DNA of 55,053 nucleotides, filler included, from Asterionella formosa (taxonomy: Eukaryota): assembly GCA_002256025.1 (NCBI GenBank). It is 4 parts of 4 records of this genome, joined end to end, with 100 filler letters (N's around TTAATTAATTAA, not from the genome) between each part and the next. Parts side by side here need not be neighbours in the genome. Positions count along the whole stretch, not along the records: positions 41,390 to 55,053 come from NKIB01006502.1; 3 more parts are not named here. One strand, given 5' to 3'. The translations under genes and the position numbers were made by a program. This document shows, piece after piece, positions 1 to 55,053 of this stretch (position 1 is its first letter; every line of letters begins with the position of its first letter). Under the pieces are notes generated by a model, which ran no database searches, was not told the DNA's origin, and was given only the letters and a program-made list of their open reading frames with translations.

Positions 1-623
1 CATCATTTGAAATTTTCATATGTCTTTGCGGACATTACAATGGTGTTATCTGTGTAACTGCAAATTTCGGAAGAACAAACCCCCAAACATTGAGTTCCTG
101 GAATACATAATGAAACTACATATTGCGGTAGTGCATCGAATCATTCAAGGAAAGAAGTTAATGGCAGTGTTACTGCTGCAGCATTTAGGGAGAGTAGACA
201 ACAAGAAGAGATTATGTGTCCTATCCTTGAATCAAGTGGCCATAATCATCCATTTCATGACGACAGCGACAATTCAGTTTATAACGATATTCAGTCACAA
301 CAAGACGAACAATTGAGACTTAAGAGTCTCCAAGGATTGAATGCAGAAACCATGCAATATATTTAGATTTTCAAGATCACACCGGCTTTCTCCCTGAAAA
401 TGCAATGGAAATGACCCTTTCTCCTCAATTTCAACTTCCAAGTAAACATTCCCTAAACATGCGCGCATCCAATCGAATTAGAACTCATATTATTCCATAA
501 TGAGAATTACATTCCACCAGTTTACTTTAATCATCTAATAAAATGGCTGTTCAAGGCAAAGGCAATGAAATATTTTGATGGAAGAAGGTATCAAGCTCCA
601 TCCTACCAGACTTTGAAAAACGA

Positions 624-2802
624 ATGGATATTTCATTTCCACCAACATTAGCTGGTGGTCAACTGTTGACAAAACAAATACAGATTGATAACAATTCAAA
701 CATGATCATCCCACGCACACTTCATTATTTCGAACCAGTACAGCTCATGGCAGGATTGCTACGCGATTCCCATATCATGCAACATTTTGTATGTCACCCA
801 CAAGTGAAACTTACAACTTCTTGTGGAGAACACATATATGACAAAGTAACTTCCGCGACTTGGTTTGAAAATGCGTTCAACAATTCTCCTGTATCAGAAA
901 ATGGAGTGTTGAAGGCAAGACAGGGTGTTTATTTGTTGCCCTAGCAGTTTTCAGTGATGGTTCACCTATTGATAAACAAATGAAACATTCCGAGCATCCG
1001 TTTTTTTTGACAATGTTAAACTTAACGTTCGAAGGAGCGAAGGAAAAACGTTGATGGATGGCAATTGGTATTTCTTTTGCCAGACATTGAAGTCAGTGAT
1101 CTGGCGAAACAAATGAATAATAAGTTATCTGGTGACGACTTGTCCTTATATAGACTCAAATTATACCATTCTGTTACAGGATTTCTATTGTCGCCTTTCG
1201 AAGATCCAAACAAGTCATACAATATTTGGGTTCATGGTCTTGGTATGACAAAAGTTTAATTCCAGATTGGAATGATCATTGGTGATACAGAAGACCACAA
1301 CAAAATTTGTGGTTTCAGGGGTGGTAATGGATTATATAGACGATATGTTTGTCGCGATTGCTTGCTTGCTGGTTTCAACTGAAGATGCTGATAATCCCGC
1401 CCGATATTGGATGTGAACGTCGTAAAGTGTCAGATGTTAAAAAGATTTTAAACAAATTTCTTGACAAAAATGCATATCCCGATGGAAAATTACCATGTAT
1501 CCCACCTGAGTATTGTGTCTCCCAATCTAATGGCAAATACGCAACAGCAAACAAGTGGTGCCGTGTTATATCGCATAATCCTATTAAGCCTGCACTAATC
1601 AATCATTTTTTTGGTGGTGACTTATAAGGATTATTTGGTGCAACTCCATTTGTGGTTCTTTATCAATTACTACTTGGAATATTTAAGTACATTTTGGAAT
1701 CATACACAAATTTCGGACTATCCCTGAAGAATGGACATGTTTCTTTAAACAAAGAAAATCACCAGATATTTTGATCAAGAGCAACCGAAGAAACGGGCAA
1801 AGACCAAAAAGGTCACACGCACCACTTACCGAAAATATAGACTCTACAATGGCAAAAATCAAGACCCAACACTTGTACCAGCACCAGAAATGTTTTTTCG
1901 AAACTATACTTCGAACAAAGTGCTAGATAAATCAATAGTCATTTGGAAAGGCAAAGCGATCGTAATATTACAAAATTATCATACAGATCTGGGATGACAG
2001 ATTATGTCTGTTAACTATTTTTTCAATGGGTGGAATGATGGGTTCAGGGAACATGCACCTAGAAAAGGATTTCACATTGCTGTTATGGTTATGTATTTCT
2101 ATCAATGACACTTTATTCATACCGCAGTATACATCAACATGTATTGATACTTTAGAGGAAAGGGTGAAGAGATTTATGTCAGTTACTAAGATTATGATTG
2201 GTCCTCAACGGGAAATGATATCTCAAATTGGCTTACAAATGGCGAATTTCATGGAATGAAACATTGCCCTCATCTGATTTGGAAGTTCGGATCGCCTTTA
2301 AATTTCTTTGGTGGATATTTGGAGTCTTTTTTGAAAGACAAATTGAAACGAGTGACTCAGTAAGCGTGTCAATGGACAATTACATCGATTGAAGCATGAC
2401 ATTTTAACAAGGTCATATGAAACAAGGCAACTTTCCTTGGCACGAAAAATTGTGTTTGCAAGTGATTCATTACATACAGAAAACAAACAGAAGATGATGA
2501 GTAAAGTACATATCAATGTAAATGAGGGTATTTCAACAGAAATTGATTTCGAAGGAATGATTCCGGATACAAGGATGTTGCCTAGTACCTTGCCTGATAA
2601 TTTGGGAATGTTGCCTACCAAGATCCATTCACCATCCCTTCCTGTTAAAGTTCAATTCTCTGCTTCATCATCAAATGGTCTATGGACTATAGCAGGTGTC
2701 CCTAATAAGATTGAGAATGTATCACGGAGGAAGGTTGCACCCTTGTCTCAAAACTTTTTGTCAATTTTGATGCATCCAGAAATTTGGCCAAGAGGTGCAT
2801 GA
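624..2802 (+). mobile_element. Degenerate Plavaka-like (CMC-related) DDE transposase, pseudogenised
   Basis: Manual translation across stops and frameshifts gives ordered motifs: VFSDGSPIDKQMKHSEHPFFLTMLNL (~948), GWQLVFLLPD, MIIGDTEDHNKICG...CRDC (~1272-1360), GLFGATPFVVLYQLLLGIFKYIL (~1628) and FHGMKHCPHLIWKFGSPLNFFGGYLESFLK (~2246-2340). These match my recollection of the Plavaka transposase motif order; no HMM was run. Confidence 0.7.
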
Positions 2803-3104
2803 TTATACCATTTGAAGGGAGCAACTTTTTCATTCATTTGTTGGATCATATCTTTCACGTTGATAAAATCATCCTTCTTGAAAGATGAATTGCAAGGAAG
2901 TTGTCCAAATACTTTGTTTAACATTTTTAAATCTAAATAGGACGAGCTCAAAATTTTGTCGATACAAAATTGAAGAACAGTTATTTCCAACTGAAACATA
3001 TCCTCATGAGAATTTGTCGTTGTCACTTGAAGACAAACTGTTCCAAGATGAAAGCATGTTGACTTGGTTGGTGGGTCAGATGTAACAGATAACAAATCGT
3101 CTGT

Positions 3105-5005
3105 TCAATCTGTTGATAGCACCTGACATTTTAATACTTTCCAGTACTCCGTCTCCAAACGGAATTGTGCCCGGTTGCCAAGAAATTTTATTTCAATTGT
3201 AAATGGTCCACATGACCATCCACTATCATCTTCTGGTTGAAATAACACGGAATCATCATGTTCAGTGGCCATAATGATCTGCAATGGTGCTTTGGTGCCA
3301 GTATAGAAAGTTTCCGATAAACCAATATCTTCAGGTGTATGGGTTTCTTGTGGAAGATATCCTGTATCGGTGCATAACAAATCCAATTGTTTTGTGCATC
3401 CAGGGATGATGCAGTACTTACAGGCAAGGTGAAATACTTGATCCTAAAGTTCATCCACACTTGCATCTTTTCCTGGATCACAGACTTGACATAATCCATC
3501 ATTTATAGCAAAAAGATAATGCACAAAATGATTGTTTTCCTCCTCATCTGATCTTTTGCAATAATCAACTAGCACATAGTTACTTTCATGATGAAGTGGA
3601 TGACAATCACCTTGGTATATATACAGTTTGTTATTACTACCCTTTCTGGGTTCTCATCAAGATCAAATATAACCTTTACATCAGTTGGATGAAGTTCATG
3701 AATTATATAATGGATCATAGAGGAAATTGTTTCAAGGTCCCAATATGCAAGATCTTTAAAATCTAAAGATGATTTTTTGATACCTTTGACTCCATAAAAT
3801 ACAGAGGCGTAATTGCATATTTCTTGTGAGGTACATGTGTACAAATCTTTCCACAATTTTAGTTGTCCATGCGTTATCGGGAAACTGAAGGAAAATGCAG
3901 TTTGCTTTGGCATAACAACTCTAGAATGAAATCACGGCGCATAGCATTAATGAACCGGACAAAGTCAATGTCAGGACAAGTAGATAAATCATATATGGCA
4001 GAGCCACAGAGGTCCTCTATTGTACTGCCTAGGCGAGAGAGGTGGTCAACAAGGCGGATGACCTCCGCTAAGAATTCCACAACATCTTAGAGATAGGTGC
4101 AAAAGCGAAACCCAAGTTGGCTTGGCTCAAAAGGTCATGGGTATGTTCGATGTCGATGACGGTACTGACACCAGACATGTGGCAGTACTTCCGCAGACGT
4201 CAGGGATAGAAAGGAAACCTGTCTGATGGAAATGTTTGAGAGTCATAAATTCACCTAGTAGATGGCACTGGAGATCCTGCATGGAGGAAGGGGAACAATC
4301 GAAGAGAAACGAAGCTAGAGAGAGAGAGAAAGGGGGGGAGGGGCAGTGAGGATGTGGCGATCCCGAAGGGAGAGATTTTGTACAGATAGAGGACCTGCTT
4401 GGTGCCGGGAGAAAAACAAGAGAAAGAGTCGACCAGAGAAGGGCAAGGAATCAGAGGGGCAAGGGTGGTGTGGTGGAGGTTGAGGCTGATGTGTTTGAAC
4501 ACGGTGTGAAAAAACTGAGCATTGGGAGTGCGAAGCGTGTAATTGGGGTGATCAGCAACCTGTACGATGCACAGCAGGATAGGGGTAGAGCACGACCATG
4601 TCGAAAACAAAAGGGGCAGAGGAGGCCGAGAGGGCGTGGAGACAATGAGAACAATCGGTGTTGATGAGAATGCCTTCGGAGCGGCGGACAGTGGAGAAGC
4701 TGCAGAGGGTCATCCCAGTCAATGGCCACAACGGAAGACAAAAATGGGATAAGCAGTAGGGGTGGAGAAAAATGAACAACCGCACCACAAGGATAACCGG
4801 AACAACTGACCTTAAGGGAAACAGAGACAATCGGCGCGGGGTCAGAGGAGGAGAAAAGGTAGCGATAAAATTTGGTGATGGTGCCAGGAGGAGAGGGATG
4901 GGTGCTACTAGAAGGAGCAGGTGGAGATGGAAGGTTGCCTAAAGGGCAAAGGCAAACGCTGCCAAGGCTTCCAGAGATGGAAGGGGTTGGGGTAATCATC
5001 GTCAC
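3105..5005 (-). pseudogene. Fragmented reverse-strand ORF remnants of unknown family, probably element-associated
   Basis: A chain of overlapping minus-strand ORF pieces (4451-5005, 4552-4830, 4251-4610, 3874-4080, 3569-3913, 3105-3386) reads like one frameshifted coding region. No recognisable domain. Confidence 0.3.
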
Positions 5006-5367
5006 AAGCAGGAGGAAGACGATAAGAAGACAGTGATGATGGAACGTTGATGATGGAAATATAAGAGGGCTCTATAACCTGCGATAATAGCTAGTGTTCT
5101 CAATGTATTAGAAGACTATTGTCTACTAAGGATAAACTAAACGAAGTACTTCGAAAGTAAGTTTCAGGAATTGTGAGATTAGACTGAACTAAATATCGAC
5201 TATTAGAAAGTCAAAGAGAAATTACAAATGATGGCAGTTAACAACAAAGAAAAAATTTGGAAAATAAGTTGTAAGATCACCATGGAATATCAAATGGAAG
5301 CCAATGGCAGATGACGTCAAGAAAATGATAGAGATAAATATCTTGTAATAAGGAGCATGTTGCTAAT

Positions 5368-5644
5368 ATGGAAAGAAACAATAATGTGTTTTCTGAATCG
5401 AATAATAATGATTCTTCTACAACTCAGGATAGTAGTGGACTCATTTCTCAATATGACAATGGTGTGGATCATTTGGTGGAGAATGTTGCAAACAACGGCA
5501 ATGATCCATCGACTGCATTCAACAACAAAACTTTTCCTGAAATTGTATGTATTGGTTTGTTGTTCGTATGATTGATTTATTCACTCCCTTTGGATCATAC
5601 CCTTACATACCGAGCTCTGCAATTTTTCTTCCCATCTACATACA

Positions 5645-5677
<33 letters not shown>

Positions 5678-7064
5678 TTTTATCTACACAGCTTTCAGAG
5701 ATACTATCCATGCCTAGGAATAAAAGGTCCATTACATAGTTACCACATGGCAAACCATTCATGATTTTGGATCAACAGTTGTTTGTCACAGACATTTTGC
5801 CCAATTATTTGGGCAAATCTACCAAGTTTGCATCATTTACTCGAAAGCTAAGCCAATGGAAATTTCAACGCATTCAAGATGGACCAGAAGAAGGGGCATG
5901 GATTCATGGGGTATGAACAGCAATTCTGACCTATGGTACAGTATGTACCACGCTAGATCTACTATATCATTAGATGGTATAAGTCCTATATAAATAACGT
6001 TGACCTTATATGCTCTTCTATGCAGACCATATGCTTGTTTACTCTCACTGTAGAGATTTACACAATACACACTGTGTATGTATACCACGTCAACCATAAG
6101 TGAAAGGTGTACCAGTACCCATGGTTACTAGTATGTAGCTCGTAGTACATATTGCATTATGTACCCGCAGCTATATGTTACGTGATAACTATTGGTACAG
6201 ATGTATCTGTAGAATAGACGTACCAATGCTAGGCCAAAACATGACACCTAGCATGGACTCTTGACACCTAGTACATGCCCTTCTCATCAAGACCCTTGTG
6301 AGTCCCCTTGGACTAGGAGCCAATATAGATACACTAATCATTAAGCTTATAATTACCCAGAACCTACTTGTTGAATCCTGACAACCGTAGGGCAAATTCA
6401 ATAGATGCAGTATGATAGTATGTCATGGTCACATGCAAAACCACCATCACGAATCTAATATTCATTTTTTATTATCTTTCCTGAACTCAAAAGAACTTTG
6501 TAAGAGCTGATCTATCAGGTATGATACTAATGAAGTGTGCAAAGCGAAAGAAACCAATGAAACGAGAAATGGATTATCCTAGCAGGTCTTTGCCGTTGAA
6601 GAAAGGCTACTAGTCATGTGGGACCTATGGAAAATCAATGAAGGACACAGTAACAGCAACAGCAACATAATATGGCAATACCATGCCATCTACAACCACA
6701 ATTGCAGCAGTCACAAACAACCAGAACCGTACCACCAGGAGTACAGACTGTAGTTTCCGATCTGACAAAAGATTCAACAGTCTCTGCGGCTGTCAAGGTT
6801 TTGCTACAATCCAATCAAACAGACGCCATGCAACCACCATCACATCACCAACAACAATGTCGTCAGAGGCCACTTGGGCTTCCCAACTTTAAAGGAACAC
6901 CTTCGAATACAATTGATCTGTTACAAGCCCTTCAAGCTGCTAGAGCAATCCCAAGAAATCATGGCTCTAGTGATACCATGGTCGCACTACGAATTCAGCA
7001 TTATATTCAGCTGGAGCAGCGGCAACAACAGCAGCAACAACAACCGAGCCATCGAAGTAATTAA
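5368..7064 (+). pseudogene. Heat-shock-factor (HSF-type DNA-binding domain) pseudogene, 3 exons
   Basis: Exon 1 5368-5544 (...KTFPEI), GT-AG intron 5545-5691. Exon 2 5692-5910 reads LSEILSMPRNKRSIT*LPHGKPFMILDQQLFVTDILPNYLGKSTKFASFTRKLSQWKFQRIQDGPEEGAWIHG. Intron 5911-6493, then exon 3 NFVRADLSGMILMKC and a frameshifted Q-rich tail. The conserved Trp of WLPHG is a TAG stop at 5737-5739. Confidence 0.8.
5637..5674. repeat. (TACA)n microsatellite in HSF intron 1
   Basis: About 9 tandem TACA units read directly. Confidence 0.95.
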
Positions 7065-7474
7065 GAACAAAGATTGTTGTTGCAAGTTCAAGTAATATAT
7101 AAATAAAAGGATTTTACCGGTGCAATTATAGAACATTATTGTTCTTTATTTTATTAGATTGCTAAAACTTCGATTTCCTCTGGTAAACGTGGGTATATGA
7201 TGACTTCGACAGGTATTCCCCTGGTACATCCATGTTACGCCAGTACCAACTAATTACTTCCAAGAGCTGTATGTGATCCTTTGTAGTCTTTGTTACATGA
7301 AGCAAGGCAATGGAAATGTAAAGTAACGGGTTTAATAAAGAAGGAAACTGAGCAATTTTTAGGATGAACCTGGAGCGATCACATGAGGAGTGAAAAAAAA
7401 AGACGAGATGTCCTCATAATCACGTCCTCATCCGTCAGATCACATATTCAAAGCTTTACAAATACCTATTTTAT

Positions 7475-9508
7475 CTAGCTCCTTCTAGCCTTAGCAATCA
7501 AATGCGGGGCCACTCTTTCCAACCCCCGCAGTACTTGTGGGTCTTGGTGCATCCCTAGATTCTTGCAGATAGCATAGACAATTTCAATATCCTTTTTCTT
7601 GCCTGACTCGGGCGCCGACAGAAAGAAAAAGGAAAATGTATGCGGTGTTGGCTTCACTTCCTTGACAATGCGTCGAAACATTTTTGTAGCAATGTGAAAT
7701 GCTCTATCTCGGGTCTCCATGTCATAGGGTTTTCGATTGGAAAAAGCACAGGCTGCCATAACTTCGTTCATGGTACGAACTGTGGGTTCAATTGATGAGG
7801 CCTCCATTTCTTCATGCAAGTTCAATGCTTCTTGCGCCTTGTGTTTCGAACTCGAAGATGAGATACATTTCAGTAGAGTACTGTACGTAATCACATTGAC
7901 GCCAATAGATTCCTTCATCTCGTGAAAGAGAGAAAAAGCTCTTCTTGTGGAATCACGGTGCTTACTCATGGCCCATGCATTAATTACCGCATTGTATGTC
8001 CATTGATTAGGTTTGCATGACTCATCCGCTGAAGCTTGCATTTCCCTAAGTAGATTTTCTGCCTTATCTGGGGCACCAACTTGGCGACTGTTGGCCCATG
8101 CAGATATCACTGCATTGTAGCTTGTAGCATTTGGTTGGCATTCGCTGGATACTTTCATCATTTCGAGGTATAATTCTGCTTTTTCTGCTGCTCCTTCGAG
8201 TCGAATGTTGGCCCAGACACTAATCAATGCATTCAATGTAACAGTATTTGGCTTGAGCGCAATATCCGCCTGTAACTCCTGCATTCTTTGAAATAATTCT
8301 TCGGCTTTTATTGCTGCATTTGGATTTCCACTCTTGGCCCAACCTGAGATGACAATACTAAACGAAAAGTTGTCAGGCGTGGCTAATGTCTTCAACGAGA
8401 TAGATTTATCACAGAATTCCTTGAGCATTGCGTCTGCTTCTTCCACTCTATTGTTAACCACCAACGCTTGGAACAGAGTATTATAAACATTCGTATCGGG
8501 GTGTAAGTTTTCTTTGCCTTTCTTAACTTTGTCCTGGAGTCTCGCCAACAGTGCCTTAGCTCGGTCCACGGCCACGATTCGACCACTTTTAGCCCACGCG
8601 GTTATGGCCGTACTATATGATGTTTTGTCAGAGTTTAGCATTGATAGCGCTAGGGATTCGTCATTGGAAAGTTCCTCCATTTCCATTAAGAGAGCTTCGG
8701 CATGCTCAGGAGCGTCCCGGGATTGACTCTTGGACCACGCATCCATGACAGCATTGTATGTCACTGTCGAGGGAAGGCAAGCCAGTGGATCAGCAGCTCG
8801 AATTTCCTGCATGGTTCGCAATATTTTCTCTGCGAACTCAGGTGATTCTCCCTGCTTTACAGCTCCACTTATGAGCAAATTGTAGGTGATATTGTCAGGA
8901 TATAGCTTTGGGATTTGGGTTCTATATTTGGCTAATTTGCAAACAACGTCCTGTGCAGTGATCCCCATTGGGAGGTGATTCCAGCTCCCTAGAACATGCC
9001 TCAATTGATCCTTCGTCAACATGGGATCTGCTTTATTGCTTCGAGTGCCTTCCTCTTCGGCTAGTCTATCAAACATTTTCCAGGCCATTTCTGTGTCATG
9101 ATCTGATAGCGTCCAGTTGTTCAGGATACTTAGCGCTCGCTCCCAATCGGTCGGACTGAACGATCCCAAATCGGACCGAAGGAGGTCATTCGTTTCTTGC
9201 AACAGTTTTTCTTTCTCGGACCCTCCTGCGGAATATGACTGTCGTTGAGATTCTCCTATGGATTCCGTTGTGCGAACGAAATTCAGATCGTCCTGATTGC
9301 TGGTGGTGGTGCTGCTGCTGGTGTCCTTGCCAGCAGATTTTACGTTAGCACTAGAATGCGCATCCGATGTACCGCTAATTCCTTGTATACTATTCGTAGC
9401 ATCACTATGTATACCGCGTCGATGGCCAATCCGAAGCAATGCGAGTGAAGGTTTGATAGCGGAGGCCTTCCGAGAAAGGGTTGAGGTAACTAGGCGCAAC
9501 ATAATCAT
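7475..9508 (-). CDS. Pentatricopeptide repeat (PPR) protein, probably mitochondrial
   Basis: Long uninterrupted ORF with repeated P[DN]xxTYNxxIxAWAKS-type ~35-aa motifs. First true ATG at 9508 (MIMLRLVTSTLSRKAS...). The N-terminus is R/S/L-rich and acid-free, like a mitochondrial presequence. Confidence 0.9.
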   Translation of the reverse strand: MIMLRLVTSTLSRKASAIKPSLALLRIGHRRGIHSDATNSIQGISGTSDAHSSANVKSAGKDTSSSTTTSNQDDLNFVRTTESIGESQRQSYSAGGSEKEKLLQETNDLLRSDLGSFSPTDWERALSILNNWTLSDHDTEMAWKMFDRLAEEEGTRSNKADPMLTKDQLRHVLGSWNHLPMGITAQDVVCKLAKYRTQIPKLYPDNITYNLLISGAVKQGESPEFAEKILRTMQEIRAADPLACLPSTVTYNAVMDAWSKSQSRDAPEHAEALLMEMEELSNDESLALSMLNSDKTSYSTAITAWAKSGRIVAVDRAKALLARLQDKVKKGKENLHPDTNVYNTLFQALVVNNRVEEADAMLKEFCDKSISLKTLATPDNFSFSIVISGWAKSGNPNAAIKAEELFQRMQELQADIALKPNTVTLNALISVWANIRLEGAAEKAELYLEMMKVSSECQPNATSYNAVISAWANSRQVGAPDKAENLLREMQASADESCKPNQWTYNAVINAWAMSKHRDSTRRAFSLFHEMKESIGVNVITYSTLLKCISSSSSKHKAQEALNLHEEMEASSIEPTVRTMNEVMAACAFSNRKPYDMETRDRAFHIATKMFRRIVKEVKPTPHTFSFFFLSAPESGKKKDIEIVYAICKNLGMHQDPQVLRGLERVAPHLIAKARRS

Positions 9509-9550
9509 TGTTGCACTGCCCTCCAATTGATGTGATAATTCTATTTGTTT

Positions 9551-9679
9551 TATTTGTGTTGATAAAATGGGCAATTGAAAGTCATAGTAAAAAGAATCCT
9601 AATCAGTCCTGAATTTACATGTAGCTAAATAAATATTGTTGTCATGATGCCAATCGACGGAAGCGAAATGAGGGGTCGA
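9551..9679 (+). repeat. Dispersed repeat family A (probable transposon end), copy 1
   Basis: Core AATTGAAAnTCAT...AAAAAGAATCCTAATCAGTC...GAAGCGAAAT is shared with 14130-14232 (+) and 26698-26830 (-). Confidence 0.8.
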
Positions 9680-10124
9680 GGTGTTCATTAATTTCAGCTG
9701 AATCATTTTATTCAGCTGAAATGATATGAACATTGTAAATCTGGTGAATAATTATGTTCTTTTTTTAAATTAGCAGTAAGTATACATATTTCTGATGCAG
9801 GCCTCATTATTAAACGTATGTAATTTTTGTGTAGATTTTATTTCATCCAGAACCCCATTTCTCTATCAAAGCTAATATTAATTTAGATAGCAGTAGGATG
9901 AGTGGCTGAGTGAGTGAGTGAGTGATAGAAATCTGTTCTTTCAAATGCTTACCTATAGCCACATGTACCTACTTGCAGTGAATCTTCCACAGAAGTAAAT
10001 GCACAACCAAATGTCTTGTACTTGTATACTGGGAAAGCTCCTCTGATTTGATGTGAGTTCTTCAAAGAAGAAGAATCACAATGAAGATAGTCGTGAAACA
10101 GAGTATGTGGTGAGTGCACAACTC

Positions 10125-10430
10125 CAGTCAATACAGAAACCGGAGCCATGACTGCAATAAGGAATGAAAAGGCGGCCACAGGCACAACTAAAAATGTGGA
10201 AACCGGAGCAACAAATGCAAAAAAAGGAATGAAAAGGCGACAGTAGCAGCAGGGAAAAATTCAGTCAATGCGGAACCCGGAGCCACGACTGCAAAAAGGA
10301 ATGAAAAGGTGACAGTAGCAGGAAGAACAATCAACAAAGACCAACGAAATCAATGAATGAAAAGGCAACAGTAGTAGAAGGAACAAGTCCAAATACGGAA
10401 AGCGGAACAACAAGTGCAACAAGGACTGCA
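10125..10430 (+). repeat. Degenerate ~60-70 bp minisatellite (4-5 units)
   Basis: GAATGAAAAGG recurs at ~10161, 10226, 10298 and 10355, mostly preceded by GAAACCGGAGC..ACTGCAA-like blocks. Confidence 0.85.
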
Positions 10431-10758
10431 AAGAGAATCGAAAATGCTAAATCAAGAACAAGGGAAATGCTTTTCATTAGAATTTTGTCATGTGAAAATT
10501 TTTCTTGTGTCTCCTGCCTGTTTTTTCCCATAACTGGCCCATGAAAGAGTATTTTTTATCTGGCAGCGAAGAACAAGATTGTCAGAGCTAGATCATGGCT
10601 GGAATTGAACACACAACACCTTTTCCATTTCATATCAAACAATGCATATTCAAGTTCAAACACAGGGCGAAGAACAAGCAGAAAAGGTATATAACCACAG
10701 CAATAACAGCAAAATATAAGAGAGAGCTGTTTTCCACCAATAAGAACAAGAGAAATAA

Positions 10759-10842
10759 CAGCATCAGCATCAGCATCAGCATCAGAATCAGAATCAGAAT
10801 CAGCATCAGAATCAGAATCATAATCAACATCAGAATCAGCAT
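10759..10842. repeat. (ATCAGC/ATCAGA)n hexamer microsatellite
   Basis: About 14 tandem hexamers. They generate the spurious ISISIRIR and DSDADA ORFs. Confidence 0.95.
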
Positions 10843-11298
10843 GAGCAACAGTCAAACTGTCACTGAACGATGGCGTCTTGTTTGCTAGATCGCAGGCTGC
10901 TCCTAGCAGTGGCAATGTGATGATCATATATCATCATGCTCATCATCACGAGATGAGCGGAAAGCCGACACAGTCAGTGGCCGACGATGGTGAAATTATG
11001 GAACTCATACACTGGTACTCCCTCAATATTAAGAGGAGAGCGGAGGCATAACACACAAGAGGATGCATTGATATGAAAATTTAACTGCTATAAGCAAATT
11101 GTAGATAAACATTTTTTTAATGTCAGATAAGTGTAATCTAAAATATTTCTATTATTAGAGCGCAACAACGATATTATGTATCAAATCACAAAAATAATTA
11201 GTGCTATAACACACACACACATGATATAATATTTCATTATTATCAGAGCGAGCCGAGCAGCCAGTAAGAAGTGTCTTCTCCCTCATCAACTGAAGTTA

Positions 11299-11340
11299 TA
11301 CCAGGTACCAGGTACTGGTACTGGTACTGGTACTGGTACT
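11299..11340. repeat. GTAC-based simple repeat, (TACCAGG)2 then (GGTACT)n
   Basis: taccaggtaccaggtactggtactggtactggtactggtact read directly. Confidence 0.9.
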
Positions 11341-12439
11341 CAAATATCACAAAGTTACTTGCTTCGACTCGATTACCTACTCATTCGACTGCCTTTTATT
11401 CAAATGTTCCTTTGTTTCTATTTTGATTCTTTGTTGAGGTTGATTTGTTGCGCCAACTAATCTAGACTTGTAGTTGGTTTTTGAATTTGGTTATAAGTAG
11501 CTTGGTTAGTTCCTTTCCTCCGGGTTTCCCATAGTAGCTGCAGTCGAGTTTTGCACATTAGCCATGGGTGGGAGTTTGGGTTGGTAATTTTTAATCTAAA
11601 GACTGTAAATTTGCAAGGCTTGGTGATCAACAATTTGCTTTTGTCAAAAGCTTATTCAGAGTATTGTGAGTTTTCTGCTTTGAACCCTCTGCATGGTTGT
11701 TCTCTGGCAGATAGACTCTTCCATGACCTTCTTGCGAGGTTTACATGTTTCTTTCTTGCCTTCGAAGTTCATCTTCATTTTTTTGCTGGATTTTAAATTT
11801 GCTGCCATGGTTGCTCAATTTTTCCCCAGTCTGCTTGTGCTGTTTGCCGATCTTTCCTGTTTTTCTGGGAGTTCTGGGAAAGTCCGAATATTGCGAATAC
11901 TTGTCCGAACATGCAGACCGGGTATGGTATATACCGGTAATCAAACAATATAACTGTACATAAAATAAATACAGTATATAGGAGTATACGCGAAGTTAAT
12001 TTTGTTTTATGATATTGTGTACTGGGTACATGTGTTATGCTTTGTATTGTTGGTACCAGGTACCTGGTACCAGGTGCCTAAGTGGATACATACGTAGTGC
12101 GCAGGGTTTCAACATGAATATGGATGCAGGTTCCTGGAACCGGTAAACACCAAAGATATGTGTAGATTGACTACTAGTATCTGGTAGACGGTACCAGGTA
12201 CCAGGTGACCGATCCTGCACATCGATACAGATGTAGATAGGGTTAGGGTTATATCAAATACATCAGAACTCAAAAATGAAAGAACTCGACTTACACCTAA
12301 TGTATACTTTGATGTCAACTTAGGAAACGAGTTGTACATAAGAATTAATTAATAAGCTCATGTACTCAACAAATACTACTACTTCTAGTTAGATACTTCA
12401 CTTTGAATTCAAAAAGAGTCCAATTAGAAAAAAACAAAC

Positions 12440-13717
12440 ATGGCAATGTATTCAAGGGTTCCTGTCATTCCTTTGATCAAAGATTACAATGATTTGACTA
12501 TCAAGACTAAAACATTCAGAGTTGCTTTAACCAGTGGACGGTTTGAATCATTTGATCAAGATATGATCAATGGAAGCTCTGTGGAGCGAAGCATTTTTGA
12601 TTGGATTGAGTCAATTTCGTGACATGGCTAACACGTGTGCCTTTAGCCCTGCAGATACCCTTTCCTACTTTAAAAGGTGTTTGACCGACATTGCCTTATC
12701 AGATTGGCTGGTTTAATGTGGAAGTACACCCAGAAGATCAATCCTACGATAGTGTTGATGAAGCGATGGTTTTATGGTTAGGTGATCGTTTACCATATGA
12801 GAGTTTTCAACGTCAATGACAATGGATGCTACACTACTTATCGAAACCCTTTTCTATGTTGGTAATGGATTTCGGAGCTTGTATTAAAGCTTTGAACAGA
12901 CTACTTCAACTAATGCCTCATCCAGAAGATCAAAACGGATTGTCAAAAGAAGATATGCGGATTATCATCATCCGTTTTATGCCCAATGAGTGACAACAAG
13001 AGTTTAAATTGAATCATGCTAAAACTTCAGACCAATCAATTTTCTCGGTTCTCGCTTACTTCGAGAGTCAACAGTCGTTAAGGACCAAAACAAACACCTT
13101 CCCAAGAACAGTTTTCAAACAATCACGCAAAATCGTCTTCGTATTGCTGAAGGCAATCATGCGATGTGTCAAGAAAACGAGCGTGTCAGTCGTCAATTTA
13201 ACAACGATAATTTTACTCCAAGTGGTCGTGGAAGAGCGCGTGCTATTGTCAACGCAGCCGGTCGTGCATGGGATTGTCAGGCGACTGTTCGTCATCAAGC
13301 TCTACAAGCCAGTCGTACATACCATGATTTTTGTGGCCCTTGCCCGGTACATCCTGAAGGTACACATACTTGGGGCAATTGTTTTAAGAATCCTCGTACT
13401 CAAGGTGGTCGAGCAGGTCGCATGGCTGGTCCAGTTTCGGTGGACGAGGACATTTTGGTGGTTGTGGAGGCGGCTCACACAGCAATCCTTTGGAAAGCTA
13501 CCATATTGACACTGCTAACTGCTAACTTGTGCCTGTTCCACATGCTTGTATGTAAAATGCATGGGGTCATAATACTCATCCATCCGGTCGGGGTACCGTG
13601 CCATGTGCCAATCCTAGCGAGAATACATCTGCCCAGGAAATTTCAGTGGTCATGAACCCTCCTGGTGGTCAGCTACCGGTAGTGACTTTTGTCCCTACTA
13701 CACAACAGCAGATTGCT
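12440..13717 (+). mobile_element. Degenerate Ty3/gypsy-type LTR retrotransposon gag remnant, truncated at contig end
   Basis: Across stops and frameshifts: LSYFKRCLTDIALSDW, QWMLHYLSKPFSMLVMDFGACIKALNRLLQLMP, RFMPNE*QQEF, then an RG-rich region with knuckle-like CPVHPEGTHTWGNCFKNP. Pattern recalled from diatom gypsy-type gag. Confidence 0.65.
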
Positions 13718-13817
13718 NNNNNNNNNNNNNNNNNNNNNNNNNNNNNNNNNNNNNNNNNNNNTTAATTAATTAANNNNNNNNNNNNNNNNNNNNNNNNNNN
13801 NNNNNNNNNNNNNNNNN
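13718..13817. other. Artificial contig spacer (N44-TTAATTAATTAA-N44)
   Basis: Exactly 100 nt with a six-frame stop linker at 13762-13773; identical to the other two spacers. Confidence 0.97.
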
Positions 13818-13988
13818 ATCAATGCGGCGCGGAGGCGGGGACAGAATAGACGCCATGTCGAAGATTCATTTCATTTCGTTTGCATTCAAAGTGAACAACT
13901 TAAAAGGCGAAAAAATAATTGAGTATAAAAATTTCAAATAAGAAACCCTAACGATGTCTGGTCTAACTGTCTTTTCGAAGTCTGTACA
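13818..13988 (-). mobile_element. Terminus of a young repeat element (family B), copy 1
   Basis: Reverse complement of 27337-27507 with only about 4 substitutions in 171 bp. Similarity stops at TGTACA. Confidence 0.85.
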
Positions 13989-14129
13989 TTGGTACTGGTA
14001 GTGGGCGCGTTCTGATAATGTAAATTTATGTTCGGTATATTATGTGTATTATAAACAAATCGTTGTACCCATAACCCCAAAATTTGTGTTTGTATTGACC
14101 AAATTAGGTAAACCTGGTAAGCACCCCCG

Positions 14130-14232
14130 AATTGAAAATCATTTTAGAAAAAGAATCCTAATCAGTCTTTTGTTTTCTTAGCTAGATTAATATGATTGTG
14201 TCACGATGCCGATCGACTGAAGCGAAATTAGC
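14130..14232 (+). repeat. Dispersed repeat family A, copy 2
   Basis: AATTGAAAATCATTTTAGAAAAAGAATCCTAATCAGTCTTTTGTTTTCTTAGCTA is identical to the reverse complement of the 26750-26808 copy. Confidence 0.85.
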
Positions 14233-16366
14233 TGCCCAAACTTGTTGGTATTACCAAGTTGGTGTCCCCAAATTGGTAGCAAGCACCAGTATATATGTGG
14301 TTTTTATAATAATTTGTGTTTGCCAAAAGGAACAGCTTAAGTGAATCAAATTATGAGTGCAATTACACTGAAAACTCGATACCAACAGCAACTAGACCAA
14401 CAGGTCAGCCCACCATGCCTTCATCATGGTCCACATCAAAAACAACATGATTGTGGATGCCAAAAGCTGATCCCACACTTTCACTGATATATTTGACGAA
14501 TAGGCTAGCCCATTACTTTGTGACACCTAGACCATTTGCTCAGTAACTCCATAGTATTATCCCACATCAAAAACGACATGCTACCAAGTAAGAACCAAAA
14601 TCGTAGAAGCATTTAAATCCTCACACTAAAGCAAGCAATATATACCGATTTGGAAACCAAATTGATTGTAAAATAAAAATTGATGCCAATTTGGATCCAA
14701 ATTGGTAATAACATGCGAATTTCTAGCCCAAATTCAACTAAAAAACCAATTGAAAGCCCAATTGATAGTTAAAATAAAATTGATACCAATTTGAATCCAA
14801 AGCAAGTGATAGCAATGTTTTAATCTTTCACCCTAGCCAGCCCATTTCAGCAAAATTACCGCAGCATGCTGGTATTAGCAGTGTTTAAAACCTGTATGGC
14901 GATTTTTGAGCTGTAAGCCCCCTCTAAACGCAATAAATGTTTGCAAGATACCCTCGAATTATTTGTCACAAATGAGTAGATCAGATTTATGTAACAAGTA
15001 TGTATTGCTGCAGTCTGTCTCTTGTTAAATACTTTTACATATAGTTGTTGCTGCAGCGACAATTGGTGCAACCTTTCTTCGGTGCTGGATCATACCACCT
15101 GATTGATTGTCATGTAATGCAAAACTCTGAATATGCTAAATAGGACACGAAAAATGTTTCGAAAATGTCCTGTCTGCTTCCCATCATGTTGTCATGTCCA
15201 ATTGTTAAAGGCGCTTTTTGTCAATGAGGAACTTATTTCACCAACATTAGCTAGTCTTGCTTTTTGACACTTGAGGTTGGTTCCTTCTCGTTTGCTTAGC
15301 CAATATTGTTGGGTGTCGAATTCTGAATCAGCGCTTGTTTCCTCTCTTAGATTGAGCTTGAAAAATTGAAATGGGATACCGGCTCATTTCGCAATGCAGC
15401 TGGAAGGCTGCTGGTAGTTGCCATGACAACCACTGTTATTTCCATGGCTGTGAAAATTGTCAATTTTTCTGCAGGAACTTTCACAACAAAGGTGGCAGAG
15501 AACTCAGCCATGTTGCAATTATATTTATCATAATAATACCAATATTTTTATTAATAATATGATGCAATAATAATACATGACAATAACACTAGTAGTACTA
15601 ATAGAAGTATCAACTAGCAGTGTATCATCAGTATATGAAATGATGATTATGTACATTTAAACCATTCTGATTGATGGAGACAATCCTTGTTCGCCCAAAG
15701 ATTAATCTTCAAAATATCAAGATTGATCTTTGAAATATGCAGATTGAGTCGCTCAATATCTGGGATGACCCTTGAAATCTTCGGGGAAATGAAGATTAAT
15801 CTTTGTATTTGGGTGGATTTGCGAGTTATATAGCCACATAAGAAAACAAAATACAAAAATTCTATGGTTTCCAACAAGTATCCATGGAGTCATTCTTCAT
15901 GCATCGGGCACCATACGATGTGGCCTGATGTCAGGAGGCATTGGTATGTTAGTCTCATGTTCCTAGCTAGTTCAGAAAATATGTGTAATCTTCTATAAAT
16001 AAAATGTCCTAGTTCAGAAGATATGTATAATCTTCTAAATTATACCATACCTGGAAATAATTTATATTTGTGTGTGAACACAGATTTTCCTGTTTGATTC
16101 AAAGCATCAAATTGTAAAATGCATGTCACTTCATTCATCATAACAGTATACATTTGTACCAGTACAAGCAATCATGACATCATGGCTGAATTGCCTCATC
16201 AAATGCATGTGTCTGCTGTGCAGGTAGCTCTCCTGTTGAGTATGATTTTGGCACTCAAATGCTCTATTGTAGTTTATTGTTCACCTGTCACCAGAATGGC
16301 TACAAGCTGCTCCTCAATGTCTCCTACTGCGAAGTAGCAGCACCTAAATGACTTATTAACATATGG

Positions 16367-17068
16367 TTACAAAGAAATCATACCACTGCATTCAATTGCT
16401 TCTCCAGTTATGTAGCGACTCCTCTCAGATGCCAAAAAGAGAACTAGGTCTGCCACATCCATTGCATCTCCCAATCTATTCAACGGAATTTTGGTTTGTA
16501 TGTGCTGCAAAATGTGTGCTGGTACTTTTCTTGTCATTTCTGTATCAATAAATCCAGGACACACAGCATTGACTCGGATGTTCTTGGAAGCCACTTCTCT
16601 GGCAAGGGCCTTGGTCAAACTAATGACACCCCCTTTGCTGGCTGCATAATTAGTCTGTCCCATGTTTCCCTGCAAGGCCACAACGGATGATAGATTAATG
16701 ATACTTGCAGGTTTTGGCAATTGGACAAAACTGCGACACATCAGCCAAGTGCCCTTTAGATTGACATCTAACACGTCTTGATAGTCGTCGACACTCATTT
16801 TGGAGATCCACCCATCTCTAGTAACTCCTGCACAATTGACCAAGATTGAAGCCTCCTTGGTTGCATGTTGCAGAAAGAGTGCATGGACACTATGCTCACA
16901 AGCAACATTGCATTCTACCATGAACTGCTCAGAAGTTTGCGTATTCCTTAGGTCTGCCATAATCACCGTGACACCCTCGGCTGTCAGTGCCTTGGCTACA
17001 GCAGCTCCGATCCCAGAGGCGGCTCCAGTGACAATCGCTGTTTTGTTTGCGAGCCGAAGCCATGTCAT
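16367..17068 (-). CDS. Short-chain dehydrogenase/reductase, 3-oxoacyl-ACP reductase (FabG/HSD17B8-like)
   Basis: TGAASGIG Rossmann motif, NCAGVTRD, catalytic YAASK, VNAVCPGFIDTEMT and C-terminal YITGEAIECSG in an intact 233-aa ORF. Confidence 0.92.
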   Translation of the reverse strand: MTWLRLANKTAIVTGAASGIGAAVAKALTAEGVTVIMADLRNTQTSEQFMVECNVACEHSVHALFLQHATKEASILVNCAGVTRDGWISKMSVDDYQDVLDVNLKGTWLMCRSFVQLPKPASIINLSSVVALQGNMGQTNYAASKGGVISLTKALAREVASKNIRVNAVCPGFIDTEMTRKVPAHILQHIQTKIPLNRLGDAMDVADLVLFLASERSRYITGEAIECSGMISL

Positions 17069-17434
17069 TGCGCAGCTTGCAAAAACACTTGTAAAAAGTA
17101 GCTCGCTCGCTCGCTCGGTTAATAGGGTTATCGCCAGATTCTATTGTTCACCGCGAAGTTTTTGTTTTCAACTTGTTTCATGTTCTGTTGAATCATGTCC
17201 TTCTCATCAAAAATGTCATTGTAAAATGAGCGTAAAGAACATGTCTATGTGTACCAGTATCATATAATTTTCGGAATATACCGGTACCTGGGAGTACCAG
17301 GCACTCCGAGTACTGGTACAGGTTGTAGATTACCGGTAGGGGTACTCCTATGTTTTGTCATATTGTTATGCACAGATATTACGACGTACCGGTAGTAACT
17401 GGAGTACCTGGTAACCGGTACCTGGTACAGTAGC

Positions 17435-17558
17435 AGAAGGGGGGCCCGAGGCAAAAGAAAGCGAGTTTGCTTACCATTGCTTTGATTTATTCTCTCCAAA
17501 CTCAAAATCATTCTCCTTTTCTGGCCGAAGTGATGAAAACAACCAATAATGAACGGTT
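17435..17558 (+). repeat. Left copy of ~125 bp inverted repeat (family C, TIR-like)
   Basis: CTTTGATTTATTCTCTCCAAACTCAAAATC and CCTTTTCTGGCCGAAGTGATGAAAA match the reverse complement of 20207-20339 exactly. Both copies have G-rich outer ends. Confidence 0.85.
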
Positions 17559-17719
17559 CTATATCAAGTACCTTTTACAGTACGCAGCACGCTACTACAC
17601 TACAGTAATCTGTGGGTCAAAGGATAATTTGTTTGATTCTCTATTTGCTTAAGCAAGTAATGTCGATTAATAGTCCATTGAAATTTTCAAAATGACTCTT
17701 TTTTATGATTGCTGATCCA

Positions 17720-17850
17720 GCTGGTGACTACAAGCGACTAGAAATCTGCTGACAACGACTAGAACTTGCTGGCAACAATTAGAAACTGCTGACTACAACT
17801 AGAAATGCTGACTACGACTTGAAAGTACTAAGACTAGAAGGTACTGATTT
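17720..17850 (+). repeat. ~20 bp degenerate minisatellite (GCTGACwACrACTAGAAA)
   Basis: About 6 adjacent imperfect units with no unique spacers. Confidence 0.8.
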
Positions 17851-19044
17851 TTTTATTGGTGAATCCATTAGCAAACCGTCATCCAGTTGCTAAATACCAT
17901 CACCAGTAGTAGTAGTGAACATGATTTCGATGATCAGAAAATGACTTGGATTTAATGAATGAATAATTTAACATTGAAGAAAGTGACTAAAGGGAGTTTG
18001 GAATGAAAAGCGATTCTGGAATGAAAAGCGAGTCTATCTCGTCTGGCAGGCATGAGAGAATCCATTTTAAGTGCGTCGAAACTGAAAAGGTGCACTACCG
18101 GACTTTCCAGGTACCTGGTGCGTACCTACCCGAGGTAGCACTCGTAAGCACTTGCATATGATTATTTAGTTAAGATTATTCGATTCTTTTGTAAATGATA
18201 TAAATACATACCGGGCCTGTATACTGGAATCACTACAGAGTACTGTGGTGTATAGCCATCCTTAGTGGCTGGAGAATGCCAGCTTGAATAGTTGCATAAG
18301 AGATCATTTTGGAAGTTTCGCTGTGACTCCAATGATAGTGATGGCTATTTTCGATGCGCTCACCATTCCTTTTCAGCGAAGATTCATGGCCACTCTTGAC
18401 AATGCAGCCAGCAAAGGTTGCGACCCCAAAGAAAAGTTGGGCCAAGATCTATAGAGAATTACTCTGCAACTGCACTTTGCCTTTTGGAGTACCTTCTGGT
18501 GGATTTGTGCTTCAATAATTCACGGCATCTCTTCTATTGCCTGGTCAATGCATACACCTGTATATACAGGTATTAACAGCTGTGATAATGGAAATGAGGA
18601 AGACAGCAGAAGAAATGGATAAATGTAGAAGCCACCCAAAGAGAGTTGGCTGGTCTATTTTCTCTTGGAAATTTGACAGCACAGACACCGCATTATTTTT
18701 TGGTATCACAGCATTAGCAGTTGGTTGCATTTTGTCAAATGTAGGCAATTCATTGTATTACAACTGGAAATATTCATTTTGTGCTAAGGGGGAAAAGGCT
18801 CATCACAATAAGGCCGTTGCTAACCGTTGACCCAAACCAAAACCCAAAAACTTTTTTGGATTGGTTTTGGTTTTGGTCAACTGACGAAAAAACGATGCTA
18901 TCGGTTTTTGGGAAATCCTAAATGCTGTCAACCACCCATCTACTGTGACGTAGGATGACAAAACCATTATAAAAAAAGTAAAATATTTCTATTACACTAC
19001 TTTTATAAATGAAATATTATCATTCCTATTTGGGAATTAGTTAG

Positions 19045-19767
19045 TTTTTCCCGCAATTTGAGCGATGCTGCTGTCTTGTTGTCAACAACTTTGATCCCAT
19101 TGATTACATGATCAACGGCATGCCTAGAAAAGAACGCGGATTCTCTGTTGGAAGAGCAGCCATGGGTGGACTTTGACAACGATGATATCAAAGATGAAGA
19201 TGTGTCTTTTCAAATAGCTTTGAAATGCCGCTTCATCCAGACAAACCATTGATTCAAGATGCATTGGAGGATGTTCGCCGCTGGAATATGGAAATGGATC
19301 GTGAAAATGGAATTGGAGAAGACGATGAGTTGTCAGAAGACGAAAGGGAGTGCAGAGAGATGCTTGACAAGGAAATTAAGTATGACTACGATCATGATCC
19401 GGAGTTCGAAGGAGAGCAGTTTCGTGGCCATGTCGTTGTGGCTTGTACCAGTGACGATTCCGATCTGGAGATCGCAGAAAAGATTACTCTAGCGCTGACA
19501 GGAAAGTTTGGGAAGCAAGTGTTTGTTGAGACCCGCGTGATAACTCATGCAAGAGAGGAAGATAATGTGTTTGAAGTCTGGATTGAGTCATATGACGTGG
19601 AGCTGTTGCATTCCAAGAAGCGAGCGACGACAGGTACAAGCGGCTGGACTGGACCTGCGGACTGTGATGACAAGCAAATTGATTATCTGGTTGATCGAGT
19701 TGGTTTCTTGATAAGTGATGACGCCCGATACAGTTACAAGTACGAAGTGCAAATGGAAGGAGTTTAA
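19045..19767 (+). pseudogene. Orphan 3' exon / disrupted copy of an acidic hypothetical protein gene
   Basis: ORF 19225-19767 is protein-like. The same frame extends back to an acceptor-like TTAG at 19041-19044 (FFPQFERCCCLVVNNFDPIDYMINGMPRKERGFSVGRAAMGG) but has three stops at 19174-19200, where a shifted frame reads DFDNDDIKDEDV. No upstream exon is visible. Confidence 0.55.
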
Positions 19768-20206
19768 ATAAAGGAAGTTTCTATATAAAAAGTAGCAATT
19801 GAATATCAAACCTTGGTATGCCAGGCAGATGGAGTAAAACCATGGAACATAGGGCACTTGCCTTGGAGTAGATGATCTTGGCAAGTTGGTTGGACAAGTT
19901 CCACAATATCATTGATATGGTTGATGACATGTTGATTGTGGTGAAATCAGACAAAAACTGAAGATACTGGAAGTATTTCTCTGGTTCTACCTCTCCATTA
20001 GCATCTAGACATTGTACAATGTTATGTGGGCGATGGTCACATGAATCCATGTGTGCCATGTCAGTGAAATGTGGGTTTGATGACATGTTGATTGTGGCGA
20101 AATCCGTAGCTACTGTACATACATAACAGTAGTTTATAATAGTTTTGGGTCATTGCTAGCTTTGATGATGTTGGCAGTTGCGAATTTTTTATCCAAAGAC
20201 TTTGAA

Positions 20207-20339
20207 AACCGTTAATTAAGATAGGTTCTTTTCATCACTTCGGCCAGAAAAGGCGAACGATTTTGAGTTTGGAGAGAATAAATCAAAGTGCCCGGTAAGG
20301 CAACAAGCCTTGCTTACTTTTGCATGGGGCCGCCCCTCT
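20207..20339 (-). repeat. Right copy of inverted repeat family C
   Basis: Reverse complement aligns to 17435-17558. Confidence 0.85.
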
Positions 20340-20885
20340 ATTGCCCCGGTCATTTTTGTATTTTCTTTACGTTTCCCTGTTTTGAAGAATAAAATTAGTG
20401 TAAAACCTACGTGACTAAGTGGTCATCATACAGAAGTGAATTGATGACGTTTTCTATGTATTTATCGCCTGTCCTGCGTCACGTTATCAATTTAGCAAAA
20501 TGACTGCAACTTGCCGGTACCGCTGCTCCCAATTGCACGTACATATATATTATGATTCTATACCGGTATGTTAGCTAAATATGTAACAAAATAAACATAC
20601 CCGGTATGCTAACTACCGGTATGCAATTTGAAAGCGGCTCAATATGATTGTTTTTTACATACATACCGGTAGCTGATATGATCGTCGGAGGCGACCTACT
20701 GGAGTACCAGGTACCCGGCACTGGTGGAGTAGTAGCTTGTACCAGGTGCCCTATCTTTGTTAACCATGCAGGTACAACGATTATGTGATAGCATCGCCTC
20801 ACAATGAATTTTATCGGTACTAGGTGCGTGTAATCAATTCATCTTCACCAGCCACTGTCACCGGTTGCATCCAACTACCTTGACT

Positions 20886-22356
20886 ATGTCTACCAACGAC
20901 GATGCCCCCGCTCGTGAACTCTCCGATACAGAAAAGAAAATCATTGAAATGCTGAAGCAAACGAACATTTCTGGGGGCGCTCCCTTGCAAGTCTCTCGAC
21001 TGAATGGCACTGATGGCGGTGGAGCAGGACATCCTTTCTGGGATACGCAGGTGAGTCTGTTTTTCGCTCTCAAGTTACGTCTTTGCAAATATGCTATGCG
21101 CTTTAGGTAAAGGATACCATTGGCGAAACTCCTTATGTTCTTCAATTGAATTCACGATCAATTTTAAGGCTTGTTGTGAAGTGCCGTCAAAGTACTGACG
21201 CCTGTTACATTCACGCCAAAACTACTCCTTGTGTTAGCCCATGCCACACGTCGGTGGAGATCACCCCGAGGGTCCCATCCAACCTGATAAACAAATCGAT
21301 GATCTTCGCCAAACTCCCTACAATATGCCTGCTGGCTTTGTGTGGTCGGAAGTTGATATTTCGGACCACGACCAACGACTTGAAATTTACGATCTCCTGG
21401 CCAACAACTACGTCGAAGACGACGATGCCCTATTTCGATTTGACTATTCCCAAGAATTTTTATTGTGGGCATTGACCCCACCAGGATACTCCATGAGTTT
21501 ATTACTGGGCGTCCGAGCAGAAAAGAGCAACAAGCTTGTAGCATTCATTAGCGGTGTCCCTGCCACAGTTGCTGTTCGAGACAAGTCTGCAAAAATGGCT
21601 GAAATAAACTTTCTATGCGTTCACAAGAAGCTTCGCTCCAAGCGACTGGCACCTGTCTTGATCAAAGAAATCACCCGTCGTGTCAACCTCACGGGAATCT
21701 TTCAGGCTGTGTACACCGCTGGCGTCGTCTTGCCGGTTCCAGTCGCGTCGGCTCGGTACCATCACCGATCCCTGAATCCCAAAAAACTTGTGGCAGTGGG
21801 ATTTTCGCGGTTGGCGCCTCGCATGACTTTGGCGAGACTCACCAAGTTGTACAAGCTGCCAACCGAGCAGCAATTGCCGCAATTGAGAGTCATGGAGCCA
21901 AGGGATGTTCCAGGGGTGCACAAGTTATTGACCAAGTATTTGGAAAAGTTTTTGTTGAAGGTGCTTTTTGAAGAAGATGAAGTGGGACATTGGTTGTTAC
22001 CAAGGGAAGGTGTCATTAATTCATTTGTCATTGAGAACTCAGAAGGAATCATTACCGACATGTGTTCGTATTACCATCTGCCCTCCAGTATTTTGGGACG
22101 TGACGATACCCTGCGAGCAGCCTATTCATTTTACAATGTTGCCACTTCAGTCAAGTGGGTGGATTTGATGCGAGACTGTTTAATTTTGGCAAAAAATGGT
22201 GGGGCTGACGTTTTCAATGCTTTGAATCTGATGGACAATGATGAGTTTCTTCAAGAATTGAAGTTTGGCTTGGGGGATGGCAATTTACAGTACTATCTTT
22301 ACAACTGGTCTAGCCCTGGAATGAAGTCGAATGAAATCGGTATTGTTTTGTTGTAA
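20886..22356 (+). CDS. NMT: Glycylpeptide N-tetradecanoyltransferase (N-myristoyltransferase), 2 exons
   Basis: Exon 1 20886-21050 ends HPFWDTQ; GTGAGT...TTAG intron 21051-21237; exon 2 21238-22356. Signature motifs NYVEDDDALFRFDYS, EINFLCVHKKLRSKRLAPVLIKEITRR, KFGLGDGNLQYYLYNW and terminal IGIVLL. Confidence 0.97.
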
Positions 22357-22947
22357 GCGAAAGGATTCGGTTTTGCAATGAGTTCCGTGGTTGTGGAGCC
22401 TTCCAGCAACCTTTTCAATCAACGTTCGGGTGGGAGTGAATAGATTAAAACTAACAGTGATGGATCTGCATGCAATAGCACCGAAAATGACAAAGTTTGA
22501 CTCGCTGCGTAGTGGTTCAATTTTTGAAGGCCAAAATGTAAATAGAGTCGTGTGATCTTTAAATTGTTGTGAAGTAAAAAGTTCCCATAAAGTCAGTGTG
22601 TTTGGCCCTTTTTGTCGGACCATGAACGATCATAAATCGATCATGCCAAGGTCCGATTATAGTGATACTCCTTCTCAAACCAAGAACCAGAGTAAACCCA
22701 TATGTGTATTATGCACGCAAAATATATAGAAATGGGGCATTATGACTCGGACTTTTAGACTTGCATACATCAAACTACTCCAGGTCCATGAAGCACGATG
22801 GCGCCTACCCTAGATATGATTTATCAGTATTACTGCTATGAATAGATGGAATACTATTAAATATGTGTACCTTCCAGTCTATTAAATATCATTCCACTTT
22901 TCTAAATCGTCTACATTCTATTGTGGAATGCATGGATAATCATTACC

Positions 22948-23859
22948 TCACAACCCATGAAGCACAGGTAAGATCAAAGAAACAAGGATAATTCGGGAAG
23001 TCAAGCCAATAGTTGCTTTGTTCAAACTTATAGCCGCACTAGTGGGGGCTGGGGTCGACGACGATTGAGAGTTTTCGACGGGGGCAGGTGTCAATCTAAC
23101 ATTGGGGGAACGTGTTGGTCGTGTGACTGGGACAGTACCACTAAGCGGAAGGAGTGAACCTTGACATCCGCAAAAGATACTTCCAAGTAGCTGATTCTGG
23201 GCACACAAAGTTTCGTTGGCGACGAACTGAAGCAAGCCATCGTATTCTGCACATGTAAAGGCGTCAAAGATGGTGGAATTTGGATTTGGAGGTGGCTGAC
23301 CGTTGGAGCAAATACCAGAACAAGTAGGGGCAACACCAGAACACCCGCAGAATGCTCCAAGCTGCTGTGCTTCTGCGCACTCAGTTTCATTGGAAGATAA
23401 CTGAGCATACCAATCGAGATCTCCGCATGTAATGCCGAAAATAGTTATGTTGGGATTGAGAAGAGGCTGACCATCAGGACAGATTCCTGGGCATATTCCA
23501 GCTTCCACTCCAGGACATCCACACGTAAATGGAATCCCAGACAAGTGTAAACCATCGCAGTCTTCATCTGTAAAATTAGAAGAAATCACTAGCTCTACAG
23601 CAATATCGCATGTAATGGTTCCCAAATCCGCATCTGTTTGAATAGCGAGATCGCCATTTAGAGGTGATGCGTTTCCAGGGCATAGTGAACAGTTGGATTC
23701 CGAAGAAACCTAAACGAGAAACAAAGTTGAGTAAGTGGACAAATAGAAGCGCAACCGAAGGAACTGCCTTGGGTCATCCCTGCAGCCATGGACCAAAAGT
23801 AGCGGTATGCTACGTACCATTGCCACCAAGGTGAAGAGAAAAATCACAGTTAAAATCAT
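22948..23859 (-). CDS. Secreted Cys-rich repeat protein with S/T/P stalk and putative GPI signal, 2 exons
   Basis: Exon 1 23859-23818 is the signal peptide MILTVIFLFTLVAM; GTACGT...TTTAG intron 23817-23710; exon 2 23709-22948 is in frame (VSSESNCSLCPG...). Three C-x2/3-C-P-x-G...TC...C...CGC modules, a TPAPT stalk and a hydrophobic C-terminus. Confidence 0.82.
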
Positions 23860-24155
23860 TGTCGTTCGTTGGAAGAAACCCAAGTCTTGACGATTTACCA
23901 ATAGTTTAGTTTGTGAGCCAACTACCGGTACAGAGTGTGCCAATCCCGATGTTGGAGTTCCAAATTTGGAACAATTTGAAACCGCTCTCGTAAACTCAAA
24001 TCGACGGTTTCTAGATCATTTGTGTTCAACTAAAGGCCTGCAGCCTTGAAAAGATACCCAATGGTGCAAAATTTTCTGAATCATCCCTACCCCAGATTTG
24101 TAGATAATAATAGGAATGCATGTTTGCTATTATTCGCTTGCAACATAATAAACTA

Positions 24156-24932
24156 CTACATATGATAGAGCAATTGACGTCGTTTTTTGTCCCATTGATG
24201 AGCATCGACAGTTTTCCCTTCCAGTAGGGATCGGACAGCTTTGCATTGGACCAACACAATATTGTCTTGCATTTGTTGTGGGTGAAGGAGTGCACGTGCA
24301 TTTTTCCTCCACACAACCAGTCGCTCACATTGGTGTGAGTTTGATTGAATGCCCTGGATACTTTCCTGGTACACACATTGCAAGCAACTGGGAGGTTGGA
24401 CAAATCCGAGCCGCGCAAAGAAACACATTTCACAAAACAGTTCCTGTAAGTAAGTGTCGTCCATCACCGGAAGGTCGAAAGGCTCCAAAACTCTTCCAAG
24501 GGACGCCGATGCGGGCGGTGCAGTAGTTGTTCGATTTCTTTCTTTCTTGTGCTGTTGCTGCTGAATGTCGTTCAACAATCGTTCGACCGACTCGACTGTT
24601 CCATCAAATGGATTACTGCGATGTTCTGAAAGAATACCGATAAAGTCTTTTTCTTCTTCTGCAGTGATCCATCCCTTGTGGCGAAATGCGGCTATTTTGG
24701 GCAACAGCTCTAATTTAGATTGCGCACAGGGAGAGAGCTGAGCTGGTTGCCTTGGAGGTCGAGGACTATTCGTGGCATTGCGCCGAGAATTGCGGTTTCT
24801 GTTGCTGCGAGAATTACCGCTAGAACTGTTGGCTGAAGTCGATGACAAGGACGATGTGGGCGATGGAAGCCTCGACTGTCGGAGGATGGAGCGTTTCATG
24901 GCTTCTTTCGGGCGAAACATTGAATTGTGCAT
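24156..24932 (-). CDS. Hypothetical protein with Cys-containing C-terminal domain
   Basis: 258-aa ATG-initiated ORF with gene-like composition, an S/R-rich N-terminus and a C-terminal LFCEMCFFARLGFVQPPSCLQC...CERLVVWRK block. Confidence 0.7.
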   Translation of the reverse strand: MHNSMFRPKEAMKRSILRQSRLPSPTSSLSSTSANSSSGNSRSNRNRNSRRNATNSPRPPRQPAQLSPCAQSKLELLPKIAAFRHKGWITAEEEKDFIGILSEHRSNPFDGTVESVERLLNDIQQQQHKKERNRTTTAPPASASLGRVLEPFDLPVMDDTYLQELFCEMCFFARLGFVQPPSCLQCVYQESIQGIQSNSHQCERLVVWRKNARALLHPQQMQDNIVLVQCKAVRSLLEGKTVDAHQWDKKRRQLLYHM

Positions 24933-26350
24933 TTGAAGCTTCTCGTGAAGGAGCTGATAAGCTGTTAGAATGAGGAGGCGGCCGAGGTGCTTCCTTGTTA
25001 TATGATGATGTAGGCTACTCCTACCAGGTACCGTACCGGAGCAGGTTCTCTGAATATACCGGTAGTATTATTGAAGTGACAGCCGGTATTTTCTGCTTGC
25101 TTACATCTAAGTGCGCTGGCCGATAGCTGATGATTGATGACATACTGGTGATGTTTCCAACGTGCTTTACTACTTTCTCGCAACCATCATTAGCTGGTCG
25201 GCCGTTTTTATTTTTTTAGAGAATTTCAAACCGTGGTTCCCTTTTTAAAAGCAGCAAGCAGGAAAGGTCGGATAGTAGGAGGCTGCTAGAAGCAAGCAAA
25301 TACCGGTAAATAAATGTTAAACAAGTTGACCGGTTTCTACAGTATTGCTTTTTCCACGTTTTAAACTACAGTACAACATACATAATAGTAGTACACAAAA
25401 TATGATTGTTAACACGGACCCAACATGTGTTGGACAACACCACATGTCACCTGTTCCGAGTAGAGCACACATGACGTTTGAGGCATGCCAAAACAGGGGG
25501 CAAACATCCCGACCACCCACTTCACAAAATTAATTTCGAGTAGTCTACACAATGTTTTTCCAAACCAAATGTTGAATGAGTTTAAGTTATGACTTGTGCA
25601 TTACCTCATCCCAGGGAAGTTGCAGTAAACGACGGTTCTTACTATAAGGAAAACAGTGCTAAATTTCTCATTTACTGCAACTTGCAAGGAATCCAGTTTC
25701 ATGTTCTTCTCTACTCCTTAGCTAACCATTGAGAACAAGCCTGATCAAGTGCCTTTTCAACCACAACTACTCGGCATGAGGATCAACAATCAACAACAAC
25801 AGTCCAAACCGCTCTTCTTCTTAAAAACAAAGAATTGTGATATAGATATCTTGTTAGTAGCTATAATACATTACCACACACAATTCTGCCAGATGGAAGT
25901 GTTCCTGCCTGAGTCAGTCCAACTTCAGTTGGCATGCCGCACTGTGTCATAGCATGTCACCTTTCTTCAAGCACCCAGGACAGCATCAACTTTGTCTATC
26001 CTGCTTTGCTTGTAGTACATGAGGAGGGTACACATCAAGCTTTGTTAGCCAGCAAGTCAAGTGTAGTAGCTGCCTTGTTAGATGCAACAATATTCTATAT
26101 TGTACCATGTGGAAGTTTGCCATTATTATTTGCCTTTGATGTTTCTAATTCCATAACTATATTTTTTAAAATAGGCGACACTACTGTCTTCTACAAAGAA
26201 TTAGGTATCACCTTGGACTTTTTGGATGGTTGAGTCTGCTTGTTTTTTTCTTGCTGTAGGTTTTGTCATTGTTGATGAGATGATTGCGATTTGCTTCATT
26301 TTGTGGTGCCTCGGAAGCAATTTCTGATGTGAATTATGGTCTCTGACATT

Positions 26351-26575
26351 TAAATATGGCGTGACTTTTTTGGCCTTACAAAGAAAAATTGCATTTATTT
26401 ACTAAGAGTGACTTAGTATTGACGGTCAAAGGTAATCACCGATTTCCATGGGTTTGCCGAAAGAATCAACCAGGCATACACAGGCATATAAATATGGCGT
26501 GACCTTTTTGGCCTTAAAAAGAAAAATTGCATTTATTTACGAAGAGTGAGTAATTGACAGTCAAAGATAATCACC
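26351..26575 (+). repeat. Direct duplication of ~88 bp
   Basis: TAAATATGGCGTGAC...AAGAAAAATTGCATTTATTTAC...GTCAAAG.TAATCACC occurs at 26351-26440 and ~26489-26575. Confidence 0.9.
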
Positions 26576-26697
26576 ATACAGAGACTGTTTCATCATCATA
26601 CAGCATTCAACCTATTTGCCTTGCTTAGTCAATGAAGTTGTTGATCATCAAGTTGCTTTGTTTTGTCATCATTACTCAACGAATCAAAATGGCAGCT

Positions 26698-26830
26698 ATC
26701 GACCCCTTGCTCATTTCGCTTCAATCAATCAGCATCATGGCAAAATATTAATTTAGCTAAGAAAACAAAAGACTGATTAGGATTCTTTTTCTAAAATGAT
26801 TTTCAATTGCTCATTTTATCAACAAACATA
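26698..26830 (-). repeat. Dispersed repeat family A, copy 3 (inverted)
   Basis: Reverse complement matches 9551-9679 and 14130-14232. Confidence 0.85.
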
Positions 26831-27336
26831 TGGGCACAAAAGGTTGCATGTGTGACTTGTAGTGTATTTACCGCAACTCACTGGTACCTGGTGTGTCAAG
26901 AATATTAGCCCGAGTCACAAGGATTGTGGACTCGGTTGTAATCGATCGAGTCGAATAATGCATTGCCACGTCAATTAGCTGCTTAACGAGATCAAAGATT
27001 GAAGATTTCTATGGAAATGTTAAGTGGAAACTCGAAGAGCAGAGTCTTAGTACAACGACATTGCAGGAAGCAAAGATGCATGGAAAGGAAACATTAAGTT
27101 TAGCTTATAATTTAATTTGAGTTTTAGATTATCAACCGAGGAAACAGTGTGTTAATTGACAGGAAGGTCAATTAGTCTATCTAGCAGGAAGGCTAGAAGC
27201 AGAGACAAGAGAGAAAGCAAGTGGTACTAGGTAGTACTACGATCACGTAAGAGTCTACGTGAAGAGAGTCCTAGCCCGCAGGAAGGAGTACGGACCATTT
27301 CAACACTGGTGGGTACAAGGTACCTGGTACCTCCAT

Positions 27337-27507
27337 TGTACAGACTTCGAAAAGACAATTAGACCAGAGATCGTTAGGGGTTCTTATTTGAAATTTTTAT
27401 ACTCAATTATTTTTTCGCCTTTGAAGTTGTTCACTTTGAATGCAAACGAAATGAAATGAATCTTCGACATGGCGTCTATTCTGTCCCCGCCTCCGCGCCG
27501 CATTGAT
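27337..27507 (+). mobile_element. Terminus of young repeat family B, copy 2, with ORF start running into the gap
   Basis: TGTACAGACTTCGAAAAGAC...ATGGCGTCTATTCTGTCCCCGCCTCCGCGCCGCATTGAT (MASILSPPPRRID). Near-identical inverted copy at 13818-13988. Confidence 0.85.
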
Positions 27508-27607
27508 NNNNNNNNNNNNNNNNNNNNNNNNNNNNNNNNNNNNNNNNNNNNTTAATTAATTAANNNNNNNNNNNNNNNNNNNNNNNNNNNNNNNNNNNNN
27601 NNNNNNN
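27508..27607. other. Artificial contig spacer
   Basis: 100 nt with TTAATTAATTAA at 27552-27563. Confidence 0.97.
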
Positions 27608-27608
27608 T

Positions 27609-28502
27609 AGTCAGCGATATTTGGCAGGTGGATCCAAACTGACAGCAAACAACAAGCAGCAAGGAAACAGAAACGCTCGCCGAATAGAGGGACGTGCTTC
27701 AAACAAATCACCTAGATCTACTCCAAGAGATTTACCCTTGAAATATTCAGCAGAGCAGCAACGATCTTCAGCAACCTTCAATAGCATACTTCAACGAGCT
27801 CGGGGGCTTGGTAAAGGTCTTTCTCCACGTAGCCCCCTCGTTGCGAAGAAATTACAAGCAGTTGGCTATCGGCTGCCCGTTGCATTAGTATTATGGTTGC
27901 TACTTTTATCTGAAGACTTCACTCCATACAAATTAGCAGCTGTTGAAGGTGCCAGCATGCTTCCTACATTTGCCGCACAGGGGGATATTGTGATCAATGA
28001 AACTGGTGCGTGGCACCGCATTCTAGGGCAAGAACTGGAATATGAAATCGGCGACATTATCGTGTGGCGAAATCCAAAGGCATGGCAGGGCATGTCCGTT
28101 AAAAGAATTATAGGTCTTGATGGCGATGAAGTTCTAAGATTCGGAGAATACGTTCGTATTTACAGAGACGACCCTTCTTGGGGCATAACTGACGACCCTA
28201 GCATGAATGACTATGATGCTCATGGTGTAATCGACATGATGCGAACTGTCACGATCCCAAAAGGCCACATCTGGGTAGAAGGAGACAACCCGCCTTTTTC
28301 CAAAGACTCGAGACATTATGGTCCTGTACCAAAGGAATGGATTCGAGGACGCCTGGTTGCTCGATTATGGCCTCTAGGTGGAGCGCAACTCACTAGAGAA
28401 CGGCCCGTGCCAGTTCCTATAGAGGAACTTGCAGCAGATCCTCAATTCAATGTTCATAATCTGGATTCGAAGAAAGGGCAGACTGAAAGACACCTCTTGT
28501 AA
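27609..28502 (+). CDS. Peptidase S26, mitochondrial inner-membrane protease subunit 1-like (5' incomplete)
   Basis: Hydrophobic segment followed by GASMLPT (catalytic Ser), VKRIIGLDGD (catalytic Lys) and IWVEGDNPPFSKDSRHYGPVP. The frame is open back to the gap with no ATG, so the start is missing. Confidence 0.9.
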   Translation, partial: SQRYLAGGSKLTANNKQQGNRNARRIEGRASNKSPRSTPRDLPLKYSAEQQRSSATFNSILQRARGLGKGLSPRSPLVAKKLQAVGYRLPVALVLWLLLLSEDFTPYKLAAVEGASMLPTFAAQGDIVINETGAWHRILGQELEYEIGDIIVWRNPKAWQGMSVKRIIGLDGDEVLRFGEYVRIYRDDPSWGITDDPSMNDYDAHGVIDMMRTVTIPKGHIWVEGDNPPFSKDSRHYGPVPKEWIRGRLVARLWPLGGAQLTRERPVPVPIEELAADPQFNVHNLDSKKGQTERHLL

Positions 28503-29583
28503 CACGAAGGTAATGTAACGCATTATTTCTATTATATCTCTGATTCTATTATGGCGACAGAAGCATCAGCTGATACTCTGTCTCCTCCATTCTGCTGGTA
28601 AACAAGTATACATATTACATTAATTTCAATGGAACACCACTACAACATAGATGGTCAAAACTCCTCCTATTCCCACAGTCCTCAAACTGCAATGGATAAT
28701 ACAATACACCATGAACCAATTTACTTTAGTGATATGATGTCACATGTATAAGTATCACCTTCAACATTTGAAAAGGAGAGGCAGAGAAAATGAACAATGT
28801 ACCAACATAGCTATACATAGACAATCAATATGGTTGGTTTGATTTGGTTTGCGTATTTTCCAATCACTTTTGTTCATTACGAATATATGAGATTTCAGTA
28901 GGAGTTAGGCACAATAGGCGAAGTTCTTCATGTCCTCCTATTAGTGCACATGTTTGCAAAAGTTTTTCCTGTAAATATATCTGCAACTCTTTAGGGAATG
29001 CCATGCTGAATGCCTCACAAATTAATCGAATTCAAGCCTTTACTAGTTGGTCCCTTTGTTTCAGTGTCCAATCGATTAGGTTCTAGTACTAGTGGCGCAT
29101 CCTTTCGTTCTGTAATGGTTTTAACTCAGGCGCCTTTTCGGGTATCAACGCAGCCAGATCACACAAAGATACGGTCGCTCAATCAACCCCATGGGGATTA
29201 TATAACACTCTGCTCTTCTTTCTCTTCAACAGGGTCATTGAATGTCAAATGGACCAGTGCTGATAGGGCCTATTTCGATGGAAAGGGTATCCAATTTTTC
29301 TTTGCCATATTGTTGAATGTTCATGCAGATGTCAGGGTTAGCGTGCAGGAAGGGTGGCATATCCTTGGAGTTTACTCTCAGTTGGCATTTGCGGTGTTTT
29401 CGGAAGTTGCGGTACCACTAAGAGATGATATGTGCATGTGTGGCAACTGTGAGTCCTTGGTTGGTTAATCTCTTGACAGTGACAGTGCAACAATGTTCCC
29501 AGGTCCAGATGTTCATGTTTTATTTAGAAAGTTGGAGTGAGAGAGCAATATATTGGCATTTTTATTGGATGTTCCACTTGTTA

Positions 29584-30350
29584 NNNNNNNNNNNNNNNNN
29601 NNNNNNNNNNNNNNNNNNNNNNNNNNNNNNNNNNNNNNNNNNNNNNNNNNNNNNNNNNNNNNNNNNNNNNNNNNNNNNNNNNNNNNNNNNNNNNNNNNNN
29701 NNNNNNNNNNNNNNNNNNNNNNNNNNNNNNNNNNNNNNNNNNNNNNNNNNNNNNNNNNNNNNNNNNNNNNNNNNNNNNNNNNNNNNNNNNNNNNNNNNNN
29801 NNNNNNNNNNNNNNNNNNNNNNNNNNNNNNNNNNNNNNNNNNNNNNNNNNNNNNNNNNNNNNNNNNNNNNNNNNNNNNNNNNNNNNNNNNNNNNNNNNNN
29901 NNNNNNNNNNNNNNNNNNNNNNNNNNNNNNNNNNNNNNNNNNNNNNNNNNNNNNNNNNNNNNNNNNNNNNNNNNNNNNNNNNNNNNNNNNNNNNNNNNNN
30001 NNNNNNNNNNNNNNNNNNNNNNNNNNNNNNNNNNNNNNNNNNNNNNNNNNNNNNNNNNNNNNNNNNNNNNNNNNNNNNNNNNNNNNNNNNNNNNNNNNNN
30101 NNNNNNNNNNNNNNNNNNNNNNNNNNNNNNNNNNNNNNNNNNNNNNNNNNNNNNNNNNNNNNNNNNNNNNNNNNNNNNNNNNNNNNNNNNNNNNNNNNNN
30201 NNNNNNNNNNNNNNNNNNNNNNNNNNNNNNNNNNNNNNNNNNNNNNNNNNNNNNNNNNNNNNNNNNNNNNNNNNNNNNNNNNNNNNNNNNNNNNNNNNNN
30301 NNNNNNNNNNNNNNNNNNNNNNNNNNNNNNNNNNNNNNNNNNNNNNNNNN
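29584..30350. other. Assembly gap
   Basis: Run of N. Confidence 0.99.
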
Positions 30351-33300
30351 TTCTTTCTAGTATCAACCATTATTCCACCACTTTCAATTGAATCAAATCA
30401 TTAGCTGCTGTATCACTAGCATCTGGTCATGGCTGGTTGTCGACTGAATGTAACATGACAAGCAATGATTCCTGCAAATAAGAGTGGAAAAAAATCGGTG
30501 AGAGTTGCTTAATTGAAAACAATTGCAAAGAGCCCAGACCAATAATTTTTTTTTGTACCTTATTTTGACTCTGGAATGACACAAGACATTTTTTGTTTCT
30601 GAAGCACGAGCAGATTACCTGTGCGAGTTATTGCAATGAACAAAAGCAAAACGATAAAATGAAACAACTAACACCATACCAAGAAAAGAGCCAACAACAA
30701 AGCCTTGAAAACGACATTCATTTTTCATGGAATCTTGAATTTTCGTTCATGGAAGGCTGTAATTTAGAGAGGAGAACAAGGTGTGAGAAGAAGACGCTCA
30801 AAGTATGTATAAATTGTATCGAACTTACTTTGCAGACTCCCCCATCATCACTGCGGCGGTTTTCCGTATTTTGGCATATTTCACAATTTATGTGCCGCAA
30901 GAATGATGATGATAGAGTCAATAATTGATTTAAAATGGGCGCAGACAGTTGTGCTCATTTCCTAAGCAATACAATGTACCATACACCTGTGAATTGGATA
31001 CACAAAAATATTGGCGCTGTCTGCAGTGTTGTATGATTCAACCGTGATGACCGCCAATTTAACCACCATTCAACTACCACTAGCAAGAGTTACATAAGTA
31101 AAATAAGAATGGCTGGATTCATGCTCTGGGTGCCCGAGTTATCCCTCTTAAGCGCTACATAGTATAATAATATTTAGCTGAGATGATGCGATTCTTTTGT
31201 ATATAAAAAACGCTGCAGTGTAGTCGTTATGATTGGCATGAGCATCCTGCATCATGTCGTTTCAACCTTGAGCATGAAGAAAATAGCGGAAATCTTTTCA
31301 GAAACCGAGAATGACGTTTTAATATTCAGTATATATCTCAAGCAGGATATAGACAATACAATCTTAAAATTATCATTGAAATAACACCAATATTCACAAC
31401 GAAGCAAAATTGAACTCGCCGAGTGCACATTTTTCCTTTATTATAGAGATTCACAAGTCAAAACAACGCTCTTGCGAACAGATTTGAATCTTTTACAGTA
31501 GCTCTACAACAAATAAGATGACTAGTATGAAAGTAATGACTATTGGAAGCAAAAGATTTGAAAATAGTTATTTATTGAAAGAAAATTGATTGATTGTAGC
31601 TACCGGCAATTTTTGTGATGGTGGATGCACCAGGTATCAGCACCGACAAATGTGTTGTTATTTCTCTGGCAGTTGCTATATATTTTAACGCGGGAAAATA
31701 TTATTTGAAAAGAAATCGCGGACTTTTTATTTAATTGTCTGGTGATGCCAGTATATTATGGCCGCCAAGCAATGTAATTTCTCCATTCTACGGTTGTAAA
31801 TTCTAGTAGTAGTCAAAAAAAATTGCTGTGAATACACATAATTATTGGTTTGAACACACAATTATTCGATAAGTGAAATAAATTTTTTATTAGAACATAT
31901 AAATTATGGTTTGACCCAACTAAATTCCGAAGAAAGTGCCAGAATATTTTAGAAAATTAACAAAAATACGTCACTTTAGACATAAAATCGAAAAAGTGCC
32001 GTAAATGGCGTCTTAGATGTGGATAAGTTGGCTGAGATTCTGAATTACTGGGAGGTATGCAGAGCTGGAGTTATTCCCTTGACTGCGGTTATCTATTTGG
32101 TTGTCGATTGCAATCAGGTTGGATTCATTTATTAGGGGGTTACAGAGTTTCTTGGCTTCAGGCGAGTCCCAAAATGTTGTTGTTGTTTGTTCCTGGATGT
32201 CGTTTTTTGGATGATTTCAGGGAGAATGATGACCCAAGTGATGGTTCCACTAGCTGGATGTAGCCGCTCAGTCCCAAGTCTTCGACTCTTCGACTTGAGA
32301 CAATGAAGCTGTAATAGCTATTTCTGATGAAACATCAGTCCCCCTACTAGCAATAATAATCTACTAGCAGTTGCTTCTGTTCCTTCTCGTTCTTGTTGTT
32401 CTCACTTGTCCTTCTCCTTTTTCTTGAATTTAAGTCATCTCCTAGGGATTTTTATATTTGAATCAAAACCAGTATGTAGAGTAACTTTTTCTCTAATAGT
32501 CGAGGTGAAGTACTACAACCACTAGATGATATCATGTGACAATCATGAAAATTTTGACCATCATGACCCCGACTTCCACTTCTTAGCAAACTCTTCAATG
32601 AAACGCATTTCTCTTACCATTCCGATGAATTCCCATAAGTCGAAAGCTTAGAAACCGCTTATACTGTCTTTCCTGTGATGTAAATAAATCTTTGCCTACT
32701 TTCGCCTTTGTTTGATACTCATGTCGAAATACCATAATCACCTTCTTGCCTGTGAAATCGCGACCTCATTGGGCTCCAAAGATTGATTTGGAAACAACTT
32801 ATTGAGAAACCTTATCAATCAATTAGTATCAAATTGTATGTTATCGCCAAAAGAGTACTTTTCGTGAAGATTATTCTTGAATTGATTGACTGGCAAGAAC
32901 CAAACACCATGAATAGCAGGAGGGTTGCTCCTGAGCAATGGCAGCCATAATTGATATCGCTTTAACTTTTTGAAAATCATCGGAGAAGTGATTCCCCAAA
33001 AGTATTTCACTCATGACTATACGGACTTATCTAATACCTTTTTGGGGAATCTCTTTAGCACAAGAAACGGTGGCGATATTGAGCAAAATGGTGAGCCGAT
33101 CGAGGCAAACAAATTGGCACGATATTCCTTCCCACTGTAGGGATAAGGAAAATATGTTGTACCAGGTCTACGTGGGCTACTATAATTGATATTTTTATGC
33201 ATTATCACCATATAGGACCGATCTCAGCCGTGATGATCACAGAAACAATGACACAACAGGTACCGGTAAAAACTGGATTGTATAATATTGTACTTTTGCT

Positions 33301-33372
33301 ATCGCTTGTTTGAACTGTGCTATCGCTTGTTTGAACGGTACAGTGTTAAGTCCGGAAGTGAGCATAACGACC

Positions 33373-36300
33373 ATGAGGTAAGAGAGAGAGAGAGAGACAT
33401 ACAATCCCGCCGTAATCATATTATGAAAGCCGCCAACAAGGACGATGGGGATTGATTTCCAGCCCCTTTTGACAACCACTACTGACCCGGTAGCGGGGAA
33501 TCTGCTCCATTCTGCGAGAATGCTGAACTAAAAGCGGGTGGGAAGCTGCAGCGCCAAGCACATAACAAACAAACCGGTACTCTGAAAGAATGCCAAAACA
33601 ATCTGCTGGGCTGTAGCAATAGAATAGTTGGAAGCGTTCGACCCATTGAACAATCCCACGCTCCATATGTCTCACTTTGCACATTTGATCGAGCAACTCA
33701 TTGACATTTTTACACTCAACAATCCTTGGCCTGTTTTCTCATACCATTTTGCATTCGTTCTATCTCTTTTTGATTGACGCTACAATCAGTCGTCCAAATG
33801 ATCACCACGGAGGAGGTCGCCGCGGCCCTTTGAAGCCTGACCACGGGGAGAATTTTGTGCCTGGAGCCGAGGCAGCACCCGAGAATCTCGCCCCGCAACC
33901 ATTGGATCATTTCAAGCGAGGATACAAGGAACGCGCGGATCTACGTGACCGCGAAGCCAATCCACTTCCAACTGAATACGATGTTCAAACAAAGGCAAGT
34001 ACTGCTGCTTCAACACCAAACTTCAACGCAGGATACAGCAATTCCAATGATAACGACGGGGGCAATAAGAATCGTAGAAACTTCAACGGCACTGGTGGAG
34101 GCAGCATTGGCTTTGACGTGATTCGACTTGTCGATGAGCTGTGCAGACCAGGATGTCCTTTACCACAAGCACTGGATCGTGCCAAGGAGCACCACTTTTC
34201 AAGCTTCGCTAGCGGCAAAGCACTGACTGCGATCCTGTCCAACTTGGCTCGTCGTAGAAAGTTGGGAATTGCTCTATCTGTGTGGCAATGGATGGATGCA
34301 GCTGATATAAAAAAGAATGTCTTTCACTATAATTCACTTATTTCGGTTTGCGAAAAGATGAAGGATAGCACTCGAGCAATGCGATTGATGAATGAGATGG
34401 ACGAAAAGGGAATTCCGAAGAACGAAGTCACGTAAGTTCACCAATCAGCCAATTTATCAATTTGATGGGCTTAATTTTCTCATGCAAAATTTATTTGGAT
34501 TCTCTAGATTTTCGTCTGCGATCTCTTCTTGCGAGAAAGCCGGAGAATGGCGAACAGCCCTCGACCTCTTGGAAAAAATGAAGAAAGAAGGAATCACACG
34601 CACTGCAATCGCCTACAACGCTGCTATCAGTGCTTGCGAAAAGGGCCTCGTCCCACACAAAGCACTGGAAATCTTTGAACAAATGAAACGGGAGGGCGTG
34701 ACACCTACTGTCATCACTTATTCTGCGATGATTAGCGCGGCGGAAAAGGGACAACAGTGGAAGCTTGCTCTTGAGGTTCTTGAGGAGATGAAAGCCGTTG
34801 GTCATGGTGCAAACGTAATCGCCTACTCTGCTGCCATATCAGCGCTGTCAAAAGGACAAATGTGGGAGAAAGCTCTGGAGCTCTTCCGTGAGATTGAGCG
34901 CTTTGGGAATGCTCCAAGTATCGTGACTTACAACGCAACAATGTCAGCCCTTGAAAAGGGCCTTCAATGGGAGCGAGCTTTAGATTTATTCGACGAGATG
35001 AAAATGAAAGGACTCCCCATCACAGTGGTCAGCTATGGGTCGGCCATCTCCGCTTGTGAGAAAGGACTTCAGTATAGGCAATGTCTGGAGTTTCTCGACG
35101 AAATGACCGAGATCGGCATAAGGAAAAATGTGGTCATTTTTGGAGCCGCGATGTCATGTATGGAGAAATCGTGTCGAGCTGATATCGCATTTCAACTCAT
35201 GGACAGGATGAAGATTGAAGGCGTACCTCCGAATGTCCACATTTTTAACTCTGCGATTTCCGCTTGTGCCCGATGCAACCTCTGGGAGAAGGGCTATGAA
35301 CTGTTTCAAGAGATGGAGGTCGTCGGCGTTGTCAAAGATGTAGTGTCATACAATGCCGTCTTGGACGCTGTGAGCACTCAGGTGCCGCTGGCTCGAAGGC
35401 TATTTAAGGAAGGTAAGTATTTCGATTGTTGTGCCCCTACCGACGAAATTTTCCTCCTGTGCTCAACTCCTCGCTCACGTTAGGTGTTGAGAGAGGATTT
35501 TACGCTCGAGTGTCTCGACTAGGTACGCAGTGGCTTGAGTTGGACCTACACTTCCTCTCACTGGGCGGTGGCGAAATCGCCCTTGGATGGTGGTTCGAAG
35601 AGTGCCTAGTTCCCTACTTAGTGAATAGCTCCAAGCTGGCGGCAGTGAAATCCATCGATATCGTCACTGGCTACGGGAAAACTAGAATGCGGGGCGTTCG
35701 CCATGGCGATGACGGCATGCGCAAGCGCGTTAAGGCAATGTTGCACTTTATGGAAATTGCAGAGGTCGATCAACCGAACCAGGGACGAATTCATATTGAC
35801 AAAGAAGCTTTAATGCAGACAGTACAGAGGAATGGAGGCAAGATTATATTTGACGATGAGGGCTATCGCAAATTTAAGCTCGAAAGTACGACGGCGGCAC
35901 ACATTCCTGACGTGATACAAAATGTTCGACCAAAAGTCAAACCAGCTGGTCCTGTTGGGGAAATGCCAAGGCGCCATAAAGATGACGACATGCACGAATA
36001 TGGTCGAAACAGCAGTCGGCGTGGTAGCTATGATGATGGAAGAGGCCGTCCTGGCTACGGCGGTTCCGAAGATATAAATTGGGTGTCTGATCAAACCAGT
36101 CGCCCTGAGGAGGTCGGAAGCGACCATCGCAAAAAATACAATAGACCAGGAAGACACCGTCAAGGCGGCGCCGAAGATAATAATTGGTTGTCGGACCAAA
36201 TTAGGCGCCCTGAGGAGGTAGGAAGCAGCCATCACCTACCATACAATAGACCAGGAAGGGACGGTAAAGGAGGTGCCAACAGTGATGGATATGGCAACGG

Positions 36301-37357
36301 TTTTCCCCATGGTACAAACACTGGTCGCAACGTTTCTAAGCGTCCAGTTGAAGAAAACTACCCAGGGATTCGTGTCTCGCAGACTACCAGCACTAGAACC
36401 CCCCATTCCTATAGTGGAACACGGGATAGGTTTGACAACAAACGTGCGAGGAACGAGGAGCAGCCCCACTATGCTGAGAGACACTACAATGAAAGGGAAG
36501 CTTTTTCTCAAACAACACGAACTGCGCAACCTCCTTCCCATTCCGACACACAAGACATGGTGGGTGACCGAGATCAGCGGGACGGGGTTAGACTTCCATA
36601 TGATGCTGCTGCGACCAGTTATTCCGACAGCCACCAACGCGACCAGACAACTGTTCATTTGCGGGAAAGCGAAAGGGAAAGGCGTGGAGGTGCATACCAC
36701 GACGAAAATCAAGGGCCTAACCACGGTCATGGTGTCGGAAGTGGCCCATACGACTACGACACAAATATCCGTCACGAAACGGGTACATCACATTTTGCAA
36801 AGTCAAGGGGAGCAAGTCATTACAGCGCCGGTCTAGAACGGTCTAGCAGTACCATCTATCTCGCCCCCCAGAATTCTTCAAGCAATAGAAACAAAAGTCA
36901 CAGCGCAGGGGAAAAACCTTTACAACATGGACGCCGTGAGACTCACAATCACATTTCATGTGATGTTGGCGGAGACAACGCACATGATAGCTATCACCAC
37001 CATTGGCGGTCTTCGGTACATTCTCACCACGGCAACTCATCTCACCACGACGAGGGAAAACTGGTCAGCAACTCAGTTCGGCAACGAAGCAATGAATACC
37101 AAGACATGAATCAGTACCCTGACATATATTATGGCGGCCAAAGTGAAGTTGAGCGGGGGGAGTCCCGTCGTAGATCTCGCAGTCGAGACCGACATTATGG
37201 CCATGATCAGACTGGGGAAAGTCGACCATTTGACAACGGCGGAAGGGGCAATCTTAAACTGGACCATACCGACGCTAGGAACGATGCTACGTCAAACAAT
37301 ATTGGTCCCAGACGACCAGAGCGGTCCGGATCTTTCTCTGAGCGCCGAAACTACTGA
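33373..37357 (+). CDS. PPR-SMR protein with long low-complexity C-terminal tail, 4 exons (~1141 aa)
   Basis: Exons 33373-33377 (ATGAG, donor GTAAGA), 33790-34431, 34508-35412 and 35484-37357, all GT-AG and phase-compatible (3426 nt in total). About 10 PPR motifs (YNAAISACEKG...), then an SMR domain LELDLHFLS...IVTGYGK, then an R/G/S/H/D-rich tail. The first exon is the least certain. Confidence 0.88.
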
Positions 37358-37509
37358 AGCCAGTGCTAGTACGGGCGCTCCTCACATAAATTACTAAAAG
37401 TATTATTATACCTAAAATATTATCATTTTCTCTCTTAAGTAGCTCATAGCGAACTCACCGCTAGAGAAGCAATCCTACAGGTGTTCAATGTTCGCTATTG
37501 CTCAAACAA

Positions 37510-37920
37510 CTAGATGTTTTCAACTTCACCTAACCCGACGCATCCCATGCGTCTGTCAGTCAAACCATCATTCAATGCGAACCTAATAGGGTCAATCGCA
37601 ACGTGTGGCATATTAATCACACGCTCATTGTTCACTTTTCTTGACGTTTCAAGCGTCGCTTTGTTTGCTTGGCGCTTTAATTGCCGATTTTCGCGGCTGA
37701 CAGTGCTTCGTCGACCACTTGGCCAACGTGTTGGAGTAACATCTGGGGAAGTATTGGGAGAATTATTCTCCAAAAGCAACTGGCGGGGGAGGGTTGGCCC
37801 TGACATCACATAGTCTCGAGGCAATGCCACGGAGTTCCTCGGTTTTCGGGAATCAAATTCACGCTTACTGTTGTATTGTACAGATTCCTTCGCAGCCTGG
37901 ATATTTCGAGTTGCTCTCAT
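37510..37920 (-). CDS. Hypothetical basic protein
   Basis: 136-aa ATG-initiated ORF with gene-like GC/CpG content, convergent on the PPR-SMR gene. No domain recognised. Confidence 0.35.
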   Translation of the reverse strand: MRATRNIQAAKESVQYNSKREFDSRKPRNSVALPRDYVMSGPTLPRQLLLENNSPNTSPDVTPTRWPSGRRSTVSRENRQLKRQANKATLETSRKVNNERVINMPHVAIDPIRFALNDGLTDRRMGCVGLGEVENI

Positions 37921-38357
37921 GATTCGGAACTTAAAAGAATGTAATTTATCTGAGAAATTATTTCACAAGGCGTGCATCGATTGGAAAAATGAACAAGCTT
38001 GTGTGCGACGTGACCAGCTGAAATCATCGATGGGATCAGTCACTCAATCGATATACATCCCCTTACAATTTCAAATCGATTCTGGCTCGATCGAAAGTCA
38101 TTATGGTTGCACATCTCTCGCCTTTCATCAATCTGATTTTTTGATGGTTGACGGCTTAAGCCCGAAGATTCAGACAAATAAAATTCACACCATCAACATT
38201 GTGCTGAGACTATAAAAAGATATTTTATGTAATACATTTGTTCATTAGGCTGCTTTCAGTCTCTGTTTGAGGCTCAATTTGAAAACTTCATTGTTACTTT
38301 CCTTCAATGTAGATACCGGGTAGATACTCGTAAAGTTGCAACACGCTCAGCGAGTAA

Positions 38358-38663
38358 CCCGGCTCGATCCACGTCCTTCAAAGAAGCCCTCTGTAGAAGC
38401 AATATGCAATGCAGGCTACGGGTACGTCGAATAGATTACCGGTAGTAAATTTAGCCAAGTACTGGTATAATGCTAAATAGAGATACATGTGCATCGTTTA
38501 GGGATATTGATTGTTGTTGGCCAGCGTTCTGACCTGTATTCACGTGTGTAATATTGTCTAGTACTAACAAAGAGATAAAGCTAAACAGACGACGAATAAT
38601 ATAGCTGGCATTTTGTGCACGCCCGGATTTATGACGAGCTGGTCATACACGTCGACAGTCTTA
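38358..38663 (+). repeat. Dispersed repeat family D, copy 1
   Basis: CCCGGCTCGATCC, CCCTCTGTAGAAGCAATAT, TGTGCATCGTTT, GTTGGCCAGCGT and TTTTGTGCACGCCCGGATTTATGAC recur collinearly in reverse complement at 49844-50199. Confidence 0.85.
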
Positions 38664-39751
38664 TCAGCCTGCCTTTTGAGGTTACGAAACAGGCAATCGG
38701 CGATGTATTGTCGCCGTTCTCGTGTTAAATACTTCTACATATGCCTTTTGTCTGACAAATGATCAACGATAAGGGAGGGGGTTGCAGAGCAAACATTCCA
38801 ATCGGGGCGCGATTCTACGAAAAACGTGCTAAAATAAATAAATCGAGGTCAGGTTCACCAAATTCTAAGACTACTTAGAATATGAATATATATTATATAC
38901 ACCATTTGGTTCGGAATAATTTTTAAATAGAAAAGGCAGTTAGCCAGATAATTATTGGAGGTTGCGCTTCATGTGAGACAGTGACCTAAAGTTTGGTTGC
39001 AACAATACTGGAAAAGAGGAGTAAATTATTGGATAGCACTTTTTCTCGCTACAGATTAAAAGGGCTATACATGTGAAAGACAAAAAAATTGGAATTTGAA
39101 CTTACTAATTTTTGGTCGTGTGTCAGTCACAACATGAAAAATGCCGCAGACACAGATCAGTCTGGACTGGCTGGAAGGGCTCAATACTGCTTCAATGGAA
39201 TGAAGTACATCACATCGAAGCATACCCATAAAGCATACACAACATATCCAAGTCATCATTTTCAAGTCTACGCATGCACTTTGGAGGCGGGAACTGTCAG
39301 CATCCACTACCCTTTTCCCGTAATTTTGTGTGCCTTTGGCCAGCCCAAAAACTGTATGCTCAGCAGTTTTGGTCAATCTTGACAATCTTCTTGGCAATTC
39401 TTCTTCTTCCTTTTTGTAATAAGGACTACATACTACCAATGCCTCCAAAACGAGAATGCGAAAGCCGATCATACCATCAACCTCCCTCCTTACAAAAGTG
39501 TTTATATGCAAGCATGTCATCTTCTGCTGTGACTGCCTGAAAGGAGCAATAATAACACTCTATTTAGCCACTATTTTGTCGCCCGTATCCCTTCAAAACT
39601 GATTTGGGAAGGCCGCTTTGCGACATGGACATTCAACAGCACCTCGAAATTTGTAGTGGCTGTAGAAAACCACCACTGTACATGTTATTTGTTTTTGTTA
39701 TTCATGATCTGCGCACACTTCCCCTCCACTATGCTCATTACACCATTTTTC

Positions 39752-40133
39752 NNNNNNNNNNNNNNNNNNNNNNNNNNNNNNNNNNNNNNNNNNNNNNNNN
39801 NNNNNNNNNNNNNNNNNNNNNNNNNNNNNNNNNNNNNNNNNNNNNNNNNNNNNNNNNNNNNNNNNNNNNNNNNNNNNNNNNNNNNNNNNNNNNNNNNNNN
39901 NNNNNNNNNNNNNNNNNNNNNNNNNNNNNNNNNNNNNNNNNNNNNNNNNNNNNNNNNNNNNNNNNNNNNNNNNNNNNNNNNNNNNNNNNNNNNNNNNNNN
40001 NNNNNNNNNNNNNNNNNNNNNNNNNNNNNNNNNNNNNNNNNNNNNNNNNNNNNNNNNNNNNNNNNNNNNNNNNNNNNNNNNNNNNNNNNNNNNNNNNNNN
40101 NNNNNNNNNNNNNNNNNNNNNNNNNNNNNNNNN
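39752..40133. other. Assembly gap
   Basis: Run of N. Confidence 0.99.
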
Positions 40134-41289
40134 TCAGATGCTGGAGCAGTGTCAACACCAATATCAACAAATCCAGGTGGAATGGCAACATCGTCAGTGT
40201 CATGAACTGCTCCAGTACACTTGTCAAGTTTGAGAAGCTCTGAAAGCATCACTTCAATCTCTGTTGCCTCCTCAAGTACATAATTGCCTTCATCCTAGTT
40301 AAAGGTGTTTGGATCAACATCAGAAATGATTTAGAAAGTTTTTACAAGGGCATACAGCTCAGTTGTATCAGCATCATCTAAAGTCCCGGGAGCAGTGACC
40401 GCAATTGCCATCACCTGCTCCTTACCTCTGATTTTTTTGGGTCCCTCTGTAGAACTGTCATTATTTCAAGTCAATGACCTTTTGTGATTTTTACATGATG
40501 ATTTCGGACCCACAGTGATTGGTGAATGTACTTGGAAAGGCATGAAACGATGGCACCTTTGCCCATTATCAATTTTCGTTTTTTCGCCATCTTGCACAGA
40601 TATTTTTGAAAGTTTTTGGCAGGCAGGCAGACTTGTTCTCATGTATCTAAAAAAATTTTAAACTATAAGATTATTGCCATGCATACCTCCCAAATCCTAC
40701 AGTTCTGTTTATTTAGATTAACTTTTCAGAAATGAAATATCCATTGAATTGATTGAGCTAGGGGCAAGGGATTGCAACCCAGACTCAATCCAGTCTATAA
40801 GACTGAAATCAGCCTATCCGGAAAGAATCCGATATCATTATTATAAAATGTAATTTAGAAATTCCAATGTGTGTACACCCATCAGTGCGTGTATCGGTAT
40901 GTATGAATAATGTGACGGCTAGTCTTGCATCATGTGCATTCTTGTGCACTGCTCTCACTTTGAAAATTTTGACGATGAAGAAGAATGTAATCTTCACCAC
41001 AGGCAGGCAGGTCATCACGAAGACGATGTATTTCACATATGATTCGAGCCACCCACCGTTTTATATGGTAAATTATCAAGCCCCTGGGATGTAACCGGTA
41101 ATGTCTAGATTTAGCAGTGGCACCTGCTTTTGGAATGCGCATTTATTGCTCCTTATACGCACATAGCAATAACTTCTATTAACAAACTTTGTTTTTATAA
41201 ATTTTCCATATTCTTGTTAGTACAAGCATCTTTAAGGTTGTGGCCACCTCACGAGGTCTGTAATTTGCCAAAATATTAATATGATGTAC

Positions 41290-41389
41290 NNNNNNNNNNN
41301 NNNNNNNNNNNNNNNNNNNNNNNNNNNNNNNNNTTAATTAATTAANNNNNNNNNNNNNNNNNNNNNNNNNNNNNNNNNNNNNNNNNNNN
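41290..41389. other. Artificial contig spacer
   Basis: 100 nt with TTAATTAATTAA at 41334-41345. Confidence 0.97.
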
Positions 41390-41754
41390 TTATCTAGGTG
41401 CAGATGGGTTAGGTGTGTATTATATATCTGGCTGGATACCCATACTTTTCTACACATTTGCGAGACTAAACAATACTGGTTGCTTCGTCTCATATCCTAC
41501 AGTCGTAACTGTACCAGGTACCTGGTACCAGGTACTCCGAGTACCTGGTATTTCATTTTACATGGTGCGTGTATATGATGCTGTGTATCATAGGATGCAT
41601 ATTGCCATAGCACCACACCAGTGGAATATTCTCACCAGCATACGGTACTACCCGGTAGATACTAAGATTATAAAATGAATACATATATGATGGCTCGACA
41701 GCTGCCTATAACGGACTGACGTACGGACATTCTACAGCAAGTGTAGACATTTAC

Positions 41755-41902
41755 TGCCGCGAGACAATCACCTTTCGCGAAAGGTTGTTAGAGACTCACC
41801 TACGCTAACAAAACTAGGGAGGCACAGGTCTTATTGGCAGGTAGCACAATGAAATATTTGCCTAGAAATAGGGGAGTACGAATGGGCTATAAAACATGCT
41901 AA
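41755..41902 (+). mobile_element. 5'-truncated copy of tRNA-headed SINE-like element
   Basis: CACCTTTCGCGAAAGGT...ACTCACCTAC..TAACAAAACTAGGGA..CACAGGTCTT...GCAGGTAGCACAATGA...GGGCTATAAAACAT matches the 3' ~150 bp of the two full copies. Confidence 0.85.
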
Positions 41903-43929
41903 GCAACTTTTACATTTAAGCTATCCAATAATCGCATTTTCATTCCAGTCCCGCCCTTTTACACTAAAGTCTCGCTTTCACTTTGATTTCCTTGTTACAA
42001 GTTCTATAAATCACTGCCTATGAGATGTAGATGCACAATAATAATAGAAAAGGGCCTGCTATGACATCATAAAACCAACATGTGCGTGTGGCCACAAGAA
42101 TAATAGCTTCGACCACATCAATGCCACCTACAAAAGGTATCATTATGTAATCCTTGTGATCTGTTTTTTTAGTAAGATATAGTAGTTGCTGTTGGCTGGT
42201 TGGCAGCTTCCAAGAGTGCCATAATCATGAGGGCAAAATCAAATGATCGATGTGACAGTACTGCTGCCGAAAACTGATTATGTTCTAACGGACTCTTTCT
42301 GTCACCTTCCAATGGTCGTATCAGCTCCTCGTGATTGCAATGTACTGGTGGTGTTGTTCTGGTTGGATTCTTGTTTATCTTCTGTCAGGACTACAATATC
42401 AGTGGCATCCATCAAATCTGGATGTTCCGACATCCAGAACCCAAAATACTGAATAAGGAACATAACGAAATTGCAGGATAAAGGTGCATGAAATGAATCC
42501 TGAAGAAAGAAGTATTTAATGACAGCATCAATTAGGAAAAAGTCTAATCCATTTCTCCCCCAAAACATGTATAAACAGTGTTCAATTTTGTACCATCGTA
42601 GCATTCACGTTGACAGTACATGCATTATGTGACCACTGCTAATAGCATAAGGCAAACTTGTTTAAACCTGTTAAACTTAAAATACTGGGACACCGGTAGG
42701 CGTGATGCTGCCAACACGTGCCATATTTTAAGTTATGTTATGCATTATGAACTGAGGCTGAGCAGGGCTCTTGTTCAAAAGTATGACGGTATGCTGGTAT
42801 GTACTATGCCTGTTGAGATATATTTATGAAATTTGAGCGCGTTGTAGGAGCATACCGATATCTACTGGGCACTTGTACAACAACAAAATATATAAGTATT
42901 CAGGTAATGAGAAGTATATGTATTTGTAATTCAAAAATTGACTGATGGTGGGTTGGGAAGCACACGAAAGCAATCAAACACCGCCCACATATTCCAGCAA
43001 TGATACTACCATTCAAATTTATAATTGCTTTGCTCAAATATCGGCGCATGAACACAGTTGAGGTACCATTAGAATTGCAGCAACCTGTTTGTTCAACGCG
43101 AATTGTAACAATTACATTAGCTCTATTTTATAAAAAGAAATATAGAACCAATTTCAGTTATACATGCTGGTGTCCTTGCTATTGCCGCTGTGTATGCTGT
43201 ATGTATATTGTATATATTGTTTGCTCGTTTGTGATAAATACATACACTTCCTGTTTATCTTTGTCTTGATATTGAGTCACTGTGCCAATTGACGATCAAT
43301 TTGTTCTCATGAAATCTAAACAGAAATAGACATTACAAACTTACATAGAAAATTGATATAAATATTGATTGATTTGCTAAATATTTGCTCAGAAAAAGCA
43401 ATCACGCATTCCCTGGACTAACTTGTTATGCATTTTCAGACATTTTTGAGCAAAAAGTGTAGGGGACCTGCAACTGCATTGCAACAGCTACAACAAGGAG
43501 ATGAAGAGAGGAGACAGCATGATTCCAATCAAGGACAAGAGGACGACGTAGTAGTACCTGCACATTCAAATATCATGCTGCTGGATAGCATTTACCACCA
43601 GAGATTGAAGAAGAAGGCAGAAGTATTAGGGAATGCGATGCACAAAAAGCGAAGAAAGACGAAGCAAATAAAATGAAGTCAATACAGCGCATGCATTTCA
43701 CAAATATCAATGGTAACACAAGAACATCAACAATGAGCTGACACCAGTCTTAGCATGAAGTCTTTCTATTATATCTATATAAACATGAGGACCAGCTTCT
43801 AGCTAGCACCGGAGTTGCTAGGAGCGCAAATCAGATATATCACTGATGATATTGATTAAAAACCCGTTCAAGAAAGCTCGATCAGTGATATGCAGTTTTC
43901 TTGAAAGGAAGTCTCTACAGGATTACATC

Positions 43930-44740
43930 CAATTAAATTTGAGGACTTGAAGCCTACAGACTTTGCAAAGTCTCTTGGGACCCTCAGTAATCCAGTAAAA
44001 GGCTGTCTGCTTGTCAGAAGATGCATATAAACAAGAAAACATCACTTTACAACCTGTTCAAGAAGTATAAGATGAACGCTACAGACGACTTTGATGATGA
44101 GCTGAAAAAACTCATTGCTGGCGTCAAAAGAATTGCAAGTAGGGCATTGACAATTGACCTGTACCGAAAAATAAACATATGGTTGATTGAAGATGGCTCT
44201 CCATCAGCTGCTTTTGCACGTGGATTTTGATGTCTAACTTGGAATTAGATGTGCCGTGCTGATAGTACTGATGGTGTCTGTATCATGCATTTGGTTTGGA
44301 GTCAAGATGCTGTGGAGATTCGATTTTCTCACACAAAAATGATCGAGATGGCTCTAAGAATTTCAAGCCCCAACACTGCTGCTACAAAAGCCCTGAAGAT
44401 TTTGCATTGTGTCCAATAACTGCATTGTTTGATTACATGCCATTCTTCCCGAAAATTCTACAAGATACAGGATACAGGGTATTTTGTTTCCTGGTGAGGC
44501 AGAGCAGGCAGGGAGATTGATTCAGAAGAATTATAAAGAGATAGCTAAATGAACATGAAGGCGATCGAGATGGATAGTTTGAGGTGGAAGGTATTGGTTC
44601 TCATGCAACAACATATGCACCAAGTGGCTCTATAGCAAGTCCATCAATTGTAGCAATCAACAATCGAGTTGGTTGGGCATTAGGCATTGTGCAAGATGTC
44701 TATATGCTTTATGAAAGGCAGGTGACCACTATGTTGGTTA
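43930..44740 (+). mobile_element. Degenerate Crypton (CryptonS-like) tyrosine recombinase
   Basis: Across stops and frameshifts: LTWN*MCRADS, HLVWSQDAVEIRFSH, KNDRDG, CPITALFDY, GIGSH(deleted)ATTYAPSG...PSIVAINNRVGWALGIVQDVYMLYE-AGDHYVG. This is the motif order I recall for stramenopile Crypton recombinases. Confidence 0.75.
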
Positions 44741-45036
44741 CATAATGGTGGTGTTGTGGTACAAACGAATTGGCGATGCACCATGTATTACCTGCAACAA
44801 AACAACAACTACTGCCCGCCGGGTATGTTGATGCAATGAGACGTGGCGCTGCACCAGTCCCAGTTGCCGGAGCCATGCTGCCACCATCAGCCTCAGCTGA
44901 AGAGGATGACGAGGATGAAGTTGCGGGTATGGAAGAGTGATATATGTGTTTGCACAATAAATCGATGACAGTTGACACAAAAAATTGGAGAAAATATGGA
45001 AAACGAGGTATTATTTTCTAACCGTTCACCATTAAA

Positions 45037-45405
45037 AGTTAGTATGTTTTATAGCCCAATCATACTCCCCTCTTTCAAGGCAAGTATATCATTGTGCTAC
45101 CTGCTGACAAGACCTGTGATTCCCTAGTTTTGTTAGTGTAGGTGAGTCCCCAACCACCTTTCGCGAAAGGTGATCATCTTCGCCGCAGCATTAGGGGAAA
45201 CTCCGACCGTCTAGGAAGGCGGCACAAGCTGCTTGTAGGGGGGCAAACCACTATTTATTGCACACCAGGCAAGAACGTGCGGGATGGTAAGGAGTGTGGG
45301 AGTCAAACTCAACAATTGCTTCTCAAAACGTTTGCGGGAATCGAACCCCACAACCTCAGATCAAAGGCAACTTGCTTGACCACTAAACCATTCCCTACCG
45401 GTTAT
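45037..45405 (-). mobile_element. Full-length tRNA-derived SINE-like element (~370 bp) with 7-bp flanking direct repeat
   Basis: The minus strand starts with A box TGGTTTAGTGG and B box/T-arm GTGGGGTTCGATTCCCGC, has a second B-box-like GAGTTTGACTCCC, and ends CATACTAACT. It is flanked by CATTAAA at 45030-45036 and 45406-45412. Confidence 0.8.
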
Positions 45406-47863
45406 CATTAAATAAAATATCTACATGATGAAAAATATACGAATGGCTAAAGACCAATAAAGTGCAAAATGAACGACTTAAAAAGTTCGATATCGTAAGA
45501 TATATCCTTCCAATAGTTAAAATGATACTTGCATGCATAAGTCGAACTCTATTCGAAGGGTTTTAATTGGGGTTGGCTGAATATTTTTCTAATTTTAGTC
45601 CAAAAAGGGATAATAAAGTGAGTGGTCTTAAGCAGTTTTGACTGGTACCAGGAACAAACTGGTTACAAAGGTGTTCTTTGCCCCTGTCAACCACTACAAG
45701 AAGGCAAAATCAAGCAGAATAAACCTAGCAGCACGGCAAATCCTCCTTCTCATTACATGCACAAAGAATTTTTGATACAAGGTGAAACTACGTAACTATG
45801 TCAGTGCATACTTCTACACCAAAGAAGCCACGCTAATTTACTAGCTACTGGTATAACAACTGGTGAACTACAACGAGATTCTACACTGAATATTTCAATT
45901 GCAATCTACTTACTTACTACCTCTTCACACAGTCACACCCTCAAGATTGCAATCCTCCTCCTAATGTTCCTGACAATATGGATCCCTGGCTGGTCAAGAA
46001 TATTACTTAAATCTATTTTGCTCCATTCAACGACATCATCCCTCACTGCCTCATTTGGATTAAACCTATCTCCTGTGTATCTTCCTGGGCAAACCCATAG
46101 TGATCTTTCACCAACCATCTGAAACTTGATATACCTCCTACTTCAGCTACAATGTAAATCACACCAGTGCCACTTACCCATTCTCCTATCGGTCTTGTTT
46201 CTGCACTTTCTGGATATCATTGACATCATCAGCACCACTCCCTTCAGAAACGTTTCATGTCTCCTTCTCCTATTGGTCATGTTAGACATTAACATTGTCC
46301 CCATCGACAAACCATTCAGGAACTTTTCATGTCTCCTTCCTGGTACCTGGTACTGGCTGTTCGGCGCAGGCGTAGTACATCATACCACCAAGGGATTAAC
46401 AGGAGTATACCAGGTAACCTGGTAAGGAGTACCACCTAAAAACTGAGAGTCGTCCTTATATCTTTCTTTACTGAGAGGCATCCTTAAACTGGGTAATCAC
46501 ACGTTTCGGGACGAATATCAGAGATACGTTGTCGTTTCTTGGTGGCATGTATGCAAGAGCAATGTTTATACTTGTGAGTTGAGCTTTCGTGGCCGTGCTT
46601 GAGATTAATAGGTCGAAAGGTAGCTGTCGCAAAATTTTTGGTTATATCAGATTACCCTATTGAGTCGGCAATGCATTTTTGACACTTTCAAATATCAGCT
46701 AATTAAATTATTTAGTGATTCTTTGTTAATTATATAATGTCTTTGTTTCTATATTTATTGACTTCGATTGATCATCAATGTCACATGGAGTGCTGTTGCT
46801 CCGTCCTCTTCACCACGCATTGATACAAGACAGCGATCATACCACCTACTATAAATCACAGTGGTGCTGCCTGATGATGAACAAACAGAAAGCGGTCGTG
46901 CCTTTGGTGAGCACACGAAGAATGCACCGAGTAGATGAAAATGTACGCACTGATGGCAGAATCTTTCCGGTGTATAATTATCATCCGACTGAAAAATTTT
47001 ATATGCTTTGCCTGCATTATCATCACAACCATTGAAAGAAATGAAAATTGTTTATTTTATTATTAGTCTTTTGAGTAGAATAGATTAATCGCTAGTATAT
47101 TATGAAATGAATTTCATTCTAGCTGCTTGTGTACTCGTTTAGATATAGTCAAATATGTAAAATCGGAAAAATCACAATGACGCTCGACACTATCGATGAT
47201 TTCTCGATCCCCCCTCTTTGTTGCATCAAGATGCAAAGCTACCGAGCAGATGCCGTTCTACGACATAACATAATCTACACAAGATAAAATTAAAAACCAA
47301 TTATTGATTCATAATTCAATATTCAAACAAAGCTGTCTTTCATCATTGCTTGTTATGGCTTTGTCGATCAGCAACACTGTCATGACATTTACCCGGTACC
47401 TGGTACACAGCTTCATCACCAGCATTCATTGTATGGCCTAAATATTTATGTATGAGGATTGTCAAACAACAAGTGGTAGGCTGTCACGCAATAGATGTAA
47501 TTAACTATTGCTTAAACCATCACTAAAATAAATAACTGAAGTTGCATTTGACCCGAAACCAACTAATTAAAGCGGAGTATCGTCGAAGCCAACTATTATT
47601 ATGGCAATAAAATATCGAAAGGGACAATAAATAAATGGTGTAGTAATCTGTAACGGGCTAATAATTTTGTGGCATGAACAAGTTCTCTCGCAACAATAGG
47701 ATAATCAGAAAAAATGGAAGATTAAAATTTCCTCATGTATGTATTAAAAACCAAGATACAAGAGTCATCCTGCCTTATGAGCCTTATGAGGCCAAACGAT
47801 GACATCCGAAACTTTTATTTCTCAAGAAATATTGATATCACCCTAAATATAATTAGATCTAGT

Positions 47864-48233
47864 GGTAAGGTAATGGCTCAGTGGTTTACTTAGCAAGCTG
47901 CCTTTGATCTGAGGTTGTGAGGTTCGATTCTCGCAAACTTTTTGAGAATCAAATGCTGGGTTTGACTCCCACACTCCTTACTATCCCATACGGTCTTGCC
48001 TGGTGTGCAAGAAATAGTGGTTTGCCCCCCTACAAGCAGCTTGTGCCACCTTCCTAGGCTATCGGAGTTTCCCTAATGCTGCGGCTACGACAATAACCTT
48101 TCACAAAAGGTGGTTAGGAACTCACCTACGCTTACAAAACTAGGGAAGCACAGGTCTTGTCAGCAGGTAGCACAATGAAATACTTGCCTTTAAAGAGAAG
48201 GGAGTACAAATGGACTATAAAACATACTAACTA
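47864..48233 (+). mobile_element. Full-length tRNA-derived SINE-like element, second copy
   Basis: A box TGGCTCAGTGG (47874-47884), B box GGTTCGATTC (47921-47930). The body is collinear with the 45037-45405 copy and ends CATACTAACTA. Confidence 0.82.
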
Positions 48234-49843
48234 GGACAAGCTACAATAACCTTTGTACTTGCTTCAACATTACCGTGAAATCGGATTAAATAATTTGAGT
48301 CATAACATGAGGTAAAATAAGGATGACTCTCAATTTTTAGATGGTACCTGATGGTACTCCCCCCTCTGTTCATGTATAGTTGCAACCAAGCTTTAGATCA
48401 CTGCCTCTCATGAAGCCTAACCTCTAATAATTATCCGGCTAACAGCCCTTCCTATTTAAAAATTATTAAGAAACAAATGGTGTATTGGTATATAATATAT
48501 GTTCTAAGCATTATAGAATTAGGTGAACTAATTGTTGTTTCGCCTTGACAATGGCCTTAACCGACCGTCGCTTTTCTTTGTTCCTTGCTGTGATCTCGCA
48601 GATCTATCACCGGTTCAAGCATTGTAAACACTTATTTCCTTTATGAGTATTTACCTTTTTTTGCATTGGTGTGACCATAAGCACTAGCAATTGACTTTCT
48701 AATACTGAGCGAAATGCACAGGACATTTGGTCTAAGGTGGAGGAATGGACCATGAGAAGTATGATGAAACTCAAAACTAGGGAAGATAGTACATGCTATA
48801 ATATAATCAATAACATACAGTAGTAAGTGGAAAGATTACTAGCTAAGTTCGATGATATAGCTCCATTCTAAAACATGTGTACATGGTGGAGCAGTACAAT
48901 GCCTGAGACAAGTCAACCTTCTTGCACTTTGCTACAAGTATATCAAAGTATGAAAGTATGAATACCGAAAAACATAGTGCTTGTATCCCAGCTTCTTTTT
49001 CTTTCCTCCAATGATTTTCATGAACAGAAGTATAGTGGTATATATGTGTCTTCAGAACACTCAAGTGCAGAATATAAGTTTGAATGGATACACATTCCTA
49101 TTCCAAGACACAATAACAAAGATCAGCACACATCCCCAATAACAGGCATCAAAAATTTCATCCATGCATCCTTATATCAGAAATTTCATCCATGCATCCT
49201 TGATTGACAAAGGCATTCTATTGTCAACACGAAAAAGTTCAATTAATCCTCCCTTCCAAGACACTCTGATCAATTGTCTCACTTAAACCACTTCCAATTT
49301 TGATTTCGACTTCTTCTTCCCACAAAGTTTTCAATATTTCAATGGATCTTATCCTTCTTGTGAATCTTGTCGAAAGTTGTAGATATCTTCCTCCTATCCT
49401 TGTAATTTTATTGAAATGATTAGACATTCACCTTGGCAAGCTTTTGACAATTCTGACAAGTTGTCTCTTTGTACTATTTAGACATGGGCTTGGATTGACG
49501 GGCTTGGATTTACGCCAACATGCAAGGATTTACTTCTGTGCCTTGATTTGTTCATCTTGTTATTGTTGGTTTTGTTCCTTTTCCTATTCCTTTCCTTTCT
49601 TAACTGAAAATCAAATCCATGCATTGAACAATCCCATGGAATATAAGAGTGCTGGCCAGGACTGTTCTCTACTATCAGGAAGGAGACATTGCTGGTTGAT
49701 AATATAGCATGGCTTAGATGGTGAGGATCAAACAATGACAAATGGAGGGATTCATCATGGTGAGAGAGGTTATCAAGTGCAAGGTTGTGGCTGAGCGTAA
49801 ATGGCATGCATGTGTTGCTAAGAGAGTCATCATGATTCATTAT

Positions 49844-50199
49844 TAAAGACCATCAACATGCATGACCAGCTTGTCATAAATCCGGGCGTGCACAAAACTA
49901 GCTACATTATTCGACGTCTTTAGAACGAAATAATTTTTGACCGGGTACGCATGCTCGTTTCTTTTTTTAGCTCTGCTCCATGTATCTACTCTTTGGTAGT
50001 ATTTGCCCATATTACTCACACATTCACAGGTCAGGACGCTGGCCAACGAAAATCAATAGCCCGAAACGATGCACAAGTATCGCTATTTAGGGTTGTTCTC
50101 GCCTAAATAGACTGAACTAACCGGTTTTCCCCGTCTCGCGTAGAATATGGATATTGCTTCTACAGAGGGTTTCTTTGGAAGGATTTGGATCGAGCCGGG
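49844..50199 (-). repeat. Dispersed repeat family D, copy 2
   Basis: Reverse-complement homology to 38358-38663 with indels. Confidence 0.85.
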
Positions 50200-50926
50200 A
50201 TAGTCTCTGAAACTATCCATGAACGTGGGGAGTATTGCCGGCGATTTGACGCATTTATTTTCAACCAGAGGGACCAGGTACTTGATTCCTCCTCACCAGG
50301 TACCTTCAGGTACTCAGGGACGAGTGCCACTAGTATAGTATTGGCGGAACAATACCAGTGCCTATAAGTGCATACGACAACAAATGATTACAAGATCAAA
50401 CAAACATGCGGTTTGGACAAGCGTCCACTTTTCTTGATAGTTCAATTTTTGGGGAGGAGACAAAACACCCCAATTTTCTGCCCTGATTAAGCAGCTAAGG
50501 TACCAGTACCGGTAGTCGTGGTTCTGCCTCAAATGAGAACATGAATACTACCGGGACAGGAGGTACAAATTTATCTTACCGTATTCTTCCTCTGCTATGT
50601 TCAACTGGATGAGCTAAGACGTTCTACATGTATGAAGGTATGACAATCAGTTTACCAGGTAGATTACCTTTGTACGAGGGTAGCTGCATAAAAATGTTAT
50701 GGTGTGTTAACTAAACGAGAAGCGCGAACCCTAAAACACACGTCGCGCTAGCATAAAATAACGAAAAAATATGGGAGTTGAAAAATGTTTTGTCCGTGCT
50801 CTTGTTTTGAATTTTGTTTAAAGTAAATATGCGACAGCAATCGCAAATGTGATAACAAATTCGTGAGCTTTACACCTTATTCGTTCACCATTTCGATATC
50901 ACTCTGCAACTAATTGTGCCTTCATC

Positions 50927-51931
50927 ATGACTTTGAATGAACCAACTAATACCGACATTCTCCTCGGTCGCTCAACGAATTGTTTCAATCATCCTGGCAA
51001 CAAAGCTTTTCGCGCTTTTATCCATGAGAATTTACATGAGTACCTCGAAGCTGGTATTGCCAGAAAGGACCGGATTAGAGCGATTAAGTCTTTGATTGAT
51101 CGCATCCGCGCTCAAAATTGTCGGTTCCTCCTCCGAGATTCTACTAACCAGCAATGGGTTGATGTCTCCAATGAACCCATCGCTCACCAAAAGGTTTCTC
51201 ACGCCTTGAGAGATGCGGCTAAGAACCGCTCCATCAACACTTCACTTCCTCGGCGTGACAGGAATCGCTCCACTGCGCAGTCGTTGTTAGCATCACACAA
51301 GACTTTTGGTCAAGTTAAGAACAAGTCACCAGAGCATTTAGCCGACCACGGTAGCACACCCCAACACGATCGAGGTCGAACTCCAAATTCTTCACATGGG
51401 AAGGCATTTCTTGCTCGTCATTTCTGCTTTTCTAAGAACGGAGCATCAGATCGTGATGATGTACCCAATATCGACCAATCCTCACCTCGGGGTGTTGCAT
51501 CCACTGACAGCCAGTCGTCTTTCTATGGTTATGAGAACCACCATACCATGGAAATGCTGGAAGAGCGGGAATACATCCACCCCTGCCAGCAGCATGATAC
51601 AACAATGGAAGAAAATGACCATCGATTGGAATATACTACCTTTCTCCAGTGTGCTCTTGATATCCTCAATGATGATGATGATGACAATCATCATCATGAT
51701 CATGGGAGGTTACCAGAAGACTCGTTATCTCCCAGAATGGCGCTTAGATCTGGCCACTTGCAGTTGGGAGCATGGCTAGATGATGTGCATGGTGATGTGA
51801 CTTTATCAGACAACTTGCCATCAACCAAAATGTTAGTTAGAGAAGGACATTTACAGTTGGAAGATTGTTCAGAGACACCAGATGAGGTGGAGACGGACTT
51901 GGGAATTCTGAGATACTTTGGCCTATTGTGA
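50927..51931 (+). CDS. DUF6824-like domain protein (diatom-expanded family)
   Basis: N-terminal DILLGRS..CFNHPGNKAFR...RFL...W..V...QKVSHALRD pattern followed by a disordered tail; intact 334-aa ORF. Confidence 0.85.
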   Translation: MTLNEPTNTDILLGRSTNCFNHPGNKAFRAFIHENLHEYLEAGIARKDRIRAIKSLIDRIRAQNCRFLLRDSTNQQWVDVSNEPIAHQKVSHALRDAAKNRSINTSLPRRDRNRSTAQSLLASHKTFGQVKNKSPEHLADHGSTPQHDRGRTPNSSHGKAFLARHFCFSKNGASDRDDVPNIDQSSPRGVASTDSQSSFYGYENHHTMEMLEEREYIHPCQQHDTTMEENDHRLEYTTFLQCALDILNDDDDDNHHHDHGRLPEDSLSPRMALRSGHLQLGAWLDDVHGDVTLSDNLPSTKMLVREGHLQLEDCSETPDEVETDLGILRYFGLL

Positions 51932-51945
51932 AATAAACCAGACCA

Positions 51946-52416
51946 CCCAGTATGTTACTAGATATGAACTTTGACGGCTGTAGATATCATAGTTATCGAA
52001 TTGATTTGAGCTTTCGACTCTTCCCCTTATTATTGTTCCAACTTCGGTCACATAAATACAAAATATATCCAGTGCTATACAGCAAAAAGCACAGATAGAA
52101 AGTTCTCCAAAGCTAGCAGATGCTGTCAGAGGTTTCCTCAAAAATGTTGAATAGAATCACCGAACTTTCCTACAATCGGAGCCCTGATGATGCTTGTCGA
52201 TAACACCGCCATCATCAGAGTCATGGCTCCCAACAACAAGACCTTCACTTGGCGATGTAGTGCTGCACGGGCATTTGGAATGACATAACATTGTCCCAGT
52301 ACGTTACTAGATGTGAACTTTGACGGCTGTAGATATCATGGTCATAGAATTGATTTGAGGTTCGAGTCTTCCCCTTATTGTTCCAAATTCGGTTACATAA
52401 ATACAAAATATATCCA
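51946..52416 (+). repeat. Direct duplication of ~125 bp between two convergent genes
   Basis: CCCAGTAyGTTACTAGAT.TGAACTTTGACGGCTGTAGATATCAT...CATAAATACAAAATATATCCA at 51946-52071 and 52295-52416. Confidence 0.92.
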
Positions 52417-52462
52417 TTGTCAGGAATTTCAGAAAGTACATGGCCTTGTACCTTCCTTACTG

Positions 52463-53815
52463 TTACCACCATCCAAAATCTTTCATTTTCGTTACTACCT
52501 TATCTCGGTATTGGTCTCTCAATGAAGTATCTTTGACTATATCAAGATTCGTTTCATAGCGTTCCAATTTAGGACCATCTTCTGCACGTTTGTAATGATT
52601 CATTCGAGCTTCGGTATATATATTGGGCAAATAGACAGAATTGGTAGGATTGGTAATCCAATGCAATAAAACATAGTGTGTTTCCTTGGGTTTGACAATC
52701 ACTTTATTGCGAAAGCGATCTCCGCTATGCGATTTTTTACGCCAAACATAATCGATCAATAAATGATCATTTGTATTCGTCTGATTCTTGATGATTGATG
52801 GTAGTGTCTCCTTGGTTGGATGTTTTCCAAAAAAGACATTGTAAAATTGTAAATTGGAATTCCGTTGTTGTAAAAAAGTCAATAGTGGTGCCTCTGTTTT
52901 CAAACTGACTGTATCCAACACTTGAAAGTATTCATCCACATCCATGAGTGCCAACCACTCAATTCCCCATTGTCGTGCTCTGGAAATACAATCATTTATC
53001 TGAGTTCTCATGAAATAATTTCGTATTCGTGGTTGGCCTGTTTGAAAGTCATATGGAATGTATGTTATATGAGTTGATTGTGGCAACAACAGCAATGTAC
53101 TGTTGTCATCATTCATCGGTTCATTTATGTACAGAATAAAGTGTTGCACCCCCAGTAGGGTGTGATAGGCCATCCATTCACGTAACATGCGTAGTGAAAC
53201 ACCTGGTTCTGTTCTATACTTGGCACATGCGGCAAATTTAATGTTGGATGGCAAGTTAATTGGAAAATTGGATTCACAATTCCATTGCAGTGTTGTATTG
53301 TATATGATGCGAGTAGCGTTAGTAGTAGTAGTAGTAGTTGGGAGGCCAGTTTCCACCATGACAGTATGTAGAGGATCTTTGTCAAATGGACAAATGAGTC
53401 GAATAGTAGCCGGAGACCATGTTCGACCATCTTTTTCAACAATTTCCACTTTCTGTTGATTGCAATACCAATCAGCATTGGCCCATGATAGATAGTCCTT
53501 GACGTTCTTCCCAACGGCAATCAAGACATGTGTCTCATTGGCAAATCGTACCAACGACGTCAGTATCGGTTCATTCCGCTTGAAATGCTCATAATTCTGT
53601 TCCCATACTTGGCGAAACATAGTTGAATGACAAGCATAGCGGTCGTTGCTATGCCGGTAGTTGACAAGCGAAGTGTCCTGCAGTGAGGATGGTTGTGACA
53701 ATGACAGCAGTTGTCCCTTTGAGGTACCAACTAATAATCCCAGTCGGACATTGCTATAGGTCAAGAGGAGGATCATTCCAAGTAACGCAAAAGCAAACGT
53801 CTGATTGCATTGCAT
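52463..53815 (-). CDS. Glycosyltransferase family 92 (DUF23)-like type II membrane protein
   Basis: N-terminal TM anchor, LREWMAYHTLLGVQHFILY, QINDCISRAR, WLALMDVDEY (DxD motif), KVIVKP...H and NHY in an intact 450-aa ORF. Confidence 0.88.
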   Translation of the reverse strand: MQCNQTFAFALLGMILLLTYSNVRLGLLVGTSKGQLLSLSQPSSLQDTSLVNYRHSNDRYACHSTMFRQVWEQNYEHFKRNEPILTSLVRFANETHVLIAVGKNVKDYLSWANADWYCNQQKVEIVEKDGRTWSPATIRLICPFDKDPLHTVMVETGLPTTTTTTNATRIIYNTTLQWNCESNFPINLPSNIKFAACAKYRTEPGVSLRMLREWMAYHTLLGVQHFILYINEPMNDDNSTLLLLPQSTHITYIPYDFQTGQPRIRNYFMRTQINDCISRARQWGIEWLALMDVDEYFQVLDTVSLKTEAPLLTFLQQRNSNLQFYNVFFGKHPTKETLPSIIKNQTNTNDHLLIDYVWRKKSHSGDRFRNKVIVKPKETHYVLLHWITNPTNSVYLPNIYTEARMNHYKRAEDGPKLERYETNLDIVKDTSLRDQYRDKVVTKMKDFGWW

Positions 53816-54236
53816 GGCGTTGTTTTCATTTCAGAGAATAACATGCCAAAGGTCAGAATGTAATACCAGTAAATATGATAGTTGCGGTGCAAACTGTATT
53901 TTACGAGTACCTGGTACCAGGTACCATACTATATGATGTTACCACCGGTGCGACAGACTCAAGCGAGGGATGGATTTCGTCCACATTTTAGGTCTACCGG
54001 TATGGTGGTGCAATGTGGTGCAGCGGCGACATGACGTCACGAAGTCATTTTGAAATATTATTGTTGCGCATGTGCACCTTTTCAATATTCATCTCCAACG
54101 TTGCATCTTGCACATCACCACACAGAAATGCAAATAAACAGCAAACTCACCAAATGTGATGATTGAAAGCGGTCACTGGTTCTTGCTATCGCTAACATGC
54201 AATTTCTTTTGTTTTACTAACCAATTTACTCTACAA

Positions 54237-55053
54237 TCAACCTTTGCTACATCCGCAACCTTTGGAGAATTTTGAGTGGAGGAACTGGGGATGGAGACTG
54301 TGGAAAGTGTCTTTGTTGCTGTCGCAATGATTCAGGAAGCATGCGATGATCGGCTTGATGAATTTTACATCAAAGAGTCGCATCCTTTCAGTGACATCTG
54401 AGTGGAGGAGACGCTCCATTTTTCTTGCAAGATTCAAGATCAACTCAAGCTTCTCATGAGAATTTTTCGTTTTTGCAACCTCAAAAATCTCGTCAAATTC
54501 TATGGACCCACTTTTCCGGTTTTTCTTTGGTGCTGTGGGGATGGTAGCAGCATCCGTTATTCCAATTGCATAAACTGTGTTAGTAGAACCATTTTCCTTT
54601 GTTGAATCTTGATAACTTGTAGTAGCAGCAATAGCATTAGAATACATCCGATTTTCTTCATTCTTCATAACTCGTGCATGTACCACAATGTTGATCAGGC
54701 TGCGTAATTTTTCTGCACGAGGGGTAGCTAGCTCGTTCAAAAATAACTCGAGCTGTTCATTGGCATTCTGCGGCCGTACGTAGCTCATAGCAAGGGTACA
54801 GATGTGCGCAGGACTGAAGGAGCTTGGGTGTGACCTTGGGACATTCAATCGATCATGTACATACCTTGTAGAAAGCTCCGAAATTTCGCACTGAAAAACC
54901 ACCGATGGTAGGTTTAATACTAGTGTAGCTGTAGTCACCTTGACAAATATAGACTTGAATGTACGCACTTTGTTTAAATGATTGTTGTGTATGTGGGCAA
55001 TTGCTAGCTGGGCATCTGCATCCTCAACATATAACATTGCAGTCTTGAGTGAC
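54237..55053 (-). CDS. Hypothetical protein, probably 5'-truncated by the window edge; possibly element-encoded
   Basis: 266-aa ORF whose frame stays open to the window end; Cys/His-rich C-terminus (CFLNHC...H...KFSKGCGC). Confidence 0.5.
   Translation of the reverse strand, partial: SLKTAMLYVEDADAQLAIAHIHNNHLNKVRTFKSIFVKVTTATLVLNLPSVVFQCEISELSTRYVHDRLNVPRSHPSSFSPAHICTLAMSYVRPQNANEQLELFLNELATPRAEKLRSLINIVVHARVMKNEENRMYSNAIAATTSYQDSTKENGSTNTVYAIGITDAATIPTAPKKNRKSGSIEFDEIFEVAKTKNSHEKLELILNLARKMERLLHSDVTERMRLFDVKFIKPIIACFLNHCDSNKDTFHSLHPQFLHSKFSKGCGCSKG

What the first reader, a model, noticed from the sequence alone, without database searches (positions are those of the whole stretch)
41755..48233. 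Highly structured tRNA-headed SINE-like family, three copies in 6.5 kb
Seen: two ~370 bp full copies (45037-45405 minus, 47864-48233 plus) and one 5'-truncated copy (41755-41902) share the same 3' end. The head has Pol III A and B boxes with D- and T-arm pairing, a CTTTGA loop remnant (Gln-like) and a second B-box-like motif. The body has many potential stems: ACAAGC-A-GCTTGT, GAGTTTCCCC/GGGGACTC, the palindrome ACCTTTCGCGAAAGGT, GCAGGTA/TACTTGC, CCTT-GAAA-GAGG and terminal AGTATG/CATACT before a TAAC tail. One copy has a 7-bp flanking repeat CATTAAA. Differences such as CGCG to CACA suggest CpG decay. Known: a tRNA head, 5' truncation and TSD are hallmarks of LINE-mobilised SINEs, and to my knowledge SINEs are little described in diatoms. 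Inference: a probably undescribed SINE whose folded body may be a LINE-recognition or catalytic RNA module.
Basis: partly seen in the sequence, partly recalled or inferred. Interest (0 to 1): 0.75.

Follow-up and report, generated by a model that had tools for sequence, protein, structure and literature searches.

The report
Diatom SINE borrowing a LINE's tail
The three repeats are copies of an abundant short jumping element with a tRNA-like front end whose last 70 or so bases match the end of a resident LINE retrotransposon that probably copies it, a familiar design little described in diatoms, and its middle shows no sign of being a catalytic RNA.

Summary
The repeats are real: a ~360-nt tRNA-headed SINE with several hundred copies (721 BLAST candidates; 116 exact tail 16-mers). 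Full-length copies have 12-19-bp target duplications (17 of 31; control 0 of 420), and empty sites exist. The last ~70 nt match the 3' end of a decayed RT-RNase H LINE family (51 of 70 columns; 0 of 1000 shuffles). That tail holds the one well-supported compensated pair, closing a GAAA hairpin. A sister lineage keeps head and body but swaps the tail at about the same point. Not supported: a highly structured or catalytic body (z about 0 to -1.2; no ribozyme match; two proposed stems broken in the sister lineage), a Gln origin (Ala-like, Arg-like 3' half), and 5' truncation as a hallmark (0 of 22 short copies have duplications). Unexplained: a T6-7 run right behind the head that should stop Pol III. 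The scan already noted tRNA SINEs with LINE-like and swapped tails elsewhere in this genome. New member of a known kind.

The parts
45034..45396 (-). SINE copy B, full length, U.G subfamily, 93.7% to the family majority
45397..45412 (-).
45021..45036 (-). 3' target-site duplication of copy B (overlaps the T tail)
45379..45390 (-). Pol III A box / D-arm of copy B (q7-18)
   Evidence: sequence; coordinates
45336..45346 (-). Pol III B box / T-arm of copy B (q51-61)
   Evidence: sequence
45325..45331 (-). internal T-run behind the head (q66-72): T7 in the family majority, T4 in this copy; aligns with the acceptor 3' strand of tRNA-Ala(AGC)
45295..45324 (-). second variable-loop/T-arm (q73-102), best match host tRNA-Arg 3' half
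45104..45292 (-). body of unknown origin (q105-293), including the 10-bp hairpin at 45152-45175
45034..45103 (-). LINE-derived tail of copy B (q294-363) with GAAA hairpin at 45069-45080, then TACTAAC and T4
47868..48232 (+). SINE copy C, full length, 89% to majority; no target duplication found; A box 47874-47885, B box 47922-47932, T-run 47937-47943, tail from 48164 (hairpin damaged)
41754..41911 (+). SINE copy A, 5'-incomplete (from about q209), A-U subfamily; T4 at 41908-41911; no convincing duplication
41838..41902 (+). LINE-derived tail of copy A; best hit in the window of a profile built only from LINE ends (E 0.0016); hairpin 41861-41872

Best explanation
A non-autonomous retroposon (tRNA SINE) of four modules: a tRNA-like head with A and B boxes, a duplicated T-arm, a ~190-nt body of unknown origin, and a ~70-nt tail taken from the 3' end of a resident LINE clade (RT, RNase H, CCHC; relatives also carry an APE endonuclease). 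Shown: dispersed copies, fixed ends, target duplications, empty sites, tail homology, subfamilies, tail exchange. Inferred from established SINE/LINE biology: Pol III starts at the head and some transcripts pass the internal T-run; the LINE protein recognises the tail, including a GAAA-loop hairpin; it nicks AT-rich DNA with a ~16-bp stagger; the RNA's terminal U-run anneals to the A-rich primer, and target-primed reverse transcription makes the copy. Copies then decay, fastest at CpG. The body is most likely a passenger.
For: 721 candidates, all 40 scored near full length. Duplications in 20 of 32 top copies (control 5 of 992) and 17 of 31 tail-selected full copies (control 0 of 420). Contigs skip 377 nt at the L004 site in run X1 and join 1482 to 1863 in X16. 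36 distinct LINE 3' ends stop in the same register. A LINE-only profile gives copy A's tail as its best window hit (E 0.0016). A SINE-only profile hits 11 LINE ends, all at q294-360 (E 0.004-0.5). Subfamily majorities versus the majority of 15 LINE ends: 51 of 70, 51 of 74 and 41 of 59 columns, 0 of 1000 shuffles each; the most diverged subfamily is closest to the LINE. Four independent 5'-truncated LINE insertions have duplications of at least 16 bp, three starting with T. Pair q320:325 is U.G, A-U or U-A in 77 of 85 rows. The sister lineage changes sequence after q297.
Against: Tail identity is about 70%, so the LINE copies found may be cousins of the true partner, and all are decayed. Copy C's tail is not hit by the LINE profile at E<=10, copy B's only at E 0.19. 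The covariation reflects about two historical events, not 50. The LINE duplication search had no control, and one of its six hits was a microsatellite. The internal run is at least T5 in 51 of 65 rows, while host nuclear tRNA genes are followed by T4-T6 runs. No Pol III transcript was shown: RNA-library contigs hold the family but cannot show ends or strand. A young, near-identical LINE family (L035) shows no tail match but was not excluded as a helper.
Confidence: 0.8

Rival explanations
1. SINE as above, but the body is a conserved functional RNA fold (self-cleaving ribozyme or protein-binding module).
For: Two windows fold better than shuffles (q221-270 z -2.6, q301-350 z -2.8; 2 of 16 windows, uncorrected). 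The body is kept in both tail lineages with only 12 fixed differences in 297 nt; D-stem and q123:141 changes keep pairing.
Against: Whole-element z about 0 to -1.2. RNAalifold covariation term -0.46 of -50.4 kcal/mol; of 77 pairs only the GAAA-closing pair has many double changes (8 of 30). The sister lineage deletes 2 nt of one stem (13 of 13 and 11 of 13 rows) and breaks q227:240 in 11 of 13. No Rfam ribozyme at E<=10; no HDV-like descriptor hit, no hammerhead core. An internal cleavage would remove the promoter from new copies (argument in PMC5786205, passage seen).
Confidence: 0.07
2. The element is an RTE-mobilised SINE like Au, with a bipartite RTE 5'/3' UTR body.
For: T-tail, duplications starting with T (19 of 20, partly an effect of the T tail) and an upstream T-rich patch resemble PMC6007223 (Results part 1 read).
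Against: The T excess lies 33-40 nt before the element, about 17-24 nt before the duplication (46% T against 25-38% in other bins, 49 flanks), not at about -10. No RTE was found (DUF6451 0 matches; RVT_1; APE), though these searches also missed the LINE that was later found. The tail matches another LINE. No body match in 40 LINE-bearing loci.
Confidence: 0.05
3. The retroposed RNA is not a direct Pol III product: it is cut from longer Pol II transcripts (for example by RNase P at the tRNA-like head), which would make the internal T-run harmless.
For: T6-7 persists in both lineages and a T5 run sits at the same place in the sister 250-bp SINE. D-stem pairing is kept between lineages.
Against: A and B boxes are well kept and the element ends in its own T4 run. 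The acceptor stem is weak (G.U pairs) and ARAGORN and Rfam see no tRNA. Internal T-runs occur in mollusc SINEs, where read-through is invoked (PMC4758252, passage).
Confidence: 0.08

Closest known systems
tRNA-derived SINEs (Repbase SINE2/tRNA) with LINE-derived 3' tails, the stringent type (e.g. eel UnaSINE/UnaL2; Chlamydomonas SINEX-3_CR/L1-1_CR; PMC3747384, passages)
   Same: tRNA head with A/B boxes, unrelated body, ~70-80-nt tail shared with a LINE, stem-loop with compensatory change in the tail, target duplications.
   Different: Host is a diatom; the partner is an RT-RNase H LINE whose relatives have ~1,900-aa ORFs; second T-arm; T6-7 run behind the head; tail ends in T4 while the LINE ends in (TA)n.
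Au-like SINEs of plants, mobilised by RTE LINEs (PMC6007223, abstract and Results part 1)
   Same: Short T tail, duplication starting with T, T-rich patch upstream, hairpin in the LINE-shared tail.
   Different: T-rich patch is about 20 nt, not 10 nt, upstream; partner is not an RTE; no sequence comparison with Au was possible.
SINE superfamilies that exchange tails (PMC5786205, part 2 of 5 and passages; mollusc Vhc/Snail SINEs, PMC4758252, passages)
   Same: Same head and body with alternative tails; internal T-runs tolerated.
   Different: Body has no detected LINE 5' UTR origin; the T-run is followed by G, not by the C said to favour read-through; known central domains (CORE, V, Deu, Ceph) were not compared.
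Ambal clade of non-LTR retrotransposons (listed in PMC4455052; reported in a diatom genome, PMC12803021; domain make-up recalled, not read)
   Same: Long diatom LINE with APE, RT and RNase H.
   Different: No reference Ambal sequence was available, so clade membership is untested.

Membership tests
tRNA-derived SINE | Short (100-600 bp), non-coding, dispersed, many copies | tested here: met
   363 nt; 721 candidates; 116 exact tail matches, control 0
tRNA-derived SINE | tRNA-related head with A and B boxes | tested here: met
   alignments to host tRNA genes; below ARAGORN and Rfam thresholds
tRNA-derived SINE | Variable-length target-site duplications, no terminal repeats | tested here: met
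   12-19 bp; 17 of 31, control 0 of 420; empty sites
tRNA-derived SINE | Not the end or LTR of a longer element | tested here: met
   upstream flanks of 60 tail hits are unrelated apart from duplicates and host repeats
tRNA-derived SINE | 5'-truncated insertions with duplications | tested here: not met
   0 of 22 5'-incomplete copies, control 1 of 294; common in SINEs but not required
tRNA-derived SINE | Transcribed by RNA polymerase III | not testable with these tools
   only contigs were available; the internal T-run argues for caution
Stringent SINE/LINE pair | 3' end homologous to the 3' end of a resident LINE | tested here: met
Stringent SINE/LINE pair | Stem-loop in the shared tail with compensatory change | tested here: met
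   q320:325 three pair types, 77 of 85 rows; CTA-GAAA-TAG core in 23 of 36 LINE ends; about two independent events
Stringent SINE/LINE pair | Tail required for mobilisation by the LINE protein | not testable with these tools
   needs a retrotransposition assay
RTE-mobilised / bipartite SINE | T-stretch about 10 nt before a T-starting duplication | tested here: inconclusive
   T start yes; T excess at about -17 to -24
RTE-mobilised / bipartite SINE | Body and tail from RTE 5' and 3' UTRs | tested here: not met
   no RTE found; tail matches another LINE; no body match in 40 loci
Self-cleaving ribozymes (HDV-like, hammerhead, twister, pistol) | Catalytic-core sequence and nested helices | tested here: not met
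   Rfam none; descriptors: HDV 0, hammerhead core 0; one loose twister and two antisense pistol regex hits, the twister hit rejected by eye (P2 cannot form, G325 varies), the pistol hits not examined further
tRNA-Gln-derived head | Closest to tRNA-Gln | tested here: inconclusive
   no tRNA-Gln among 47 sequences; best nuclear matches Ala(AGC) overall and Arg for both T-arms
Ambal clade (partner LINE) | RT phylogeny with Ambal references | not testable with these tools
   no reference sequences; domains only
Already catalogued family (Repbase, Dfam, SINEBase) | Sequence match to a library entry | not testable with these tools

The most novel reading that the evidence does not exclude
Diatom SINEs carry a built-in strong Pol III terminator behind the tRNA head (T6-7 in two lineages, T5 in a sister family) and still spread as full-length RNAs. 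Either diatom Pol III has a context-dependent anti-termination route that attenuates these elements and releases a ~70-nt tRNA-like RNA, or the mobile RNA is cut from Pol II transcripts by tRNA-processing enzymes. It would also be the first defined SINE partner of the long RNase H-bearing diatom LINEs in the literature I could search.
Probability: 0.15. Interest if true: 0.6.

Novelty: new member of a known kind. Interest (0 to 1): 0.3.

Why it matters
In the passages I read, diatom SINEs appear only as annotation counts (13 putative copies in one species). This family gives a worked example with promoter, subfamilies, tail exchange and a candidate partner LINE. It pins LINE recognition to a ~70-nt tail with one hairpin, a direct assay target for a little-studied LINE clade. 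The conserved internal T-run makes Pol III termination in diatoms testable. The design itself is textbook.

Tried and rejected
Ribozyme in the body: Rfam and descriptors negative; weak PreQ1, tRNA-Sec, tmRNA and snoRNA hits are far below gathering scores. RTE partner: searches found none. Young GC-rich LINE (L035, L069): no similarity to the SINE. L061, a long RT frame with a 14-nt chance match, is telomerase. L083's foreign upstream 250 nt is an unrelated repeat whose other 10 copies lack the tail. Shared flanks of L084/L111/L137 and L082/L093/L127 are host repeats. Bipartite origin of the body: no profile hit between q103 and q291 in 40 LINE-bearing loci, only two of which (L247, L279) reach upstream of the RT ORF. 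By eye the 250-bp sister SINE's tail resembles the LINE end, but the LINE profile hit neither it (0 of 19 copies) nor the alternative tail (0 of 14 loci). Outside sources for the body: viral contigs 0, phages 0, tail pattern in metagenomes 0. Small-share RNA runs (X16, X18) say nothing on expression. The sigma-70 scan is irrelevant to a eukaryote. Earlier-finding look-ups by sequence returned nothing.
Full report
Observation. The three repeats are present and homologous. Positions 'q' count along the 363-nt family majority made from 32 copies. Copy B is 45396-45034 (minus), copy C 47868-48232, copy A about q209 to the end at 41754-41911. The 7-bp repeat is part of a 16-bp duplication, 13 of 16 alike; copies A and C have none. 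CpG positions are substituted in 24% of cells against 5-6% elsewhere (91 rows).

A dispersed retroposon. Copy C finds 721 candidates in the 68-Mb assembly; 40 were scored, all near full length at 83-87%. An exact tail 16-mer occurs 116 times, the reversed control 0 times. With 12 of 32 sampled copies carrying that word, this implies at least about 300 copies. I fetched 60 of the 116 (from the first 100 listed, skipping places already held): 31 are full length, 2 more are full with an insertion, 22 lack 5' sequence and 5 end at a contig edge. Duplications of 12-19 bp flank 20 of 32 top copies (control 5 of 992) and 17 of 31 tail-selected full copies (control 0 of 420), but 0 of 22 incomplete ones (control 1 of 294; a narrower search gave 11 of 31 and 0 of 24). 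Short copies such as A are therefore probably later deletions. Contigs of runs X1 and X16 join the two flanks of copy L004 without the element; that flank is itself a repeat, so these are paralogous empty sites.

Head. ARAGORN and Rfam see no tRNA, but A and B boxes are clear. Against 47 tRNA sequences from the assembly, the top global scores went to apparently organellar Ala and Gly genes and the best nuclear one to Ala(AGC). The 3' half scores about equally with Arg(TCT), Ala(TGC) and Arg(CCT), and the second T-arm (q73-102) best with Arg. No tRNA-Gln was in the set, so Gln is unsupported rather than excluded. Of 29 distinct exact head matches, 10 belong to this family and 19 to a ~250-bp sister SINE that ends its head like tRNA-Ala.

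Tail and partner. My first guess, an RTE partner, found no support. An earlier scan note pointed to an RNase H LINE; an RNase H search gave one locus, and its 3' region found a family whose copies end in one register. It encodes RT and RNase H, both weak Pfam hits below cut-off, and a CCHC motif; homologues are ~1,900-aa proteins, some with an APE domain. 'Ambal-like' is recalled, not tested. A profile of 36 LINE ends ranks copy A's tail first in the window (E 0.0016) and copy B's third (E 0.19), and misses copy C. The reciprocal SINE profile hits 11 LINE ends, all at q294-360. Subfamily majorities match the majority of 15 LINE ends at 51 of 70, 51 of 74 and 41 of 59 columns, with 0 of 1000 shuffles reaching each score. 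Four independent truncated LINE insertions have duplications of 16 bp or more (no control; one further hit was a microsatellite). Whether the shared tail is coding in the LINE is unclear: homologues mostly end earlier, yet the frame stays open into it.

Subfamilies and tail exchange. The pair closing the GAAA loop (q320:325) splits copies into A-U (30 rows, 92.1% to their majority; the LINE state), U-A (19, 93.3%) and U.G (27, 94.7%) groups; 8 of 85 rows mismatch. This is real compensation but only about two events. A metagenome contig showed the same head and body with another tail. That tail has 80 candidates in the genome; 14 fetched copies diverge from the family after q297, several with visible duplications. 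The swap point agrees with the start of LINE homology. Its partner was not found.

Structure. Whole copies fold like shuffles. Two of 16 windows stand out (z -2.6, -2.8), one being the tail hairpin; the best 30-nt hairpin is matched by 7 of 60 shuffles. RNAalifold on 30 copies gives a covariation term of -0.46. The swapped-tail lineage has 12 fixed differences in q1-297: changes in the D-stem and at q123:141 keep pairing, but a 2-nt deletion removes the ACAAG/CTTGT stem and q227:240 of the long hairpin is broken. No ribozyme family or core was found. Copies are too similar to exclude a weakly constrained fold.

Mechanism. Most likely (0.8) Pol III transcribes from the head, the LINE protein binds the tail, and target-primed reverse transcription at an AT-rich nick produces a ~16-bp duplication starting with T, the RNA's U-run pairing with the primer. 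These steps are inferred from stringent SINE/LINE pairs (PMC3747384, passages). One fact resists this: a T-run follows the head, at least T4 in 61 of 65 rows and at least T6 in 42, also in the swapped-tail lineage, with T5 in the sister SINE. Host tRNA genes end at T4-T6, and human Pol III stops fully at T6 or more (PMC5725217, abstract). The run aligns with the acceptor strand of tRNA-Ala, so it may have arisen by C-to-T change. Mollusc SINEs tolerate internal runs followed by C (PMC4758252, passage); here G follows. None of the 10 head hits of this family ended at the run. RNA-library contigs hold the family but cannot show ends.

Comparison and novelty. SINEs are reported in Phaeodactylum (13 putative copies, PMC5859163), Cyclotella (PMC7466962), Skeletonema (cited in PMC8147415) and Pleurosigma (PMC12803021); I saw passages only and no supplements, where family sequences might stand. 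Searches listed no paper describing a diatom SINE-LINE pair; the library lacks most subscription journals and Repbase Reports, and Repbase, Dfam and SINEBase could not be searched. Tail exchange is described in PMC5786205 (part 2 of 5 and passages); PMC6007223 (abstract, Results part 1) gave the RTE signature tested above. This scan already noted tRNA SINEs with LINE-like and swapped tails in this genome; I cannot tell which notes concern this same family, since sequence look-ups were empty. The family is held by runs of 16 studies, mostly freshwater. Verdict: a real SINE, a new member of a known kind, interest 0.3.

Noticed in passing
L251-L278 (e.g. L270:1500-1750); G000 many contigs: A ~250-bp tRNA-Ala-type SINE shares the first 25 nt of the head and has a T5 run just behind its head (19 of 29 head hits).
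   Followed up: partly
L299, L301-L314: Sister lineage with the same head and body and a different ~75-nt tail; 80 candidates in the genome; partner LINE unknown.
   Followed up: partly
window 45038-45044 (minus), 48225-48231: The youngest subfamily ends in TACTAAC plus a T-run, and several duplications begin TAG, so new insertions resemble a branch point with a 3' splice site (motif recalled).
   Followed up: no
window 22782-22836: Weak hit of the LINE-end profile (E 0.017); possibly a very decayed LINE or SINE tail.
   Followed up: partly
L035, L069 and many short contigs: A young GC-rich LINE (APE, RT, C-terminal cysteine motif) in dozens of 97-100% identical contigs; no similarity to the SINE.
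   Followed up: partly
L061:3334-6507 (minus): Telomerase reverse transcriptase, 1058-aa open frame.
   Followed up: no
window 43400-44900: Broken reading frames between copies A and B that look by eye like a decayed Crypton-type recombinase; not tested.
   Followed up: no
window 38347-39019 with 48363-50210; 13718-14232 with 26709-27607: Other dispersed inverted repeat pairs of 30-275 nt; some long matches are assembly gaps (N runs).
   Followed up: no
L082, L093, L127, L228: One host repeat ends immediately before several 5'-incomplete SINE copies and one LINE fragment, suggesting secondary insertions that cut them.
   Followed up: partly
L006:859-1595: Two SINE copies head to tail, separated and flanked by the same ~15-bp duplication.
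   Followed up: no
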